Positions 1-57,986 of a stretch of 57,986 nucleotides of DNA are shown here, piece after piece. A program made the translations under genes and the position numbers. The stretch lies in NCBI GenBank assembly GCA_035444565.1, contig DAOMOX010000001.1, forward strand, positions 1 through 57,986. Direction: 5' to 3'. Source of the DNA: Candidatus Dojkabacteria bacterium (GTDB lineage Bacteria > Patescibacteriota > Dojkabacteria > B142 > OLB20). Below the pieces are notes generated by a model, which was given only the letters and a program-made list of their open reading frames with translations, did not search any database and had not been told where the DNA came from. Each line of letters opens with the position of its first letter. Positions within the stretch are counted from its first letter, which is position 1.

Positions 1-82
1 ATTGTTGTTTGAAAATTATATCGGAGCGTAGTTCAGTTTCCGCCAGAGGCGGACCAGCCTTTGGCTGGGGCTAGAACACTAC
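1..82 (+). pseudogene. Truncated tRNA-Pro-like copy: 5' flank plus acceptor/D-arm 5' part, with a 30-nt double-hairpin insertion in the D-loop; homology ends after the D-stem
   Basis: nt 1-38 are identical to nt 83-120 (flank attgttgtttgaaaattatat + cggagcgtagttcagtt). nt 39-68 (tccgccagaggcgga + ccagcctttggctgg, two 6-bp-stem hairpins) interrupt the D-loop. nt 69-77 ggctagaac resume the tRNA sequence, then similarity stops. The window edge may cut the unit. Confidence 0.7.
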
Positions 83-103
83 ATTGTTGTTTGAAAATTA
101 TAT

Positions 104-177
104 CGGAGCGTAGTTCAGTTGGCTAGAACGCTCGCTTTGGGAGCGAGAGGTCGCTAGTTCGAGTCTAGTCGCTCCGA
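104..177 (+). tRNA. tRNA-Pro (anticodon UGG), CCA not encoded
   Basis: Manual cloverleaf, 74 nt. Acceptor cggagcg/cgctccg; D-arm gttc-agttggcta-gaac; anticodon arm ctcgc-tttggga-gcgag (anticodon TGG); variable aggtc; T-arm gctag-ttcgagt-ctagt; discriminator a. Confidence 0.92.
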
Positions 178-200
178 TATAATTTTTACAATGATAGTCT

Positions 201-446
201 ATGAGTTACTCTGTTTATGTTTTGAAGAGTAAGAACAACGGAAACCGTTACATAGGTTATACTAGTAAACCAATCACGAACAGACTAAAAGAACACAATG
301 AAGGCTCAAATCAATACACCAAAAATAATATTCCATATGAGTTGCTTTATTTCGAACAGAACTATTGCAAAGAATGTGCTACAAATAGAGAGAAGTTCCT
401 AAAGTCTGGTCAAGGTAGTAAATTGCTCGATAAAATTCAAGCGTAG
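201..446 (+). CDS. Small GIY-YIG nuclease family protein (YhbQ/UPF0213-like)
   Basis: 81-aa ORF with a GIY-YIG-type pattern: YSVYVLKS..NRYIGYT..RLKEHN..ELLYFE..REKFLKSGQG. It starts 24 nt after tRNA-Pro. Its TAG stop (444-446) lies inside the downstream tRNA-like copy. Confidence 0.8.
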   Translation: MSYSVYVLKSKNNGNRYIGYTSKPITNRLKEHNEGSNQYTKNNIPYELLYFEQNYCKECATNREKFLKSGQGSKLLDKIQA

Positions 447-577
447 TTCAGTTTCCGCCAGAGGCGGACCAGCCTATTGAGCCATAGGCACATCAGCCTT
501 TGGTTGAGGCTGGGGCTAGGACGCTCGCTTTGGGAGCGAGAGGTCGTCCCGCCTATTTATAGGCGGAATCGCTCCGA
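441..577 (+). pseudogene. Degenerate tRNA-Pro copy lacking the first 4 nt, with an expanded D-loop insertion and the T-arm replaced by a different hairpin
   Basis: gcgtagttcagtt (441-453) matches tRNA positions 5-17. The same tccgccagaggcgga/ccagcc..gctgg insertion as in copy 1 is present, now carrying a nested 34-nt insert (475-508). ggctaggac plus the anticodon arm gctcgctttgggagcgag plus aggtcg are retained (514-546). The T-arm is replaced by tcccgcctatttataggcggaa (547-568). The acceptor 3' strand tcgctccga is retained (569-577). Confidence 0.75.
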
Positions 578-652
578 TTGAGTTTTTGAACGAAGTGAAA
601 AATTACTCGATCGTGATTCTGCCGAAGCTTTAGCGAAGGCATGGCTCCGATT
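571..652 (+). repeat. 64-nt two-hairpin cassette bracketed by direct repeats of the tRNA-Pro 3' acceptor strand (gctccgatt)
   Basis: gctccgatt occurs at 571-579 and 644-652. Between them lie hairpin gagttttt..aaaaattactc (loop gaacgaagtg) and hairpin tgcc-gaagctttagcgaa-ggca (620-641). Confidence 0.7.
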
Positions 653-703
653 TAGTTTCCTATATAATGTCTTAAACTAAATCCATTATATTTTATGTGA
701 AAT

Positions 704-1063
704 ATGGAGGACGATACACTTAATTATTTTGAGGATTTATACAATCAGCATCGGGATCAATTTCTCCAGGAATGGGGTATTGAATCAGCGGGACAATTAA
801 CAGTTGGTACACTAGAATTCCTTCCTGCTGGACAACCAGTCTTCTTTGAAGGAAGAACTCGGTGCTTTGATCCTGAAACACTCAGCGTGCATAGGATACA
901 TGGATTTGGTGACTACCATGGTCAAAGTACTTCGAAGAAGGAAAGATCAGGAGATGGATTTCCTTTCTCTATAATAACTTGTGATGGTGTCCGATATTTG
1001 TGTCATCGCAAGACTTTTGTCATCATTCCTTATGTTACTACAACGACATTACCAAAATGGTAG
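704..1063 (+). CDS. Hypothetical protein (119 aa), orphan
   Basis: Uninterrupted ORF with an ATG start. I recognise no family. By eye it is more G+C-rich than neighbouring genes. It lies between two clusters of tRNA-Pro 3'-end repeats. Confidence 0.5.
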   Translation: MEDDTLNYFEDLYNQHRDQFLQEWGIESAGQLTVGTLEFLPAGQPVFFEGRTRCFDPETLSVHRIHGFGDYHGQSTSKKERSGDGFPFSIITCDGVRYLCHRKTFVIIPYVTTTTLPKW

Positions 1064-1270
1064 AAGGACCTACATGGCAATAATGAAAGAATATTAGCAT
1101 TTGAGTGACTTAATTTTTTATTGTCAATAACAAGGATTTGGTATTAAATTTAGTAGATAGTTACTGAGTATCTTGAACATAACTTACAAAACAAATTCAG
1201 TAACTTGCGGAAACTTAAACTTTGCACTTGAAGGGGCGAGGAAACAGGAGTGGAATTCGGGAATTTATAA

Positions 1271-1377
1271 CGAGTAGTTTAGTTGGCCTGTCGAAATAAT
1301 GAAGGCATGGCTCCGATTTTGTCTTTGAGTTTACGAAAAGGCACAAAATCGAGAGTGCCCGTATGGGTGCTCCGATT
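1271..1377 (+). repeat. tRNA-Pro-derived fragments and hairpin cassette (mini tRNA-like unit plus a second gctccgatt-bracketed module)
   Basis: cgagtagtttagttggcc resembles the tRNA-Pro 5' part (ggagcgtagttcagttggct). This is followed by hairpin tgtc-gaaataatgaa-ggca, then gctccgatt (1310-1318), then hairpin attttgtctttgag..ggcacaaaat, then a small hairpin gcccgtatgggt, then gctccgatt (1369-1377). Confidence 0.65.
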
Positions 1378-1408
1378 TAGTTTTTACCATAATCCACAAC
1401 ATATTATT

Positions 1409-1873
1409 ATGTTCTTCTCAGATAAAAAAATAATCAAATATATCAAAGACGAAATAATAGGAATAACCCCATTTAAAGGAGAATTTCTCGGGTCAGTTTC
1501 ATACGAAATGCATTTGGGATCTTTATTATTCCAGGTTAAACCGAAAGGAAAATACTTCAACGGAGGAAAACCAAAAGAAAAAGAGTTAACTCCTATTAAA
1601 GTTAAAAATAAATCTTATACTTTATCTCCTGGTGAGTTTATAATTGGAAAAACAGAAGAAAAGATTTACTGTAATTCAGAAACAATGGCAATCTTTGACG
1701 GAAAACCTTCACTTGCCCAAATCGGTTTATTCACTAATATCTCTTCTGTACTTGTCGACCCATTGACCGACTCAGTGATTACCTGCGAGATTTATAATGC
1801 AAGCAAGTTCCCAATTAAGTTAATGATCGGCCAGAAGATTGGACAAATATTTTTCTCAGGAGTTAGTAACTAA
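1409..1873 (+). CDS. dcd: dCTP deaminase/dUTPase-fold protein (short Dcd-like)
   Basis: Dcd-like motifs: SYEMHLG, SPGEFIIGKTEE, DGKPSLAQIGLF, VDPLTDSVITCEIYN, GQKIGQIFF. The start is set to ATG 1409 because the upstream 126 nt of the tracked ORF (1283-) is made of tRNA-like repeats. Confidence 0.75.
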   Translation: MFFSDKKIIKYIKDEIIGITPFKGEFLGSVSYEMHLGSLLFQVKPKGKYFNGGKPKEKELTPIKVKNKSYTLSPGEFIIGKTEEKIYCNSETMAIFDGKPSLAQIGLFTNISSVLVDPLTDSVITCEIYNASKFPIKLMIGQKIGQIFFSGVSN

Positions 1874-1881
1874 AAAATAAT

Positions 1882-2511
1882 ATGACAAATACTGAACAAA
1901 AACTTGAAAAGTATATCGAGAAAAACAACATAGAATTCATTATCTGGGATTTCGATTTGGTAATCTTTAAACTAGACTGGACGAAAGGAGAAACTTCATA
2001 TGAATTTTTAGGAAGACTGTACTCAGTTTTCAACGACGTTGATCCAGAGTTAATCCTAGACAAGGATGAGTTTATATATCGATTATTTCCCTATACCGAA
2101 ATTGATTTATACTTCAGAAAATACGGTAAATCCTCAATTCAAAAAGTAATTGAATTATTCAAAGAACGTGAATTAATCGCACTAGAATATGCCAAGCCAA
2201 ACAATGAAATAATCAATTTAATTAAGTCAACAGATGCCAATATTAGCCATGCCATTTGGTCAAATAATAACTACAAAACCATTGAATACTTATTAGAAAA
2301 GTCTGGAATAAAAGAAAAGTTTGAAATAATTGCATCCTTAGATAATGTTGAATATCCAAAACCAGATGTATCTGGTTTCGAGATTATCAATGAGAAATTT
2401 GGGAAACCTAATAAAGAAAGAATTCTAATGGTTGGAGATTCATTGAGGTCGGACAAAGTCGCAGCTGAGAATTCAGGAATTAAATTTTTCCACTATGATA
2501 AAAAATTATGA
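1882..2511 (+). CDS. HAD-superfamily hydrolase (phosphatase/nucleotidase-like)
   Basis: HAD motif I IIWDFDLVIF (DxD), an S/T motif at AIWSNN, K..GDSLRSD near the C-terminus. The gene starts 9 nt after dcd. Confidence 0.75.
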   Translation: MTNTEQKLEKYIEKNNIEFIIWDFDLVIFKLDWTKGETSYEFLGRLYSVFNDVDPELILDKDEFIYRLFPYTEIDLYFRKYGKSSIQKVIELFKERELIALEYAKPNNEIINLIKSTDANISHAIWSNNNYKTIEYLLEKSGIKEKFEIIASLDNVEYPKPDVSGFEIINEKFGKPNKERILMVGDSLRSDKVAAENSGIKFFHYDKKL

Positions 2512-2635
2512 GGATAATTCTTTTCCGACTTGGTGAGAAACAAAAATCTGATTCCACAGAGACAAGTATACGCAGATCAGTATGTCTAACACCAAAAGGA
2601 ATATCGCAAACCGCAACAAACCTGTGAAGTTACTA

Positions 2636-3091
2636 CTAAATGAGATACCTCACCCCTCTCACATCGTTAATGCAGGTGACGAGTATACCTAAACCCAAAT
2701 CAGCTCGCACAATTACTCCATTTGGGTTCTTGCTTTGCATCCTATATACGGCAGAACCAGGAGAATTAAAATTTGGATTGAAGAATTGTGCAGCAGTTGG
2801 ATCAATAATTTCACCACTTGAATCATTAAATAGAAAAGCATGATATGTTGATGAAAATCCTGTTTTTACTCTGGTTTCTACAACTTGATACCCATCAGGT
2901 ACTAATCCATAACTATACATCCCACCCACAATGGCATCGCAAACTGGCATCTCTGAAACCCAGAGCTTTCTATATAACTCTACTTCTTTTATCTTTCCCC
3001 TCATATATAATGCAGTCAAAGCATCATTTTTAGCAGAGTTGACAACTACTTGCCACATTCTACTATTTGTTGGAATTTCATAAAAAGACAT
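2636..3091 (-). CDS. Hypothetical protein with a possible Cys-His-Asp (transglutaminase/papain-like) arrangement
   Basis: 151-aa ORF. CDAIVGG ... YHAFLF ... IIDPTA has the spacing of a thiol-hydrolase triad. This is my reading only. It is the only minus-strand gene in the 0.2-5.1 kb block. Confidence 0.5.
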   Translation of the reverse strand: MSFYEIPTNSRMWQVVVNSAKNDALTALYMRGKIKEVELYRKLWVSEMPVCDAIVGGMYSYGLVPDGYQVVETRVKTGFSSTYHAFLFNDSSGEIIDPTAAQFFNPNFNSPGSAVYRMQSKNPNGVIVRADLGLGILVTCINDVRGVRYLI

Positions 3092-3126
3092 AATACAATA
3101 GGTTATTAAAATGTTTGGATTATACT

Positions 3127-3501
3127 ATGAAACCCAAAATCTATATTGCACATTCGTCTGGTTATGATTTCATTAATAATCTCTACCAGCCCATAAAAAA
3201 TTCCAAATTATGGGAAACTTACGAATTTATCCTCCCTCACGATAATAGAGATTATCATCCAGATTCAAAAAAGGAGATACAAGACAGCAAAGTTATTATT
3301 GCCGAAATCAGTCACCCATCAACAGGTGCAGGAATCGAAATCGGTTGGGCAGATTCTGACAATAAACCTATAATTTTCATTCATAATCACACCTATAATC
3401 CTCCCGCATATTTCAATACAATGACACCTTACGTAATAAAATACAACAAACCTGATGAAATTCCGAATTTGATAAAACAAGTACTCGAGGAATTAATATG
3501 A
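3127..3501 (+). CDS. Nucleoside 2-deoxyribosyltransferase/Rcl(DNPH1)-like protein
   Basis: KIYIAHS N-terminus and PSTGAGIEIGWA (catalytic-Glu-type motif of the NDT/Rcl fold). ATG 3127 is preferred over the TTG at 3115. The stop overlaps the next start (ATGA at 3498-3501). Confidence 0.55.
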   Translation: MKPKIYIAHSSGYDFINNLYQPIKNSKLWETYEFILPHDNRDYHPDSKKEIQDSKVIIAEISHPSTGAGIEIGWADSDNKPIIFIHNHTYNPPAYFNTMTPYVIKYNKPDEIPNLIKQVLEELI

Positions 3502-4193
3502 ATGACAAAAAGCACAATACTATAATAATCTCAGACACCCATATCACGGGAGTATTTCATAAAAAAAGATATGATTACCTCGAGAATCTAATATCCCGAT
3601 GCGATAGGTTAATCTTTAATGGTGATTTATGGAGTTACTACAGTCTGACATTGGACGACGTGTTCAAGTCAAAATGGACTGGGTTGTTTCCTTTGATGAA
3701 ATCGAAGAAATGCATATTTATCTATGGGAACCATGACAGGAAAGAATGGTGTGATGACAGAATATTTCAATTTTGTGACGAGGCTCATAACGAATATCAC
3801 TACAAAGAGGAAGGTGTAGATTTACTAATCACTCACGGACATTTACTTGCAAACGACTCAATTACAAACGAAACTTACATAAAATTCAATCGTTTGGTTA
3901 ATAACTTCAACAAATTAAATCAGTCTTACAGATTTTACTTTTTTCTTCAGAAATCTTTACTTTTCCTCATGGGTGAGAGCAAGTACGCACAATTATTCAA
4001 GAAGCTCAACGATCCTCATATTAACTATGCCAAAGGCCTCCCTGACAAGACAATCTTGGTCGCGGCTCATACTCATTCCCCAGCGTTCATGCCTGAGAAG
4101 AAGTACATTAACGTTGGTTTTATAAATTTTGGTCTTTCATTCTTCCTACATATTGATGATGGCAAACTATCACTCGAATCTGAAAGATACTAA
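3498..4193 (+). CDS. Calcineurin-like metallophosphoesterase
   Basis: Motifs ISDTHI, NGDLW, GNHD, THGH, AHTHS in canonical order. Confidence 0.8.
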   Translation: MNDKKHNTIIISDTHITGVFHKKRYDYLENLISRCDRLIFNGDLWSYYSLTLDDVFKSKWTGLFPLMKSKKCIFIYGNHDRKEWCDDRIFQFCDEAHNEYHYKEEGVDLLITHGHLLANDSITNETYIKFNRLVNNFNKLNQSYRFYFFLQKSLLFLMGESKYAQLFKKLNDPHINYAKGLPDKTILVAAHTHSPAFMPEKKYINVGFINFGLSFFLHIDDGKLSLESERY

Positions 4194-4235
4194 TATTTAC
4201 TTCCTCCATAACAAGTTTTATAATCCATTTGAATG

Positions 4236-4329
4236 GTGTTGATACCTTTTGTCTTTCCTGCGAGGGCAGGAAACTATACCTCCTCATTAGACTCCTGCCT
4301 TCGCAGGAGTGACTGCGAGAGTGTTGATA
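4236..4329. repeat. 76-nt two-hairpin element flanked by a perfect 9-bp direct repeat (gtgttgata)
   Basis: gtgttgata occurs at 4236-4244 and 4321-4329. Inside are hairpin tttcctgc-gagg-gcaggaaa (4254-4273) and hairpin actcctgc-cttc-gcaggagt (4291-4310). The second hairpin recurs twice at 46.4 kb. Confidence 0.7.
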
Positions 4330-4351
4330 TTTTAATTTTTACATTTTTCTC

Positions 4352-4591
4352 ATGCCTTATAAAAAAACACTGCAAGTCATCCTCGTACTTGCTATCGCAG
4401 GGGTTTTATTTTCAGGATACTTATCTTATTACGAACTATTCTCACCAGCAGGATGTACTGATGCAATTGTAAGTTGTGGGGATAAAGGTTTCACTATCGC
4501 CGACCTTCCAGCTTGTGTTTATGGATTTGTGATGTACTTAGCAATATTAATATTGACTAGTTGGAGTTTATACAACAAAAAAAATTCCTAA
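4352..4591 (+). CDS. Small two-TM cysteine-containing membrane protein (hypothetical; loosely VKOR/DsbB-like)
   Basis: 79 aa with two hydrophobic helices flanking a loop carrying Cys35/Cys42, and Cys55 at the start of TM2. There is no CxxC motif. Confidence 0.5.
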   Translation: MPYKKTLQVILVLAIAGVLFSGYLSYYELFSPAGCTDAIVSCGDKGFTIADLPACVYGFVMYLAILILTSWSLYNKKNS

Positions 4592-4643
4592 ACTAGGTTC
4601 AAAATTTAACGAAGAAAAACCCGGCATATGCTAGGATATATTC

Positions 4644-5132
4644 ATGTCAATACACCCTAAAGTAAAAATCGGACATGTACATCTTACAGTCTCAAATATA
4701 GATAAATCTCTTGAGTTTTATAACAAACTTCTTGGATTTGAAATTACTACACGTTTTGGAGATTCCGCAGTTTTTCTATCGGCAGGTGGTTATCATCATC
4801 ATATCGGATTAAATACTTGGCAAGGAGAAGGCATTCCCCCTCAACCCGTCGGATATTCCGGTTTATATCATTTCGCAATCCTTTACCCGGAGAGATACGA
4901 ACTCGCTAAAGTTGTAAAGAAATTGATTGAAAATCAATACCCTCTCGAAGGAGCCTCTGACCACGGAGTTTCAGAAGCTATTTATCTTCGAGATCCTGAT
5001 AATATTGGGGTAGAACTATACTGGGATAGACCGAAGTCTGCCTGGCCAAAAGATAATCAAGGTAACACCACCATGTATACCGAACCACTTGATTTAGATG
5101 AGCTACTCCAAGAGCTTAAGAAGATAAAATGA
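4644..5132 (+). CDS. VOC/glyoxalase-family protein (extradiol dioxygenase-like)
   Basis: IGHVHLTVSNIDKSLEFY, GGYHHHIGLNTW, HFAI, SEAIYLRDPDNIGVELY are typical of the glyoxalase/bleomycin-resistance fold. Confidence 0.8.
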   Translation: MSIHPKVKIGHVHLTVSNIDKSLEFYNKLLGFEITTRFGDSAVFLSAGGYHHHIGLNTWQGEGIPPQPVGYSGLYHFAILYPERYELAKVVKKLIENQYPLEGASDHGVSEAIYLRDPDNIGVELYWDRPKSAWPKDNQGNTTMYTEPLDLDELLQELKKIK

Positions 5133-5159
5133 AAAAAGTAACCCTCGCTAAACACGAGA

Positions 5160-6011
5160 TTATACAAATTCCGACAATATTTCCTTCAAATGCTGAAAAA
5201 TTAGCAGATGACCTGCGTCTGATTTAATTACCAATTTATACTTAGGAACTATTTTCTCGATAAAAGCCATAGTCTCCAGAGGTACAATTTTATCCTGAGC
5301 ACCATACCAAAAGGTGATTTGTTTCTTGATTGACTTTGAGTCGAAATCGATATCTTTGAGCATCCTGAGCACATCTGAGGCTGGAGCATCAGGTCCATTT
5401 ATGTATGCTTCTCTTTCACTCATATCTATGAGTTCAGGAATATCTAGGTTTTCAAATAGTTCCACATCGGAATCAGATAATCCAAATTTTTGAAGATTAA
5501 ATTTCAATTCCTTTGTCTTACCATTTGCTTTATCCACGAACCCCATATATAAATAAAGTAAGCGTGGATAGGAAAGTACCATCTCGGCTAATTTTTTCTC
5601 TGATCCTTTTCGATAAAGAAATGCTCCCGAAGTTGCACTTACCATAACTGCTTTCTTAAAACGACTAGGATATCTGTAAATACATGCAAGCGCATAGTTA
5701 GCTCCTGCAGAGATCCCAAGAATACCAAGTTTCTCAATGCCCAAAATGTCGAGGAATTCAGAAATTTCGTCCGCCCATTCTAAATAATCTCTCTTCTCTA
5801 CAGAGGTTGATTCGCCATAACCAGGTCTGTCAGGCGTAATTATTTTTAAGTTAAGCTCATTTGCGGTTTCAGCGAATTTCATAGCCTGCATCCTAGTTCC
5901 GTTCACACCATGACACATAAGTATAGGCAAACCATTTTCGTTTCCATAGACAGAGTATGAAATAGTTTTTCCATTTTCTAAATTAATTACTTCTTTTTCT
6001 TTTTGTATCAT
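5160..6011 (-). CDS. Alpha/beta-fold hydrolase
   Basis: HGVNGT oxyanion region, nucleophile elbow GISAG, C-terminal DAGHL. Confidence 0.8.
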   Translation of the reverse strand: MIQKEKEVINLENGKTISYSVYGNENGLPILMCHGVNGTRMQAMKFAETANELNLKIITPDRPGYGESTSVEKRDYLEWADEISEFLDILGIEKLGILGISAGANYALACIYRYPSRFKKAVMVSATSGAFLYRKGSEKKLAEMVLSYPRLLYLYMGFVDKANGKTKELKFNLQKFGLSDSDVELFENLDIPELIDMSEREAYINGPDAPASDVLRMLKDIDFDSKSIKKQITFWYGAQDKIVPLETMAFIEKIVPKYKLVIKSDAGHLLIFQHLKEILSEFV

Positions 6012-6038
6012 GGCAAAATTTGTAATAATTAATAATCA

Positions 6039-6392
6039 ATGAAAATTAAACTTAATAAAAATAGACAGATAGCAATTATACTAGGCTTAGCTTATATATT
6101 TCTAATCATCTACGCAATACTTGAAGAGACTGGTTTCTTCGGACCTGATATTGGAGTATTGAGCTCCCTTCAAAATAGTGGTTTTTCCAGAGCAATGTTT
6201 CTAGATATTGGAATTCTAGCCACTTTAGTTGCATTTTGGGTGATTCTCACAGGAAAAGAGAAGTACAGGATAATTTTCGCAATTGCCATTCTGTTTGTTG
6301 GATCTTTTGCTTTATTACCTTATCTTATTATTGAATTTTGGAAAGATAATATTTCCTTGAGGGGTTATTCGAAGGCAAGAGTGAATACTTGA
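6039..6392 (+). CDS. Hypothetical membrane protein (about 4 TM)
   Basis: 117-aa hydrophobic ORF. Its 3' end overlaps the convergent gene by 28 nt. Confidence 0.5.
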   Translation: MKIKLNKNRQIAIILGLAYIFLIIYAILEETGFFGPDIGVLSSLQNSGFSRAMFLDIGILATLVAFWVILTGKEKYRIIFAIAILFVGSFALLPYLIIEFWKDNISLRGYSKARVNT

Positions 6393-7336
6393 GCTTTGTG
6401 GTCTGATCCGGGGAAGTCTTTATATTCATATGATGTCGTTGTGATTCCGTCAGAAGTGTATGTATGGTCAATGTGTGATTTGAAAAAATCATTATCCTGA
6501 TATTCCCAGGTGTAGTCGAATTCATTCGTATGCACTCTGTCCATAGAAAGATTATTTAGGTACCTATTGACCTCGATAAATCTTGGAGACCAAGGAGAAA
6601 CATTAAAATCACCCGTTAACAAAGTGTTTTGACTGGTTTCTGTAATCACATCCGTTTTAAGATATTCTAACTGAGCATTTCGGCTGTTGTAATAACTGAC
6701 ATTTACAGGTGCAGTTGTATGTACCATTACTAAATTAAGATTCTTCCCATCAACTTCCACGCTACTCCTTAGAAAAAGTTCATCAAACTTATTTTTCCCC
6801 TCAGAATAATTTGTAAGTGGGTATCTACTAAAAACAACTTTCCCTGTGTAGGGAAAGCTTAAATCATCTATTCTGAGGCTTTGGTATTTGTAATTAATAT
6901 CAAAATAATCTTTAAGTGCAATGTAGTGATCATTTGTAAACTCAGTCAACATTATTATGTCAGCGTTTTCATTCTCGAGGAAATTCCTCATTTCATCAGT
7001 ATTAACGTTCTTGTACCAGATATTAGCACTGATAACTTTTAAAGATTTCGAATTCTCATCAGCGGCACTTACGCCAAGATCAAAATAAAATGAAAAAATT
7101 CCGAGGAATATCATAAACACTAAGAACCAGTTAACCCAATAAGTATTCGCACGTTTAATATCTGCCCCACTTGCAACTAACAAGACTGTAAATGTAATCA
7201 TATACACTAAATATATTCCTACAGCATAAGGTAAAAAGCTCAAAAATAACTCTCCATAGAAAGTATAACTAATTGAAATTAGTCCTATTAACGTAATGAA
7301 TGGAAGTATTAGACCGATTTTTATAATTTTGTTCAT
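6365..7336 (-). CDS. Membrane-anchored endonuclease/exonuclease/phosphatase (EEP) family protein
   Basis: N-terminal TM helices, then EEP motifs (IIMLTEF, VHT, GDFN, GSDH near the C-terminus). Confidence 0.75.
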   Translation of the reverse strand: MNKIIKIGLILPFITLIGLISISYTFYGELFLSFLPYAVGIYLVYMITFTVLLVASGADIKRANTYWVNWFLVFMIFLGIFSFYFDLGVSAADENSKSLKVISANIWYKNVNTDEMRNFLENENADIIMLTEFTNDHYIALKDYFDINYKYQSLRIDDLSFPYTGKVVFSRYPLTNYSEGKNKFDELFLRSSVEVDGKNLNLVMVHTTAPVNVSYYNSRNAQLEYLKTDVITETSQNTLLTGDFNVSPWSPRFIEVNRYLNNLSMDRVHTNEFDYTWEYQDNDFFKSHIDHTYTSDGITTTSYEYKDFPGSDHKAQVFTLAFE

Positions 7337-7415
7337 TTACACTTTAGCAATAAAAAAACCCAATTAACCTGAGCCTAGTCATTTAAACGTAACAAAACTT
7401 GGAAAATCACACTTT

Positions 7416-8129
7416 TTATAGATAATCTAGAAGAAATGACGAGTCGATTTGATAGAATTTTCCCATAAAAAAGCTTAGTTTATCTGTCAATTGCATCAAC
7501 CCTAGTAATACCAACAATATTCCGCCTATTAAATTAATATATTTTAAAATATTTTTTCTATTATAGATTTTATTTAGAATCGTAACTCCGAATAAAGCTG
7601 TCAGAAAGAATGGAAGTCCGAGACCTAATGAAAAGGACAATAATAAAATCGCACCTTGCCATACGGTAGATGATGTTGAAGCGAGTAACAAAATCGAACC
7701 TAGTATAGGGCCTATGCAAGGTGACCAACCTAACCCGATTGAAGAACCTACTAGAAAAGAACTTCTTGGAGTTCCTGGTTTTAATAATTTGGGAAGTTTA
7801 ATCTTAAATGATTTTTTTAAAGAGTTAATTTTGATTACATCCATTAGAAGTAACCCAAAAATTATAATAACTACACCGCCTACCCTGCTTAACATAACCC
7901 TATATTGTCCAAGATGATTACCTATGAGACCTGCAATAATTCCAAAAAACACAAAAACAAGGCTAAAACCCAGTATAAAGAAAAATGCATTTTTTAAAGT
8001 ATTTAGCTTTTCCGCTTTACCGCTGCCGCTCACAAAAGCCAAAAAGCTTGGGACAAGAGGAAATGTGCATGGCATGAAAAAACTAGCCAACCCGGCAATA
8101 AAAGCTGGAATTATCAAACTATAATCCAT
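7416..8129 (-). CDS. ccdA: Cytochrome c biogenesis/thiol-disulfide transporter CcdA (DsbD-family)
   Basis: Six-TM profile with the two conserved Cys motifs FMPCTFPLVP and WSPCIGPILG. Confidence 0.85.
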   Translation of the reverse strand: MDYSLIIPAFIAGLASFFMPCTFPLVPSFLAFVSGSGKAEKLNTLKNAFFFILGFSLVFVFFGIIAGLIGNHLGQYRVMLSRVGGVVIIIFGLLLMDVIKINSLKKSFKIKLPKLLKPGTPRSSFLVGSSIGLGWSPCIGPILGSILLLASTSSTVWQGAILLLSFSLGLGLPFFLTALFGVTILNKIYNRKNILKYINLIGGILLVLLGLMQLTDKLSFFMGKFYQIDSSFLLDYL

Positions 8130-8177
8130 ATAGAATCAACTAAACGATGATAAGTATATCACTAATTTAAAGAAGTT

Positions 8178-8639
8178 TTATGCTTGGTGCTTGTTTCCGA
8201 AGTAGAAATATTTCCTATAAAGAATTATTCCCGTCAACATGAGAAGCGAACCAAAAATCAAGGTATCTACTCTATCATTTACAAGAGCAGTTGATGGTAA
8301 AGGACCTGATGGAACAGGTGTGGCAATAACCCCTCCTCCTCCTCCAACCGGCTTGGTAACACCAGGTGCTGAAGTTACTGGAACGGAAGTAGGTGGTACT
8401 TTGGTGGGTGGTACTTTTGTTGGTGTTACTTTCGTAGGAGGAACCTTAGTAGGTTCTGTCTTCTTATCAATATCTTTGGTAGGTTCTATTACAGTTGGGA
8501 CTGGTGTTCCCACATCCGCAGAGGTATCTTCTGGTGCGAGATCTCTTCGCAACTCCCAACTGACATAAATGGATAATCCTGCTAACAAAGAAGTAATAGC
8601 AAATATTGTACCTATTATTGCTTTTTTATTTTTATCCAT
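8178..8639 (-). CDS. Pro/Thr/Lys/Val-rich repeat surface protein with N- and C-terminal hydrophobic segments
   Basis: N-terminal TM/signal segment, tandem PTKVP-type repeats, a Gly run, and C-terminal LPSTA followed by a hydrophobic helix and RKY. Confidence 0.6.
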   Translation of the reverse strand: MDKNKKAIIGTIFAITSLLAGLSIYVSWELRRDLAPEDTSADVGTPVPTVIEPTKDIDKKTEPTKVPPTKVTPTKVPPTKVPPTSVPVTSAPGVTKPVGGGGGVIATPVPSGPLPSTALVNDRVDTLIFGSLLMLTGIILYRKYFYFGNKHQA

Positions 8640-8748
8640 TTATAAATGTGAAATACTATAAACAATTTATCTAAAACTTTGTAAGAAGTAAACAGTTTTT
8701 TAATTAGTTTGTAGAATAAGTTATAATTGCCTATAAATTTCAAATCCG

Positions 8749-9624
8749 ATGCAACTATTACAAGGAAAACAATTATCAAATAATTTACTCGAAGACCTAA
8801 AAGTGAAATTGTCCGAGATTTCAGAAAAACCACGATTAGCAATAATTCAAATTGGTGACGAGAAACCAAGTAACGTATATGTATCAATAAAAGAAAAAGT
8901 CGGGAAAGAAATTGGGATTGAAATTGATATTTACAAATACCAAATAGGTGATTTTTCATTCGTAAGCTCGAAGATTAAGGAACTAAACGACGATAAAACT
9001 GTTCATGGGATAATTCTGCAACTACCAACACCAGGTAGTGAAGTAAAACCACTTCTTGAGTTAATCGATCCGCAGAAAGATGTTGATGGCTTGACAAGTA
9101 ACAGTCTGGGAAAAATCTGGCACAACGAATCACAAGAATTCCTAGGAGCAACTCCGAAAGCAATTATGTATGCTATCGAGCATATTTCAAAAAATTACGG
9201 TGAATCTCTCTCAGAATTCTTGGCAGGTAAAAACGTGTTAGTTATCAACCACAATATACTTATTGGAAAACCTTTAGCAGGTAGACTGCTCAACCTTGAT
9301 GCAACCGTTACCCTTGCGCACTCAAAAACAAAAGATTTGGAGAACTATTTACAAAATGCCGATATCATTGTCACAGCTACAGGGAATAAAATTATCACTT
9401 ATCAAGATTGTAGGAACCTCAAACAAGATGTCATTATCATTGACTCTGGTTATTCTATTGTTGATGGTGTAGTTACTGGAGATGTGGAGATAGAAGCAGT
9501 CAAAGAAAAAGCTTCATGGCTTACACCAGTACCTGGAGGGATCGGACCTCTGGGTGTGGCAATGTTAATGCAAAACACTTATGATGCATTTCTTAGCTTC
9601 CAAGGTACGAGTCATCAACCCTGA
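8749..9624 (+). CDS. folD: Bifunctional methylenetetrahydrofolate dehydrogenase/cyclohydrolase
   Basis: Full-length FolD pattern: YVSIKEK, HGIILQLP, DVDGL, TPKAIM, VINHNILIGKP, PVPGGIGP. Confidence 0.9.
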   Translation: MQLLQGKQLSNNLLEDLKVKLSEISEKPRLAIIQIGDEKPSNVYVSIKEKVGKEIGIEIDIYKYQIGDFSFVSSKIKELNDDKTVHGIILQLPTPGSEVKPLLELIDPQKDVDGLTSNSLGKIWHNESQEFLGATPKAIMYAIEHISKNYGESLSEFLAGKNVLVINHNILIGKPLAGRLLNLDATVTLAHSKTKDLENYLQNADIIVTATGNKIITYQDCRNLKQDVIIIDSGYSIVDGVVTGDVEIEAVKEKASWLTPVPGGIGPLGVAMLMQNTYDAFLSFQGTSHQP

Positions 9625-11674
9625 CTATGAAAGTGTCTGTTTCATCATAAATTACTTCTCCGTAACTTTTTATTCTTTCTTCATCAATCTGAGAATAGGT
9701 TTCTCTCTCTTTGTTTCCTACGAAAATTAATTCAACTTTATATCTTGAAAGGAATTCTTTGTACGCTTCGTCAGTTACCGTCCCATTATAAAAACTCTCA
9801 ACCTCGGCTTTCCTTTTAAATGCCTCCTCAGAAGTACCTCTCCATTGCCACTCATGTGTAGGCCACCCCATAACCGTTGGCAAACCAGTTGTGGAAGAAA
9901 TTCTTGCCGAATAAGTATAAGCATCACCAACTTCTTCAAGTATCACTGGCTGTCCTTCAATGTTTTGCCTTAACCAAATGATAGCCTTGTAGTCTGAAGG
10001 TTTTTCTTTTTGTATATAGTCAATTCCGTCCATCGTTTGCTGAATGTCTTTGTTATCTGTGGGGTAGAAATCATCAACTGCCACGAAAATATATACAAAA
10101 GTCATTATGAAAATTAGGGAAGATATTGAGAAAACAAAATACTTGTATGGAGTTTGGAATTTCTTAAGTTTGGATTTTGTTTTCACTGCTTCTGCGTTTA
10201 GTATCGCGAAAATGTAACTCACTGCTGCAACGCCGAAAATTACCCATGCATGGTAATAAAATTTGAAAACAGTATTAGTTCTGAAATATGGTTTATTGGA
10301 TGCATCGAAGATGTCTTTTATGTAGAAAAACTCAACACCGATTATTAATGAAATCGCAGTGATTGTTAGTAAAACAGGGAATAATTTCAGTGCACTCTCT
10401 TTGACAATTTTTAGCCACAAGGCAATCATAAACAAGAACGGTGCAATCAAGAACTGGAACCAGAATTGCATCCATGGCAATGGTGCACTTTTCGTTCTAA
10501 ACGGTACTATCCCAACAGGAAAACCACCTTCTGGACCAACAGCAGGACTGTAATTAATTATGTAGGGTAACATAAGTATCAACCCAGGAAAGAGAAGCGT
10601 GGCTTCGGCTATTAAAAAATATTTAATTTTAATTTCTAGTACTTCCTTCAAACCCACTGTCTGATATAAATGTATGAGGGTAAATATAAACAAAGCAGTT
10701 ATCATATCCCAACTATTGATACCATAAAGCCCGATTATCAAGGGTGATATTAGAAGATTGAATTTGATCTTGGACTTCGTACCGATTTTCTTAGTCAAAG
10801 CAACCATTGCAAGTGCAATAACAATAACTAGAAAAGGTAATGCCAAATAATGCCCATGTACATCGCCTAACACGATACTATATGCCGGGTATTCGTTGAT
10901 TGTAAACTCGATGATTCTGGTAGAATCTGGAAAAAAGTAAGTGAATTCCTCACCTTTGAAATAAGCAGCAAACCAGTTGTAAGCCATATGAAGATTACCA
11001 GCGTATGAAATCCAAGTAGCACCTAGTAATGCAAAAGTTATTTTAACCCACTCTTTCCCTTTTTTGAATAATTCTATAAAGACTGCAAAAAGACCAGTAA
11101 AAGTCTGTGCAATTATTGTGACCAATGCGTAATTGTAAACATAACTCATTGATATATTCCCGAGTTTGCCAATAATTGCAAATAGATAGTGACCGATATA
11201 GTAATAATTAATATTTCCACCTTGTGCTAGCCAAGGGTCTAATGGAGGAAAATTCTCCGTACGATTGATAGAGTTCATAAAAGCGAGATTCATCATCTTT
11301 TCTGTACCTTCTGCTCGTGGATTGAATGATCTGATATATGTCCAAATTAGAATAGTTCCAAGGAAGAGTATCTCTTCCATAATCATGTATTTCGTAATTT
11401 TGAATTTGGTCTTATAAATCCAATAAAGTGAACCTGCAATTGCCAAAACAAAAAGTGCCCAGCCTACATATTGTGTATATGGCAGGATTTTGATTGCAGA
11501 AAGAAACCACCAAACAATACCAAAAGAGAACAATCCGATGAATTTACTAAAAGCATAACCTTTGTCTTTCCAGTTTTTAAATATGTAGGAAGTGATAGGT
11601 AGTCCGATGATTCCAAATGCGAACATCAATAAATACCAAATGAGAAAAATTTTAATCTCCATGTTTTGAATCAA
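9593..11674 (-). CDS. Large polytopic membrane protein, DUF2298 / chlor_Arch_YYY family
   Basis: 693 aa with many TM helices. Signature GGNINYYYIGHY. Soluble C-terminal domain. Confidence 0.75.
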   Translation of the reverse strand: MIQNMEIKIFLIWYLLMFAFGIIGLPITSYIFKNWKDKGYAFSKFIGLFSFGIVWWFLSAIKILPYTQYVGWALFVLAIAGSLYWIYKTKFKITKYMIMEEILFLGTILIWTYIRSFNPRAEGTEKMMNLAFMNSINRTENFPPLDPWLAQGGNINYYYIGHYLFAIIGKLGNISMSYVYNYALVTIIAQTFTGLFAVFIELFKKGKEWVKITFALLGATWISYAGNLHMAYNWFAAYFKGEEFTYFFPDSTRIIEFTINEYPAYSIVLGDVHGHYLALPFLVIVIALAMVALTKKIGTKSKIKFNLLISPLIIGLYGINSWDMITALFIFTLIHLYQTVGLKEVLEIKIKYFLIAEATLLFPGLILMLPYIINYSPAVGPEGGFPVGIVPFRTKSAPLPWMQFWFQFLIAPFLFMIALWLKIVKESALKLFPVLLTITAISLIIGVEFFYIKDIFDASNKPYFRTNTVFKFYYHAWVIFGVAAVSYIFAILNAEAVKTKSKLKKFQTPYKYFVFSISSLIFIMTFVYIFVAVDDFYPTDNKDIQQTMDGIDYIQKEKPSDYKAIIWLRQNIEGQPVILEEVGDAYTYSARISSTTGLPTVMGWPTHEWQWRGTSEEAFKRKAEVESFYNGTVTDEAYKEFLSRYKVELIFVGNKERETYSQIDEERIKSYGEVIYDETDTFIVRVDDSYLGS

Positions 11675-12950
11675 TTAACTTAGATAATAATTTGGCTTGT
11701 TCAACCGCATAGTTCGTACCACGATCATGCGGAAAAATTTGTGTAAAGTTCGCATAATACAAACCTTCAATATTTGTATCGTATTCTGGCATTTTGTAAT
11801 CTGTCGTTACAACATGTTGTGCGTAAGGCGACTTGAAGAAATGCCTATCAGTCACCCAACTCTTATCAAATTTATCGTTTATCTTGGGCAAATATTCACA
11901 ATATAAATCAAATAACTCTTCTTCGGATTTCTTGAACAACGCATCCTCTGGGTCAACATACTTTGCAATGTACACTATGATTTTATCATCGTATTTCTGT
12001 TTTTCAACAAAATTTGTATGTTCTACTAATGCCAAGAATGGAGCCTTTTTGTCGTTAATATTTAGCCAGTAATATGGTGTAATGCTCTCGGATAATTCTA
12101 ATATCATACAGGTAGCTCCGATATACTTAATATTATCAACACTTTCTTTGAATTTAGCATTCACAGGAAATATTTTATTGAATATTGGTCCGGGGATTGT
12201 ACTTACAACAATATCAAATTTCTCAGTTTTTCCATCAAAATTTATCTCGTGTTTATTCTCAACCTTTCTATATGACTCAATCGTGGCATTATTTACTAAC
12301 TTTACATCGAACTCTTGAAGTTTCTGTACAAGAGTATCAATTAGAAGTTGAAAACCTCCATCCATGTAGCCAAGATACTCTTTACCAATTGGATTCGGCC
12401 TTGAACTCGCTCTATCATGAATTCTAGCCCAAAGCCAACTCATAGAGATATCTTTATACTTTTTGCCGAACTTCCCAACAAGAAGTGGTTCCCAGATAAT
12501 CTCGGTAGCTTGTTTACCGAAATATTTTTTTGCCCAATCAATGGCTTTCATTTTCTCGTAATTTTTATTGTATTTTGATTTTGAAAGATAGAGTGATACA
12601 ACACCAGCTCGGAGTCTGTTGAAAATGTTTAGTGGTTTGAATTTGAGCAAATCAATACTTCCAGAAAAGCTATGTAATTCTCCATCGATATATATACCCA
12701 TAGAGCTAGCAGGGAAATACATTTTGTGCTTAAGTCCAAGTTCTTTGATTAATTCCTGGATATCGTCATCACTTCGGAACCAGTGGTGATAATATTTTTC
12801 GAGATACGTGTCGCCAATTTTCAATCCAGAAGCCAGTCCACCCCAGTCAGAATTTTTCTCAATTATGGTAACCTTATAACCTTTGTGTGAGAGTTCATAG
12901 GCTAGAGTCATACCAAGAATTCCTCCACCTATGACTGCGACTTTTTTCAA
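11652..12950 (-). CDS. NAD(P)/FAD-dependent oxidoreductase (amine oxidase/phytoene desaturase-like)
   Basis: N-terminal dinucleotide fold KVAVIGGGILGMTLAYEL..IIEKNSDWGGLA. Its 3' end overlaps the DUF2298 gene start by 23 nt. Confidence 0.8.
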   Translation of the reverse strand: MKKVAVIGGGILGMTLAYELSHKGYKVTIIEKNSDWGGLASGLKIGDTYLEKYYHHWFRSDDDIQELIKELGLKHKMYFPASSMGIYIDGELHSFSGSIDLLKFKPLNIFNRLRAGVVSLYLSKSKYNKNYEKMKAIDWAKKYFGKQATEIIWEPLLVGKFGKKYKDISMSWLWARIHDRASSRPNPIGKEYLGYMDGGFQLLIDTLVQKLQEFDVKLVNNATIESYRKVENKHEINFDGKTEKFDIVVSTIPGPIFNKIFPVNAKFKESVDNIKYIGATCMILELSESITPYYWLNINDKKAPFLALVEHTNFVEKQKYDDKIIVYIAKYVDPEDALFKKSEEELFDLYCEYLPKINDKFDKSWVTDRHFFKSPYAQHVVTTDYKMPEYDTNIEGLYYANFTQIFPHDRGTNYAVEQAKLLSKLIDSKHGD

Positions 12951-13042
12951 AAGAATTAAAACCTAATATCTATGGATTCTAGCAGAATTATTGGAGGTTG
13001 GGTAGTAGTGGAAGAATGTCACAATGCGGATTATTGAATTAA

Positions 13043-13285
13043 TTATATACCAGGAGATACGTCTTGATCAGAATCTAAATGACCTAATGTATAACCTACA
13101 AAACCCGGTGACGATAGAGCCTCCTTAGGGTCAAAGTTAGGTGGATAACCTTCTAAAGCATGTCTTGTTGCAAGATAAGCTCCATCTAGAAAAGCTTGCC
13201 AAGCATCCGGTGAAAGATTTTGTCTTAACTCAACCGCATCAATTTGTTGATTCAAATATAGCCTTAGGGCCTCATTATTGTCCAT
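13043..13285 (-). CDS. Hypothetical small protein (80 aa)
   Basis: ORF with ATG at 13285 (the tracked start at 13297 is GTG). No family recognised. Looks more G+C-rich than its surroundings. Confidence 0.4.
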   Translation of the reverse strand: MDNNEALRLYLNQQIDAVELRQNLSPDAWQAFLDGAYLATRHALEGYPPNFDPKEALSSPGFVGYTLGHLDSDQDVSPGI

Positions 13286-13335
13286 AAAAAAATACACTAA
13301 TTATACATAACAATTATATCGCATAAATCACCAGA

Positions 13336-13364
13336 TTGACAGTATCGGAAAAGCACTCTAATAT
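13336..13364 (+). promoter_or_regulatory. Candidate sigma70-type promoter upstream of glyA
   Basis: TTGACA (13336-13341), a 17-nt spacer, then TAATAT (13359-13364), about 120 nt upstream of the glyA ATG. Confidence 0.4.
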
Positions 13365-13482
13365 AAAATGAATTAACAAAATCCGATGTTAAAACTCTCA
13401 ACACAAAATATCTTGTTGTATAGTATTTGATACTAGCTATATTGCCCCACAGATTTTTAAATAATTTTTTATTAGTCTCATC

Positions 13483-14847
13483 ATGTCACAGAAAAATCTC
13501 AAATCCGCAGATACAGATGTATATGAAATATTAAAAGCAGAAGAAAAGAAGCAACAAGAAAAATTATCAATGATTCCATCTGAAAATTTCACTTCAAAAG
13601 CTGTTCGTGAAGCAGTTGGATCAGTGTTTATGAATAAATATTCGGAGGGTTATCCAAATGCAAGATACTACGAAGGTAACTATCACATTGATAAATTAGA
13701 GCTGTTAGCAATTGAACGAGCAAAGAAGTTCTTCAAATTACCCAAAGACTGGGAAGTTAATGTACAAGCATTATCTGGAAGTCCTGCAAATCTATCAGTA
13801 TATATCGGACTTTTAAAGCCTGGTGACAAAATCATGGGCATGTATCTCCCCGATGGAGGTCATTTATCGCATGGATGGTCCTATAATCCAAAGAGCGACT
13901 CAGCAGAATTTGTCCCAAATGTTATGTTTTATGCAGGTGGGAAACGAAAAGTAAACGTAACGTCAAAATTTTATGAAGCAGTACAGTACAAAACCGACCC
14001 AAAGACAAAACTCTTAGATTACAAAGAAATTGAGAAAATTGCTAAAAAAGAAAAACCAAAAATGATCATCACAGGTGGAACTGCGTACCCTAGAGATATT
14101 GACTATAAAAGAATGTCGGAAATTGCCCACTCAGTTGGAGCTTATTATCTTGCTGATATTGCTCACGAAGCTGGTTTGATTGGAGCAGGAGTTATGAACA
14201 CACCAGTAGGATACGCTGACGTAGTTACCATGACTACTCACAAGACTCTTCGATGCAACAGAGGAGCAATAATTTTAGGTAAAGCCGATTTGATGAAGAA
14301 AATCAACAGAGCAATTTTCCCAGGATTACAAGGTGGCCCACACAATCATAGCATCGCGGGCATTGCAGTCGGACTTAAAGAAGCATTAACTCCTGAATTC
14401 AAGTCATATGCAAAACAAGTTGTGAAAAATGCTCAAGTATTAGCCAAAGAACTTGAAAAGTATGGTTTTGAAATAATTACAGGGGGAACTGACAAACATC
14501 TAGTGCTTATCGACCTAAGCAACAAAGGACTTTTTGGTAAGAAGTATGCGAGAGCATTAGATTATGCTGGAATAATTGCCAATATGAACACCATGCCACA
14601 AGAGAAACGTCCACCTGCAGATCCATCTGCATTGAGAGTTGGAACACCTTGGATTACCACTCGTGGTATGAAAGAACCAGAAATGAAACAAATCGCAAAA
14701 TGGATGAATGAAGTTATGGAAGTAGTAAAAGATTGGCAGGATATGGATTTTACGGAATTTAATACTAAAGTGGCAAATCACAAGGATGTAAAGAGAGTTG
14801 CAAAGGAAGTGAGCATTTTATGTAAAAGATACCCTTTGGGAATTTGA
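13483..14847 (+). CDS. glyA: Serine hydroxymethyltransferase
   Basis: Full-length SHMT: IPSENFTS, YSEGYP, VNVQALSGSPAN, TTHKTLR (PLP lysine), VGTPWITTRGM. Confidence 0.93.
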   Translation: MSQKNLKSADTDVYEILKAEEKKQQEKLSMIPSENFTSKAVREAVGSVFMNKYSEGYPNARYYEGNYHIDKLELLAIERAKKFFKLPKDWEVNVQALSGSPANLSVYIGLLKPGDKIMGMYLPDGGHLSHGWSYNPKSDSAEFVPNVMFYAGGKRKVNVTSKFYEAVQYKTDPKTKLLDYKEIEKIAKKEKPKMIITGGTAYPRDIDYKRMSEIAHSVGAYYLADIAHEAGLIGAGVMNTPVGYADVVTMTTHKTLRCNRGAIILGKADLMKKINRAIFPGLQGGPHNHSIAGIAVGLKEALTPEFKSYAKQVVKNAQVLAKELEKYGFEIITGGTDKHLVLIDLSNKGLFGKKYARALDYAGIIANMNTMPQEKRPPADPSALRVGTPWITTRGMKEPEMKQIAKWMNEVMEVVKDWQDMDFTEFNTKVANHKDVKRVAKEVSILCKRYPLGI

Positions 14848-14874
14848 ATCTCGATAGTTCAGAGTTAAATAACT

Positions 14875-15495
14875 TTAATCAGCAATTTTAACTTTCATCT
14901 TCATCAACCTGACAGTTGTTTGGAGGGCATCTTCGGCTAGTTTAGCCTGGATGTAGTGAACATTTTGGTCAATTTCTGGGAGAATTACATACTCGAGGGC
15001 ATTTACACGTCGTCTGGTTTTTTCTATTTCAGTTGCCAATCTTCTCACCTTGAATTCTAGTTCTACAAGTTTTACCAAATCTGGCAATAACTCTCTTAAA
15101 TTTTTGAGCGAAACATCAAGATGATGATTTGTTTGAGCTAGAGAGTAATTGAGGAAGTTACCAGAAACTTTCACATCCATTTCTGGAATTTTTACTCCTA
15201 GAACGTTTTTTGTTTCACTGAAAATGCGGATTTTTGTGTCGGGATTTTTTGCAAGTAACTCGAGATATTCTTCATCAATATTCAACATTGCGAAATTATA
15301 TCTTTTCATAATTTCTCCATACTTTTCTTCCAATTCGTCACGCATCTTTAGTGCAATTCTGTAATTGGACATGAATATTTGTACGAGATTATCACGCTTA
15401 TCCTTCAAAAGCTTATGGCCACGCTTGACACTCTTGCGCTTATTTTTCAAGCGCATTAACTCCTGTCTTGTTGGAATAACGTTCTCTTTTGCCAT
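14875..15495 (-). CDS. atpD: A/V-type ATPase subunit D
   Basis: PTRQELMRLKNKRKSVKRGHKLLKDKRD N-terminus typical of subunit D. Last gene of the operon. Confidence 0.88.
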   Translation of the reverse strand: MAKENVIPTRQELMRLKNKRKSVKRGHKLLKDKRDNLVQIFMSNYRIALKMRDELEEKYGEIMKRYNFAMLNIDEEYLELLAKNPDTKIRIFSETKNVLGVKIPEMDVKVSGNFLNYSLAQTNHHLDVSLKNLRELLPDLVKLVELEFKVRRLATEIEKTRRRVNALEYVILPEIDQNVHYIQAKLAEDALQTTVRLMKMKVKIAD

Positions 15496-16874
15496 TATTT
15501 ATTCATATATTTTTCGATGTGTTCTTTCTTCACTCTTTTGAGTTCTTTTTCGGGCAACATTGCAAGCAATTTCCATCCTAAATTCAAACTTTCTTCAATC
15601 GATCTATCATTTTCATAACCTTGGTTTACGAATTCTTTCTCAAAAGCATCTACAAATTGAACAAATTTTCTATCGTCTTCACTAAGAGATGATTCTCCTA
15701 GGATTTGTGCTAGTTCTCTGAGTTCTCGTCCTTTTGCATATCCAGCAAACAATTGATTTGCGACTCCTGAGTGATCTTCTCGAGTTTTACCTTCTCCAAT
15801 ACCCTTATTCATCAATCTAGAGAGTGATGCCAATACTGCAACTGGAGGATTGATTCCCTTTTTCTCCAACTCTGGAGCAAGAACGATTTGTCCTTCTGTA
15901 ATATAACCAGTCAAATCAGGAATTGGGTGTGTTTTATCTCCCTCAGGCATTGTTAAAATTGGTAACTGTGTAATTGAACCTGTAGATCCATCAACTTTAC
16001 CTGCTCTTTCATATAATGAAGCTAGGTCGGTATACATGTATCCCGGATAACTTCTTCTACCAGGAACTTCTTTTCTGGCTGCCGAAACTTCTCTTAGTGA
16101 ATTACAGTAGTTCGTAATATCAGTCAAAACGACTAGCACATTCATATTTTTCTCATAAGCAAGGTATTCTGCAGTTGTTAAAGCCAACCTTGGCAAGGTT
16201 ATTCTTTCAATAACAGGATCGTTAGCGAGGTTAATAAACATTACAGTTTTGAACAATGCACCAGTTTTCTTGAATTCATTGATGAAGAATTGTGATTCTT
16301 CGAAAGTGATACCAATCGCACCAAAAACAATGGCAAAGTTGGAATCGACTTTACCTTCTTTGATTACTTTTGATTGACGAACAATCTGAGCAGCTAATTT
16401 TGAGTGTGGCAATCCAGCAACAGAGAAAATCGGAAGTTTTTGCCCTTGTACCAATGTGTTCATAACGTCGATTGTCGATACTCCAGTTTGGATGAAATCC
16501 TCAGGGAATTCCCTCATAAAAGGATTCAATGGAAACCCGTTGATATCGAGCTCTTTGTCAGGAATGATTTCTTCTCCACCGTCCATAACATCACCAAAAC
16601 CATTAAAAACCCTCCCCAACATCAGTTCACTAACCCCAAGCTTCAAAGTTTTCCCTAGAAATGAAGCTTTTGAGTTTTTAATATCAATTCCAGATGTTGT
16701 ATCAAACATCTGCACAACAGCCCGATCATCTCTCGCCTCAAGAACACGACCTTTTCTTATCTCACCATCTTGAGTCTCAACTTCGACAAGATCTTCAAAC
16801 TTAGCATTTTCGACACCTTCTACAATCAACAAAGGACCGTAGAGCTCTTTTATTGTTTTATACCACTTTTTCAT
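15495..16874 (-). CDS. atpB: A/V-type ATPase subunit B
   Basis: 459 aa with a non-catalytic B-subunit pattern ([33 protein letters not shown]). Confidence 0.93.
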
Positions 16875-16904
16875 TTTTCAAAATATTAATTTAATATAAT
16901 CAGT

Positions 16905-18728
16905 TTAGATTTCATCATCGAGGTCTCGAATCACACGGTAGTAATCAGGTTGTTCTGCCTCTGTTACGTCTTTTTCAGGTTTGAATTTCATCAATTCTTT
17001 TGTAATTTTCTTCGAAAGAGATTCAATTTTTGATATCTCACTCTCAGGAACCAATTTCATTCCAACTATTTCATCTTTAACAGGCAAATCCAGTAATTCT
17101 TCGATATCAAACTCATCACTAGTTTCAGCGATTTGTACGGCAATTTCATAGAAAGTAATAATTGCTTTTAACATATAATATTGCTTGCTTAGTGATGTGT
17201 ATGTATCGATTGGGTCGAATGCGAATTGTTGTAAATAGTCTTCTCGCAATGATTTTGCCACATCAAGAATCAATCGGTCCTTCACTGATAGTGAGTCCAT
17301 TCCAACGATTCTGATAATCTCTAGCAATTCAGCCTCTTTTTGTAATAGTTCTAAACTTTGTCTTCTTAGTTGAGAGAATTCTGGGTTAACTTCTGAGTCG
17401 TAGAACTTCTCAACCACATCATCATATCTGGAATAGCTATTTAACCAATTGATGGCAGGATAATGACGAGCATATGCAAGTGAAGAATCTAGTGCCCAAA
17501 AAACCTTGGTAACTTGAAGCGTTCCTTGAGATACTGGTTCGGATAAGTCTCCTCCAGGAGGAGATACAGCACCAATTACAGTTACACTACCTTCATTGGA
17601 TTTGTTTCCGAGTGGGCTTACTCGACCAGCTCGTTCGTAGAATTCTGCAATTCTAGATGTCAGATATGCAGGGTAACCTTCTTCTCCAGGCATTTCTTCC
17701 AATCTTCCTGATATTTCACGTAATGCTTCTGCCCATCTTGATGTAGAATCAGCCATAAGTGCAACATCTAGACCCATATCTCTGAAATACTCTGCAATTG
17801 TAATACCTGTATAAATTGAGGCTTCTCTAGCCGCGATTGGCATATTTGAAGTATTAGCTATCAAAATAGTTCTTTCCATCAAAGGATCACCGCTATTTGG
17901 ATCTTTCAACTCTGGGAATTCTTTCAAAACATCAGTCATTTCATTACCTCTCTCACCACAACCAATGTAGACAATTATTTGTGCATCACACCATTTTGCG
18001 ATTTGCTGTTGAGATACACTCTTACCAGATCCAAATGGACCAGGAATTGCTGCAACTCCACCTTTGGTTAGAGGGAAGAAAGTATCGAAAACACGTTGTC
18101 CTGTGATAAGTGGTTTAGTAGGGACAAACTTTTGTTTGTACGGTCTTGGTTTTCTGATTGGCCATTTTTGATACATTTTAACCTCAATCTTTTTTCCATC
18201 GTTATCGATAATTGCAACAATCTCATCAACAGTATATTTTCCGGATTTAATTTCTAATATTTTCCCTGATACATTTGGCGGAACCATAATCTTGTGGCTA
18301 ATGAGGTTTGTCTCTTGTACTTCTCCCAAAATATCGCCTTCCTGAACTTTATCACCCTTCTTTACTGTTGGAACGAAATCCCATTTTTTATCGCGATTTA
18401 GTGCAGGTACATTTATTCCTCGTGTAATGAAGATTCCACCTTTTTTAGAGATTTCCTCAAGTGGTCTCTGAATTCCATCATAAATACTCTTCAATAGACC
18501 AGGTCCAAGCTCCACACTTAAAGGTTCGCCAGTTGTCTCCACATCTTCTCCGACACTAACACCACTAGTCTCTTCGTAAACTTGAATCCATGCACGATTA
18601 TCTCTAATCTCAATAATCTCACCAGTTAGTTTTTCATTACCAACTTTAACAACATCGTAAAGTCTAGCAGATGGAATATTCTCTGCGACTACTAGAGGTC
18701 CTGAAATTTTTACAATTTTTCCTGTCAT
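16905..18728 (-). CDS. atpA: A/V-type ATPase catalytic subunit A
   Basis: 607 aa. Walker A GPFGSGKSV, plus GERGNEMTD, ALREISGRLEEMPGEEGYPAYL. Confidence 0.95.
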   Translation of the reverse strand: MTGKIVKISGPLVVAENIPSARLYDVVKVGNEKLTGEIIEIRDNRAWIQVYEETSGVSVGEDVETTGEPLSVELGPGLLKSIYDGIQRPLEEISKKGGIFITRGINVPALNRDKKWDFVPTVKKGDKVQEGDILGEVQETNLISHKIMVPPNVSGKILEIKSGKYTVDEIVAIIDNDGKKIEVKMYQKWPIRKPRPYKQKFVPTKPLITGQRVFDTFFPLTKGGVAAIPGPFGSGKSVSQQQIAKWCDAQIIVYIGCGERGNEMTDVLKEFPELKDPNSGDPLMERTILIANTSNMPIAAREASIYTGITIAEYFRDMGLDVALMADSTSRWAEALREISGRLEEMPGEEGYPAYLTSRIAEFYERAGRVSPLGNKSNEGSVTVIGAVSPPGGDLSEPVSQGTLQVTKVFWALDSSLAYARHYPAINWLNSYSRYDDVVEKFYDSEVNPEFSQLRRQSLELLQKEAELLEIIRIVGMDSLSVKDRLILDVAKSLREDYLQQFAFDPIDTYTSLSKQYYMLKAIITFYEIAVQIAETSDEFDIEELLDLPVKDEIVGMKLVPESEISKIESLSKKITKELMKFKPEKDVTEAEQPDYYRVIRDLDDEI

Positions 18729-18756
18729 TATCTTTTTCGTTAATTTAAATTATTTA

Positions 18757-19074
18757 TCAAATTTTTATTTTCATTCCGATAGCTTTCTCTGCTAATCTTT
18801 CCAGTTCTTGATAACCTTTGTTCCCATCCTCTTCAAGTGATGGTAAAACTATCCATGGTATTTCTAAATTATCTATTTTCTTAATTAATTTAGAATCTTC
18901 ATAATAAACTTCATCTGTCAATAAAATACCGCCTATTCTTTCAAAATTAGCTTCAATATATTCGATAATAGAATTTAACTTTGCTTCTTCGTAAACCAAA
19001 CCTTTACAACCAAGGATACGGTAGGTATCAACTATATATTTATCACCAATTATGTATAAACTTCCCGATGTCAT
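18757..19074 (-). CDS. atpF: A/V-type ATPase subunit F
   Basis: 105 aa. Position between C and A, and an IIGD..GF-type N-terminus. Confidence 0.7.
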   Translation of the reverse strand: MTSGSLYIIGDKYIVDTYRILGCKGLVYEEAKLNSIIEYIEANFERIGGILLTDEVYYEDSKLIKKIDNLEIPWIVLPSLEEDGNKGYQELERLAEKAIGMKIKI

Positions 19075-19857
19075 TTATCTAAAACTATAATCAATTAATA
19101 AATTATTCTCTTTGTTACTTACCCCAGAAATCAAAAGGTTTAAATCATAAAAGAAATATTTCAATTTGATTAAATAAGATAGTGCTACAAGTGTTGGCTC
19201 CATCTGTATCAAGGCCTCAGAAATATAACTTGTCTCTTTCAAGGCAATTTCTTTGTTCATTTCTTCCAAGGCATCCTGACTATCATTGTTATCATTCTCT
19301 AAATATTCTCTTCTAATCTTTGACGACTCTTCGTACAAATTTCTCAAAGTATTTATGTATTCTTTTTTAACTTTATTCCTCCTGACAAATAGCTCCTGTA
19401 TTTGGATGTAGAGTTCATCGAGCAATAACTCAAGTTCAAATATTTCAATTTTTAATGGCACTTCTTCATAGAACTTATTGATTTTGTCTTCAATCTTTTT
19501 ATTCGGATAATTAATCATTCTTAACTTTTCCTTGTACTTTTCACGTTCGGAACTTAGTAAACTTGCCATCTCACGAAATATTTTACGAATTTGCACCATT
19601 TCGTATTTTAACCAAACCATTGTTTCAAAAAACTGGTCACCTTCCGAGATTTTTAATAATTCAAAAAGCATCTCTCTTTCCTTTTCATGCACCATACTCA
19701 ACATATCAGAATTATCACGAGTATTCCCGAATAAACCCCAAGATTGAATAACATTTCCTAGAGATGTCTTTTCAACTCCCAGCAATGATGAAAGTTCAGA
19801 GAATGTTGGTATCTGTGACTCTAAAGCGAAAATTGTACCTACATTGACATTACTCAT
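19075..19857 (-). CDS. atpC: A/V-type ATPase subunit C (d-like), short form
   Basis: Assigned mainly by operon position (between E and F) and helical composition. 260 aa is short for this subunit. Confidence 0.55.
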   Translation of the reverse strand: MSNVNVGTIFALESQIPTFSELSSLLGVEKTSLGNVIQSWGLFGNTRDNSDMLSMVHEKEREMLFELLKISEGDQFFETMVWLKYEMVQIRKIFREMASLLSSEREKYKEKLRMINYPNKKIEDKINKFYEEVPLKIEIFELELLLDELYIQIQELFVRRNKVKKEYINTLRNLYEESSKIRREYLENDNNDSQDALEEMNKEIALKETSYISEALIQMEPTLVALSYLIKLKYFFYDLNLLISGVSNKENNLLIDYSFR

Positions 19858-19858
19858 A

Positions 19859-20398
19859 TTAAGTGAACAAAATCTGATTTAACGCAGTTTTATTGTTCTC
19901 GTAAATCTCTCTCCTAACAATGTCTTCAGTCAATTGAACAGAAACAGTTTGAGAATCAAATATAAAACCATTTAATTGATTATCAATCTTTATGTCCCAA
20001 CTATCTTTTACCGCACTTTTAACTAGAGAGTATGAATTTTCGTCGATATTTAAGGTTCCTTTTTCATCCTTGATTTTCTCAAGATTCCTCACCAGTAAAT
20101 CCTTGTATAGAGAAGAGTCTTTATATAATTTCTGCATATACTCCGTAACAAATTTTTCAAGCAATTCTTTTTTCACAGCACTCTGAGTTCCCATCTTTGA
20201 ACTTTTTTCCAAGAACTCTTCCCTGGATTCCTTTAGAACCTTTTTCTGTTCAGTCTTCTGACTTACGAGATTTTTCAGAGATAACTCCTCACGCCTTAGA
20301 GGATCTAATTCGCGGTTTTGTATTTCTGTAAGTGACTGTTTAAGCTCATCAAGCTTCTGATCTTTTATGTTTTGAATTTTTTGTAAAAAATCGTCCAT
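19859..20398 (-). CDS. atpE: A/V-type ATPase subunit E (peripheral stalk)
   Basis: 179 aa. Charged coiled-coil N-terminal half plus a globular C-terminal part. Operon position after K. Confidence 0.65.
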   Translation of the reverse strand: MDDFLQKIQNIKDQKLDELKQSLTEIQNRELDPLRREELSLKNLVSQKTEQKKVLKESREEFLEKSSKMGTQSAVKKELLEKFVTEYMQKLYKDSSLYKDLLVRNLEKIKDEKGTLNIDENSYSLVKSAVKDSWDIKIDNQLNGFIFDSQTVSVQLTEDIVRREIYENNKTALNQILFT

Positions 20399-20407
20399 AT
20401 TATTTAG

Positions 20408-20881
20408 TTAAACTTGAATACTGTTGATTACTAAAATCGAAAGTAAAAGACCGAAAACAGCCATACTTTCTACAAGAACAGCTAGGATTACTGCTTTTCC
20501 AACATCTGCTGGATTATTTGCAAGGATTCTTGTTCCTGCTTGAACTACTTTACCCTGTGCAATACCTGAGATAAGACCCAAGAATGCTACTGGCATAGCT
20601 CCGAACAACAAAGCTAAACCAACATTTGTGTCGATACTCGCTAGTTCTCCAGAAATTAAACCGATTTTTTGCAGTACGATAACTGCTGCAAGAAATCCAT
20701 AAATACCTTGTGAACTTGGCAAGGCAGATGTTAGCAAAGCTCCTCCGAATGCTTTTGGCTTTTCGGAAACAACTCCTGCACCACTTTTTGCTGCTGAAAG
20801 AGTACCTAAGATACTCCCCGTACCGGCAAGTAAAATACTTACCACAGCGGCTGTTACGGCTAGAACAACTCCAATTGTCAT
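20408..20881 (-). CDS. atpK: A/V-type ATPase proteolipid subunit K (4-TM, duplicated c)
   Basis: 157 aa. LPSSQGIYGF, SGIAQGKV and LVESMAVFG align with the Enterococcus hirae NtpK segments LPGTQGLYGF, SGIAQGKV and MVETYAILGF. Confidence 0.9.
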   Translation of the reverse strand: MTIGVVLAVTAAVVSILLAGTGSILGTLSAAKSGAGVVSEKPKAFGGALLTSALPSSQGIYGFLAAVIVLQKIGLISGELASIDTNVGLALLFGAMPVAFLGLISGIAQGKVVQAGTRILANNPADVGKAVILAVLVESMAVFGLLLSILVINSIQV

Positions 20882-22914
20882 TTTTGTGAATTAATAAATA
20901 AATTAGAGATATTAATATGAATAGGTCCAAATTTAGTTGAATTTTCAGGAACTTTGATATACATAGGTTTGTAACCTTTTGGTTCAATTGCAACCCCTTG
21001 TGCTTGGTAGAATCTTGGGAAAAATTCCACCAATTGAAGACGGATAATATTTACGAATGTACCTAATACGTTTAACGCAATATTAAAAAGATGCCCAATA
21101 ATCAAAATCAATACTGTGACTATTATTCCAAATATTGAATCTGTTCCTCCTAGAATAGAAGCGATTAAGTTAATCACACTAGCAATGACTCCGGTAGCCA
21201 AGCCTAGTGCCAATAAACGGGCATATGAAAGAGTGTTTGATAGATAGCTTGTAATATTGAAGATACTTCCGATACCAATTAATGGTCTTAAGAATATATT
21301 CTTTTGTTTTCTACCTTGTCCGAAGGCAAATAGAACTAACACAATAATTAAAAGTGGGGCTTGAATATCCTTCACAAAAGCAAGTGCTGGAGACATTCCA
21401 GAAACTGCCACCAAGACCATCGTCAATAAAAGCAAAATCCAGGTTCCAGGTCCTGATAAACCACCAATTTTGTCACCATTTTTGAAGTAAGTGACCAATT
21501 CTAGGAATACTCCAAACAATTGTTGAATAAAACCAGCAACTAGGGAAAGCACGAGTACCAAAATGATCGAAGACTGAAGATCAATTTGTTTCATACTTCT
21601 CAAAGTTTCTCCCAAAGTTCCTCCAACTACATTGACATCAACTCCGAACCAACCTCCAGTTATCGCTCCAAAGAAAATTGTGGAAATACTACAGTAAATC
21701 ATCAATTTGATACCCTCTCTGATTGTTCCTTGTGGCTTTTTGGCAAATAGATAATAAAGCAAACCAGTGAGGATTAGGAAACCATAACCTGCGTCCCCAA
21801 GAGCAAAACCGAAAAACACAACAAAGAAAAATGCCAAGAATGGTGATGGGTCCAATTCTTTGGAACCGGGGATTCCCATGAACTCCGTTACTATTTCAAA
21901 AGGTTTAATCAAAGAGTTATTAGACATTTTTGTTCGAACGTCGCTTCGGTGGGCAGTGGAGAGTTTTTGTAAATATGCGCCTTGATCGATAGAATCCACC
22001 AGTTTTGACAAGACTGCATAGCCTTCTTTATCAACCCATGCATGAAGTTCTACATAAGTTTTCGATTTAGTTTCATAATCATCTCCAGAATACTCTCCAA
22101 TAAACTTGGTATTTTCGTATGCAGTGATTTCGAGCATTAATACATCGAAGAGAACCTCTAACTGAGTTAACTTAAGTTTTGTCTTTAATTTTGGCAATTC
22201 AAATGTCTCATTATTTACTTCACTTACTTTTTCGTTATTATTTTCAAACGCTAACGTAACAGGTACTGACTCTCCCGAGTCTATTGATTTGATAAAACTA
22301 GAATTATGATCAATAAAACTATCGACAAACTCAGCATCATCTTTTACAGAAATCAGCAATAGTTCTGTATCATGTTTATCCTTAGAAAAGACAGATACAT
22401 TTATCGGACTTATTGTTTCCAGCTCCTCAAGTAACTCACTAACTTTTTCATTCTCCACGGTTAAAAGTTTTTGATATACTAGTTCACTTGTGAGCAACTC
22501 GGACGGCAATTTGGAAGCTTGAGCATCTTGTCTAATATCCCCGACAATATTGGTCGAAGATTGAACTTCTCCCTTAGCATTTGGCTGGTTTACTAAATCA
22601 AGTTGTTCTGCAAAATCATCAACTTCATGACTTAAATTTGTGTAATCTTTCAAGGTATTTGTAACAAATTTGTCACTAATAGCTTTCTTGTTTTCTTCCT
22701 CGTTTAACTTAAGGTAGTTAATAATTTTTTCAATTTTAGTAACCTCTTCTTTTAATCTTGAAATTCTGGATTCAGATATTTCAGATAAACCCTGTAGTAC
22801 AACAACTGGTTCGACCAGCTCGATATTCTGTGACAGGGCAATGTTTTTAAGAACAGGAATTATCTGTTCTCTTTTGAATACAAGTTTGTATATATCACAG
22901 GCAATGACACTCAT
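20878..22914 (-). CDS. atpI: A/V-type ATPase subunit I (a-like stator)
   Basis: 678 aa. Soluble N-terminal half and polytopic C-terminal half with SYARLLALGLA (conserved Arg helix). Confidence 0.88.
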   Translation of the reverse strand: MSVIACDIYKLVFKREQIIPVLKNIALSQNIELVEPVVVLQGLSEISESRISRLKEEVTKIEKIINYLKLNEEENKKAISDKFVTNTLKDYTNLSHEVDDFAEQLDLVNQPNAKGEVQSSTNIVGDIRQDAQASKLPSELLTSELVYQKLLTVENEKVSELLEELETISPINVSVFSKDKHDTELLLISVKDDAEFVDSFIDHNSSFIKSIDSGESVPVTLAFENNNEKVSEVNNETFELPKLKTKLKLTQLEVLFDVLMLEITAYENTKFIGEYSGDDYETKSKTYVELHAWVDKEGYAVLSKLVDSIDQGAYLQKLSTAHRSDVRTKMSNNSLIKPFEIVTEFMGIPGSKELDPSPFLAFFFVVFFGFALGDAGYGFLILTGLLYYLFAKKPQGTIREGIKLMIYCSISTIFFGAITGGWFGVDVNVVGGTLGETLRSMKQIDLQSSIILVLVLSLVAGFIQQLFGVFLELVTYFKNGDKIGGLSGPGTWILLLLTMVLVAVSGMSPALAFVKDIQAPLLIIVLVLFAFGQGRKQKNIFLRPLIGIGSIFNITSYLSNTLSYARLLALGLATGVIASVINLIASILGGTDSIFGIIVTVLILIIGHLFNIALNVLGTFVNIIRLQLVEFFPRFYQAQGVAIEPKGYKPMYIKVPENSTKFGPIHINISNLFINSQK

Positions 22915-22929
22915 TTTTAAATTTAAAAG

Positions 22930-23244
22930 TTATGAAAATAAATATTTATCTAGAAGTTCTTCTGCTTTTTCAGAATTCTTTTGCATTTTTTGACCTAGTT
23001 CTTTGGTAACTTGAGATTTCGCTTCAGCATCTACTGGTATAGTTTCAGTCTCGGAGTTATTATCAACGCTAGTTATCATTGATAGCTGTTTTTTCAAGTC
23101 ATTAATTTTAGTTATTGACTCTTTTTTACTTTTCTCGGTATTTGATGTCATCTCTTCTAGCAATTTTCTCTTTTGTGTTTTAAATTTTTTCTCGATTTGC
23201 AAAATCGAATTCAAGTCCGCGTTTATTGGTTTATCAGTACTCAT
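22930..23244 (-). CDS. Small charged coiled-coil protein, probable A/V-ATPase peripheral-stalk subunit (G/H-like)
   Basis: 104 aa, Lys/Glu-rich. It is the first gene of the operon, in the position of the small stalk subunit in the ntp/atp G-I-K-E-C-F-A-B-D order. Confidence 0.45.
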   Translation of the reverse strand: MSTDKPINADLNSILQIEKKFKTQKRKLLEEMTSNTEKSKKESITKINDLKKQLSMITSVDNNSETETIPVDAEAKSQVTKELGQKMQKNSEKAEELLDKYLFS

Positions 23245-23351
23245 AATTAGCTGAAATTAATATTTTCAAATAAACAGAAATGGGATTATAGCATCATGAA
23301 AATACTCGGTGAAGTATTTTTTGCAAATTGTAAATTCGAGATATTACAATA

Positions 23352-24098
23352 TCAAATTCCTCTTTGTCTTCGGAGAAACCAATCCCTATTATCTTCTGGT
23401 AATTTAGTCTCTGTATCGAGGAAATTCGATGGCAGATATTCGGTTGAGGTGATTTGCCAAACTTGAATGAAAACAATATATAGCAAAAACATAACTGGAA
23501 TTATTAAAAGTACAATTCTTAAATGATTTGTACCTCCTTTAAATAATTTAAAGCCATTTCCAGAAGAAGATTCTGTCTTCTCTTGTCGAACCAATTCTTT
23601 CATCCGTGGAAACATATACAATCCAAATCCACTTCCAAAAATTGTACCGGTCAACATTCTAGAAAAATTATTACTTACATAAAATGCAGATGAATCACTA
23701 TAACCAACTAAAACAGCGAATGTCTGTAAACCACCATCAATTAGCATTGGGAAAGAATATATTATTAACCACAAAAGACTTAGCGGTTTTACTTTTCTAA
23801 TCAGTACCATAACCAGCACAAATAGCATACTACCCCAAATGAACATATCTCTAGCACACCAGGCAATTTGGTGATCGTGCAAGTGTAGACTCTTCCAGTG
23901 TTGCTGATGGCAAAAAAAAGAATAAATGTTATAAATAGCTCTTGATGAATCATATTGCTCGTAATGGAGTAATATTGGTGCAACTATGGGTAATAGGTTG
24001 AGAAGTACTAGAAATACTAAGAAAACATAGAGTATATTTGTATTAATCCAATTAAAGATCCTATCCATTTTGTATATCAACAATTTTGAACTGAACAC
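23352..24098 (-). CDS. DUF2085-family membrane protein
   Basis: FFCHQQHWKS..HQIAWCARD motif plus about 5 TM segments. The start is uncertain (ATG 24098 or 24068). It overlaps the recJ 3' end. Confidence 0.65.
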   Translation of the reverse strand: MFSSKLLIYKMDRIFNWINTNILYVFLVFLVLLNLLPIVAPILLHYEQYDSSRAIYNIYSFFCHQQHWKSLHLHDHQIAWCARDMFIWGSMLFVLVMVLIRKVKPLSLLWLIIYSFPMLIDGGLQTFAVLVGYSDSSAFYVSNNFSRMLTGTIFGSGFGLYMFPRMKELVRQEKTESSSGNGFKLFKGGTNHLRIVLLIIPVMFLLYIVFIQVWQITSTEYLPSNFLDTETKLPEDNRDWFLRRQRGI

Positions 24099-25776
24099 TC
24101 TCTACTCCATTGAATTTATTCAAATCGAGATAACCAGCAATGTTTAAGATATCTCCCGGTTTAATTCTAGCGAATTTCTTTCCAATTTTGAATCCAATAG
24201 CATCAATGGTCGCGACATCTTTTCTGAAAGTAAGCTTGAGATGATCCCCTCCATTTCCTACTCTTTTAACATTAATAACTTTTACGGAGTTTATCGAGAT
24301 GATAGGTTCTTTGTTCCCGAAACCAAATGGACCGAATTGATTTATTTCTTCAAGGGTGTCCTTATTAATCAAATCCTCTGATAGTTCCATCTCGATTGAA
24401 AGTATCTTCTCTAGATCTTCATCCGAGATTTCCTCTGTAGCATACTTGAGCATGTTGTCTGCAAAATTCCTAATATTTTCTTCTTTTATAGTCAATCCTG
24501 CTGCCTGTGCATGTCCTCCGTATCTTTCCAATTTATCAGCCTCCCGAGAAATTGCTTTTGTAATATGAAACGAGGCGGTACTTCGACACGACCCCACCGC
24601 TAAACCTTCTTTCAAAGATAAGACAATCACTGGTCTGTGATATTTTTCGCATAACCTACCCGCTACTAAACCAACAAGACCCTCAGGCCACTCCTGCCCA
24701 GTAATTAGAATCAATTTTTTATCTGATCCCCAGGATTCGAGTAGTTTTTCTGAATCAAACATAAGTTCTTTTGTCATTTCCTGTCTCTTTGTGTTCAATT
24801 CACTAAGTTTCTTGGCAAGTTCTGTAACCTTTTCCGAATTATTAGAAGAGAGCAATCTTACACCATCAAGTGCCGTTTCTAGTCTACCCGAAGCATTCAA
24901 CCTAGGTCCAAGGACGTATCCAAGATGATAAGCAGCTAAATCTTCAGAAGAAATTCCCGAAACCATAAGTAATTCTCTTAGTCCAGTATTCTGCGTATCC
25001 TTCATCTGCTTCAAACCTTCTGCAACTATAACCCTGTTTTGGTTTATTAATGGCATCACGTCACAAACTGTTGCGAGTGCCACAAGGTCTAAATATTTTA
25101 GTGCATCAAAATCTCCTATTAATAATTTCTTGTTTTTCGCCTCAATTGCTAGCTCTCTAATTAGATGCCAAACAACAGTTGTTGCACAAATATCTTTGAA
25201 TGAGTAATCATTAAGAAGAGGATGAACAACCGCTTTAGCTGTTTTTTTCAGTATATCTAAATCTTCTTCGTTTTCGGGAGTTTGATGGTGGTCGGTGATT
25301 ATCAAGTCGGTTTTCGAAGAAAGCACTTCATTTAATATCTTTCCATCACGAATACCGCAATCTACAGATATTATCAACCCTGCTCCTTCGTCTTGGAGTT
25401 TTTTGATCGCAGTTGGGTTGATACCGTATCCTTCATCAAATCTACTGGGAATATATGGCATGACATTTGCTCCAAGAGACCTAAACAGGAAATCAAAAAG
25501 AATCGATGTTGAGCATATCCCATCAACATCGTAATCACCGTAGATATAGATTTTCTCTTTTAATAGGACCTTGTCGAGAATTATTTGAACTGCTTTTTCA
25601 ATATCATTTAGTTTCCCTGCATTATTTAGAGAATCCAGTTCCGGGCTCAGGAAGGTTTCGAGGTCTTTTGACGTTTCGATGTTTCTGTTATACGCGAGCT
25701 GTGCAGTCAGGTCATCAAAATTACTTAAATTTTTTCTAGTCTTAGTTGGAATTTTCGGTTTAACTTTCCAATTCAT
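24061..25776 (-). CDS. recJ: Single-stranded-DNA-specific exonuclease RecJ
   Basis: DHH-family motifs GDYDVDG, SVDCG, ITDHHQ, and DHHA1 GGHAQAAG. Confidence 0.92.
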   Translation of the reverse strand: MNWKVKPKIPTKTRKNLSNFDDLTAQLAYNRNIETSKDLETFLSPELDSLNNAGKLNDIEKAVQIILDKVLLKEKIYIYGDYDVDGICSTSILFDFLFRSLGANVMPYIPSRFDEGYGINPTAIKKLQDEGAGLIISVDCGIRDGKILNEVLSSKTDLIITDHHQTPENEEDLDILKKTAKAVVHPLLNDYSFKDICATTVVWHLIRELAIEAKNKKLLIGDFDALKYLDLVALATVCDVMPLINQNRVIVAEGLKQMKDTQNTGLRELLMVSGISSEDLAAYHLGYVLGPRLNASGRLETALDGVRLLSSNNSEKVTELAKKLSELNTKRQEMTKELMFDSEKLLESWGSDKKLILITGQEWPEGLVGLVAGRLCEKYHRPVIVLSLKEGLAVGSCRSTASFHITKAISREADKLERYGGHAQAAGLTIKEENIRNFADNMLKYATEEISDEDLEKILSIEMELSEDLINKDTLEEINQFGPFGFGNKEPIISINSVKVINVKRVGNGGDHLKLTFRKDVATIDAIGFKIGKKFARIKPGDILNIAGYLDLNKFNGVESVQFKIVDIQNG

Positions 25777-25823
25777 ATAAAAGTATAGCAGTAGTTTCTG
25801 AGGTTAATGTGAAAATGCCGTGT

Positions 25824-26471
25824 TTATACTACCTCGTCATGGTTTAGGTATTCCCTAAACTGCCTAATCACGAAGAAAATTGCTAAGCCTAATAAAATTA
25901 CCGCACCTGTCCAGAGACCCCAAACCCTAATGGTATAGAAGGTTTTTGCACGAGTATAACTCTCTAACGTTGGAGTAATGACCATTTCAGGAGTAAATAC
26001 CAGCTCAGTTTTATTAGAACTTATATAATTTTCTCCAGCTACAAAGCCATTGACCTCAACTGCGATTTCAACACGTCTATTAACAGTTGAGGGTGGAAGT
26101 ATTACCTCAGGGGTAAAAGTTTTTCTCAGTGTCGTCTTCTGTCCTTTTACAACTGAAATGATATCTCTTTCAGGTTCAGCTATGTTTAATAACCTTTCAT
26201 TATAAAACCATTTGACCCCCACTCTGTTCGAATCGATGAGAGAGTCTACTGTAAGTACAATATCGAAACTCTTGGATGGATATTCCTGATCTGTCGGTAG
26301 GACTAGTTGTAACTTCAGTGCCGGGTTTGTAACGATTTTCACTTCTTGATTGTACTCTTGCTCTTCAGTCTGAGCATATACAGTGTCATAGAAAATTTGC
26401 GTAAAAAGGACCATTGCCATAATCATCATATGGATGGCAATATTTTTAAACGATTTCCTACTTCTATACAT
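25824..26471 (-). CDS. Hypothetical secreted protein with a C-terminal TM anchor
   Basis: N-terminal signal-like helix, beta-rich middle, and C-terminal helix WGLWTGAVILLGLAIFFVI. Confidence 0.55.
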   Translation of the reverse strand: MYRSRKSFKNIAIHMMIMAMVLFTQIFYDTVYAQTEEQEYNQEVKIVTNPALKLQLVLPTDQEYPSKSFDIVLTVDSLIDSNRVGVKWFYNERLLNIAEPERDIISVVKGQKTTLRKTFTPEVILPPSTVNRRVEIAVEVNGFVAGENYISSNKTELVFTPEMVITPTLESYTRAKTFYTIRVWGLWTGAVILLGLAIFFVIRQFREYLNHDEVV

Positions 26472-26519
26472 ATAAATTTCCTAAGTAATTAAGTATAGCA
26501 ATTTTTAAAATAGAATTCG

Positions 26520-27179
26520 TTATTTCCTGTTTAATTTGATATCTGAAACCTCCATATTCTTTGGCAATGCTATTACCTGTAGTATGAATTCAGCTATTTC
26601 AGAAGGATTCATCCAACTACTCCAATCGTTATTTTCAATTCCAGTAGCCTTTTCAAAGAAATTTGATTTAAAACCGCCAGGATTAAAACCGATAACTCTA
26701 CATTTTGTGTTTTTAAACTCGAGTTGAAGGTTTTGATTTAATCCACGAACTGCCCATTTTGAAGCACCATAAGCGGCTTGGTTCTCGTATGCCTTGGAGC
26801 CAACGGTCGAACCAATATTAACGATATCTGCTTCGTTAGATTTTATAATTTCAACAAGCTCGGAGACCAAGAAAAGTGGAGCAATTACATTTAGTTTAAA
26901 TAATTTCAATGTCTCCGCGTATTCAACTTTTCCTAATGGCTTCACTGAAAGCATGCCAGCACAATTGATTAAAACATTAAAATCCGAATACTTTTCTTTG
27001 ATAGTTTCGACAACTGCATTCAGTCCATCCTCTTCTGAGAGATCACCTTTTATATGATTTATCTTTAAATCAGGGACAGACCTAGAGATACCGACTACAT
27101 TGTGCCCTGCATCCAATGCTTTTTTCGCAAGCTGATAACCTAACCCATCGCTAACTCCTGTTATGATAATTGTTTTCAT
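26520..27179 (-). CDS. Short-chain dehydrogenase/reductase (SDR)
   Basis: TGVSDGLG cofactor motif, NCAG, and YGASK catalytic motif. Confidence 0.88.
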   Translation of the reverse strand: MKTIIITGVSDGLGYQLAKKALDAGHNVVGISRSVPDLKINHIKGDLSEEDGLNAVVETIKEKYSDFNVLINCAGMLSVKPLGKVEYAETLKLFKLNVIAPLFLVSELVEIIKSNEADIVNIGSTVGSKAYENQAAYGASKWAVRGLNQNLQLEFKNTKCRVIGFNPGGFKSNFFEKATGIENNDWSSWMNPSEIAEFILQVIALPKNMEVSDIKLNRK

Positions 27180-27256
27180 CTTTTATAAATATTATTAATT
27201 ATTATTTTTATACCATAATTCTTGATGAAATAAATCAGTTACTGTACATTTTTGAA

Positions 27257-28237
27257 TTAAGGAAACAATCCAAAGAATGGATTAAAAATATTTAAATACC
27301 CTGTACTTGCATCACCCAAGCCTGCATATAGAATTGCTCTTGAAGGATTTCCAGAATTTATTACCAAAGACGAAGGAAAAATAACATTCTTATGTTTAGG
27401 AGTTTTACACTCAAATTTTGGGAAATCATCAGATGTTACTATTACTTCTATAGGAGTAACTAGATGAGCTTTCCAGTTATATCTAAATACCATTGCTGCA
27501 TAGCTTTTACCGTTTTCATCTTCTTTTGCCACATGACCTAATACTCCAATAGTTCCATCATTCAACAAAAATAGCTGATTCACCCCCACCCAATTCCCAG
27601 GTGGTACTTGATTATAAATTATGCTTGCATTTATTAGGTTTTCTGGGACTAGATCATTTAATGATTCTATTATCGTGAAAGCAAGCACACCTCTTCTCAA
27701 AGAATCTAAATGAGGGCGTGTCATAACACCAATTCCATCGTCACCAAGGTCAATAAGTTGTGTATCCTTTTGACGGTCTGGTCCATAACCTATCATTTCA
27801 TACTCTTCGAAATCCCCATTTATTCTGTAGAATTCATTTCTGTAATTTGTAGCAAAAGGATTATCCGCGGTAGGTTCTGGCCACACCCTCACTCCAATTA
27901 AAATATTTTCACCTTTGATATTCACAACTGATGGATCTTCAAGATTTAACCCAGCAATATCACGAACAGGTCTCCACAAACCATCCTTACGTTTATATGG
28001 CACTGACAAAGAACCTTCAAAGGCTCTAGGTTCAACTCTGGCAAACATCGAGGTATTTCCACCCGGGATTAACTCGAAGGGCCCAGATGGATTGTAACAA
28101 TCCAATCCTCGATCCACGGGTAAGTTTAGAATCTCCCCCTTTTGGCCTAAAAAGGATTTATCTTTATACTCTTTAACTAATGCATCGAAGCTGGGCGGAA
28201 TAAATTTTGCTTCTTGGATATTTTCTCTTAAAAACAT
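27257..28237 (-). CDS. Hypothetical protein, possibly a beta-propeller glycoside-hydrolase-like fold (GH130/DUF1861-like)
   Basis: 326-aa soluble beta-rich ORF. The family call is a weak impression only. Confidence 0.35.
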   Translation of the reverse strand: MFLRENIQEAKFIPPSFDALVKEYKDKSFLGQKGEILNLPVDRGLDCYNPSGPFELIPGGNTSMFARVEPRAFEGSLSVPYKRKDGLWRPVRDIAGLNLEDPSVVNIKGENILIGVRVWPEPTADNPFATNYRNEFYRINGDFEEYEMIGYGPDRQKDTQLIDLGDDGIGVMTRPHLDSLRRGVLAFTIIESLNDLVPENLINASIIYNQVPPGNWVGVNQLFLLNDGTIGVLGHVAKEDENGKSYAAMVFRYNWKAHLVTPIEVIVTSDDFPKFECKTPKHKNVIFPSSLVINSGNPSRAILYAGLGDASTGYLNIFNPFFGLFP

Positions 28238-28320
28238 AATTCAACTCAGAACTTAAACATTTGAGAACTAGTTCCCTAGAAACCTTTTATACCATATAAT
28301 TAGTCAATAACTGAAAATTT

Positions 28321-28749
28321 ATGAAAATTTCTAATCAAAAATTACACGAGCTACAAAAAGAAGTAGAAACAAAAAGAAAATTTCTTGAGAATGAATTAGA
28401 AGAAGGTGTAAAACGTGGCGGTCCGATGGATTCTTTCAAGGAAGCCGCTGCAGTTTCCGCAAACTTACAAGCACATAATCAGAAGCTAAAAGAGCTTGAA
28501 GATATATTAAATGATGCAGAGGTATTACCTGACTACGTTGATGGAGATGAAATTATGCTAGGGAAATGGTTTGACATCGATATTGATACCGATTCAAAAC
28601 GTTTCCGATTAGTTGAGTCCATTGAAGCAGACATCAGTAAGAACTTATTATCCATTGATTCTCCATTAGGCAAAGCAGTGTTTGGAAAAAAACAAGGAGA
28701 AAAAATAAACTTCAATGAAAAAACCATAACCATTACGAATGTAGACTAG
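28321..28749 (+). CDS. GreA/GreB-family transcript cleavage factor-like protein
   Basis: N-terminal coiled coil, and a C-terminal domain with SIDSPLGKAVFGKKQGEKI typical of the GreA C-terminal domain. Confidence 0.7.
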   Translation: MKISNQKLHELQKEVETKRKFLENELEEGVKRGGPMDSFKEAAAVSANLQAHNQKLKELEDILNDAEVLPDYVDGDEIMLGKWFDIDIDTDSKRFRLVESIEADISKNLLSIDSPLGKAVFGKKQGEKINFNEKTITITNVD

Positions 28750-28973
28750 AACTCCTCCTGCATCTTAACTCATAGTTCCCTTCATCAAATTTTTACAAAA
28801 CTTAAATTTTTCCTTAACTCACTAAAGTTATTATAGATATAGTTTCTAAACTTTAACCGGGACTTGATTATTAAAGTAACGAACTTATTCTATGCTTATT
28901 AATAATTGAGTTCATTGTGTTTACGAAACTATTTGTTGAAAGATAGATTTATATTTTTTATTTTATTTTTTAC

Positions 28974-28980
28974 AAGGAGG
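28974..28980 (+). promoter_or_regulatory. Shine-Dalgarno sequence AAGGAGG
   Basis: aaggagg lies 8 nt upstream of ATG 28989, at the end of a 240-nt AT-rich leader. Confidence 0.6.
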
Positions 28981-28988
28981 CAAATACC

Positions 28989-29513
28989 ATGGCAAATACT
29001 ATTTTCGGAATTTTCGCAGAACGTGAATCTGCAGAAGAAGCAATAAATTCACTTAAATCTCAAGGATACGATCCTAAAGATATCTCTATCGTAGTTAAGG
29101 ATAGATCAGAAGGAGAAAGAATTGCAGAAGAGACTGGTTCAGACGTCGCAGAAGGAGCAGTAGCAGGTGCTACATCGGGTGCAATATTAGGAGGATTAGC
29201 TGGTTTACTTGCAAGTTTTGTATTACCAGGTATCGGAGCTTTATTCGTCGGTGGTCCAATAGCAGCTGCGTTAGGATTGACTGGAGCTGCTGCTACAGTA
29301 ACATCTGGAGTTGCAACCGGAGCCCTAGCAGGTGGTTTAATCGGAGCATTAACTGGATTAGGTTTACCTGAAGAAGATGCAAGAGTCTACGAAGAAAGAA
29401 TTAAAGAAGGTGGAATTCTCGTTGCTGTATCAGCACACAGTAGTGAAGAAGTTCTAGTGGAAAATATATTTTCAGAAAACCATGCTGAAGATGTGAAATC
29501 AGTTTCAGTCTAA
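28989..29513 (+). CDS. General stress protein 17M/YflT-like domain protein with a Gly-zipper membrane segment
   Basis: N-terminus IFGIFAERESAEEAINSLKSQGYDPKDISIVVKD, then a Gly/Ala-rich hydrophobic region. Confidence 0.65.
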   Translation: MANTIFGIFAERESAEEAINSLKSQGYDPKDISIVVKDRSEGERIAEETGSDVAEGAVAGATSGAILGGLAGLLASFVLPGIGALFVGGPIAAALGLTGAAATVTSGVATGALAGGLIGALTGLGLPEEDARVYEERIKEGGILVAVSAHSSEEVLVENIFSENHAEDVKSVSV

Positions 29514-29546
29514 AGAAGACTCACAAAAGCTTCACAGAAATTAAAA

Positions 29547-29576
29547 AAAGAGCTTCCCAATTTTGGGGAGCTCTTT
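29547..29576. terminator. Bidirectional intrinsic terminator hairpin between convergent genes
   Basis: 12-bp stem aaagagcttccc/ggggagctcttt (one G-U pair) with loop aatttt. The A-run and T-run inside the stem arms give a U-tract on either strand. Confidence 0.65.
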
Positions 29577-29615
29577 GAATTTATTATTGTTTTGAACTAA
29601 TTGCTACAATTCTAT

Positions 29616-30374
29616 TTATGGTAGTAAATTCCCTCCTCTTAGATGTGGTAAAACATTTAATGCATCTTTATTACTTATCGCTGACACATTTGAACGCAAC
29701 AACTTGCTTGCTATTGCACTAATAGGTAAATCTCCAGTCATTACAGCTGTTATCATTACATATGTCAGGTAATTATTTTTTCCTCCTGTATTTTGATGCT
29801 TTAAGTTTTTACCTTTAGAGTAGTACTTTACATCCTCATTTAACGCTATTGCATCTATATATTGCAAAAAAACAATAGGAGGCATCCCATGTAATTCTGG
29901 AATTCTCTCAGAGATATATTTGACTACCTCTAAGTTTGGTTCATATCGGAAGAAAACTTTATCAGTCTCATCACGTTGTTCTTTGTGGTCTAACAAAAAA
30001 GCGGATCTAAAAAATAACACAGCTAATAATTCAACGCAGTATCTATCTGTTCGTGCGACTTCTTCTAAGTCATAAATGACATTTCCGAATGTTGCCGCTA
30101 AATTAAGATTTTCTCCATGGTGAAAGATATCGGGTCTCATATCATGTATATTTAACTGTCCTGCATAATTTGTTTGAGACTCTTTCCCAGGTTTACCTAA
30201 TTTTATTTCATATCCCTGTTCACCACTCCAAATTGTGGTATACTCTTTATTCTCAAATGTGCCAGTTGGCCAGCTAATCGCCTCCTTTATTCTATTTAAT
30301 CTTTTCTCATAAACTACACTTTGACTAGGTGGATTACCCTCTATTTTCAAAATTTCATCAAACCTGGAATTCAT
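29616..30374 (-). CDS. Hypothetical protein; candidate cognate restriction endonuclease of the adjacent C5-methyltransferase
   Basis: 252-aa ORF transcribed divergently from the methyltransferase across a 115-bp gap. I recognise no nuclease motif with confidence, so the call is by context. Confidence 0.4.
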   Translation of the reverse strand: MNSRFDEILKIEGNPPSQSVVYEKRLNRIKEAISWPTGTFENKEYTTIWSGEQGYEIKLGKPGKESQTNYAGQLNIHDMRPDIFHHGENLNLAATFGNVIYDLEEVARTDRYCVELLAVLFFRSAFLLDHKEQRDETDKVFFRYEPNLEVVKYISERIPELHGMPPIVFLQYIDAIALNEDVKYYSKGKNLKHQNTGGKNNYLTYVMITAVMTGDLPISAIASKLLRSNVSAISNKDALNVLPHLRGGNLLP

Positions 30375-30489
30375 TTTAATAGATTCTTAAATATTATAAT
30401 TAGTAAACTTAATATGCTTAATCCATATCTTGATCCATATTAGAATTAATGATATCATAAAGTATTCATATAAAATATTGTTTTGATTC

Positions 30490-31758
30490 ATGGAAAAAAT
30501 AAAAGTAGTGGAGCTATTTGCTGGTGTTGGAGGTTTTAGACTCGGCCTTGAGGGAACCCCTGAACAACGCAAATCATACCACGAGAACTATAATACAATA
30601 TGGTTTAATCAGTGGGAACCTGCTACAAAGACACAACACGCTCACCAGGTTTATGTTAATCGCTTTGGAAATGATGTAGTGAATTCAGAATTCACAAATA
30701 TTGATGTGGCAAATGTAATAGATAAAGTTCCTGTACATGATTTACTAGTTGGGGGATTTCCTTGCCAAGATTATTCTGTTGCACGTAATTTATCAGCATC
30801 CGCTGGTCTTGAAGGAAAAAAAGGTGTTCTGTGGTGGTCAATTTATAAAATATTAAAGAAACAAGGGAAAAAAGCACCTAAGTATCTACTACTAGAAAAT
30901 GTTGATAGACTTCTGTCCTCACCTGCCTCTCGACGAGGACGTGATTTTGCAATCATTTTATCCTCACTAAGTGAACTAGGTTATTCCGTTGAATGGAGAG
31001 TAATTAATGCTGCTGATTACGGAATGCCTCAACGCAGAAGAAGAATATTTATTATAGGTTATCGGCAGGGCTCTAACATCTTCAATAAATTAAACAGAAA
31101 AATCAATCCACTTAAATGGTTAGAAGAGGAAGGCGTTGTTCAGCAATCTTTCCCCGCAAAAGTTTTAAGCCAAATCAACATGATAGAAATTAATCCGGAC
31201 CCTGTTGTTGTATCAAACACATTTAATCTAACAAAACCTAAAAAATCCCCTTTTGCAAATTCAGGAATAATGATTAACGGCACTGCATATACGGCCATAG
31301 TTAAACCAATATACATAGGTAAAACTATAACTTTAAATGATATTATAATAAAAGATTTGAATGAAATTTCTGACGAATTTTTTATTTCAAAAACAGATTT
31401 AGATAGATGGGCCTATCTCAAAGGAGCAAAGAATGAGCCTCGTAAGGGTGCGAACGGTTACGAATTCATATACAAAGAAGGCGCTGTTGCATTTCCCGAC
31501 CCACTTGATAAACCTTCACGTACAATTATTACGAGCGAAGGAGGTTCTTCACCTTCAAGATTTAAACATGTAATACAAACACCGAAAGGGCTCCGAAGAC
31601 TCACTCCAATAGAATTGGAACGATTATGTATGTTTCCCGATAATCATACAAAAGGACATAGCGATACAAAAAGAGCATTTTTTATGGGGAATGCGCTGGT
31701 TGTAGGAGTAATCGATGGTTTGGGAAGAGCATTAATAAAAGTACACGAATCCTCTTAA
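30490..31758 (+). CDS. DNA (cytosine-5)-methyltransferase
   Basis: Motif I LFAGVGG, IV GFPCQDYS, VI LLENV, VIII QRRRRIFIIG, X GNALVVGV. A variable target-recognition region lies between VIII and IX. Confidence 0.93.
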   Translation: MEKIKVVELFAGVGGFRLGLEGTPEQRKSYHENYNTIWFNQWEPATKTQHAHQVYVNRFGNDVVNSEFTNIDVANVIDKVPVHDLLVGGFPCQDYSVARNLSASAGLEGKKGVLWWSIYKILKKQGKKAPKYLLLENVDRLLSSPASRRGRDFAIILSSLSELGYSVEWRVINAADYGMPQRRRRIFIIGYRQGSNIFNKLNRKINPLKWLEEEGVVQQSFPAKVLSQINMIEINPDPVVVSNTFNLTKPKKSPFANSGIMINGTAYTAIVKPIYIGKTITLNDIIIKDLNEISDEFFISKTDLDRWAYLKGAKNEPRKGANGYEFIYKEGAVAFPDPLDKPSRTIITSEGGSSPSRFKHVIQTPKGLRRLTPIELERLCMFPDNHTKGHSDTKRAFFMGNALVVGVIDGLGRALIKVHESS

Positions 31759-31797
31759 TGGATAATTGAAATTGTACAATTAGATTTAAGGCAATTA

Positions 31798-31950
31798 TTA
31801 GTCCCACGTAATAAAATGGAGCAGGGGAACCTATGGCTGGTCGAGCAGCCTGCCTGTCGGCAGACAGGGATTCCTCAATCAGCAGTTAGTGAGTTAGCGA
31901 ACTTTACTGCTGATTAGTCCCACGAAGCATTAGCGAAGTGGGAGAACCTA
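31798..31950. repeat. tRNA-Asn trailer cluster: two related hairpin repeats (ttagtcccacg...gga(g)aaccta) enclosing three further GC-rich hairpins
   Basis: R1 at 31798-31833 and R2 at 31914-31950 share both ends. Between them are hairpins ggctg-gtcgag-cagcc (31835-31850), cctgtc-ggca-gacagg (31853-31868) and aatcagcag-21 nt-ctgctgatt (31877-31915). Confidence 0.65.
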
Positions 31951-31961
31951 AATTTTCAAAA

Positions 31962-32033
31962 CTGGCCAGCTAGGACTCGAACCTAGAACCTATCCGTTAA
32001 CAGCGGATTGCACTACCATTGTGCTACTGGCCA
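31962..32033 (-). tRNA. tRNA-Asn (anticodon GUU), CCA not encoded
   Basis: Reverse complement folds as tggccag-ta-gcac-aatggta-gtgc-a-atccg-ctgttaa-cggat-aggtt-ctagg-ttcgagt-cctag-ctggcca-g. 72 nt. Confidence 0.92.
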
Positions 32034-32087
32034 TTACTTCTGTCTTTATAACTCACAAATAGTTTACTACACTTAGATTGGTATCCC

Positions 32088-32278
32088 CCCGTACAACTCG
32101 CGATGCTCGTTTACGGGACAAATTCGGTTAGACTCACACTTCGCTTACGCTCGTGTTCGTCAACGCCTTTGCAATTATATAGAACAAAGAGTTAGGTCCC
32201 GTACAACTCGCGATGCTCGTTTACGGGACAAATTCGGCTAGTCTCACACATCGCTTACGCTCGTGTTCGTCAACGCCT
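32088..32278. repeat. Two 81-nt direct repeats (78/81 identical) spaced 110 nt apart in the divergent tRNA-Asn/fur-like intergenic region
   Basis: 32088-32168 versus 32198-32278 differ only at 32128/32238, 32132/32242 and 32140/32250. Each starts with hairpin cccgta-18 nt-tacggg. Confidence 0.8.
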
Positions 32279-32410
32279 CATTTGATTATACCCGAAAAGT
32301 CACTTTCGACCAATTGAGTCTGAAAAAACAGATTCATCAATAATTTGGAAATATGAGACAATATGTGTCCGAATCTTGTATTATTACTCTTTCAATTTTA
32401 TGATTAAGTC

Positions 32411-32833
32411 ATGGAAACCACAAACTTTATAAAAGACTTAAAATCGAAAGGACTAAAACTAAACAACTCCAGGATGCAAATCCTAGAGTTGTTCCTAGGT
32501 AATCACACATCCTATAGCGCTCCAGAGCTTGTTGAGTTATTAAAATCAAAAATGGATAGAGCTACCGTTTATAGAAATCTTAATTTTTTCGTTGAAAATA
32601 AAATCCTCGACCAAATCCAACTTCAAAGCGAGGCACCAAAATATGAATTAACTATACTAGAGCATCATCATCATTTGATCTGTAAACATTGTAAAAAGAT
32701 ATCTTGTATCAAATCAAAATCTCTAGAGAGTGCACTCGAATCAACAAAAAACGAAATTAATGATTTCACAATCACAGATCATGTTTTTGAATTCTACGGA
32801 TTATGCAAAGATTGTATAAACGATGAAGAATAA
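32411..32833 (+). CDS. Fur-family metalloregulator (Fur/Zur/PerR-like)
   Basis: Winged-helix N-terminus (ATVYRNLNFF), HHHHLICKHC and a C-terminal CKDC metal-site pair. Confidence 0.85.
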   Translation: METTNFIKDLKSKGLKLNNSRMQILELFLGNHTSYSAPELVELLKSKMDRATVYRNLNFFVENKILDQIQLQSEAPKYELTILEHHHHLICKHCKKISCIKSKSLESALESTKNEINDFTITDHVFEFYGLCKDCINDEE

Positions 32834-33872
32834 AATTTTCAAATCCAAGAAATCCTTATTCTTACTTTATTTAGGAATTTTCCTATTCTTAGCATTAATT
32901 AGCTACTTCTTCGTCAACCCCCTATTTATGCTCGTTTACCAGATCTTACGTATTACTCTGATTGGTTTAACAACTCTATTTATATTCTTAAGTATCTTGG
33001 TGTTTGTTGGTCTCCGTGACCAAGCCGTAGAAATTATTAAAAGAGTTATTGATGGCTCTTTGACGTCCATTGATATTTATGAGGCCGTTAAGAGGTTTTC
33101 ACGAAATGCATTAAGGAAACTAAAGAATTTACTAAAAAATTTAGCGCCATTATACGCATTCGTTATTAATGTGTATCTATACTTTCTTCTAATATTTCTT
33201 TTTAAATATGTCGGGTCAGTTTACGATGTTACAATTTTTACTGTTGTTCTCACCTTTGTCCTTGTCATTACTACAGCATTCTTAACAAGACCTGGGAATC
33301 GCAAAGATTTTGATTCATTCAAAGACAGCTTTGTTGCAAATTTTACCGATTTTTTCGAGATCACTCTTTTTGTCTTTTTTCTCACTATTGACTCCGAGAA
33401 ATTGTTTTTCTTACCTGAAGGTCTCAATACAGAGCTGGTAGCACGAATTGGTAATTACGATTTAATGGTGAGGGGAATCAATTTCTACGATAATTTCAAT
33501 ACTACAATAAATATAATTCTATTCATTCTAATTATTGAAATTGCCAGGAACGCACTAGGTTTTTATCTTATCGCAAAGAAATATGCAGAAGTAATGGAAA
33601 AATCGAAAATCAAAGACAATGAATCAATATTAAAGTTATCAATAAAACAAAGTTTATATAAAAATATAGATGATATTGTTAAATTTATCACCTACATAAC
33701 ATTTGTAGTTTTTGTTTTCCTATTTTTCCCTCGCTTAAAGCTTCTAGCGATGGCTGTGGCAAGTTTAGGTGCACTTGTCGCAGATTTTCTTTTCACAGAT
33801 AGGCTCACTGCTACAACCGAAAAGAAACAAGATTTACTAGGTAAAATACTTGCACGGTTATTCCGGTTATAA
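32823..33872 (+). CDS. Hypothetical polytopic membrane protein
   Basis: 349 aa with about 8 hydrophobic segments. The start overlaps the Fur-family stop by 11 nt. Confidence 0.6.
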   Translation: MKNKIFKSKKSLFLLYLGIFLFLALISYFFVNPLFMLVYQILRITLIGLTTLFIFLSILVFVGLRDQAVEIIKRVIDGSLTSIDIYEAVKRFSRNALRKLKNLLKNLAPLYAFVINVYLYFLLIFLFKYVGSVYDVTIFTVVLTFVLVITTAFLTRPGNRKDFDSFKDSFVANFTDFFEITLFVFFLTIDSEKLFFLPEGLNTELVARIGNYDLMVRGINFYDNFNTTINIILFILIIEIARNALGFYLIAKKYAEVMEKSKIKDNESILKLSIKQSLYKNIDDIVKFITYITFVVFVFLFFPRLKLLAMAVASLGALVADFLFTDRLTATTEKKQDLLGKILARLFRL

Positions 33873-33933
33873 TATCGTCGTTTTTCTGTTATAATGCATA
33901 GAACTTTATATCCGAATATTTCACATAAACGAG

Positions 33934-34416
33934 ATGTACAAAATTAACGATACCATCGTCTACCCTATTTATGGTTGCGGAAAAATCAAAGATATCCATC
34001 AAGAAGAAGTTGGTGGAAATCTTATTGAATATTTCGAACTTGAGTTTCCTGATACGAATATAAGTATTTCGATTCCAACCTCACAAACCGATAACCTCTG
34101 TGTCCGCAAATCCATGAAGAAAGAAGACTTAAAGACTGCTCTCAAAAACCTCTGGAAAAAAGTCAAACTTGATAAAGACGATGCAATTAATATGGATGTT
34201 ATTGCAAAAGAACATCTTAATACTGGCACAATCGAAGATGCAATCAAATTAATCAACATGATAAAAGCAAGCGAGAGAACCAAAAGCGAAAACAACAAAG
34301 CATTAAGTTTTTCTGACGATTACAATCTAAAAATCGCAATCAACTTTGTCCGTAGTGAAGTTGAACACGTACTCGGGAAAAAAGCAGCAAAAGAGAACAA
34401 ACTTACGATAGATTAA
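33934..34416 (+). CDS. CarD/CdnL-family RNA-polymerase-binding regulator
   Basis: N-terminal Tudor-like motif NDTIVYPIYGCGKIKDI...IEYFELEF. Confidence 0.75.
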   Translation: MYKINDTIVYPIYGCGKIKDIHQEEVGGNLIEYFELEFPDTNISISIPTSQTDNLCVRKSMKKEDLKTALKNLWKKVKLDKDDAINMDVIAKEHLNTGTIEDAIKLINMIKASERTKSENNKALSFSDDYNLKIAINFVRSEVEHVLGKKAAKENKLTID

Positions 34417-34547
34417 ACCCTCTTATTTCTCATAATTCACGTCTTAAAGCGTCCATATTTAATGGATTTCTGTGTATTAAATCACTCATGTTTTTTGTAG
34501 AATTATATGTTAATCTTATTTATTAAGTATTTTATAATCTACAAAAT

Positions 34548-35516
34548 ATGAAAAGTAACAAAGCCATCCTTATACTAATAATCTTCTCATTTTTCGCATT
34601 ACTAATTTGCTGTTGCGTTTTTATGTTTGCATTATCTTCTGTTCCTGTGGATGAAAACCTATATTCATCTCAAGTGGTGCAAAGCGGGGACGAAACCCAA
34701 ACAGTTGCTATCGTTGAAGTTAAAGACGTAATATCGAGACAAAAAACTGTCGATATGTGGGGAAACGAAACTCCTGATATGACTAGCGAAATAATTAATA
34801 AGATTGACCAAGCACAGAACAATGACTCAGTAAAAGCGCTTTTACTCGAAGTAGACTCTCCTGGAGGGGATGTGTATGCTTCAAAACTTATTTACAATAA
34901 AATTGTAGAGTTTAAAGAAACAGGAAAACCAGTTGTGGCTTTCATGCAAGATATAGCAGCATCAGGAGGTTATATGGTTTCCGCACCTGCAGATCAAATA
35001 GTAGCATCGGAAGTAACTGTTACGGGAAGTATAGGAGTTATAGCATCATACGTTGATTATGAGGAACTATTTGACAAAGTAGGACTAGAACAAGTGAATA
35101 TAGTTAATACCGAAGGTAAAAATAAGGCAGGAGAAGATTTGAAAGACAAAGAAAGTGAAGCTTACATCCTTTATCAAGGAATCTTAGATGATATTTACGA
35201 CGAGTTCATCGAGATAGTTGCTGACGGAAGAGGCATGACCAAAGAAGAAGTTATTGAGTTAGCTGATGGAAGAGTCTATACAGGGACACAAGCTATAGAA
35301 AACGGACTTATCGATGAATTAGGAGAAGATAAAGAAGCATATGACTTAATAGCAAGCCTAGCAAGTCTTAATAATCCAAACTTTATTAGGTACGAAAACG
35401 AAGAAAATCCATTTTCGCTATACAGCATGTCTCTAAAAAACATACTTTTTCCCGAATTATCTGCAATAGAATCCAAAAAGCCCGGATTATCAGTTCAATA
35501 TCTGATGAAAATCTGA
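34548..35516 (+). CDS. sppA: Signal peptide peptidase SppA (36K type)
   Basis: N-terminal TM. VDSPGGDVYAS, ASGGYMVSAPAD, TGSIGV (Ser nucleophile), plus a downstream Lys region. Confidence 0.88.
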   Translation: MKSNKAILILIIFSFFALLICCCVFMFALSSVPVDENLYSSQVVQSGDETQTVAIVEVKDVISRQKTVDMWGNETPDMTSEIINKIDQAQNNDSVKALLLEVDSPGGDVYASKLIYNKIVEFKETGKPVVAFMQDIAASGGYMVSAPADQIVASEVTVTGSIGVIASYVDYEELFDKVGLEQVNIVNTEGKNKAGEDLKDKESEAYILYQGILDDIYDEFIEIVADGRGMTKEEVIELADGRVYTGTQAIENGLIDELGEDKEAYDLIASLASLNNPNFIRYENEENPFSLYSMSLKNILFPELSAIESKKPGLSVQYLMKI

Positions 35517-35519
35517 TAG

Positions 35520-36134
35520 ATGAAGATCACCAGACTGAAAAGAGGTGTGCGAAATGCACAAAAGATTGCCATTTATGTTGACTCAAAGTATACTTTTAGT
35601 GTATTAGAAAGTATACTTGTTGATGAAAACCTATATATTGACAAAGAAATCACAGAAGAAGACCTTGATAGGATAAAAGATTTAACAGAATCACTAGAAT
35701 TAAAAGTAAAATTAATAAATCTTATTTCACGAAGGCCAAGGTCTGAACGAGAGATTCAACAATATCTCTTAAAACAAAATATCAAAGATAACAAAGGCAT
35801 TATTGAAACACTGAAAAACGAAGGATATATTGATGATACGAAATTCACAGAATGGTGGATTGATCAGAGAGTAGCATTTAAAAATCGAAGTATAAATGAA
35901 ATAAGAAGTGAATTACTTGGTAAAGGGATAAGTAATGATATAATTGAAAACGCGATTGGGGAAGCAGACATGACAGAAAGCGAGTTGAAGTCGATAAAAC
36001 TACTCGCCGAAAAGAAAAAAAGCTTATTAAAGCATAAAAAACTGACCACAGAGCAATTGAATGAAAAAGTAGTGCAATTTCTTCTCAGAAAAGGATTTCG
36101 CTGGGAGCTCATTCAAAAGGCACTGGAAAAGTAA
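35520..36134 (+). CDS. recX: RecX-family regulatory protein
   Basis: Three-repeat helical pattern (RRPRSEREIQQYLLKQ, DDTKFTEWWI, QFLLRKGF). Confidence 0.7.
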   Translation: MKITRLKRGVRNAQKIAIYVDSKYTFSVLESILVDENLYIDKEITEEDLDRIKDLTESLELKVKLINLISRRPRSEREIQQYLLKQNIKDNKGIIETLKNEGYIDDTKFTEWWIDQRVAFKNRSINEIRSELLGKGISNDIIENAIGEADMTESELKSIKLLAEKKKSLLKHKKLTTEQLNEKVVQFLLRKGFRWELIQKALEK

Positions 36135-36165
36135 TTAAAAAGTTAATTATTATCCTGTTAAGTAT

Positions 36166-36477
36166 ATGAACAACATTGGTGCAAAAATTAAAACCGCTAG
36201 AGAAGATGCAAAAATGTCCCAACTTCAAGTAGCAGTAGCCTTGAGTGTCTCAGATAAAACCATTTCTGGTTATGAATCAAATCGTATTTGTCCACCAATT
36301 GACAAACTACAGCAAATCAGTGATTTACTGAAAAAACCAATAACTTTTTTTCTTGAGAACGATACCAAAGACTATAAAATTGCATCTCGTTTGACAGCAG
36401 TTGAAATTGCACTTAGAGATATTAGGCAGGAACTTCGGGAAATCAAAGTACTTTCCCAGAAAAATAATTTAGATTAA
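36166..36477 (+). CDS. XRE-family helix-turn-helix transcriptional regulator
   Basis: IKTAREDAKMSQLQVAVALSVSDKTISGYESNR HTH_3 pattern. Confidence 0.8.
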   Translation: MNNIGAKIKTAREDAKMSQLQVAVALSVSDKTISGYESNRICPPIDKLQQISDLLKKPITFFLENDTKDYKIASRLTAVEIALRDIRQELREIKVLSQKNNLD

Positions 36478-36554
36478 TACTTTTACAAAAGCACCTACTA
36501 GATGGTAAAATCATTAATCGCTTTATGCAGTTGTAATTATTTATAAATTTGATC

Positions 36555-37064
36555 ATGAATACAGATTTGCTTACAAAAGTTGAAAAGAACTTTGTTCGAA
36601 GAGTTCCTGAAATTGCAGTTGGAGATCAGGTCGAAGTACATACATTAGTTCGAGAGAAAAACAGACAAAGAATACAGGTATTCAAAGGCCTTATAATCGC
36701 TATCAAAGGGTCAGGATTGAGAAAGATGTTCACAGTCAGAAAAATCAGCTCAGGAATTGGCGTAGAAAAAATCTGGCCTTTACACAGCCCAAACATTAAA
36801 AAGATTGTTATTACTAAAAAAGGAAATACAAAGAGATCAAAACTTTACTACTTAAGAGACAGAATCGGTAAAAAAGCTCTTAAAGTTAGAACTTCAGAAG
36901 GTCTACAACTTGAAGATTTTTACGCTGTAGCCGAAGAGGACTCCGCTCCAGAAGAAGTAGTTGAAGATGAAGTGGTAGAGGAAGAAGTCTCAGTAGAAGA
37001 AGTACAAGAGGAAAAAACAACAGAACCAAAAGATGAAGAAACTGCCGCAAAGGACAGCAAGTAA
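36555..37064 (+). CDS. rplS: 50S ribosomal protein L19 with an acidic C-terminal extension
   Basis: L19 core (PEIAVGDQVEVH..RIQVFKG..FTVRKIS.GIGVE..SP.I..I) followed by about 50 Glu/Val-rich residues. ATG 36555 is preferred over TTG 36549. Confidence 0.9.
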   Translation: MNTDLLTKVEKNFVRRVPEIAVGDQVEVHTLVREKNRQRIQVFKGLIIAIKGSGLRKMFTVRKISSGIGVEKIWPLHSPNIKKIVITKKGNTKRSKLYYLRDRIGKKALKVRTSEGLQLEDFYAVAEEDSAPEEVVEDEVVEEEVSVEEVQEEKTTEPKDEETAAKDSK

Positions 37065-37674
37065 CCATCTCGAACTAGAATTACTTTCCAAAGGATTTAA
37101 AAATATAATCGGTATTGATGAAGTTGGTCGTGGTGCTTTTGCTGGACCAGTTGTAGTAGGAGCTTACATCTATACCCAAAATTCTAAAATTATCCCCGGA
37201 GTTACAGACTCAAAAAAAGTCACCAAAAAAAACCGAGAATTAATATCAGGATTAATTCAAAGTGGCGATAGTATTATCAAAATTGGCGAAGTTGACCAGA
37301 TTAACAAAGTAGGTATTGGGAAAACCGTGGAATCATTAATACATAAGATTCTAGAAGTATATTCCTCCCAAGATACTTACTTTCTAATTGATGGATACTT
37401 CCCAACTCTAAAACAAAAGAACTCACTACAAGTACTCAAGGGAGACTCACTCCACTACTCTATCAGCTGTGCTTCAATCGTTGCCAAAGTATATAGAGAT
37501 AACTTGATGCATGATTTCGACTCTAAATATCCTGATTATAACTTTGTAAAAAATGTAGGATATGGTACCGCGACACATATCGATGCGATAAAAAAATATG
37601 GTATAACTCCATTGCATAGATTGAGTTTTAAGCCTATCGGTGACATCGCAAACAATAAAAGGAAAATCTCATAA
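37033..37674 (+). CDS. rnhB: Ribonuclease HII
   Basis: GIDEVGRGAFAGPVV, DSKK, ASIVAKVYRD motifs. The start overlaps the rplS tail by 32 nt. Confidence 0.9.
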   Translation: MKKLPQRTASNHLELELLSKGFKNIIGIDEVGRGAFAGPVVVGAYIYTQNSKIIPGVTDSKKVTKKNRELISGLIQSGDSIIKIGEVDQINKVGIGKTVESLIHKILEVYSSQDTYFLIDGYFPTLKQKNSLQVLKGDSLHYSISCASIVAKVYRDNLMHDFDSKYPDYNFVKNVGYGTATHIDAIKKYGITPLHRLSFKPIGDIANNKRKIS

Positions 37675-38026
37675 TAAACAAGTTGGGTATGCTGGCGAAG
37701 AATTCGTTTCAAAGTTTCTACAGAAAAAAGGATTTGAAATCGTTGATAGAAATTTTGTTATTCAAGGTGGTGAAATCGATTTGGTGTGCATGGATGGCAA
37801 TCAAATTGTATTTGTTGAAGTCAAAAGTCTTTCGTCAAATTCTGAAATTATGCTTGAGCAGACCATCACCAAAAAGAAAACAAAAAGTCTAATAAAAACA
37901 TGTCGTGTATGGCTGAGTAGAAAGGGTTTAGAAAATAGTGAATGGAGGATTGATTTTGTTGGCGTTATATTTGAAAGATATGATAAAATCATAGCGGTAA
38001 AGCATATTAAAGGTGCTATTTTTTAG
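37640..38026 (+). CDS. yraN: YraN-family (UPF0102) endonuclease
   Basis: GYAGEEFVSKFLQKKGFEIVDRNF..GGEIDLV...VFVEVK pattern. GTG start is uncertain. Confidence 0.8.
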   Translation: MTSQTIKGKSHNKQVGYAGEEFVSKFLQKKGFEIVDRNFVIQGGEIDLVCMDGNQIVFVEVKSLSSNSEIMLEQTITKKKTKSLIKTCRVWLSRKGLENSEWRIDFVGVIFERYDKIIAVKHIKGAIF

Positions 38027-38110
38027 TTCTTTTAAATTAGTAACATAGAGGTCTCCGATAATTGCTAGGCAATTTCGAGGACGTAAGAAAATTTGGTCTT
38101 TTCTAAATCG

Positions 38111-38289
38111 AAAGGCCCCGTTTCTCACTACGTTCGAACGGGAATAACGCTCTTTTATGTAAATTAAACGTAGGTCCCGTATAAATTCCTGCGGAATTTT
38201 ACGGGACATCAGAAAATCTGACTTCAAATTAGTTGACCTTTTACATTTTTATTAGAAAAGGCCCCGTTTCTCACTCTGTTCGAACGGGG
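38111..38289. repeat. tRNA-Lys leader cluster: two copies of aaaggccccgtttctcactNNgttcgaacggg flanking a 34-nt near-perfect hairpin
   Basis: Copies at 38111-38142 and 38258-38289 (stem ccccgtt/aacgggg, containing the palindrome cgttcgaacg). Central hairpin gtcccgta-t-aaattcc-tgc-ggaattt-tacgggac at 38174-38207. A further hairpin aaaaagtctggcttt-aacgaagtg-aaagcctagacttttt lies at 38295-38333. Confidence 0.7.
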
Positions 38290-38337
38290 CATCAAAAAGT
38301 CTGGCTTTAACGAAGTGAAAGCCTAGACTTTTTAGAT

Positions 38338-38409
38338 GGGTTGGTAGCTCAATGGTAGAGCAATGGCCTTTTAAGCCAGTGGTTGCGGGTTCGAGTCCCG
38401 CCCGACTCA
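38338..38409 (+). tRNA. tRNA-Lys (anticodon UUU), CCA not encoded
   Basis: gggttgg-ta-gctc-aatggta-gagc-a-atggc-cttttaa-gccag-tggtt-gcggg-ttcgagt-cccgc-ccgactc-a. 72 nt. Two G-U pairs in the acceptor stem. Confidence 0.9.
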
Positions 38410-38648
38410 TATTTTGCCTTTGAGCAAAGCGAAAAGTTGCAAAATAAAGTCTGCCGAAATTTTAATGTAGGCATGACTCATATGATTTATCTCTGATATT
38501 GTTACAGAGGCGGGACGAGAAGTTTATCCCGTAAATCGAAAGAAGTGAGATTGTACGGGAAGTCGCGCCCGACTCATATTTTGCCTTTGAGTGAAGCGGA
38601 AAGTTGCAAAATAAAGTCTGCCGAAATGTAATGAAGGCATGACTCATA
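38400..38648 (+). repeat. Duplicated 82-83-nt block starting inside the tRNA-Lys 3' end; four copies of gactcata bracket hairpin cassettes and a tRNA-like remnant
   Basis: Block 38400-38482 versus block 38567-38648. They share gcccgactcatattttgcctttgag, ttgcaaaataaagtctgccgaaat and ggcatgactcata. gactcata occurs at 38404, 38475, 38571 and 38641. The segment 38491-38566 carries an anticodon-arm-like hairpin ctctg-atattgtta-cagag, then gcggg, then hairpin cccgta-20 nt-tacggg, then gcgcccgactca. Confidence 0.75.
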
Positions 38649-38791
38649 TTTTATAGAAAATGATATTTCCCCCAAAAGTATGTATACAAGATAATTCTCA
38701 GTTTATTTACTTTTAACTTCCCCGTAGTATAATCCATTAATATAAGGGCTACTTATCCTGGGCTACATATTTATTCTTTTATATTCATAAA

Positions 38792-39190
38792 ATGGATGAA
38801 CTATTGGTAAGCAAAGAAACGCAGAACAGTCTAAGGATATATGTATTTGAAGATGATCCTGGAGTTATTAGCGATTTAAGATTTAATGTTGAAAATTTCT
38901 GGGGTCATAAAATAGTAGGTGTCGCATCTACAATAGAAAAGGCAAAATTTGTTATTCCTTCACTTGGTAACTTGGGAGTACAAGCTGCTATTATTGATGC
39001 GAATTTAAGTGGACTTAAACACACAGGACATGGAACACAAATTTGTAAATTAATCAAAGAACAGCATCCAAACATTAATTTGGTTGGCTATGGGGCGGAA
39101 GCATTTTCAGGAGCAGATTACTGGGTAGGCAAGGCATCTGGTCCTAAGGTGTTGGAAGATACACTTTCAAAAATCTCAAGTAGTATTTAG
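38792..39190 (+). CDS. Stand-alone response-regulator receiver (CheY-like) domain protein
   Basis: IYVFEDD (acidic pair), AAIIDANL (phospho-Asp position), VGKAS (Lys). No output domain and no kinase nearby. Confidence 0.55.
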   Translation: MDELLVSKETQNSLRIYVFEDDPGVISDLRFNVENFWGHKIVGVASTIEKAKFVIPSLGNLGVQAAIIDANLSGLKHTGHGTQICKLIKEQHPNINLVGYGAEAFSGADYWVGKASGPKVLEDTLSKISSSI

Positions 39191-39240
39191 CATCATTGTA
39201 TTATATTCTGTTATAATCTCTAGAAATTGAAATTATATTA

Positions 39241-39720
39241 ATGAAAAGAATCACAATAACCCCAGAAAAATTAATTTTCATATTTGTGTGGATTGCCGTT
39301 ATTGGCTCACTCTACATTGGTTTCTTTGGGGATCCTGTAGCGAATCTAAAATCAATGGACCTATTCAACTCCGACAACTCAATTCCACCCTGTGATTTAT
39401 GTTGGTATCAGAGAATGGGGATTTATCCAATTGCAATTATCTCGACAATAGGACTATGGTTGAAGGAAAAACGAATAGCTTATTATATACTTCCCTTTTC
39501 AATCTTAACTATCCTCGTAGCAGCTTACCACGTCTACATTCAAGAAACTGGATTAGGAGTTGTACCTTGCGGGGTTGGTCGTCCTTGCGATGTTAAAGAG
39601 TTTGAATATCTAGGATTTATCACAATCCCGGTGATGTCCCTATTAACAACTTTGGCAATTACATCACTCTCTCTTATTTCACTCAAAGTTCATAGAGGAA
39701 AATCCAATAAGACTATTTAA
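39241..39720 (+). CDS. dsbB: Disulfide bond formation protein B (BdbC-type)
   Basis: Four TM segments, PCDLCWYQRMGIYP active-site motif, and a second Cys pair VPCGVGRPC. Confidence 0.85.
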   Translation: MKRITITPEKLIFIFVWIAVIGSLYIGFFGDPVANLKSMDLFNSDNSIPPCDLCWYQRMGIYPIAIISTIGLWLKEKRIAYYILPFSILTILVAAYHVYIQETGLGVVPCGVGRPCDVKEFEYLGFITIPVMSLLTTLAITSLSLISLKVHRGKSNKTI

Positions 39721-40840
39721 AATTCATACAAAAATCTTCTAGTATCTCGTAGTATTTTTCTAAACTCGAAATCTCCACATATTCATCTACCTCATGAATT
39801 CCATTACCACTCGGACCAAATACAATTGCAGGAATATTATGCAAACTCGCGTATCTTGCGTCAGTTGCATATTCTTTACTATGCAACTCTGATTTATTTC
39901 GTAATTTAACTTGAATTATATTATTGAGTTTTTTAATTTTCTCATTATCTTCGCTGGTTTCTAACGGAGGTGATGTAAAAAGGGTTTCGATTTCAACATC
40001 CTTAAAAATTTCATTTATACTGCTTATTAAATTATTCAATTCTTCATTTGTGGTAAAGCGTATATCAATCCATACTGATGAAACATCAGGAATTTTATTT
40101 ATTGAGTCACCACTTTCTATTTTATTAAAACTATAAGTGCTTTTCCACTCTGAAGATAAGGGTTGTGGATTCTTAGCTACAAAGTCTGAAATGTACTTCG
40201 AGGTTTTGTGTAAAGAATTCTCACCTAGCCAAGGTGTTGAACTATGTGCACTGGTGCCTTGAATGGTTAACTTACTTCTCCATACGCCTTTGTGTCTATT
40301 AACAATATACAAATCGGTAGGCTCGCCTGTGATGAAAAAATCCGATGTTATACTTTCTTCGTCGAGAAGATATTTCACGCCATCAACACCACCTTGTTCT
40401 TCGTCAGAAGTTAACATAATTCCTACATTTGGAGAGAGCTGATTTGATAAATACAAATTCTTCAATAATAATACAAATACGGCAACAGATCCTTTCATGT
40501 CTAATGTCCCTCTTCCATGTATTCGACCTTCGTTGATGAAGGTATGATATTGCTCTTCATGAGCATGAACGACATCTATATGACCATGAAGTAATAATGA
40601 GAAATTCCAATTCTCTTTTTGTGGATGATAAATCAACATTGAAGGTTTTCCATTTCTATAGAACTTATAAGTTTGTAACCCAATTTCCTGCACAAATAAT
40701 TCAATAAAATTTATCAGTTCTTCTTTTATGATGTCACTTCCACTAGAAACGGTTTTGAATGAAACGAAATCGTGAATTAACTGTACAATTGTGTCTGTAT
40801 TATTTGAATGCATGTTGGGAAATTTTATAAAAATAAACAT
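39713..40840 (-). CDS. M20-family metallopeptidase/deacylase (ArgE/DapE-like)
   Basis: HGHIDVV, GRGTLDMKG, SDEEQGG, GEPT, and C-terminal HEVDEY. The start may be ATG 40813 instead. Confidence 0.85.
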   Translation of the reverse strand: MFIFIKFPNMHSNNTDTIVQLIHDFVSFKTVSSGSDIIKEELINFIELFVQEIGLQTYKFYRNGKPSMLIYHPQKENWNFSLLLHGHIDVVHAHEEQYHTFINEGRIHGRGTLDMKGSVAVFVLLLKNLYLSNQLSPNVGIMLTSDEEQGGVDGVKYLLDEESITSDFFITGEPTDLYIVNRHKGVWRSKLTIQGTSAHSSTPWLGENSLHKTSKYISDFVAKNPQPLSSEWKSTYSFNKIESGDSINKIPDVSSVWIDIRFTTNEELNNLISSINEIFKDVEIETLFTSPPLETSEDNEKIKKLNNIIQVKLRNKSELHSKEYATDARYASLHNIPAIVFGPSGNGIHEVDEYVEISSLEKYYEILEDFCMNFK

Positions 40841-41610
40841 AGTGACTTCAAACCTTGCCCACCCTTCACATATTCATCGACTTTCAATTCGATAATATCT
40901 AGCCCTAAACCTAACAAACTAGTGTGTAATTCATCGGAAATTCCTTTTGGAACGAGGATTTTATCGTTTATTTTGATAAAGCTGGATGCGTATAATTTCG
41001 CATCTTCATCAGATATCGCTATTGGATTAGGAAAATGGTAACAAACCTTAGCATGTTCAATCATGTTAAACGCATCAGGGTAATAAACAACGTTATTATC
41101 ATCAATTGGTCCAAGACACTTATTAAGATGATTGTAGAGGTGATCCGTAATTTTAAAATCAATCAAAGTCGTGTTTAAGAACTTCTCAAGATGATTCTGT
41201 GATTTTACAGCTGTTCTCTTCCCCCATCCGAAATAATAATGATTATTAGTCTTAAATAAATCCGCACCAGAAAAATAATCTCGATCTGGTGTTGTAGTTG
41301 TTTTATAACCCATTCTTTCCAACAACTTCAGTGCATATTTGCTCTCTTTACGTCTTGGAGTTTTTTTGAATTTAGCCACCAAGAAAGTGTCTTTATGTAA
41401 AAACCCCCAATCACCAACATAAACCATGTTTGGTAAATTTGGCTCTTGGTTAATTTCAATAACTTCGAAACCTAGATCTTTCAATACATTTCTCAAACCA
41501 ATATATTCTCCAAACACTTTTGTATTATCAATTTTCAGCCTTTTATCCAATTTAGGATTAACTTGAAAATCAACTTCAAAATTTGTAGGTTTACAGATAA
41601 TTACTTTCAT
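40825..41610 (-). CDS. Amidinotransferase-fold (guanidino-group-modifying enzyme) family protein
   Basis: FSGADL, YNHLNKCL, and C-terminal KGGQGLKSLC (Cys nucleophile position), as in the arginine deiminase/DDAH/CtlX-like superfamily. Confidence 0.55.
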   Translation of the reverse strand: MKVIICKPTNFEVDFQVNPKLDKRLKIDNTKVFGEYIGLRNVLKDLGFEVIEINQEPNLPNMVYVGDWGFLHKDTFLVAKFKKTPRRKESKYALKLLERMGYKTTTTPDRDYFSGADLFKTNNHYYFGWGKRTAVKSQNHLEKFLNTTLIDFKITDHLYNHLNKCLGPIDDNNVVYYPDAFNMIEHAKVCYHFPNPIAISDEDAKLYASSFIKINDKILVPKGISDELHTSLLGLGLDIIELKVDEYVKGGQGLKSLCLFL

Positions 41611-41674
41611 AGTATTTGCTAGGTTACTTCGTCAATTAAAACGAATCAGGTTAGCTCAAAAGTTAAAACGGTAA

Positions 41675-43111
41675 TTAGTTTTTCGAAAGTTTAGACTCAA
41701 TTAGTTTCATCGCTTTCTGTGGGTCTGCTTTACCTTTTGTCATCTTCATCACCTGACCAAGTAGGAATTTTATGATATTTGGATTTTTATTAATATCATC
41801 CAAAACTTTTGAATTATCTCGCAATACCCGGTCTACGATTTCATTAAGTTCACCTTCATCACTAACTAATTTGAGACCACGTTTTTCAACAATTTCCTGA
41901 GGTTTGGCACCTGTCTTGTACATTTCATCAAGAACTTGCTTGGCCAACGTACCAGAAAGCTCTCCATTCCTAATCATTTGAACCAATTCCAATAAATCAT
42001 AGCCACTAAATTTTAAATCTTTGAGTTTAATCTTGTCTACCTTCGCCATTCCCAAGACATCTCGAATAAACCATTTTCCAAAAAGTGCGATTGTCTCGAG
42101 ATCTTTTTCGTTTTTAATAGCATCCTCAAACCATTTCGCACGGTTCTTATTGGAGATAATCGTCTCTGCTGTAGAAGGTTCCAATTTAAATTCTTCTATG
42201 AATCTGTATTTTTTGTCTTGAGGTAATTCTCCGATTTCACTACTTATCTCTTCGAGCCATTTATCGTCAACGATTATTGGTGGAATATCTGGCTCTGGGA
42301 AATATCGATAATCCTCAGCGACTTCTTTTTTTCTCTGGCTATGAGTTTTACCAGACAAATCTCTCAAGCCTCTCGTTTCCTGATCTGGATTTTTACCGTC
42401 ATCTAGAATTTTACTCTGTCTTTCGTATTCATAGTTTATTACTTTCTCAAGAACGGAAATTGATCCGATATTTTTCACTTCAACTTTATATTTTGGTAAA
42501 CCTTTGTCGCCAGCCTTTTTCAAAGACATATTGAGCTCGAAACGCATCTGACCTTTTTCCATATCAGCAGTACTTATATCTAAATACCTCACTATCTGTC
42601 GAAGTCTTTTCGCGAATGTGAGGACTTCTTTAATATCTTGAAAATCAGGTTCAGTGACAAGTTCGACGAGGGGAACACCAGATTTATTAATATCTATAAG
42701 TGTTTCATTTTCATTATGGATGGATTTAGCAGTATCTTCCTCCATATGAATTCTCGTTATTCTAATTCTCTTTGCATCCTTATCCGTGTCAATTTCCAGA
42801 AACCCTTCATAGCAGAAAGGTAAGTCGTACTGAGAGATTTGATAACCTTTCGGTAAGTCAGGATAGAAATAATGTTTTCTGTCGAATTTTGATTGCTTAT
42901 TAATTTTGCAATTCAGTGCTAATCCCAATTTCAAACATTTTTCAATTGCCACTTTATTTGGAACAGGTAATGCACCAGGAAGTCCTAAGCACACCGGACA
43001 AGTAGAAGTATTTGGAGCACTACCAAAATACTTGGCGTTACATCCACAGAACATCTTTGATTTTGTAGATGGTTGGATATGAACCTCCAAACCAATTACA
43101 AGTTGATACAT
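41675..43111 (-). CDS. gatB: Asp/Glu-tRNA amidotransferase subunit B
   Basis: IGLEVHIQ, KMFCGC, CPVCLGLPGALP, HMEEDTAK, and a C-terminal YqeY-like tail. Confidence 0.95.
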   Translation of the reverse strand: MYQLVIGLEVHIQPSTKSKMFCGCNAKYFGSAPNTSTCPVCLGLPGALPVPNKVAIEKCLKLGLALNCKINKQSKFDRKHYFYPDLPKGYQISQYDLPFCYEGFLEIDTDKDAKRIRITRIHMEEDTAKSIHNENETLIDINKSGVPLVELVTEPDFQDIKEVLTFAKRLRQIVRYLDISTADMEKGQMRFELNMSLKKAGDKGLPKYKVEVKNIGSISVLEKVINYEYERQSKILDDGKNPDQETRGLRDLSGKTHSQRKKEVAEDYRYFPEPDIPPIIVDDKWLEEISSEIGELPQDKKYRFIEEFKLEPSTAETIISNKNRAKWFEDAIKNEKDLETIALFGKWFIRDVLGMAKVDKIKLKDLKFSGYDLLELVQMIRNGELSGTLAKQVLDEMYKTGAKPQEIVEKRGLKLVSDEGELNEIVDRVLRDNSKVLDDINKNPNIIKFLLGQVMKMTKGKADPQKAMKLIESKLSKN

Positions 43112-43112
43112 T

Positions 43113-44534
43113 TTAATTATTTAATAACTTTTCAAATAAATACCCTGTTGTTAAAACTGACTTTTCATCAAATTGCTTTCCAATAATCTGAGTTCCAATA
43201 GGTAACCCATCTTTATCAAAACCAGTAGGAATACTGATACATGGTAGACCTGCCAAAGCACTTGGTTCTGTGAGAACATCTGCAAGTTCACCAAAAATTG
43301 GATTATTTTTTGTCACGCCAAGTTTAGGTGCTGTTGTTGGCATAGTTGGAGCCATTATTACGTCCACATTTTCAAATGCTTTATCAAAATCCCGAATTAT
43401 CAAAGTCCTGACCTGCTGAGCTTTTTTGTAATAAGCATCGTAATACCCTGACGAGAGTGTGTATGCTCCAGTCATGCTTCTCTGAATTGCTTCATGACCG
43501 AATCCCTCACCACGGTTGAGCGCTATTTGATCTAGAAGACTTTCGGCATTTTTCTCTGAGAAATAACCATATCGAATGCCATCAATCCTAGCTAGATTCG
43601 ATGAGACTTCGCTTCTCTGAACAACAGTATAAACTGCAATTGAATATTTTGGATCCAGTAAGTCAATCTCAATAATTTCCGCACCTTGTTTCTCAAGTAA
43701 TTTAATACTTTCTAAAACATTTTCAAGCACATCCGGATCAATTCTGTCATCGAAATATTGTTTTGGTAATCCGATTTTTAGATTCTTTTTATAATCTTCA
43801 AGTTCATTCATCAAATCCTGCGGAGGTTCCTGAATAGAAGTGGCATCATATTTATCCTGTCCTGATAATATTTTGTGTAAAATCGCCACATCTTCAACAG
43901 AATTTGTCATAACTCCCGGTCGATCAAGGGATGAACCCATAGCTATAACACCGTATCTACTTATCCTTCCAAAAGTTGGAGCAAAACCAATCAATCCACA
44001 CCAAGATGCCGGACCTCTAACTGAACCAGCAGTCTCTGAGCCAATAGAATATACACTCATATTTAAAGCTACAGCCGTCGCAGAACCTCCGCTAGAACCT
44101 CCTGCTACTCTTGTGTCATCAAATGGATTTAATGTTGTAAAAAAGTCAGAAGACTCGGTACTTGAACCATGTGCAAATGCATCCATATTTGTTTTTCCAA
44201 GGATGCATGCAGAGTTATCTAATAATCGCTGTGTAACTGTTGCGTTATAAGGAGAAATATAATTTTTCAATATGTTCGAGGAAGCGGTTGTTTTGGTACC
44301 TATCCAGTTAAAATTATCTTTTAAAGCTGAAGGAATCCCCCATAATGATTTTTTTTCATCGGATTTTAAAGCATCTCGAGCTTCATCAAATGTTGTACTT
44401 ATAAAAGCATGGTATTTCGAATCGTGAGTTTCTATTGTTTTGATGGTATCTGCCAACAATTCTTCAGGAGTATACTTCTTGTTTACAAAGTCTTTCTGCA
44501 CTTGTTTTATTGTGAGTTTTTTATTTTTAATCAT
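43113..44534 (-). CDS. gatA: Asp/Glu-tRNA amidotransferase subunit A
   Basis: Amidase signature GGSSGGSATAVA..GSETAGSVRGPAS. Confidence 0.95.
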   Translation of the reverse strand: MIKNKKLTIKQVQKDFVNKKYTPEELLADTIKTIETHDSKYHAFISTTFDEARDALKSDEKKSLWGIPSALKDNFNWIGTKTTASSNILKNYISPYNATVTQRLLDNSACILGKTNMDAFAHGSSTESSDFFTTLNPFDDTRVAGGSSGGSATAVALNMSVYSIGSETAGSVRGPASWCGLIGFAPTFGRISRYGVIAMGSSLDRPGVMTNSVEDVAILHKILSGQDKYDATSIQEPPQDLMNELEDYKKNLKIGLPKQYFDDRIDPDVLENVLESIKLLEKQGAEIIEIDLLDPKYSIAVYTVVQRSEVSSNLARIDGIRYGYFSEKNAESLLDQIALNRGEGFGHEAIQRSMTGAYTLSSGYYDAYYKKAQQVRTLIIRDFDKAFENVDVIMAPTMPTTAPKLGVTKNNPIFGELADVLTEPSALAGLPCISIPTGFDKDGLPIGTQIIGKQFDEKSVLTTGYLFEKLLNN

Positions 44535-44820
44535 TAAAGACTTTTCTTACTAGAAAATATCCATTTTTGGTCTGATGTGCATTGCTTAATGCTTCTTCCT
44601 GACTAAATCCTTCCTCAACAATATCATCTCTCATAATACTTTCAGTACCTACAGTTTGTGATGTAATTGGGACATCTTTTGTATCTAGGTCAGAGAATGT
44701 ATTCACTGCATCAATCGCCGTGTTAAGGTTTTCGCTATAAAGTGGAATTTGATCCTCGTCAATGTGAATTTTAATTAAGTCTGCGACGGATTTTGTAGTC
44801 TCGTTATCAATTTTGGTCAT
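44527..44820 (-). CDS. gatC: Asp/Glu-tRNA amidotransferase subunit C
   Basis: 97 aa. Position upstream of gatA with an 8-nt overlap. LAKL-type N-terminus and MRDD motif. Confidence 0.85.
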   Translation of the reverse strand: MTKIDNETTKSVADLIKIHIDEDQIPLYSENLNTAIDAVNTFSDLDTKDVPITSQTVGTESIMRDDIVEEGFSQEEALSNAHQTKNGYFLVRKVFND

Positions 44821-44915
44821 AAAAAATCAGGATAATAATACTCTCTACAACAGAGATTATATATTATATTCATCCAATAATTGAAATTAAACCCCAAAAA
44901 GACAGGAATTTTGGT

Positions 44916-45056
44916 TTAGAGGTCAATAGAACTATCGTTATCGTCTGGTAGAGTAAATTCGGCGAATTCATTCTCAAAATCCACCTCATCCTCATCTGGA
45001 AATAGGGTTACTTCTTCATCTCCATCATAATCATCTTGATAATAATCGTCACTCAT
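44916..45056 (-). CDS. Very acidic small protein (46 aa), hypothetical
   Basis: MSDDYYQDDYDGDEEVTLFPDEDEVDFENEFAEFTLPDDNDSSIDL. The longer tracked ORF (to 45128) adds an AT-rich, non-coding-looking leader. Confidence 0.4.
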   Translation of the reverse strand: MSDDYYQDDYDGDEEVTLFPDEDEVDFENEFAEFTLPDDNDSSIDL

Positions 45057-45193
45057 TTTTGTTCTATAAGAAATAGGCAGTAATTTATTATAGATATGAA
45101 TATAAATATAGTTGAAACATAATGTCAATAGTTTTTGTTAATTTTACTGTGAAATTAATTCTCTGCTAATATATGTCTTTATAATTTGAGTAT

Positions 45194-45520
45194 ATGAAAA
45201 AATTATTAATCCTTTTTACTATTACTTTATTTGCGGTGGGATGTTCTAGTGAGAACTCTCAAACTGACAAACAAATAAAGTTCACTACTACAGAACTTTC
45301 TGAATATGATGGCAAATCAGGTAATGATTGTTATGTAGCAGTATCTGGTCGTGTTTATGAAATTAGTGATTCTGACAAATGGGTTGATGGTGACCACATC
45401 GATTCAGAAGGACAAGCAAGTTGTGGAAAAGATTTGACAGAGGCGATGGATGAATCTCCTCACGGAATCTCAATATTAACGACTTCTCCTAAAGTCAAAA
45501 TGATTGGAACTATAGAATGA
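45194..45520 (+). CDS. Lipoprotein with a cytochrome b5-like heme/steroid-binding domain
   Basis: Lipobox LFAVGC. ELSEYDGKSGNDCYVAVSGRVYEIS...W..G.H pattern. Confidence 0.7.
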   Translation: MKKLLILFTITLFAVGCSSENSQTDKQIKFTTTELSEYDGKSGNDCYVAVSGRVYEISDSDKWVDGDHIDSEGQASCGKDLTEAMDESPHGISILTTSPKVKMIGTIE

Positions 45521-46092
45521 ATACACATATCAAAAAAATCGAAAAACTGACAAACTATGCTGTATCCTATCCATGGTTAATTATTCTACTGCTAGTTATT
45601 TTTGTATCAGTGATTAGAAGATATTCAATTCAAAACATAGATATTTTATATACTGGGACACTTTTCATTCAAACTTTTGGTTCAGCATTTTATCTTAAGA
45701 AAAAACTAGACCTAGATAAAAAAGATCGAACAAATCGGACAATATTTTTACTAGCAATATTGTCTGGTTGGTTATTAATTTCGTTAATTTTCATTCGCCT
45801 AAACATAAGCTGGTTCATTATTGAACTATTGGTATTATCATTAAGTATCACAATCACACTTACTATAATTAATGTGTTTTATCGAATAAGTTTTCATACA
45901 GCACTAAATACATCTTTGATGATACTTTTAAATCACATAGCAGGTTGGATTTACTGGCCACTTTTTTTACTTGTCCCAATAATCGCTTGGACAAGACTAA
46001 TGCTTAAAAAACATACGCTTTTACAAGTAATTCTCGGGGCTTCTGTTCCTTTTGTTGTATATTTCATAGTGACATTCTTATTTTTAAATTAA
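45517..46092 (+). CDS. Hypothetical polytopic membrane protein
   Basis: 191 aa with about 6 hydrophobic segments. The start overlaps the previous stop (ATGA). Confidence 0.55.
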   Translation: MNTHIKKIEKLTNYAVSYPWLIILLLVIFVSVIRRYSIQNIDILYTGTLFIQTFGSAFYLKKKLDLDKKDRTNRTIFLLAILSGWLLISLIFIRLNISWFIIELLVLSLSITITLTIINVFYRISFHTALNTSLMILLNHIAGWIYWPLFLLVPIIAWTRLMLKKHTLLQVILGASVPFVVYFIVTFLFLN

Positions 46093-46116
46093 TTCTATTT
46101 ATTAACACAACTTCCA

Positions 46117-46416
46117 ATGTCAAAAGTACATTTTCCCGACAGACCAGAACCAACACCAAAGAACACATTAGTTTTTGGAGAGGACAATCCACACTATACT
46201 TTCATTTTCACCCACGATCGTGTTGCTGATTTGGATGAACCATCAAAAAGATACTTTGAAGAAGCTGTAGATCGCTTCGCATCACTTCTAGTTGAAAATA
46301 TTGAGAAATTGGACGTATACAAAACAATACATGATGACCATTTGATGGGGATTAAAAATACAATCAAGAGACTGAAACAGGCGAATATGGACGAGGATAT
46401 GATTAGTAAGATCTAA
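46117..46416 (+). CDS. Hypothetical protein (99 aa)
   Basis: Clean ORF. No family recognised. Confidence 0.5.
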   Translation: MSKVHFPDRPEPTPKNTLVFGEDNPHYTFIFTHDRVADLDEPSKRYFEEAVDRFASLLVENIEKLDVYKTIHDDHLMGIKNTIKRLKQANMDEDMISKI

Positions 46417-46423
46417 ATCAAGC

Positions 46424-46512
46424 GAATAGACTCCTGCCTTCGCAGGAGTGACAGTTAATTAATGGATTAACTGTCCTTACATTGTCACTCCTGCGAAGGC
46501 AGGAGTCTATTC
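46424..46512. repeat. Perfect 30-bp inverted repeat (each arm itself a hairpin) around a third hairpin; REP/MITE-like or terminator
   Basis: Arm gaatagactcctgccttcgcaggagtgaca (46424-46453) and its exact reverse complement (46483-46512). Inner hairpin cagttaat-taatgg-attaactg (46452-46473). The arm core actcctgc-cttc-gcaggagt also occurs at 4291-4310. Confidence 0.85.
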
Positions 46513-46524
46513 TTATCCAACAAA

Positions 46525-46854
46525 ATGAAAACCAATTCAGAATTTCGCAAAAACGTCCTAAATATTGTTTCATCAATCCCAAAAGGAACAGTAACTAATT
46601 ATGGAACTGTTGCGACACTAGCTGGGAGCCCAAATGCCGCCAGAGTCGTTGGGGGAATACTTCGCTCACTTACGATTGAAGAAAATGATATACCCTGGTG
46701 GCGGGTGATAAGTAAATCAGGTCGAATTTCAATTAATCAAAATATCGGTGGAATTGATAAAGTGGTCCAGAAAGAGAAACTCGAGAGTGAAGGGATTGAA
46801 GTAAGTATGAATTACAAGATTAATATGAGAAAATACAGCTGGATAATATCTTAG
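46525..46854 (+). CDS. Alkyltransferase-like (ATL) protein: MGMT-fold DNA-binding domain without the acceptor Cys
   Basis: IPKGTVTNYGTVA..AARVVGG..IPWWRVI. The canonical PCHRV site reads PWWRV, as in the PWHRV of E. coli YbaZ-type ATLs. Confidence 0.8.
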   Translation: MKTNSEFRKNVLNIVSSIPKGTVTNYGTVATLAGSPNAARVVGGILRSLTIEENDIPWWRVISKSGRISINQNIGGIDKVVQKEKLESEGIEVSMNYKINMRKYSWIIS

Positions 46855-46864
46855 ACAACTATTG

Positions 46865-47338
46865 ATGTCACTTGCACCCTCAGCTCCAATAATTTACACA
46901 AATAAATTGCTTTCACTTTTTCGACCGATACCTAGATTTGCCGCTATCTTTTTTTCAGTTTACCTCCTTCCAATTTTATTATTTGTGATAGTTCTTCTTG
47001 TTCAACAAAACAACCAACCGCAAGAAGATGGAATTGCAACTTTAATCTATCTGGCTTCATTTTATTTAATAATTCTTCTCTACGCTCTTATAACCTTGCT
47101 TATTGGAGCCCTATCCGTCTCCGGAGCAATCGAAATGATTCTATTCTTGGTGATGTCACTTTTATTTGGAGTATCTTATGCGATTGTTTTAAACAATTTA
47201 AAGCTAATTTTTAATAGAACTACAACAACAGTTAAACAAAAAAGCGTATATCTAAAAACTGCATCCGGTCTTGCATTAATTGGAATTGTTACAGGAGTAA
47301 TAATGCTTTCCACTGAAATTTTTAATAAGGTTTTCTAA
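46865..47338 (+). CDS. Hypothetical membrane protein (4 TM)
   Basis: Hydrophobic ORF. ATG 46865 is preferred over TTG 46862. Confidence 0.5.
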   Translation: MSLAPSAPIIYTNKLLSLFRPIPRFAAIFFSVYLLPILLFVIVLLVQQNNQPQEDGIATLIYLASFYLIILLYALITLLIGALSVSGAIEMILFLVMSLLFGVSYAIVLNNLKLIFNRTTTTVKQKSVYLKTASGLALIGIVTGVIMLSTEIFNKVF

Positions 47339-47339
47339 T

Positions 47340-48248
47340 ATGAACTGGTTGTTTTTTGCACTATCTTCTCAATTCCTTTACGCAGTAGTCAATCATCTTG
47401 ATAAATATCTACTTGGCAAATTTTTCAAAGGAGGTGTCGGAGCAATGATGATTTTCACCTCGATGGTGAATGCAATATTTTTACCAATTATTCTACTCTT
47501 CAATCCACAAATTTTATCAACACCATTCAATCAAGCCTTGTTAGTGACAAGTATTGGTGCATTCTATGTAATTGGAGCACTGCTATATTTGTATGCATTA
47601 CGTATTGAAGAAACCACCAAAATAAGCGTACTTTGGCAGTTATCTGCACCAACAACATATTTTTTGGGAATCATTTTTCTTGGAGAAATCCTAAACTTTC
47701 AACAAACATTAGGGGCAATAATAGTATTGACTGGTGGTTTATTAACTATGATGCATATTGAGAATGGAAAGTTCAGAGTCAAAAAGAAGGTACTTACCTT
47801 GATGTTTGGTGCTGTCATACTCTTCTCGTCATCTTCGTTAATTTTTAAATTATTTGCGATAAATTTTGACTTCTGGTCTGCTGTTTTCTTTGAAATTTTT
47901 GGTGCAATGCTTACCGGTATAGTATTAATACTCGCTGTTCCGAATTATAGAAAACAATTTGTATCTGCAATAAAAAAGGATCCAAGAAAAGTATTCTCAT
48001 ATAATCTACCAAACGAATACATGCAGATGTCAGCAACGATTCTTTTCCGATATGCAACAATGATAGCTCCATTAGCCCTAGTTCAAGTAACAAATAGCAT
48101 AAACGCTATTTTTGTCTTTCTTATTGCTGTATTCATAGCGAAATTTCTTCCCAAAGTAAGTGAAGAGAAATTCAGCAAAGTTGATGTATTCCAAAAAGTT
48201 TTAGGTATAATTGTTGTTGCAACAGGAATAATTTTAATCGAGCTATAA
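47340..48248 (+). CDS. EamA/DMT-superfamily transporter
   Basis: 302 aa, 10-TM pattern with two EamA-like halves. Confidence 0.75.
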   Translation: MNWLFFALSSQFLYAVVNHLDKYLLGKFFKGGVGAMMIFTSMVNAIFLPIILLFNPQILSTPFNQALLVTSIGAFYVIGALLYLYALRIEETTKISVLWQLSAPTTYFLGIIFLGEILNFQQTLGAIIVLTGGLLTMMHIENGKFRVKKKVLTLMFGAVILFSSSSLIFKLFAINFDFWSAVFFEIFGAMLTGIVLILAVPNYRKQFVSAIKKDPRKVFSYNLPNEYMQMSATILFRYATMIAPLALVQVTNSINAIFVFLIAVFIAKFLPKVSEEKFSKVDVFQKVLGIIVVATGIILIEL

Positions 48249-48249
48249 T

Positions 48250-48765
48250 ATGGCAATAGAAATCCGCAAACCAAAAGTAGAAGAATGGGAACAATTTAAA
48301 GAATTACGACTCAAAAGTCTTCACGAATACCCTTTGGCATTCGCATCAAGCTATGATGAACAGCTTGATAAATCAAATGAGGAATGGAAGTCTTATATTT
48401 TAGCCTCTGAGACAGAAAAAGACTCGGTTATGTTTTGTGCTTACGAAGATGGTCAGATGATTGGTTGTGTGTCAGGAATCTGGAACAATAGAAAGAAAGT
48501 CTCACATATTGTTTCTATTGTAGGCATGTTCGTTTTTTCAGACAAACAAAACAAAGGTGTAGGATACAAATTAGTTACCACACTTCTTGATTACTTACAT
48601 AAAAAAGAACGATTCCACAAGGCTAAACTTTCGGTGGTGTCTTCTAATCTCCCAGCACACAACTTATATAAGAAAGTGGGATTTGTTGACGCTGGAGTAC
48701 TCCACGCCGAATTATTTATTGATGGCAAATATCACGATTTTATAGAGATGGAACGCTTTTTCTAA
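48250..48765 (+). CDS. GNAT-family N-acetyltransferase
   Basis: QNKGVGYKLV (acetyl-CoA P-loop-like motif) and NLPAHNLYKKVGF. Confidence 0.85.
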   Translation: MAIEIRKPKVEEWEQFKELRLKSLHEYPLAFASSYDEQLDKSNEEWKSYILASETEKDSVMFCAYEDGQMIGCVSGIWNNRKKVSHIVSIVGMFVFSDKQNKGVGYKLVTTLLDYLHKKERFHKAKLSVVSSNLPAHNLYKKVGFVDAGVLHAELFIDGKYHDFIEMERFF

Positions 48766-48787
48766 CAACTCCATTTCACTTAGTAGT

Positions 48788-49906
48788 TTAATAAACTCTA
48801 AAGAAACACTGGAATTTAAAGTCATCTTGATTAGTGTCTGTATAGCATTCAAAAATATCGTAAATTTGAACTCTATAACTCCTTAGTATCAGGGAATCTT
48901 CCCAAATAATAAATTCTTTACATGAAGGCAATTCTTCATCCTTACTACAACTCATGGAATCTAATACCCGACTCTCTTTATCGTAGTTACAACCCTGTGT
49001 ATTTGGATCATTATCAACATCCCAACATTCAGACACAGTCATTTCTGAGATTTTTCCGAATTTTTGTAAATCTGTGGAGGTGTAAGTATTCAAATCAAAA
49101 CTTCCATCACCTAGTTGAACATCAATTTCTCTTGCTATGTTTTCAGCAGAATGTATTGTGTCATAATACCAAATAGTAGCTACAGCACTTACCATCTTGT
49201 CATTAAATAAAATTACGGGAAGAAAGATTAAGAATGCTAACAGAATTACTAATACGTAAGTTAATGCATTACCCAAAATATGTTTAAACTTACTTACAAA
49301 AAATATTGATGTTTTATAATAAACAGACGCCATTACGAACAGTGTTGATATACTAACAAAAGCATAGATTAAAGACTTCTCAGAAAATTCCCAGAAGTAT
49401 ATACTATTGATTGAAAATAGTAATATGAGAAAAAACGCTATTGATAAGGATAATAGTCTTTGTTTTTCATATTTCCATTTTTGTAAAATTCTTGTTAAAG
49501 AGAAACTCAATACAACAAGTAAAACCACAATACATATCCAAAAACCTCCTAGCCACAAATTCCCCATTACATCTGAAGTGTATCGAAAGAAAATCGAGTA
49601 AACCCAACTCACTATTGTATTGTATAGAGTAAACAATACAACATAAGGAATTACTAGAAGTGCGATTATTAAAGAAACAAGTGACCAAGTACTTCTCAAT
49701 TTTAGTAAATCGAGAGTTGAAATTTTTTTGGACTTCATAATTTGGTTAATTAATAAATTAATATTCCCTAATTGTTTTAATTCGAACTTCGAGTCATATT
49801 GTGATTGATAAAGATGGGACTCGAACTCTGCCACAATTTCTTTACTGTATTCATCAGGTAGACATAGCTTATTATTTAGGGAATCAAGCCATTCTTCTTT
49901 GTTCAT
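48788..49906 (-). CDS. Membrane protein with a DUF1700/HAAS-like N-terminus, partner of PadR
   Basis: N-terminus MNKEEWLDSLNNKL..DEYSKEIVAEFESHL, six TM segments, and a Cys-rich C-terminal extracytoplasmic domain. 4-nt overlap with padR. Confidence 0.6.
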   Translation of the reverse strand: MNKEEWLDSLNNKLCLPDEYSKEIVAEFESHLYQSQYDSKFELKQLGNINLLINQIMKSKKISTLDLLKLRSTWSLVSLIIALLVIPYVVLFTLYNTIVSWVYSIFFRYTSDVMGNLWLGGFWICIVVLLVVLSFSLTRILQKWKYEKQRLLSLSIAFFLILLFSINSIYFWEFSEKSLIYAFVSISTLFVMASVYYKTSIFFVSKFKHILGNALTYVLVILLAFLIFLPVILFNDKMVSAVATIWYYDTIHSAENIAREIDVQLGDGSFDLNTYTSTDLQKFGKISEMTVSECWDVDNDPNTQGCNYDKESRVLDSMSCSKDEELPSCKEFIIWEDSLILRSYRVQIYDIFECYTDTNQDDFKFQCFFRVY

Positions 49907-50238
49907 AGCGCCACACTAAATTTAAAATTCTCTTGCAACATTTTTATAAACTCTCTCCATTCCTCTTTATGTTCTTTTAGATATGATTTACCTTCTTTTG
50001 TGATGTGATAGTATTTTCTTTTAGGAGCATAGTCTTCATTCCAGTATGATTTAATCAATTTCTTATTTTCTAATTTATACATAGCAGGGTAAAGAGTTCC
50101 ATCGCCAGCTTTTAACAAATCATTCGAACGCTTTCTGATTTCTTGGGCGAGATTGTATCCATATTCGTCACCATCAGAGAGAATCTCAAGGATTACTAAT
50201 GGAAGTGAACCTTTTATTATTTCTTTGGATAATTTCAT
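49903..50238 (-). CDS. PadR-family transcriptional regulator
   Basis: LVILEILSDGDEYGYNLAQEI...GTLYPAMYKLENKKLI. Confidence 0.88.
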   Translation of the reverse strand: MKLSKEIIKGSLPLVILEILSDGDEYGYNLAQEIRKRSNDLLKAGDGTLYPAMYKLENKKLIKSYWNEDYAPKRKYYHITKEGKSYLKEHKEEWREFIKMLQENFKFSVAL

Positions 50239-50367
50239 TTTGACTATATCGCTATACGAGGTATCTTATAACGAGCTAAGTTAAATGTCAATATAGTAAA
50301 ATGAAAAATTTTAAAAATATTATTAGGAATACACAAAAAAGAGAGATGGAGAGGTTTTTTTAAATAT

Positions 50368-50766
50368 TTATGATTCTATTATTTGAAGCATATAAGGAAC
50401 AACATTATCCAGAGTATATTCACCGTGGAGGACAGTCAACCTAGGATTCATATATACGAACAATTCACCTAATTTTCTATTGGGAAAACTCTCTAGATTG
50501 TACATTAAAGTTGACCGAGGGCAATATCTTGGCACTATCAGTTTGTTACGACCTCTTAATGGTCGGATTGGTTGGTTCGCTCCTAAACAAAACATTTCTT
50601 CATTTATTGCTAAATATCCTATCGGATTTGAGTAAAATTTAAGTTCAAAAAACATTTTCTCATGTCTTTGTATTTTATTTTTAAAATCTATGCTGTACAT
50701 ACCAATGGGCACTTCACCAGCATAATAATCATTTGGAATTTCTTGCCCTATACCATTTTCAGGCAT
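50368..50766 (-). CDS. Hypothetical protein (132 aa), translationally coupled to the metal ABC permease
   Basis: The start overlaps the permease stop by 8 nt. No family recognised. Confidence 0.5.
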   Translation of the reverse strand: MPENGIGQEIPNDYYAGEVPIGMYSIDFKNKIQRHEKMFFELKFYSNPIGYLAINEEMFCLGANQPIRPLRGRNKLIVPRYCPRSTLMYNLESFPNRKLGELFVYMNPRLTVLHGEYTLDNVVPYMLQIIES

Positions 50767-51574
50767 AACTTCTCTTGAATAAGACAGAACTAACGAAGAA
50801 GAGAAGTAGCATTAAGACTATCACCGCACTACTTGGAAGATCCAGATAGAAAGAGAAAGTGATTCCCGCTATCACACTTGTTAGAGAGAAAATTATCGAA
50901 TATAACAGAGTTTTATTCATCCCGTAACCTAATTGCATTGCGCTTGCAACTGGAATTATCATTAGAGCCCCCATTAATAAAGCACCAATTGCTTTTATTG
51001 CAAGCGAAATCGTCACTCCGACTAATAACATAAATAGGGCGTTGTACAATTTTGTGTTCATTCCGTTAATCACTGCCAAATCTTCATCATAAGAAATCAA
51101 GAAAAGCTTTTTACGAAGAAGAAAAACAGTAATCAAAACGATAATTCCAAGAATTACAAACAATAGAATTTCACTTTGAGTGATGGTCGTAATGCTTCCG
51201 AACAAGTAATTAAGCATATTCACACCAATTCCATTACCCAGACTGAAAAGTATCAAAGTTAACGCAAGTCCACCAGACATAAAAATAGCCATAACAGTAT
51301 CAGAGAAAATATTTTTCAGACTTCGCAATCTATCCATCGCAATTCCAGCGCCAACTGACACTAACATCGCTCCAAACAAAGGATTGAATTGGAATAATAA
51401 ACTACCAGCCACACCAACTAGTGATATATGTGCAAGAGTATCTACCATCAATGAGAATTTTCTTATCACCAAAAAGAATCCCATCAATGGAGCGATTAAA
51501 CTGACAATGATGCCTGCTAAAAAAGCTCTTACCATGAAATCGTATTGTAGGATTTCGAAAATATCAGCGATCAT
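50759..51574 (-). CDS. Metal ABC transporter permease (ZnuB/TroCD-type)
   Basis: ABC-3 family pattern with 8-9 TM segments. ATG 51574 is preferred over the tracked 51613. Confidence 0.85.
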   Translation of the reverse strand: MIADIFEILQYDFMVRAFLAGIIVSLIAPLMGFFLVIRKFSLMVDTLAHISLVGVAGSLLFQFNPLFGAMLVSVGAGIAMDRLRSLKNIFSDTVMAIFMSGGLALTLILFSLGNGIGVNMLNYLFGSITTITQSEILLFVILGIIVLITVFLLRKKLFLISYDEDLAVINGMNTKLYNALFMLLVGVTISLAIKAIGALLMGALMIIPVASAMQLGYGMNKTLLYSIIFSLTSVIAGITFSFYLDLPSSAVIVLMLLLFFVSSVLFKRSYA

Positions 51575-52319
51575 GATGGATATGTGTAAATTTTTGTCCG
51601 TAAATATTATCAACTAATTCTTTTTCGTTCACCTTTACTGCTTGTCCCGTATAAACAATCTTCTTATTTAAAGCAATGATTTGCTTCGCTTGTGCAGAGA
51701 TAATATCAATGTCATGAGACACGAAGATGATGGTTAATCCTTTTTCGATGTTCAATTTTCGCAGAAACTTATAAAATTCATCTTGCGAAGATAAATCAAC
51801 TCCGACGAATGGTTCATCTAATATCAAAATTTGCGGGTGAGATGCCAACGCTCTTGCTACAAATGCTTTTTGTCTCTGTCCACCAGACAACTCCCCTATT
51901 AGTTTATTTTCCATACCTTTCAACCCCGCTAATTTTATGGCATCATTTATGACTTCGTTTCGATTCTTTTGTAATTTGAAGATTTCCTCCTTTGCCACCA
52001 AGCCACTTTCGACAATATCAAAGACGGTTGCAGGCAAATCTTGATAATCTTGGCTTATTCTCTGTGGTACATAACCAATCCTACAATCATCAGAACATCT
52101 TGGATTTACTCCACCTGCAAATTCAACTCGACCCGAATCTGGCTTTAGTAAACCAAGAATAATCTTTAATAATGTGGATTTACCTCCACCATTTGGGCCT
52201 ATTAACCCAAGATATGCCCCTCTCTCTATATCAATATTTATGTCGTCTAGAACTTTATTTGAATTGTATGAAAATGATAAGTTCTTAATACTGATAATCA
52301 CGTTATTTTTCATTCGCAA
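51564..52319 (-). CDS. Metal ABC transporter ATP-binding protein (ZnuC-type)
   Basis: Walker A GPNGGGKST, signature LSGGQRQ, Walker B ILILDEP. Confidence 0.92.
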   Translation of the reverse strand: MRMKNNVIISIKNLSFSYNSNKVLDDINIDIERGAYLGLIGPNGGGKSTLLKIILGLLKPDSGRVEFAGGVNPRCSDDCRIGYVPQRISQDYQDLPATVFDIVESGLVAKEEIFKLQKNRNEVINDAIKLAGLKGMENKLIGELSGGQRQKAFVARALASHPQILILDEPFVGVDLSSQDEFYKFLRKLNIEKGLTIIFVSHDIDIISAQAKQIIALNKKIVYTGQAVKVNEKELVDNIYGQKFTHIHHDR

Positions 52320-53188
52320 TTCATAGCTAATTTCAAATTATTCAAATTATTCTTCATTATTGATAAATAATTTTCACCTGTTTGTACATCCACATTTGAC
52401 AGACCTTCGATTGGGTCTAATACCAGCGTCTCCGTTCCCGTTTCCTGAGCAATTGTATTTGCCAAATTTGGGCTTACCAAAGTTTCGTAAAAGATGTATT
52501 TAATATTATATTCTTTAACTTTATCACTAATTTCTGCTAATTTCATTGCTGATGGTTCTTCTTCTGGAGTTATTCCAGAAATATTGATAATTTCGATGTC
52601 GTATCTATCACCTAAATACTCAAACGCATCATGTGATACCACAATCTTTCTTTGTGAACAATTTTCCAGTCCAACTCGAAAATCCTGATCAAGTTTATTT
52701 AACTCACCAATGTATTTTTGAGTATTTTCTAAATAAAATTCTTTGTTGTGTTCATCAATTTCTACAATTTTCTCAGAAATAGTTTTTACCAAATCAATCG
52801 CATAAACTGGATCAAGCCAGAAATGTGGGTCGTCTCCGAGTTCTGACGTAATATATTCACTTAAGTTAATCGAATTTATCTCTTTATTATCCTCAACAAG
52901 TTCCTCCGCCCAATGATCGAAGTCATTCCCGTTTACGATGAACAAGTCGGCACTTTGAATTTTTACGATATCTTGAGGACTTTGTTCGAAATCGTGAGGT
53001 TCAATACCATCTGAAGTGATATTGATTACTTTAAATTTATCTTTAGTTATTTGGGAAGTAAATTCTGCAGGTGGATAAAAAGTCGTAACAATAGTTAATT
53101 CATCATTATTATTATCACTCCGAGTCAAAATAACAACCACAACTAGGGCTATTATCAATAGTATTATTACAGGAATCAGCTTTTTCAT
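52310..53188 (-). CDS. Metal ABC transporter substrate-binding protein (ZnuA/TroA cluster-9)
   Basis: N-terminal anchor, then EPHDFE, DPHFWLDP, SHDAFEYL motifs. ATG 53188 is preferred. Confidence 0.88.
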   Translation of the reverse strand: MKKLIPVIILLIIALVVVVILTRSDNNNDELTIVTTFYPPAEFTSQITKDKFKVINITSDGIEPHDFEQSPQDIVKIQSADLFIVNGNDFDHWAEELVEDNKEINSINLSEYITSELGDDPHFWLDPVYAIDLVKTISEKIVEIDEHNKEFYLENTQKYIGELNKLDQDFRVGLENCSQRKIVVSHDAFEYLGDRYDIEIINISGITPEEEPSAMKLAEISDKVKEYNIKYIFYETLVSPNLANTIAQETGTETLVLDPIEGLSNVDVQTGENYLSIMKNNLNNLKLAMNCE

Positions 53189-53263
53189 AGATATTGTTAA
53201 ATTACCACACAATTATTGCAACTCTGTCGCATTTTGTCAAAGATTAACTATGGAAGCAAAACT

Positions 53264-53701
53264 TCAGAACAATCTCCTACTCCGAGTATCATCAGGCGCA
53301 GGTCTTTGGAGAAATCCAAAGTCTCTAAATTTATCGATTGGCGAAGGATAAGTATGATTTAATGAAAGTATTTGTAATTGACTCTGGTTTCCACTTCCAA
53401 TAATGTTACTTACTACACGACCAGAAATATACATGAGATAATATAAATTACAAGATTCCCTACTAGGAAGTTTCTGTATTTCTACATTGTGGTCATACCT
53501 ATAAATACCCTTTTCAAGTGATACACTTCTAGTATCTAAATTATATTGACTATCAGGATTAAATTCCCTTGTCATTGATATATCTATACCGTCGATTCTT
53601 TTATTGAAATCCACGGGTATTCCATATAAGAGAGCTTTGTTTAACACTGCTGTTAGCGTTGAGACTAATGTCCTTGGGACTTCAAATACTTCTGGGTTCA
53701 T
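53264..53701 (-). CDS. Hypothetical protein (145 aa)
   Basis: Clean ORF directly upstream of and co-directional with the metal importer. No family recognised. Confidence 0.5.
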   Translation of the reverse strand: MNPEVFEVPRTLVSTLTAVLNKALLYGIPVDFNKRIDGIDISMTREFNPDSQYNLDTRSVSLEKGIYRYDHNVEIQKLPSRESCNLYYLMYISGRVVSNIIGSGNQSQLQILSLNHTYPSPIDKFRDFGFLQRPAPDDTRSRRLF

Positions 53702-53865
53702 TTTGAAAAGTGTAATTTATATTTCCGAATTTATTAAATTCGATGTTCACTTGGATGATTAATAACTGGATTCTCTACTACATCATTTTGCATGAGAATA
53801 GTTAGTAATATATGAGGATAATATCACAACAACATCTAAACTCAAATGGAAAGTTATATCACTTT

Positions 53866-55455
53866 TTAGAAGGTGGAGAACTCGAATAATCGATCCAGGA
53901 TTTGTTTATACTCTTCTGTGTCTTCTGAAACTTTTCTAGGTTGCCACCAGACACAACCTTCGCTTTCTGGATTGCTTTGAAGTTGCTCCAGAGTTATTTT
54001 TCCATCGAGATATTCCTTCGTGAGGTCGTTCTTCGTCTGATGATAACCACATGTTTGAAGAGGAATTATCTCGATATTTCCGAGCTGTCCATTGTAGTAA
54101 TTAAGATTAGCTACTACAGACTGCCTGGTTGGTAAAGTATGAGTTTGATCAAAGATAAAATTACCCAATGCATAAAAAATCGGCTTACCCTTGTAAAACT
54201 CAATATTTTGCACCCAGTGAGGATGGCTTGCAACAACTAAGTCGGCTCCGTTGTCGATAAGAGCATGTGCCAGATCAACTTGGTGTGAATTTGCATTGTT
54301 GGTGTATTCAATCCCCCAACTTTCATAAATTATTAAATAATCGATGTTATTTTCCTCTTTTATCGTCTTTATCATCTCAACTTTCTCCATATTTATGTTT
54401 AAAACCCCATTTGATGCTGTAGAAAATGTATTTACTCCATATACAGATTTATCACTAGACCAATAAAAATATGAAACGTCGTCAGCGCTAACCATACCAA
54501 TAACTCTGCCGTTTATATCAAATAATGCAGGTTTCATCTGCTCGTCCACTCCTTTCCCAACACCTGTATATTTAATACCTGCATCAGTTAATGCTTTTAT
54601 TGTGGGTTCATAAGCTTTTTGACCACCGTCACCTGCATGATTTCCACTAAAAGCGAGAATATCGAATCCAACTTCAGCAAAACCTTGTGCATTTTTCTCA
54701 TCTCCTACGAAAACAGTGCATCCAGTGCAAGGAGTGGGATCTCCCATTAGTGGATTTTCGAGTTGAGCTATGGCAAGGTCTGCATTTTCGATTTCTTGTC
54801 GGACAAAGTCGTACAAATATGCATAGTCATTGTGAACATTTAAACCTAGGCGATCTACTGCCCTGGCTGGGATAATCTCCCCACCAGCGAATATCGTAGA
54901 CAATCTTTCTTTTGAGAAATTTATTTCAGAACCAGTTTCACCAGGTAATTTTTCGGTAAAAGTTAGAGGGTATTTCTCCAAATCAATATTTTTATCCCAA
55001 AGATTAAAACCATCAACTGATAGTGTCTTGAAATTGGGAGTAATTTGATTGATTTGTAGTATCGCAATCTTTCCAGAATTCAATTCCGCCGAGAGTGTTT
55101 CAACACCAACTACATCTGCCTGATAACCATCCAAGAAAATATCTACATTTTCCGAAATTGTTACTAATTGCGATGATTTTAGTTCATCTAAAGTGATATT
55201 TGTGCGTGAGTCTGTGAACTTAACAACAGGTGCAAAGAAATGCTTGACGGTTTTTATAGGAATTTCTGTCGGATTAGGCCTGACAATGTTTAAATCCAGA
55301 TTATTTATCCCCGAAAAAACTGTATATTGTTTATTTACAATATAGACAACGGGAAAAATGAGAATTATAAGAAAAAGAGTTACTAATATTAGTCTTTTTT
55401 TCTTCAATTTCGCTTTATGTCTGTTGAATTTAATTTCGTGGAAAGTTTGTGACAT
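53866..55455 (-). CDS. CapA/PGA_cap-family metallophosphatase-fold protein with an N-terminal anchor
   Basis: N-terminal TM. FAGGEIIPARAV, FSGNHAGDGG, ASHPHWVQ motifs of the CapA family. Confidence 0.8.
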   Translation of the reverse strand: MSQTFHEIKFNRHKAKLKKKRLILVTLFLIILIFPVVYIVNKQYTVFSGINNLDLNIVRPNPTEIPIKTVKHFFAPVVKFTDSRTNITLDELKSSQLVTISENVDIFLDGYQADVVGVETLSAELNSGKIAILQINQITPNFKTLSVDGFNLWDKNIDLEKYPLTFTEKLPGETGSEINFSKERLSTIFAGGEIIPARAVDRLGLNVHNDYAYLYDFVRQEIENADLAIAQLENPLMGDPTPCTGCTVFVGDEKNAQGFAEVGFDILAFSGNHAGDGGQKAYEPTIKALTDAGIKYTGVGKGVDEQMKPALFDINGRVIGMVSADDVSYFYWSSDKSVYGVNTFSTASNGVLNINMEKVEMIKTIKEENNIDYLIIYESWGIEYTNNANSHQVDLAHALIDNGADLVVASHPHWVQNIEFYKGKPIFYALGNFIFDQTHTLPTRQSVVANLNYYNGQLGNIEIIPLQTCGYHQTKNDLTKEYLDGKITLEQLQSNPESEGCVWWQPRKVSEDTEEYKQILDRLFEFSTF

Positions 55456-55498
55456 GTTGTCTAATTGTAAGGCAATTTTATAGAAACAACAATAAACA

Positions 55499-56587
55499 CT
55501 ACAATTCGGGATCTACATATATAGGAACAATTCTGAAGTTCTCAGCACCGTTCTCCAAGAACCTGTTTTGAATTTGTTCTATCAAATCCAGGATTTCCAT
55601 ATTATCGACAATTACATAGTAATTATGTTCAAGACCTCTACTTTCAGAATGATGTCCTTCCATGATCTTATGTATTAAATTTAACACTACTTCAACATTA
55701 TCTGGATTTACATCAGCGAAAAAGGGATCCATACCGTCAATTTGGAATCTCTGATTAATAATCTTTCGATTAGCAGTTAAAATTATAACTGCATCTTTCG
55801 CCTTATGTTCGTGTGGCTGCTTATCCAGCATATCAGGAAGTACCTGAACATTTGGAGGAGAAGCAAGTCCAGCAGCTTTTAATTCTTCATAGTTCCTTTG
55901 ATACACATCTAGTATTCTTTCACGCAATTTTAATGCCTTTCCATAGGTAAATGCATGAACAAGGAAGTCCTCCTGATCTTTATAATCAGAGAAGTCGTCT
56001 ATCGTTTTGTACTCTGTATTCTGCAAGCTTTTCAATCTTTCGCTCAGGAAACTCTCGGCAATTTCAGGTAAGTATTCTACAAAATCCAGACTAAAATGTA
56101 CTGAGTACATATTCCTAAAAGACTCGTCTCTGAATGCAATCCCGATTGCATTTGACACCCTCGCTAAGCCAGCACCTGCTTGTTCATCTAGTGGTTCGTT
56201 ATCATTTAACAGAATATCATCCATAACCAATGTCCCCCAACCACATAGTTTATGAGCCAGAATATTTATATCACCATTACTAATCTTTAATAGATTTAAT
56301 ATGTCTTCATCTGATAAAAATTCTAAGCCAGCACCTGGTACATTGATAAGGGCGTATTTGTTTTCCTCAGTATTCAATTCATTACCTAATGATGCTCTCT
56401 CGTCTACACAAAGAACAACAAGAGGGTAATTATCACCTTCTTTATCAACTCTTTCAGACGAATTTAGAAATGAATCCTTTACATTCTCAGCAACGATTAT
56501 CTCTGAATTTCTTTCACTATATAATTGCCAACCCGTGAATGATCTTTCATTTTGACTTTCAACTGGATTATTCAAATTTTCTGACAT
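55499..56587 (-). CDS. Hypothetical protein with an N-terminal beta-carbonic-anhydrase-like metal-site signature
   Basis: LCVDER (Cys60-x-Asp-x-Arg), INVPGAG, and AHKLCG (His112-x-x-Cys115-Gly). About 230 further residues have no recognisable family. Confidence 0.55.
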   Translation of the reverse strand: MSENLNNPVESQNERSFTGWQLYSERNSEIIVAENVKDSFLNSSERVDKEGDNYPLVVLCVDERASLGNELNTEENKYALINVPGAGLEFLSDEDILNLLKISNGDINILAHKLCGWGTLVMDDILLNDNEPLDEQAGAGLARVSNAIGIAFRDESFRNMYSVHFSLDFVEYLPEIAESFLSERLKSLQNTEYKTIDDFSDYKDQEDFLVHAFTYGKALKLRERILDVYQRNYEELKAAGLASPPNVQVLPDMLDKQPHEHKAKDAVIILTANRKIINQRFQIDGMDPFFADVNPDNVEVVLNLIHKIMEGHHSESRGLEHNYYVIVDNMEILDLIEQIQNRFLENGAENFRIVPIYVDPEL

Positions 56588-56791
56588 TTCGAAAATCTAA
56601 ATTGGTTATATAAAATTAAAAATTCATCCACATATTCAAGAAAAAAGGTATCAAACACACCTTCTAATGATTCCTAAAAGACATAGGATGAAAGCATAAC
56701 CATTATACCACGAAAAGCGTTATCTTACGGGTATTTCCGGAGAATAATTAAGTCGATATTAAATGTATAAAATAAGAGTTTATACACTTTA

Positions 56792-57211
56792 TTAAACCAA
56801 CAACTCTTTCACCCCACCATCAAAATCAATGTGGTAAAACCTGAACATAAGTTTTGGATATTTTTCTAGTAGTTTTTTCTTTAATTGTTCTAACATTTCA
56901 GAATGTTTCTCTCTGTCTTCATCTCTCTCTAAACCTCCTGGAATTGTGCCATCCTGCGCATAGCCACCGCAATCCTGGTGATCTACAAATACAATCAAAT
57001 CAGGCTCGTGTAATTTTATTGACAACTCTAATTGTAACCAAGCGTAATCACCATGTTCGGCTTTCATAGGTTTTATGAAATCTCTGCTACTACCTGCAAT
57101 ACTTACGAGGTCATAACTATCTGCCCACGATTCAGATTTAAGGAAATTGTCAGTTGCACCTCTAAATCTAAAATCAATACAACTAATCACACATGCTTTT
57201 GCTTTATGCAT
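56792..57211 (-). CDS. Short beta-carbonic-anhydrase-like protein (139 aa)
   Basis: SCIDFR (Cys11-x-Asp-x-Arg), SIAGSS, and DHQDCGG (His78-x-x-Cys81-Gly). Confidence 0.55.
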   Translation of the reverse strand: MHKAKACVISCIDFRFRGATDNFLKSESWADSYDLVSIAGSSRDFIKPMKAEHGDYAWLQLELSIKLHEPDLIVFVDHQDCGGYAQDGTIPGGLERDEDREKHSEMLEQLKKKLLEKYPKLMFRFYHIDFDGGVKELLV

Positions 57212-57238
57212 TATAAAATATTTAACAAATATTGATAT

Positions 57239-57433
57239 TTAGTCGTCAGATCCAGAATCTGAGTCTGAATCGTTATCAGAGTCATTATCATCATCATTGT
57301 GGTCATCGTCTTCAACTACGATTTCTTCATCAACTCCCATGACATCTGTTCTATCTTCCGCATTTGTATATGTTCCTGCTTTTCCACCTACTTTAAGTAT
57401 GCCTAGTTTGACTAATAAATCTTTGAATCCCAT
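57239..57433 (-). CDS. Small protein with an amphipathic N-terminus and a poly-Asp/Asn/Ser tail
   Basis: MGFKDLLVKLGILKVGGK..., then EDDDHNDDDNDSDNDSDSDSGSDD. Confidence 0.5.
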   Translation of the reverse strand: MGFKDLLVKLGILKVGGKAGTYTNAEDRTDVMGVDEEIVVEDDDHNDDDNDSDNDSDSDSGSDD

Positions 57434-57552
57434 TTAGGAAAAAATAATAAGTAATCTGGTGTATTTTAGCACCAACAGAATGAACATACTACACCAAAGT
57501 GAAGTTAATAATAAAACTCCCTAAGCTATATTGCGAACACCTATATATCCTA

Positions 57553-57981
57553 CTAGTATGCTCCGCTTGATGGCACAGATGTTGTATCTGTAGGCGCTGT
57601 AGTGGGCATAGGTGGACTTACAGGTTGATTCATAGGACCATCAGGCATTGTTGGTTCAATAGAAGCGGGAGTTGATACGCTCATATTGTCCATCATACCT
57701 GGTGTCTCTACTGGAGTTGTGTTACCTGAGAACTGATCCATGCTAGGAGTATCCATTGTTGGAGAAGTGTATGTCATCGGAGGTGTTGATGTATCCATCG
57801 CACCAACCGTAGGAACAGAACCCTGAACCATTGAATCATTCATCTGCTGAGTTGGAGCTGACATTGTAGTAGTGGAAGAAAGATCCGGCATTGATGTTGA
57901 TGGCTCTGGTGTCACAGGTGTGTATTGACTAGGCATTGTTGGAAGTGAGCTATCTGTATTTGTAGTTGACACATCATTCAT
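57553..57981 (-). CDS. Pro/Thr/Ser/Met-rich low-complexity protein (possibly N-terminally incomplete at the window edge)
   Basis: 142-aa ORF. Its composition is strikingly different (more G+C by eye). The reading frame stays open to the window end. Confidence 0.45.
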   Translation of the reverse strand: MNDVSTTNTDSSLPTMPSQYTPVTPEPSTSMPDLSSTTTMSAPTQQMNDSMVQGSVPTVGAMDTSTPPMTYTSPTMDTPSMDQFSGNTTPVETPGMMDNMSVSTPASIEPTMPDGPMNQPVSPPMPTTAPTDTTSVPSSGAY

Positions 57982-57986
57982 TGGTG

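Follow-up and report, generated by a model that had tools for sequence, protein, structure and literature searches.

The window, by which we mean the whole 57,986-nt stretch of Candidatus Dojkabacteria DNA analysed here, begins with a tRNA-Pro locus in which three tRNA-Pro-like copies (a broken first, an intact second and a remnant third) accompany a small GIY-YIG open reading frame (ORF) that lies between the second and the third. We propose, with moderate confidence and from sequence comparisons, that the tRNA-Pro(UGG) gene was colonised by a selfish mini-nuclease cassette, which would have integrated via tRNA-homology recombination and now appears to be decaying. The ORF is part of a large and apparently so far undescribed family of tiny tRNA-sited nuclease genes, about 80 aa in size, that are accompanied by a 30-nt double hairpin. 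The literature searched, outside whose reach lay many subscription papers, contained no description of such a GIY-YIG/tRNA/hairpin arrangement in bacteria. The unusual layout was noticed in a first-pass annotation of the same DNA; that observation is confirmed as real, and the interpretation given to it is partly supported.

Architecture of the tRNA-Pro locus

The features of the locus are collected in Table 1. Self-comparison of the window confirmed the tandem 38-nt block of the first-pass annotation, positions 1–38 and 83–120 being 100% identical. Positions 25–60 and 440–475 also match at 100% identity, and positions 121–153 and 514–546 at 97%; the first and third tRNA-Pro copies have 36 identical nt in common, hairpin included. 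The first copy does end at about tRNA nt 26, as had been described, but the double hairpin splits it between nt 17 and 18 and an ACTAC motif trails nt 26. In a sister strain, nt 27–31 of the third copy match this motif. The window starts at an assembler break within a tandem array, where the source contig extends 17 nt further upstream into the preceding unit.

Table 1. Features of the tRNA-Pro locus, in window coordinates
Feature	Position	Strand	Description
A′ unit	1..82	+	Single unit of a tandem array, with strain-dependent copy number; repeat 1–38 = 83–120; native leader (1–21), tRNA-Pro nt 1–17 (22–38), double hairpin (39–68), tRNA-Pro nt 18–26 (69–77), ACTAC
Double hairpin, 30 nt	39..68	.	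Placed between tRNA nt 17 and 18
Native 5′ leader of functional tRNA-Pro	83..103	+	Leader present in ORF-less L217 too
Intact tRNA-Pro(UGG), functional copy	104..177	+	ARAGORN 103–178; Rfam RF00005, 66 bits, full length
Trailer and 5′ UTR	178..200	+	23 nt between tRNA-Pro and ORF
81-aa GIY-YIG nuclease gene	201..446	+	Pfam PF01541, E=2e-12
Remnant tRNA-Pro pseudogene, ancestral position	441..577	+	Self-repeats; uncalled as tRNA. 5′ half: nt 5–17 (441–453), outer hairpin (454–477 and 508–513), inner hairpin (478–507). 3′ half: nt 18–50 (514–546), 22-nt hairpin (547–568), acceptor 3′ strand (569–577)

The second copy is the complete tRNA-Pro(UGG) that had been annotated, on which ARAGORN and Rfam (66 bits) agree. 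Leader nt 94–103 pair with the trailer and lengthen the acceptor helix to 17 bp (94–110/170–186, 100% complementary), and the fold of the extended leader/trailer–tRNA-Pro has a z-score of −7.2. The ORF follows, as stated by the first-pass annotation, at a distance of 23 rather than 24 nt. No promoter-like site was found between the tRNA-Pro and the ATG. Since positions 178–200 are too short for a separate promoter, the ORF presumably shares a transcript with the tRNA-Pro.

The ORF stop codon is indeed the TAG of nt 8–10 of the third copy (444–446). This copy lacks more than its first 4 nt, the only loss that had been ascribed to it. Its D-loop holds two 30-nt hairpin elements, one nested in the loop of the other, its T-arm has been exchanged for an unrelated 22-nt hairpin, and it goes unrecognised as a tRNA by both ARAGORN and Rfam (E<=5).

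Searches of the 58-kb window found no paralogue of the ORF, a strict double-hairpin scan returned only 39–68, and blastn of positions 1–700 against the window gave no copies of locus sequences beyond 1385. Direct repeats of the tRNA 3′ end occur downstream at 571, 644, 1310 and 1369. Neither a group I intron (Intron_gpI) nor any other intron was detected at the locus, and the ORF stands alone outside any intron or intein. The ORFs adjoining the locus include no recombinase or integrase, and no TnpA/TnpB gene lies next to the double hairpin in the window. We rejected an integrase-mediated tRNA island because no tyrosine or serine recombinase adjoins the locus and the duplicated part is tRNA nt 5–76 or the 5′ part.

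The 81-residue GIY-YIG protein

On sequence grounds the 81-aa protein is assigned to the UPF0213/YhbQ–Slx1 branch as a single-domain member. It matches the Pfam GIY-YIG domain (PF01541) over residues 3–72 with 47.7 bits (cut-off 22.6; E=2e-12), and its nearest solved structures are 1zg2 (BH0048; 1.6e-10), 1ywl (EF2693; 2.8e-10) and SLX1 (1.6e-4). Six residues that are invariant across 30 sequences (Y6, Y17, G19, R28, H32 and E64) are all kept, a set that covers the motif Tyr residues of GIY and YIG, the Arg and the metal-binding Glu, while the nearly invariant R73 is replaced by Ser (R73S). The catalytic domain fills the whole 81 aa, leaving no separate DNA-binding domain. The family comprises 4,485 clusters at E<=1e-10, and among the best 150 relatives listed nearly all measure 70–160 aa. 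Neither NCBIfam nor PHROGs holds a named family for the protein, and a scan of viral contigs returned only two weak relatives and no evidence for a phage vector.

Comparison with the relative L007 yields a dN/dS of 0.05, indicative of long-term purifying selection. Against L208, whose protein is 94% identical, there are five non-synonymous changes and one synonymous change, R73S and R63K among them. These recent substitutions at conserved residues suggest that the nuclease is now decaying in the window lineage.

A 30-nt double hairpin scattered across many genomes

The element is GC-rich and exactly 30 nt long, and consists of two adjoining hairpins (TCCGCC-AGA-GGCGGA followed by CCAGCC-TTT-GGCTGG) whose form is identical on both strands. 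Folded as DNA it reaches −12.2 kcal/mol (z = −4.7), a value that none of 200 shuffles equalled. Unconstrained stem positions show covariation, with 94 of 114 fully paired against a mean of 35 for shuffles. The element occurs at no fewer than 120 loci, at many unrelated sites, and nests within itself; it is common in candidate-phyla (CPR) genomes as well as in some others, and spans many phyla. The first-pass annotation had correctly seen that both broken tRNA copies carry the same insertion, but had read it as the mark of an older gene, whereas the hairpin is an independent element in many genomes.

Long ORFs contain more than half of the sampled copies (71/129), and the reading frame is biased (49/78) toward one that gives a Gly/Ser/Ala decapeptide. 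The seven host genes sampled are all bona fide conserved genes, encoding UvrA, UvrB, Mfd, PyrG, PheT, PurL and alpha-amylase. In its many copies, conserved structure and presence in coding genes, the element resembles RPE-like in-frame palindromic repeats. A permissive-threshold search of Rfam assigned it to no family, and neither a target-site duplication nor a transposase-like signature was seen at its copies. The link to the nuclease is asymmetric: within the clade of the window ORF the gene is near-universally accompanied by the hairpin, and the hairpin is rarely accompanied by the gene (approximately 7 of 129 sampled copies).

Several other identities for the element were discarded. An IS200/IS605-type transposon is contradicted by the lack of adjoining TnpA/TnpB in the window and by the stand-alone nature of the 30-nt unit; a palindromic repair footprint by a sequence that is conserved and unrelated to the flanks; and a terminator by 5′ flanks rich in T and 3′ flanks rich in A. 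An RNA-level intron of functional tRNAs was dismissed because each hairpin-bearing copy examined is a fragment beside a clean tRNA.

The nuclease gene abuts tRNA genes throughout its family

In a set of 80 species-representative loci, about 85% of the ORFs stop right at, or within, the 5′ portion of a tRNA gene on the same strand. At 52 loci the start of a same-strand tRNA falls between −30 and +25 nt relative to the ORF stop, and at about 16 further loci the tRNA is overlooked by ARAGORN owing to the hairpin, an intron or the contig end. The stop codon is tRNA U8-A9-G10 (TAG) in 22 of the 80. The proposed link between GIY-YIG genes and tRNA genes thus holds family-wide, and ending inside a tRNA is the usual state. 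The ORFs usually have a nearly identical 5′ copy of that tRNA, bearing the hairpin, in front of them. Where this upstream tRNA 5′ fragment was compared, it matches the downstream tRNA, with the hairpin removed, at 90% identity or more (39 of 41 loci), and it begins at nt 1–2 in 27 of the 41. The hairpin lies 7–66 nt upstream of the ATG in at least 53 of the 80 loci by a strict test, with approximately 14 more being degenerate, and 2–16 nt separate it from the end of the tRNA fragment. Members of the clade are bracketed by a tRNA part present in two copies, the copy belonging to the working tRNA being clean and the spare one bearing the hairpin. When the same test was applied to the sister subfamily, a tRNA was adjacent (at the stop or just upstream) at 25 of 80 loci and the hairpin lay upstream at only five of 80, which makes the hairpin link specific to the clade of the window ORF.

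Partner tRNAs cover at least 13 isoacceptor types (14 anticodons), and related ORFs switch partners, the nearest neighbour having the same partner in 18 of 31 comparisons. L045 carries two identical tandem copies, and some other loci have tandem or multiple copies. A group I intron resides in the tRNA directly after the ORF at seven family loci; most loci lack an intron. Assembly breaks directly 3′ of the gene are frequent.

The window layout (hairpin-bearing 5′ fragment, intact tRNA, ORF, hairpin-riddled remnant) is a recurrent alternative within this family. As the first-pass annotation would lead one to expect, the order intact tRNA, ORF and broken tRNA is found with other tRNAs (L212 Ala-GGC, L065 Val and L219), and in L212 the hairpin and its immediate flanks are identical on both sides. 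A unit that carries its own replacement tRNA is, however, not the rule, as most family members lack an upstream replacement tRNA and sit 5′ of an intact one.

Variation of the locus among relatives

Close relatives were drawn from contigs encoding the protein and from a metagenome scan, beyond the GTDB representatives, among which only the L007 contig contains the exact tRNA-Pro 48-mer. Several assemblies (L001–L006 and L216) share this protein and this layout. In the sister lineage L208/L210, the cassette and the third copy are present and the first copy is absent. The A′ unit (82 bp) has no copies in L208/L210, one in L003/L216 and at least two to three in L001/L004; the first copy, formerly taken for the left half of a disrupted resident gene, is instead a tandem unit of variable copy number. 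The third copy of L005/L006 has an un-nested hairpin plus an additional one in the T-loop, and the more decayed remnant of L007 resembles a deletion between two hairpin copies.

The anticipated empty site is represented by L217, a metagenome contig of a related species rather than a strain, with the same tRNA-Pro and neighbouring DCD gene, no ORF and no hairpin; it could be a revertant, arising by deletion between both tRNA copies, instead of a naive site. The 21-nt flank, once regarded as cassette cargo, is the native leader, as it is also found in L217. In L005 the third copy is followed by a 3′ flank homologous to that of the single tRNA in L217, which bears out the view that the third copy marks the resident position.

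That the triplicated structure consists of mis-joined repeats is hardly credible. The window does start within a repeat, and the A′ array is interrupted by N-gaps in two MAG scaffolds, but the structure is reproduced in independent assemblies. L003 and L216 are contiguous and gap-free across all parts, with unique sequence on either side, related species have the same layout despite diverged sequence, and a long-read polished genome contains a 7-unit array of the same kind.

Origin of the locus

Each step of the colonisation that we favour is inferred from static sequences. The cassette would have entered by recombination through tRNA homology, either through the integration of a small tRNA-plus-ORF circle in one crossover or by break repair copied from a donor, and either route might be stimulated by nuclease cuts at or near the hairpin or the tRNA. 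The native leader would stay with the clean upstream tRNA, and the resident 3′ part would be moved downstream of the ORF. Without its 5′ acceptor strand, this downstream copy would become a pseudogene and gain hairpins (in the D-loop, nested and in the T-arm). The A′ array would grow and shrink by unequal crossing-over between the 38-nt repeats, and the ORF would be expressed from the tRNA transcript.

This sequence of events is consistent with the family-wide abutment of ORF and tRNA, the duplicated tRNA part and the upstream hairpin; with the ORF-less allele and the stepwise A′ copy numbers; with the same layout at other tRNAs, the partner switches and the tandem copies in L045; and with the further decayed, deletion-like remnant of L007. 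Long-term purifying selection and the presence of the structure-specific nuclease Slx1 among the nearest solved structures also argue for it, as does the precedent of SegB (PMC2330249, PMC13096335). Other points weigh against it. Neither a cleavage site nor a circle junction nor a transfer event was seen. The protein lacks a DNA-binding domain for target finding, and if the tRNA were the target, the intact tRNA at element-bearing loci should remain cleavable. If homology alone carried the cassette to another tRNA species, a mismatched acceptor stem would be expected, whereas the downstream tRNAs are intact, and simple recombination does not explain the short spacing between hairpin and fragment end. 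L217 is possibly a revertant, and all close ORF-bearing strains sampled have the ORF at the same site, a pattern that gives no evidence of homing between cells.

A broader and doubtful possibility, which we put forward tentatively, is that we are dealing with a mobile system of a new class, made up of the hairpin together with the mini Slx1-like GIY-YIG gene. The hairpin would be both structure-specific target and passenger, harmless in-frame in housekeeping proteins, and would code for the Gly/Ser/Ala decapeptide from either strand. Through partial tRNA duplication the nuclease gene would settle on tRNA genes; the tRNA promoter would drive it and U8-A9-G10 would double as its stop codon, with RNase P processing competing with expression.

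The same data could be arranged with the hairpin as the primary mobile agent, the GIY-YIG protein as its trans-acting nuclease, the tRNA fragments as harmless landing pads and the ORF–tRNA link as secondary. Exact 30-nt insertion at many unrelated sites, self-nesting, the in-frame copies in conserved host genes, and an asymmetry resembling that of an autonomous partner with many non-autonomous copies all fit. We nevertheless think this unlikely, given that GIY-YIG enzymes hydrolyse DNA without rejoining it and so offer no insertion mechanism, that the hairpin shows neither target-site duplication nor transposase-like signature, and that the abutment of the ORF to tRNA +1 would be left unexplained. 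It is distinctly unlikely that the protein is a domesticated enzyme of tRNA/RNA metabolism or repair, placed beside tRNAs for co-expression and not mobile, with the tRNA fragments as by-products of local recombination induced by hairpins. Such a role would suit the strong purifying selection, the very large and widespread family, the tight packing against the tRNA and the published observation that a Slx1-like domain of prokaryotes occurs fused with a TrmH-like tRNA methyltransferase (Dunin-Horkawicz et al. 2006). It is harder to reconcile with the changing partner tRNAs, the close relative that lacks the ORF at the same locus, the tandem or multiple copies, the many assemblies that end directly after the gene and the recent loss of conserved residues in the window lineage; moreover, a clean tRNA always stands beside hairpin-bearing copies, which makes RNA-level removal of the hairpin unnecessary.

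The scheme of the first-pass annotation, in which a cassette of flank, clean tRNA-Pro and ORF restored function while splitting an older hairpin-bearing tRNA-Pro, whose halves would be the first and third copies, draws on the 36 nt shared by these copies, the matching layout of L212 and the existence of an ORF-less allele. We judge it very unlikely, as the flank is the native leader, L208/L210 have the cassette and the third copy without the first, and the first copy is a variable tandem unit. In addition, the clean tRNA of L217 retains no trace of a hairpin-bearing ancestral gene, and the hairpin spreads independently and nests in itself.

Implications

If colonisation by a cassette is the true history, phage SegB would gain a cellular counterpart that is widespread, namely a minimal nuclease gene able to reside on tRNA genes while leaving them functional. 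The hairpin data point to a tiny element that has made its way into essential genes of uncultivated phyla. The nuclease locus and the hairpin disrupt metagenome assembly and interfere with the prediction of tRNAs and genes in CPR genomes. They could also be the source of tRNA fragments, of tandem arrays of such fragments and of short Gly/Ser/Ala insertions in proteins. With 81 aa and 30 nt, the system is amenable to direct in vitro testing.

Comparison with known systems

UPF0213/YhbQ and Slx1 proteins have the same single GIY-YIG domain and are the best matches among solved structures. Slx1 cuts branched and stem-loop DNA, which fits a hairpin-associated nuclease. In the UPF0213/Slx1 literature checked (including Dunin-Horkawicz 2006), we found neither tRNA-gene adjacency nor a hairpin element described. 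The sampled sister subfamily differs from the window clade in being only 31% tRNA-adjacent and 6% hairpin-associated.

Fungal mitochondrial double-hairpin elements and GC clusters are short GC-rich two-hairpin units scattered in AT-rich genomes, and mobile free-standing GIY-YIG ORFs that bring a replacement gene end, such as that of Allomyces atp6, insert together with a second version of part of the host gene, so that a pseudogene remnant stays behind. The window system shares the two-hairpin GC-rich unit and the pairing of an endonuclease ORF with a duplicated gene part. Compared by description, the fungal elements are organellar, differ in sequence and in their targets, which are protein genes, and lack a set length of 30 nt. 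Rickettsia palindromic elements, a form of selfish DNA, measure ~100–150 nt, are confined to Rickettsia and occur in-frame in housekeeping genes and also in RNA genes; the double hairpin, in contrast, is exactly 30 nt long, spans many phyla, has a strand-symmetric form and is tied to a nuclease gene.

In collaborative homing, a free-standing endonuclease acts together with a group I intron (cyanophage psbA/F-CphI). The seven family loci with a group I intron in the tRNA after the ORF recall this arrangement, but the window tRNA-Pro and most family loci are intronless. The downstream tRNA 3′-end direct repeats are reminiscent of integrase islands at tRNA 3′ ends; here, however, the surroundings of the locus contain no integrase, and the tRNA body or 5′ part is duplicated rather than the 3′ end alone.

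As with Seg/Mob-type genes, the ORF lies outside any intron or intein and shows presence/absence polymorphism (L217, from a related species and possibly a revertant); the separate DNA-binding domain of that type is absent from the 81-aa protein. The nearest analogue of the window system is SegB of phages T4/T6, a free-standing GIY-YIG homing endonuclease within a tRNA gene cluster (PMC2330249; PMC13096335). SegB cuts tRNA-containing DNA and promotes the amplification of tRNA and segB in tandem, through homologous recombination in which the tRNA 5′ region pairs with the 3′ end of the nuclease gene (PMC2330249; PMC13096335). Both are free-standing GIY-YIG genes among tRNA genes, and the amplification parallels the ORF/tRNA overlap and the tandem arrays of the window. 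By published descriptions, SegB is a larger protein of the I-TevI-like branch. The window protein consists of 81 aa with the catalytic domain only, and its nearest solved structures are UPF0213 and then Slx1. Its family is cellular rather than viral, and it comes with a partial tRNA duplication and a dedicated hairpin element.

Anatomy of the tRNA-Pro locus

The window (about 35% GC) is cellular in character, encoding V/A-type ATPase subunits, GatA/GatB, SHMT and RecJ. The genome representatives nearest to it are labelled as CPR MAGs, and one matching contig originates from activated sludge. The first-pass annotation had described a tandem block (1–38 identical to 83–120), a complete tRNA-Pro(UGG), which ARAGORN and Rfam both recover, and an 81-aa GIY-YIG ORF whose stop codon (TAG, 444–446) forms nt 8–10 of a third tRNA-Pro copy; all of these are borne out. 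Positions 25–60 and 440–475 are also identical, and 121–153 matches 514–546 at 97%. The third copy, thought to lack only its first 4 nt, is more severely damaged: it carries hairpin insertions, its T-arm is replaced, and neither ARAGORN nor Rfam calls a tRNA there. What had been read as a D-loop insertion is a 30-nt double hairpin (hp) that folds far better than shuffled sequences. A strict double-hairpin scan of the window found the hp of the first copy only, and no GIY-YIG homologue was found elsewhere in the window, so that its other tRNA genes appear free of both.

In the functional tRNA-Pro, positions 94–110 pair with 170–186 (17 bp), leader and trailer thereby lengthening the acceptor helix. 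A helix of about 18 bp (about 151–168 with 230–247) recurs at L007, the locus of a relative, although the flanks are wholly unlike (AAAATTATAT/ATATAATTTT in the window, GTAGACAAAAT/ATTTTGTCTAC in L007), and 9 of 11 positions pair in the ORF-less allele L217. Pairing kept across differing flanks suggests that the precursor helix is conserved. Downstream, the window holds a 781-nt segment absent from the sister lineage (L208) and lying between direct repeats, GCTCCGATT(G/T)AGTTTTT, that correspond to the 3' end of tRNA-Pro plus its trailer. Within this segment lie two further 3'-end-like copies and a 119-aa ORF without a match in Pfam or NCBIfam.

Positions of features in the window and at related loci
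Feature	Position	Description
First tRNA-Pro copy	1–82 (82-bp unit)	tRNA nt 1–17, hp, nt 18–26, ACTAC; base-by-base reading
hp in first copy	39–68	two 6-bp hairpins, TCCGCC-AGA-GGCGGA + CCAGCC-TTT-GGCTGG
Intact tRNA-Pro(UGG)	104–177	ARAGORN, Rfam
GIY-YIG ORF	201–446	81 aa
Third copy, nested hp	478–507	second hp in second loop of an hp; base-by-base reading
Third copy, T-arm	547–568	unrelated hairpin in its place
Segment absent from L208	588–1368	direct repeats 571–587 and 1369–1385; inner repeats 635–653 = 1301–1319
119-aa ORF	704–1063
Other tRNA genes (Asn-GTT, Lys-TTT)	31962–32033 (-), 38337–38410 (+)
Older unit A0	L001:9510–9628; L217:209–260	upstream of window; shorter form in L217
Fragment array	L076:1849–2560	seven 103-nt units
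[hp + ORF] tandem	L045:1409–2104	period 364 nt
Group I introns	L017:1848–2079, L021:1752–1986, L025:1686–2009, L033:748–1102, L072:1770–2097, L083:1807–2047, L218:2114–2364	Rfam RF00028
In-frame hp in conserved genes (examples among L087–L206)	L122:4258, L141:5845 and 6865, L125:5515, L147:4196, L188:685, L171:5253

The nuclease gene lies between copies of a tRNA segment

A first search gathered homologues of the ORF in 83 clusters; with E ≤ 1e-10 and clustering at 50% identity, the clusters number 4,485, and nearly all of the best 150 relatives listed measure 70–160 aa. Among 80 species-representative loci surveyed for layout, 52 have a same-strand tRNA starting −30 to +25 nt from the ORF stop, and about 16 more have one there that ARAGORN overlooked, either because the contig ends or because an hp or a group I intron interrupts the gene. 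At 22 of the 80 loci the ORF terminates with the TAG of tRNA nt 8–10 (9–11 by ARAGORN's start call), at a few others with that of nt 21–23. The partner tRNAs belong to at least 13 isoacceptor types (14 anticodons), most frequently Asn(GTT). At seven loci the tRNA directly after the ORF, mostly tRNA-Asn, contains a group I intron (Intron_gpI, 64–90 bits), an unusual concentration of tRNA introns beside a free-standing nuclease gene.

Upstream, a strict hp precedes the ATG by 7–66 nt (median about 19) at 53/80 loci, and a degenerate or nested one at about 14 more. Once stripped of the hp, the upstream sequence is the 5' part of the downstream tRNA at 90% identity or more in 39 of 41 testable loci, beginning at nt 1–2 in 27 of the 41. 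Within this copy, the hp follows nt 17 (10 loci), 28–29 (12), 12–14 (7) or 8 (4), more rarely nt 54 (two), 18 (one) or 70 (one), with four loci not placeable, and the tRNA fragment ends 2–16 nt beyond the hp. Type I, the usual layout, thus consists of a tRNA 5' fragment with hp, the ORF and an intact tRNA. Type II, found in the window and recurrent, runs from a fragment with hp through an intact tRNA and the ORF to an hp-bearing remnant. It occurs at L007, whose ORF is 83% identical to that of the window and whose remnant resembles what a deletion between hp copies in the D-loop and the T-loop would leave, as well as at L212 with tRNA-Ala(GGC), L065 with tRNA-Val, and L219; at L084 the tRNA 3' part is duplicated instead. 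What these layouts share is that two copies of one tRNA segment flank the ORF, the copy of the working tRNA being clean and the spare one carrying the hp.

A sister subfamily put through the identical test served as an internal control. There, a tRNA lies at the stop in 15/80 loci and just upstream in 10/80, and an hp precedes the ORF in 5/80; these far lower frequencies make the hp link specific to the window's nuclease clade.

The double hairpin spreads independently

An hp pattern scan over species representatives returned at least 120 loci, and the hosts among the matches listed include CPR phyla, Omnitrophota, Kiritimatiellae, Ignavibacteria, Planctomycetes and others. Stem positions left free by the pattern are fully complementary in 94 of the 114 unique copies listed (shuffles: mean 35, maximum 49). 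In most copies A is the last nucleotide of loop 1 and T the first of loop 2, giving the hp the same form on both strands. Among the 129 copies in the matches listed, only about 7 adjoin a GIY-YIG gene, 17 have a tRNA within 400 nt and 71 fall within long ORFs; the reading frame shows a bias (49/78) towards that giving SA-x-GGSA-x-GG. All seven host genes tested are conserved (UvrA, UvrB, Mfd, CTP synthase, PheT, PurL and alpha-amylase). Nesting of one hp in another is seen in the window and at two further loci (L058, L060). The many unrelated sites listed, the in-ORF copies and the nesting identify the hp as an exact 30-nt (10-codon), self-spreading element that tolerates coding regions and inserts into itself. 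In the window's clade the nuclease gene nearly always comes with an hp; the hp seldom has a neighbouring nuclease gene.

A variable array and an ORF-less allele

The identical 81-aa protein is encoded on contigs of several assemblies. L002 is the contig from whose end the window is taken; it begins 17 nt earlier, within the preceding unit. In contigs L003 and L216 (the latter 100% identical to window 1–969), a degenerate older unit (A0) and a single 82-bp unit precede the intact tRNA, which is followed by the ORF and the third copy; both contigs are gap-free through the entire structure, which excludes an assembly artefact as its source. L001 and L004 have at least 2–3 units in an array interrupted by scaffold gaps. 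The sister lineage (L208–L211; ORF 94% identical) shares the synteny, intact tRNA, ORF and an hp-riddled third copy, and has zero copies of the unit. The first copy is thus a tandem repeat varying between 0, 1 and at least 2–3 units among strains, and not what is left of the front part of a gene that was split. Its closing ACTAC equals nt 27–31 of the L208 third copy (GAACACTCGC), which suggests exchange between tRNA copies.

Fragments that bear an hp do form real tandem arrays. On a long-read polished 1.3-Mb CPR contig (L076), an intact tRNA-Asn is followed by seven identical units of GCAGTT, hp, the 3' part of tRNA-Asn and trailer, the last with an additional hairpin pair in the T-loop; L059 has an array of two units. 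A0 consists of tRNA-Pro nt 1–9, other hairpins (TCCCTGA-TCAAG-TCAGGGA, besides a second in L001) and CAGTTCA; even the ORF-less allele has it, in a shorter form. At L045, hp and ORF occur twice in tandem, 100% identical, ahead of one tRNA-Asn. Many short-read assemblies break directly after the nuclease gene, within the tRNA, as expected if duplicated tRNA pieces confuse assemblers; six contigs (L010, L014, L016, L026, L044, L061) end 14–79 nt past the ORF match.

A metagenome scan revealed the ORF-less allele L217, in which leader and tRNA-Pro are 97.9% identical over the stretch matching window 91–186. The same dCTP-deaminase-like gene lies downstream (79% nt identity), and neither a GIY-YIG gene nor an hp was found in the 5.9 kb of L217. 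The 3' flank of its tRNA shows homology to that of the third copy in a related contig, L005 (72% over 266 nt). It follows from these leader and 3' flank comparisons that the third copy occupies the ancestral position and that the leader is native sequence. L217 thus favours an insertion placed between leader and resident tRNA body, which is the heart of the initial proposal; it lends no support to the flank as cargo or to an older gene already bearing the D-loop insertion. L217 could be a revertant produced by deletion between two tRNA copies.

The nuclease

Catalytic-motif columns are invariant in 30 relatives. The nearest solved structures are the UPF0213 proteins BH0048 and EF2693 (E ~1e-10), followed by Slx1; five PDB sequences match at E ≤ 0.1, and neither SegB nor I-TevI is one of them. 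Comparison with L007 gives a dN/dS of 0.05, with dS saturated. The 94%-identical L208 ORF differs by five non-synonymous changes and one synonymous change, including R73S in the window ORF (codon 73, 417–419; GQG-R-K), a position that is Arg in at least 90% of relatives, and R63K in L208, at a column conserved in at least 90% of relatives. These changes, only six in number, hint at a recent relaxation of selection.

Proposed mechanism and relation to known systems

The observed layouts would be expected from the mechanism that we propose: a small DNA comprising the ORF and a tRNA segment enters a tRNA gene by recombination via common tRNA sequence, or alternatively is copied in during break repair. 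An incoming segment with a whole tRNA would yield type II and one with a 5' fragment type I, while recombination between the flanking repeats would generate excision, ORF-less alleles and array growth or shrinkage. Breaks could be made by the Slx1-like-branch nuclease, possibly at the extruded hp, which would account for an hp a few nt from the junction. As the gap separating tRNA and ORF in the window is too short for a promoter, the ORF is likely expressed by read-through from the tRNA promoter. In type I, RNase P cleavage would cut off the borrowed stop codon, speculatively a built-in brake on expression. The mechanism would have to accommodate a window protein that has no DNA-binding domain, an intact tRNA that is still a possible target, and partner switches in which the acceptor stem is kept matched.

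The initial model, a cassette of flank, clean tRNA-Pro and ORF landing in an older tRNA-Pro gene, fails in view of the native leader, the zero-copy strains and the nature of the hp. A domesticated tRNA or RNA enzyme is possible, given the purifying selection and the TrmH fusion described by Dunin-Horkawicz et al., but is at odds with the variable tRNA partners, the absence in L217, the multiple copies and the local decay. Much of the data is also compatible with the hp as primary mobile agent and the nuclease as its helper, and there is a real chance that the two constitute a new kind of mobile system. The full-text literature, incompletely covered, yielded nothing on the ORF clade, partial tRNA duplication or the hp in bacteria, and SegB as the only GIY-YIG/tRNA precedent.

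We class the locus with the free-standing, selfish GIY-YIG nucleases of tRNA genes, a kind for which SegB is the precedent. This phage nuclease is encoded within a tRNA cluster, cleaves tRNA-containing DNA and drives tandem amplification of tRNA and segB, the tRNA 5' region recombining homologously with the segB 3' end (PMC2330249; PMC13096335). SegB provides a tested precedent for GIY-YIG-driven amplification of a tRNA together with its nuclease gene.

Follow-up and report, generated by a model that had tools for sequence, protein, structure and literature searches.

Repeated tRNA ends, conserved hairpins and a tRNA remnant form a short-range array beside tRNA-Lys in a Dojkabacteria-like bacterium

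Introduction

Genes for tRNAs are known hot spots of recombination and integration, and the scars known from them are kilobase islands bounded by att repeats. The tRNA-Lys gene considered here raises the question of how the end of a tRNA gene comes to be repeated several times directly downstream of itself, around hairpins and the remains of a further tRNA, and of whether this takes a machinery that recognizes tRNA ends. The locus lies in the window, by which we mean the whole stretch of 57,986 nucleotides that was analysed, and was singled out by a first-pass annotation made from the letters alone.

The window is bacterial chromosome with 35% G+C. Upstream of the tRNA-Lys array lie the genes for RecX, L19, RNase HII and YraN, downstream those for DsbB, M20 peptidase and GatB, and elsewhere V/A-type ATPase subunits, SHMT, RecJ and transporters are encoded. 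Among species-representative genomes the sole close match of the RNase HII (86% identity) is a contig-end fragment in a Candidatus Dojkabacteria MAG, and the organism is therefore taken here to be Dojkabacteria-like and to belong to the Candidate Phyla Radiation (CPR/Patescibacteria). A phage origin was rejected: phage records match the tRNA alone, and the neighbours are housekeeping genes. ARAGORN and Rfam call three tRNA genes in the window, namely tRNA-Pro (104-177, plus strand), tRNA-Asn (31962-32033, minus strand) and tRNA-Lys(UUU); a Dcm methylase adjoins tRNA-Asn. Of the approximately 75 window ORFs of at least 90 aa, approximately 50 were compared with Pfam, and no integrase or transposase is among them; precomputed Pfam assignments for the Lys- and Pro-locus genes of relatives contain no recombinase domain either.

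Anatomy of the tRNA-Lys Array

Read 5' to 3' on the plus strand, the array consists of a leader hairpin, tRNA-Lys, cassette A, a 96-nt module and cassette B, an order abbreviated below as T-C-psi-C (T, tRNA; C, cassette; psi, pseudo-tRNA). The leader hairpin (GTCTGGCTTT-AACGAAGTGA-AAGCCTAGAC; 38300..38329, from sequence and RNA fold) ends shortly before the tRNA gene, 9 nt 5' of it, and combines an outer stem like that of cassette hairpin 2 with an apex like that of hairpin 1. The functional tRNA-Lys(UUU), whose CCA is not encoded, occupies 38338..38409 (ARAGORN; Rfam RF00005, 71.4 bits) and runs into the first terminal repeat (AGTCCCGCCCGACTCATAT, 38394..38412), which begins in the T-loop and ends 3 nt beyond the discriminator. 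Cassette A is predicted by RNA fold to form two hairpins, hairpin 1 (ATTTTGC-CTTT-GA-GC-AAA-GC-GA-AAAG-tt-GCAAAAT, 38411..38445), which is also marked by compensatory stem changes in orthologues, and hairpin 2 (GTCTGCC-GAA-AT-TTTA-AT-GTA-GGCAtGAC, 38449..38477), the base pairs of which reach into the acceptor copy that comes next, terminal repeat copy 2 (GACTCATAT, 38475..38483).

The 96-nt module (38484..38579), a pseudo-tRNA-Lys recognized by its sequence and by orthologues in the related lineages L236, L098, L101 and L237, opens with a decayed 5' portion containing a ctctg/cagag hairpin (38491-38509), followed by GCGGG, the 5' strand of the T-stem, with ACGAGAAGTTTAT (38510-38527), a 32-nt inner hairpin CCCGTA...TACGGG (38528-38559) and a 3' part composed of AAGT, CGCGC and CCGACTCATAT. 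Its last 19 nt are terminal repeat copy 3 (38561-38579) and match, at all but one position, the stretch of the tRNA that starts in the T-loop and reaches 3 nt beyond the discriminator. Cassette B repeats the two hairpins, hairpin 1 at 38578..38612 (from the repeat alignment) and hairpin 2 (CTGCC-GAA-AT-GTA-AT-GAA-GGCA) at 38616..38643, and closes with terminal repeat copy 4 (GACTCATAT, 38641..38649). Further hairpins of the same family lie upstream at 38111..38288, a group to which no strand is assigned: two antisense copies (38117-38142 and 38263-38288) and one CCCGTA...TACGGG hairpin (38176-38205, likewise without an assigned strand). Downstream, a lineage-specific segment on the plus strand (38650..39228) carries the orphan ORF132 (38792-39190), a search for homologues of which returned nothing but ORF132 itself; the segment is missing in two related lineages, L097 and L098, where the DsbB gene comes straight after the array. 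A minus-strand ORF of 61 aa (38462-38647) lies inside the repeats throughout and was treated as spurious.

The array region folds better than shuffled sequence (RNA fold, z = -4.7). Neither ARAGORN nor Rfam RF00005, at E<=10, finds a tRNA in the remnant at 38484-38579, the sole call being that at 38338-38409. Among Rfam families at the Lys locus tRNA alone passes the gathering threshold, the other best matches reaching 13-28 bits, far under threshold; YrlA was rejected, its weak match (18 bits vs. a threshold of 69) arising from the tRNA part. A scan for intrinsic terminators flags just T-stem/acceptor sequence, hairpins 1 and 2 lacking a T tail, scanning the array for promoters and terminators gave no support, and Tandem Repeats Finder did not report these arrays.

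Direct Repeats and Soundness of the Array

GACTCATAT (= GACTCATA(T)) is present in four exact copies, starting at 38404, 38475, 38571 and 38641 and separated by 63, 88 and 62 nt, and GACTCATA(T) has no other copy on either strand of the 58-kb window, where chance would give approximately 0.39 per strand. The larger direct repeat, 38394-38483 vs. 38561-38649, comprises the tRNA-Lys 3' end and a two-hairpin cassette at a spacing of 167 nt, with 83/90 positions identical (92%). Six of the seven differences fall in the apical parts of the two hairpins, and the seventh is a change from C to G in the 3' strand of the T-stem.

Most of what the first-pass annotation had read from this segment is borne out. 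It had counted gactcata four times, which holds for the four starts given above and for no other place in the window, and had described cassettes of 63 and 62 nt, each flanked by the acceptor end, lengths that the inter-copy stretches reproduce. The spacing of 167 nt is confirmed by the repeat alignment; the repeated block is real but starts 6 nt further into the T-loop than had been stated, and the hand-counted identity of about 88 percent was too low, the annotated block itself scoring 78/84 (93%). Its remark that differences concentrate in the hairpin loops agrees with the six of seven in apical parts, the 32-nt cccgta...tacggg hairpin is where it had been placed (38528-38559), and the middle piece, which it took for a tRNA remnant with an expanded T-arm, is a remnant of tRNA-Lys and is conserved across lineages. 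The annotation had also named an assembly artefact as something that would undo its reading. We compared the four other assemblies with an identical downstream ORF, and the array is base-for-base identical in three of them and differs by a single SNP in the fourth, so that five independent assemblies including the window agree. Because these four carry the same array, collapse or expansion during assembly was rejected.

A Hairpin Family with a Conserved Apex

All hairpins at the three tRNA loci have a common apex, in which an outer stem of free sequence is followed on each side by GA(A) and, further in, a mini-stem of 2 bp (GC/GC, AC/GT or AT/AT) closes a loop of 3-4 nt. Across 15 hairpin copies, aligned in a hand-set register, 88.9% of cells are paired vs. 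64% in shuffles, with 26 double-sided changes, and the controls are optimistic because the register was chosen by hand. The apical positions G5, A6, G14 and A15 are invariant or nearly so. TGCCGAA..GGCA occurs three times in the window vs. 0.05 expected and CCCGT..ACGGG six times vs. 0.11 expected, all of them at tRNA loci, while a strict scan for the apex motif gives 15 matches vs. 4.6 in shuffles, with every G-C mini-stem match at tRNA loci. The cassette as a whole has three copies in 58 kb, each at a tRNA end and approximately 60% alike between loci. Several apices are exactly GCGAAGC or GC-NNN-GC, recalling the hyperstable mini-hairpin d(GCGAAGC) (PMC13037366); unlike that mini-hairpin, the motif here is enclosed by tandem G.A pairs and a longer stem, variants such as AC-GAA-GT and AT-GTA-AT occur, and a DNA or an RNA form is alike conceivable. 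Judged from their sequences, the hairpins are probably selected structures composed of an outer stem, tandem G.A pairs, a 2-bp mini-stem and a 3-4-nt loop. They may have a role in the processing, stability or termination of the tRNA precursor, or be sites on the DNA to which proteins bind.

A Parallel Array at tRNA-Pro

Sequence comparison reveals a parallel array at tRNA-Pro (1..1385, plus strand) that has the Lys-type architecture at larger scale. It opens with a tRNA-Pro 5' fragment (1-82) consisting of the leader, 18 nt and two D-loop hairpins, followed by tRNA-Pro itself (104-177), an 80-aa GIY-YIG ORF (204-446; PF01541, E = 1.9e-12), a pseudo-tRNA-Pro (440-578), a cassette (579-643) and the orphan ORF119 (704-1063), all on the plus strand. 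The pseudo-tRNA-Pro has kept a perfect anticodon arm, holds hairpins in its D-loop and has another hairpin in place of its T-arm. Beyond it come four further units, each with a GCTCCGAT end, one of which contains ORF119 together with a hairpin-2-like element and the core. With five copies of the tRNA-Pro 3' end (171, 571, 644, 1310 and 1369), the parallel that had been drawn with this locus is stronger than stated. ORF119 and ORF132 are without mutual similarity, so that a shared cargo family was rejected, and neither has a function in Pfam, PHROG or NCBIfam, one faint receiver-domain match being all that was found.

Relative to the sister lineage L089/L090, the flanks of which are 97.8% identical, window positions 588-1368 are an insertion; the Pro cassette is missing from that lineage, whose empty site has the sequence cgctccgat|ttagttt. 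The Pro and Lys cassettes of this genome share TCTGCCGAA...AGGCATG, a stem that Lys orthologues elsewhere have lost. The window starts inside the tRNA-Pro array, at a point that falls in an N gap of the NCBI assembly. In another contig of the same species (DAOMRO010000001.1; GCA_035445885.1; 620-kb), at least three tandem tRNA-Pro 5' fragments lie upstream of the point where the window starts, with an N gap interrupting them. Tandem 5' fragments are also found in the related lineage L096, where they bear that lineage's own leader and where the fragment hairpin has undergone a compensatory change (tccgcc/ggcgga to tcggcc/ggccga); fragments with a lineage's own leader are likely the outcome of recent local duplication.

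tRNA-Lys Loci of Relatives

Seven further tRNA-Lys loci were obtained via homologues of the adjacent YraN, with 91-78% identity. Taking the T-C-psi-C of the window as reference, the same species is represented by L001 (5' fragment-T-C-psi-C), and the arrangements of the others, with YraN identity in brackets, are T-psi-psi' with a truncated psi' and no cassette in L236 (91%), T-C in L097 (87%), 5' fragment-T-psi-C in L098 (83%), T-psi in L237 (83%), T-C with a partial cassette in L238 (83%) and T-psi-psi'-C in L101 (78%). The pseudo-tRNA, not found at the L097 and L238 Lys loci, and the 62/63-nt cassette are present or absent independently of each other, and both modules end in the local tRNA terminus. 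From these arrangements it follows that both module types are old, independent and variably lost. What sets the window species apart in module arrangement is only the cassette placed between T and psi. No GIY-YIG gene was found at the Lys locus in any of the eight lineages.

The first-pass annotation had proposed looking for insertion polymorphisms between strains, and close relatives provide clean empty sites at Lys (L236, CCCGACTCATAT|gatttatctctg, without the cassette) as well as at Pro (L089/L090), while the observation that cassettes are bounded by the local tRNA terminus holds at two different tRNA loci. The acceptor copy that follows the cassette decays in other lineages (GACTCGTA, GACCTATAT, GACTAATA, TACATAT) and behaves as an unselected scar would. 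The stem of hairpin 1 changes from ATTTTGC/GCAAAAT to GTTTTGC/GCAAAAC or ATTTTGT/ACAAAAT in orthologues, and its structure is thus retained through compensatory changes. The pseudo-tRNA-Lys falls into two subtypes, and its T-loop is a GGACGAGAAG core plus a hairpin; GGACGAGAAG is invariant in six of six aligned Lys-locus copies, with neighbouring bases that vary. In L237 the inner hairpin of the orthologous remnant is replaced by another member of the family. Within each lineage, leader and trailer hairpins resemble each other.

The closest comparison is that with L001, which has 131 extra nt upstream and is 98% identical to the window downstream. Its order is leaderA, a 5' fragment (GGGTTGGTAGCTCAAT, cut in the D-loop), hairpins, leaderB and tRNA, while the window has leaderA directly before the tRNA, this leader being the first one of L001. 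As the comparison with L001 directly indicates, the window has the form expected from recombination between fragment and gene. The T-C arrangement of L097 and L238 is the expected outcome of recombination between T and psi by way of their 19-nt repeats.

Unrelated Metagenome Contigs

A metagenome scan with the hairpin-1 loop pattern gave at least 120 loci, and no Dojkabacteria Lys locus is among the matches listed. In at least approximately 20 of the loci listed, a TTTT-GA-GC-GAA-GC-GA-AAAA hairpin directly abuts a tRNA gene, mostly a few nt from the 3' end and in both orientations among those matches. Copies of the tRNA's own 3' end (16-22 nt) lie 60-180 nt downstream for 5 of the 64 tRNAs among the matches listed (Arg, Leu, Val, Thr and Ser), one of which has a 5' copy upstream too; end matches in the wrong direction are, among these same matches, merely T-loop similarity of neighbouring tRNAs. 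Acceptor-matched repeats, the lack of which at other tRNA loci would have refuted the annotation's reading, are found at Pro and at these five tRNAs in unrelated contigs. In one such contig (L214), the 3' part of tRNA-Thr and its trailer are cleanly duplicated in tandem, and the copy holds a 31-nt hairpin in its anticodon loop. In another unrelated contig with 37% GC (L211), tRNA-Val is followed by GGATCCA-aa-GGGACGAGAAGTTTAT-CC..GG-AGG-AAGT-CCTCT-TGGGTCC-AC, a module that has the ACGAGAAGTTTAT and AAGT loops of the Lys remnant, with both acceptor strands and the T-stem matching the local tRNA-Val, and that folds into a minihelix-like rod of acceptor stem and extended T-arm.

Of the 17 homologues found with a GIY-YIG profile for which a tRNA was called on the locus, 16 have a tRNA gene at a distance of 20-134 nt. 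The tRNAs next to such small GIY-YIG ORFs are Pro, Arg/Ala and Gln, and a search of the tRNA-Gln loci after the GIY-YIG genes found no pseudo-tRNAs. Viral contigs gave chance coding matches only for the GGGACGAGAAG core and mostly such matches for the cassette, along with one hairpin of the same apex (L102/L114) and one match that adjoins a tRNA-Cys gene (L113).

Origin of the Array

The reading we favour, although with confidence no better than evenly divided, is that of repeated partial duplication of the tRNA unit, entry of hairpins into the loops of dead copies and reshuffling between short terminal repeats. The segment itself is taken, with moderate confidence, to be a 3'-flank array of the tRNA-Lys(UUU) gene that arose in cis out of the tRNA transcription unit. 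The gene, along with its leader and trailer hairpins, would have undergone partial tandem duplications, and the extra copies would have decayed because they were redundant. Members of a hairpin family specific to tRNA flanks are observed in the loops of the dead copies (T-loop at Lys, D-loop and T-arm at Pro, anticodon loop in another contig), where they would have been inserted. Recombination between the surviving 5' or 3' termini of the tRNA, which serve as short direct repeats, adds, deletes and reorders modules, as the comparison of strains and lineages shows. Hairpin 1 of the cassette may accordingly be read as the tRNA trailer hairpin and hairpin 2 as the leader hairpin of a lost downstream copy, of which GACTCATAT would be the sole remnant, while gene conversion would keep the terminal repeats similar to the resident tRNA. 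Tandem duplication, recombination between fragment and gene, and differential loss are seen directly, and an origin in cis is therefore favoured. The repeats are 8-9, 15, 17 and 19 nt long, with no single fixed stagger. The annotation had concluded that a mechanism reads the end of the resident tRNA. Such a trans-acting reader is not needed: the repeats would owe their likeness to the resident tRNA to copying from the adjacent gene, which explains the local match more simply.

Some of the evidence resists an origin in cis. The Val module in L211 shares the loops of the Lys remnant, and local copying alone does not explain its Val-matched stems; this weighs against the favoured reading, as two separate episodes of local decay would not be expected to arrive at identical loops. 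The hairpin-2 match between Pro and Lys, together with the absence of the Pro cassette in the sister lineage, points to transfer between loci whose termini differ, and the invariance of GGACGAGAAG looks like constraint, not decay. The core shared by Lys and Val and the recent Pro cassette thus imply that short non-tRNA sequence has moved between tRNA loci or that a tRNA-mimic RNA is under selection.

Movement between loci would be explained if cassette and pseudo-tRNA core were non-autonomous miniature mobile elements that duplicate their target at tRNA 3' ends or loops by an enzyme supplied in trans, and would so acquire the local tRNA terminus on both sides, with the GIY-YIG nucleases beside tRNA genes as a candidate source of breaks. 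Empty and filled sites with flanking repeats of differing sequence (9 nt at Lys, 8-9 nt at Pro) suit this proposal, as do the hairpin-2 stem and hairpin-1 apex common to cassettes at two loci, the GGGACGAGAAGTTTAT core at tRNA-Lys and tRNA-Val with locally matched ends, the swapped inner hairpin of L237 and the proximity of GIY-YIG ORFs to tRNA genes (20-134 nt in 16 of 17 matches). We nevertheless consider it unlikely, as there are no terminal inverted repeats (read from the cassette ends, at most the 5-nt TGCCT at Lys and none at Pro), the flanking repeats vary from 8 to 19 nt (8-9 for the cassette, 15-19 for other units), just three cassette copies that are approximately 60% alike between loci were seen in the window, and no transposase is among the window ORFs checked. 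Moreover, the Lys locus has no GIY-YIG gene in eight of eight lineages, the tRNA-Gln/GIY-YIG loci have no pseudo-tRNA, and recombination between repeats or allelic replacement could also yield every one of the polymorphisms. A constrained GGACGAGAAG, on the other hand, would be expected if the pseudo-tRNA module were a functional small RNA, co-transcribed with the neighbouring tRNA as a minihelix-like mimic of its acceptor and T-arm, with the conserved loops ACGAGAAGUUUAU and AAGU, and serving as decoy or regulator for a tRNA-end enzyme; we regard this as quite improbable. GGACGAGAAG is invariant in all six Lys-locus copies and recurs at tRNA-Val, where the stems agree with the tRNA next to them, the L211 module folds as an acceptor stem with an extended T-arm rod, insertions in tRNA-like copies sit in loops and never in stems, and the region folds better than shuffles (z = -4.7); however, none of the Lys modules retains an intact 5' acceptor strand, the T-stem of the window copy contains a mismatch, the module is missing in L097 and L238, and just two tRNA identities are known for it, with no Rfam match.

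Integrative elements are a further source of partial tRNA genes, and could have hit the stretch from T-loop to 3' end repeatedly, displaced the old 3' end downstream and then shrunk to stubs. That such integration leaves partial tRNA genes (attL/attR) is treated as a general phenomenon in PMC9897764, which cites Reiter 1989 and Williams 2002. The likeness lies in direct repeats of the tRNA 3' segment that bound inserted DNA downstream of an intact gene (19- and 9-nt copies at Lys, 8-15-nt copies at Pro), in identity blocks of 19 nt (Lys) and 15 nt (Pro) that, like att cores, have their start in the T-loop or acceptor, in the possibility of tandem scars, and in variable accessory genes beyond, here the lineage-specific orphan and accessory genes just past the arrays (ORF119, ORF132 and the Dcm methylase by tRNA-Asn). 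Unlike att remnants, the units here measure 60-170 nt (62-88 nt in the window) with conserved hairpins between the repeats, the spacings are uniformly 60-180 nt in independent examples rather than kilobases, no integrase is present at any examined locus, 5' fragments with leaders lie upstream, and the L211 module has the local 5' acceptor strand on what would be the element side too. We judge such scars a very unlikely source.

Comparison with Known Systems

Free-standing GIY-YIG homing endonucleases such as T4 SegB are known from phage tRNA clusters (PMC2330249), and the small GIY-YIG gene that adjoins tRNA genes here (Pro; Arg/Ala and Gln in other contigs) is similar in position. In contrast to SegB, the genomes here are cellular (CPR), the proteins are approximately 80 aa and consist of the catalytic domain alone, no polymorphism for presence or absence of the gene was seen, and the Lys locus lacks such a gene.

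Small palindromic repeat families, such as REP/BIME with RAYT, the Rickettsia palindromic elements and MITEs, resemble the hairpins described here in being short, in occurring in both orientations and at permissive sites, and in being nested. However, the apex is conserved here and the stems are free, the reverse of REP, and unlike REP/BIME and MITEs the family has no TIRs and no RAYT or transposase and is strictly associated with tRNA genes. Integron cassette arrays, with attC hairpins, IntI and a GTTRRRY core, and casposons, which insert at tRNA 3' ends with 14-15-bp duplications, share with the present arrays the arrangement of units that end in a hairpin and a short core, some with an ORF (ORF119), and the anchor at the tRNA 3' end. 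Unlike in these systems, no IntI, Cas1, GTTRRRY core or TIRs are present here, and the core is not the same at the two loci but is in each case the tRNA end (GACTCATAT or GCTCCGAT). Literature searches returned no description of such arrays in CPR bacteria. The array is unexplained by any curated RNA family or mobile-element class tested, and the heading that suits it best is that of duplication and recombination in tRNA flanks, of which it is a new short-range variant.

Significance

A reduced genome here keeps dense short-range arrays of its own tRNA ends, interleaved with structurally conserved hairpins of a family that stands in this window only beside tRNA genes and that lies against tRNA genes in unrelated metagenomic contigs too. 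We regard it as a speculative and rather unlikely extension that CPR-type bacteria have an undescribed tRNA-gene-centred module system, with fixed loops (GGACGAGAAG..., AAGU and the GA/mini-stem/GA apex) and stems matched to the neighbouring tRNA. One possible form would be functional acceptor/T-arm mimics co-transcribed with their cognate tRNA; another would be new miniature elements at tRNA termini and loops that copy the target end, possibly driven by the GIY-YIG proteins of approximately 80 aa. The hairpin family and the conserved module core merit a systematic survey. If the arrays are nothing more than debris of duplication, they illustrate the evolution of tRNA flanks and explain why assemblies are interrupted at such places; if the modules are mobile or functional, they would give the Candidate Phyla Radiation a new kind of tRNA-targeting element or a new family of tRNA-mimic RNAs.

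Hairpins at tRNA Genes of Unrelated Contigs

Among the matches listed, the hairpin AAAATTT-GA-GC-GAA-GC-GA-AAATTTT adjoins tRNA genes in unrelated metagenome contigs (L117, L160, L164, L166, L171, L175, L187, L198, L202, L211, L214, and others). In these listed matches it usually lies 0–5 nt from the tRNA 3′ end, it is seen in both orientations, and low-complexity sequence of the tacaaattac type is often found upstream of it. One of these contigs, L214, carries a partial tRNA-Thr copy (oriented coordinates about 5880–6000) whose anticodon loop is interrupted by the 31-nt hairpin cctgtccgccgtagttttaacgaaggtgga, and after this copy the 26-nt trailer appears a second time. As a separate observation, the repeated element gagcccggagggcgaacgggtTTTGAGCGAAGCGAAAAACATAACTTGC occurs in many MWW* contigs (L123, L132, L143, L161, L184, L199, L212, L217, L220, and L222, the last with two copies) and may belong to a larger unit, either a structured RNA or an intron.

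GIY-YIG ORFs Beside tRNA Genes

Small GIY-YIG ORFs of ~80–105 aa, comprising the catalytic domain only, are found near tRNAs in the window (204–446) and in the compared loci L094 (2501–2755), L119, L178, L208, L227, and L232. Where a tRNA is present on the locus, all cases but one show this proximity, with 20–134 nt between the ORF and a gene for tRNA-Pro, tRNA-Arg/Ala, or tRNA-Gln, and in the cases whose layout was read the ORF lies downstream of the tRNA in the same orientation. In L094, the 3′ end of the ORF spans the hairpin tccgccagaggcgga, which also interrupts the D-loop of pseudo-tRNA-Pro, a decayed tRNA-Pro copy in the window. Elsewhere, an ORF with only a faint LAGLIDADG match adjoins tRNA-Cys within a tRNA cluster of L095 (2101–2883) and is missing in the otherwise collinear L094.

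Flanks of the tRNA-Pro and tRNA-Asn Genes

The window start (1–82) falls among tRNA-Pro 5′ fragments arranged in tandem (see also L240, 990–1400), where the NCBI assembly of the window's species has an N run; at such arrays assemblies break or become confused. In this species a 247-aa orphan ORF (contig L247, 7964–8707) lies upstream of the tRNA-Pro fragments and gene; in the sister-lineage contig L089, its place immediately before the array is taken by a large DUF2341 protein.

Upstream of tRNA-Asn, on the minus strand, are two 81-nt repeats (32088–32278; 96% identity, spacing 110 nt), each containing two hairpins of the family seen at the window's tRNA loci. The tRNA-Asn trailer (31790–31960) contains two taggttc...gtgggactaat units, which look like remnants of a variable loop plus a replaced T-arm, with no acceptor copy. 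Immediately beyond this trailer lie a C-5 cytosine DNA methylase (30490–31758) and an unannotated 252-aa ORF (29616–30374), a pair that may represent a restriction-modification islet at a tRNA flank.
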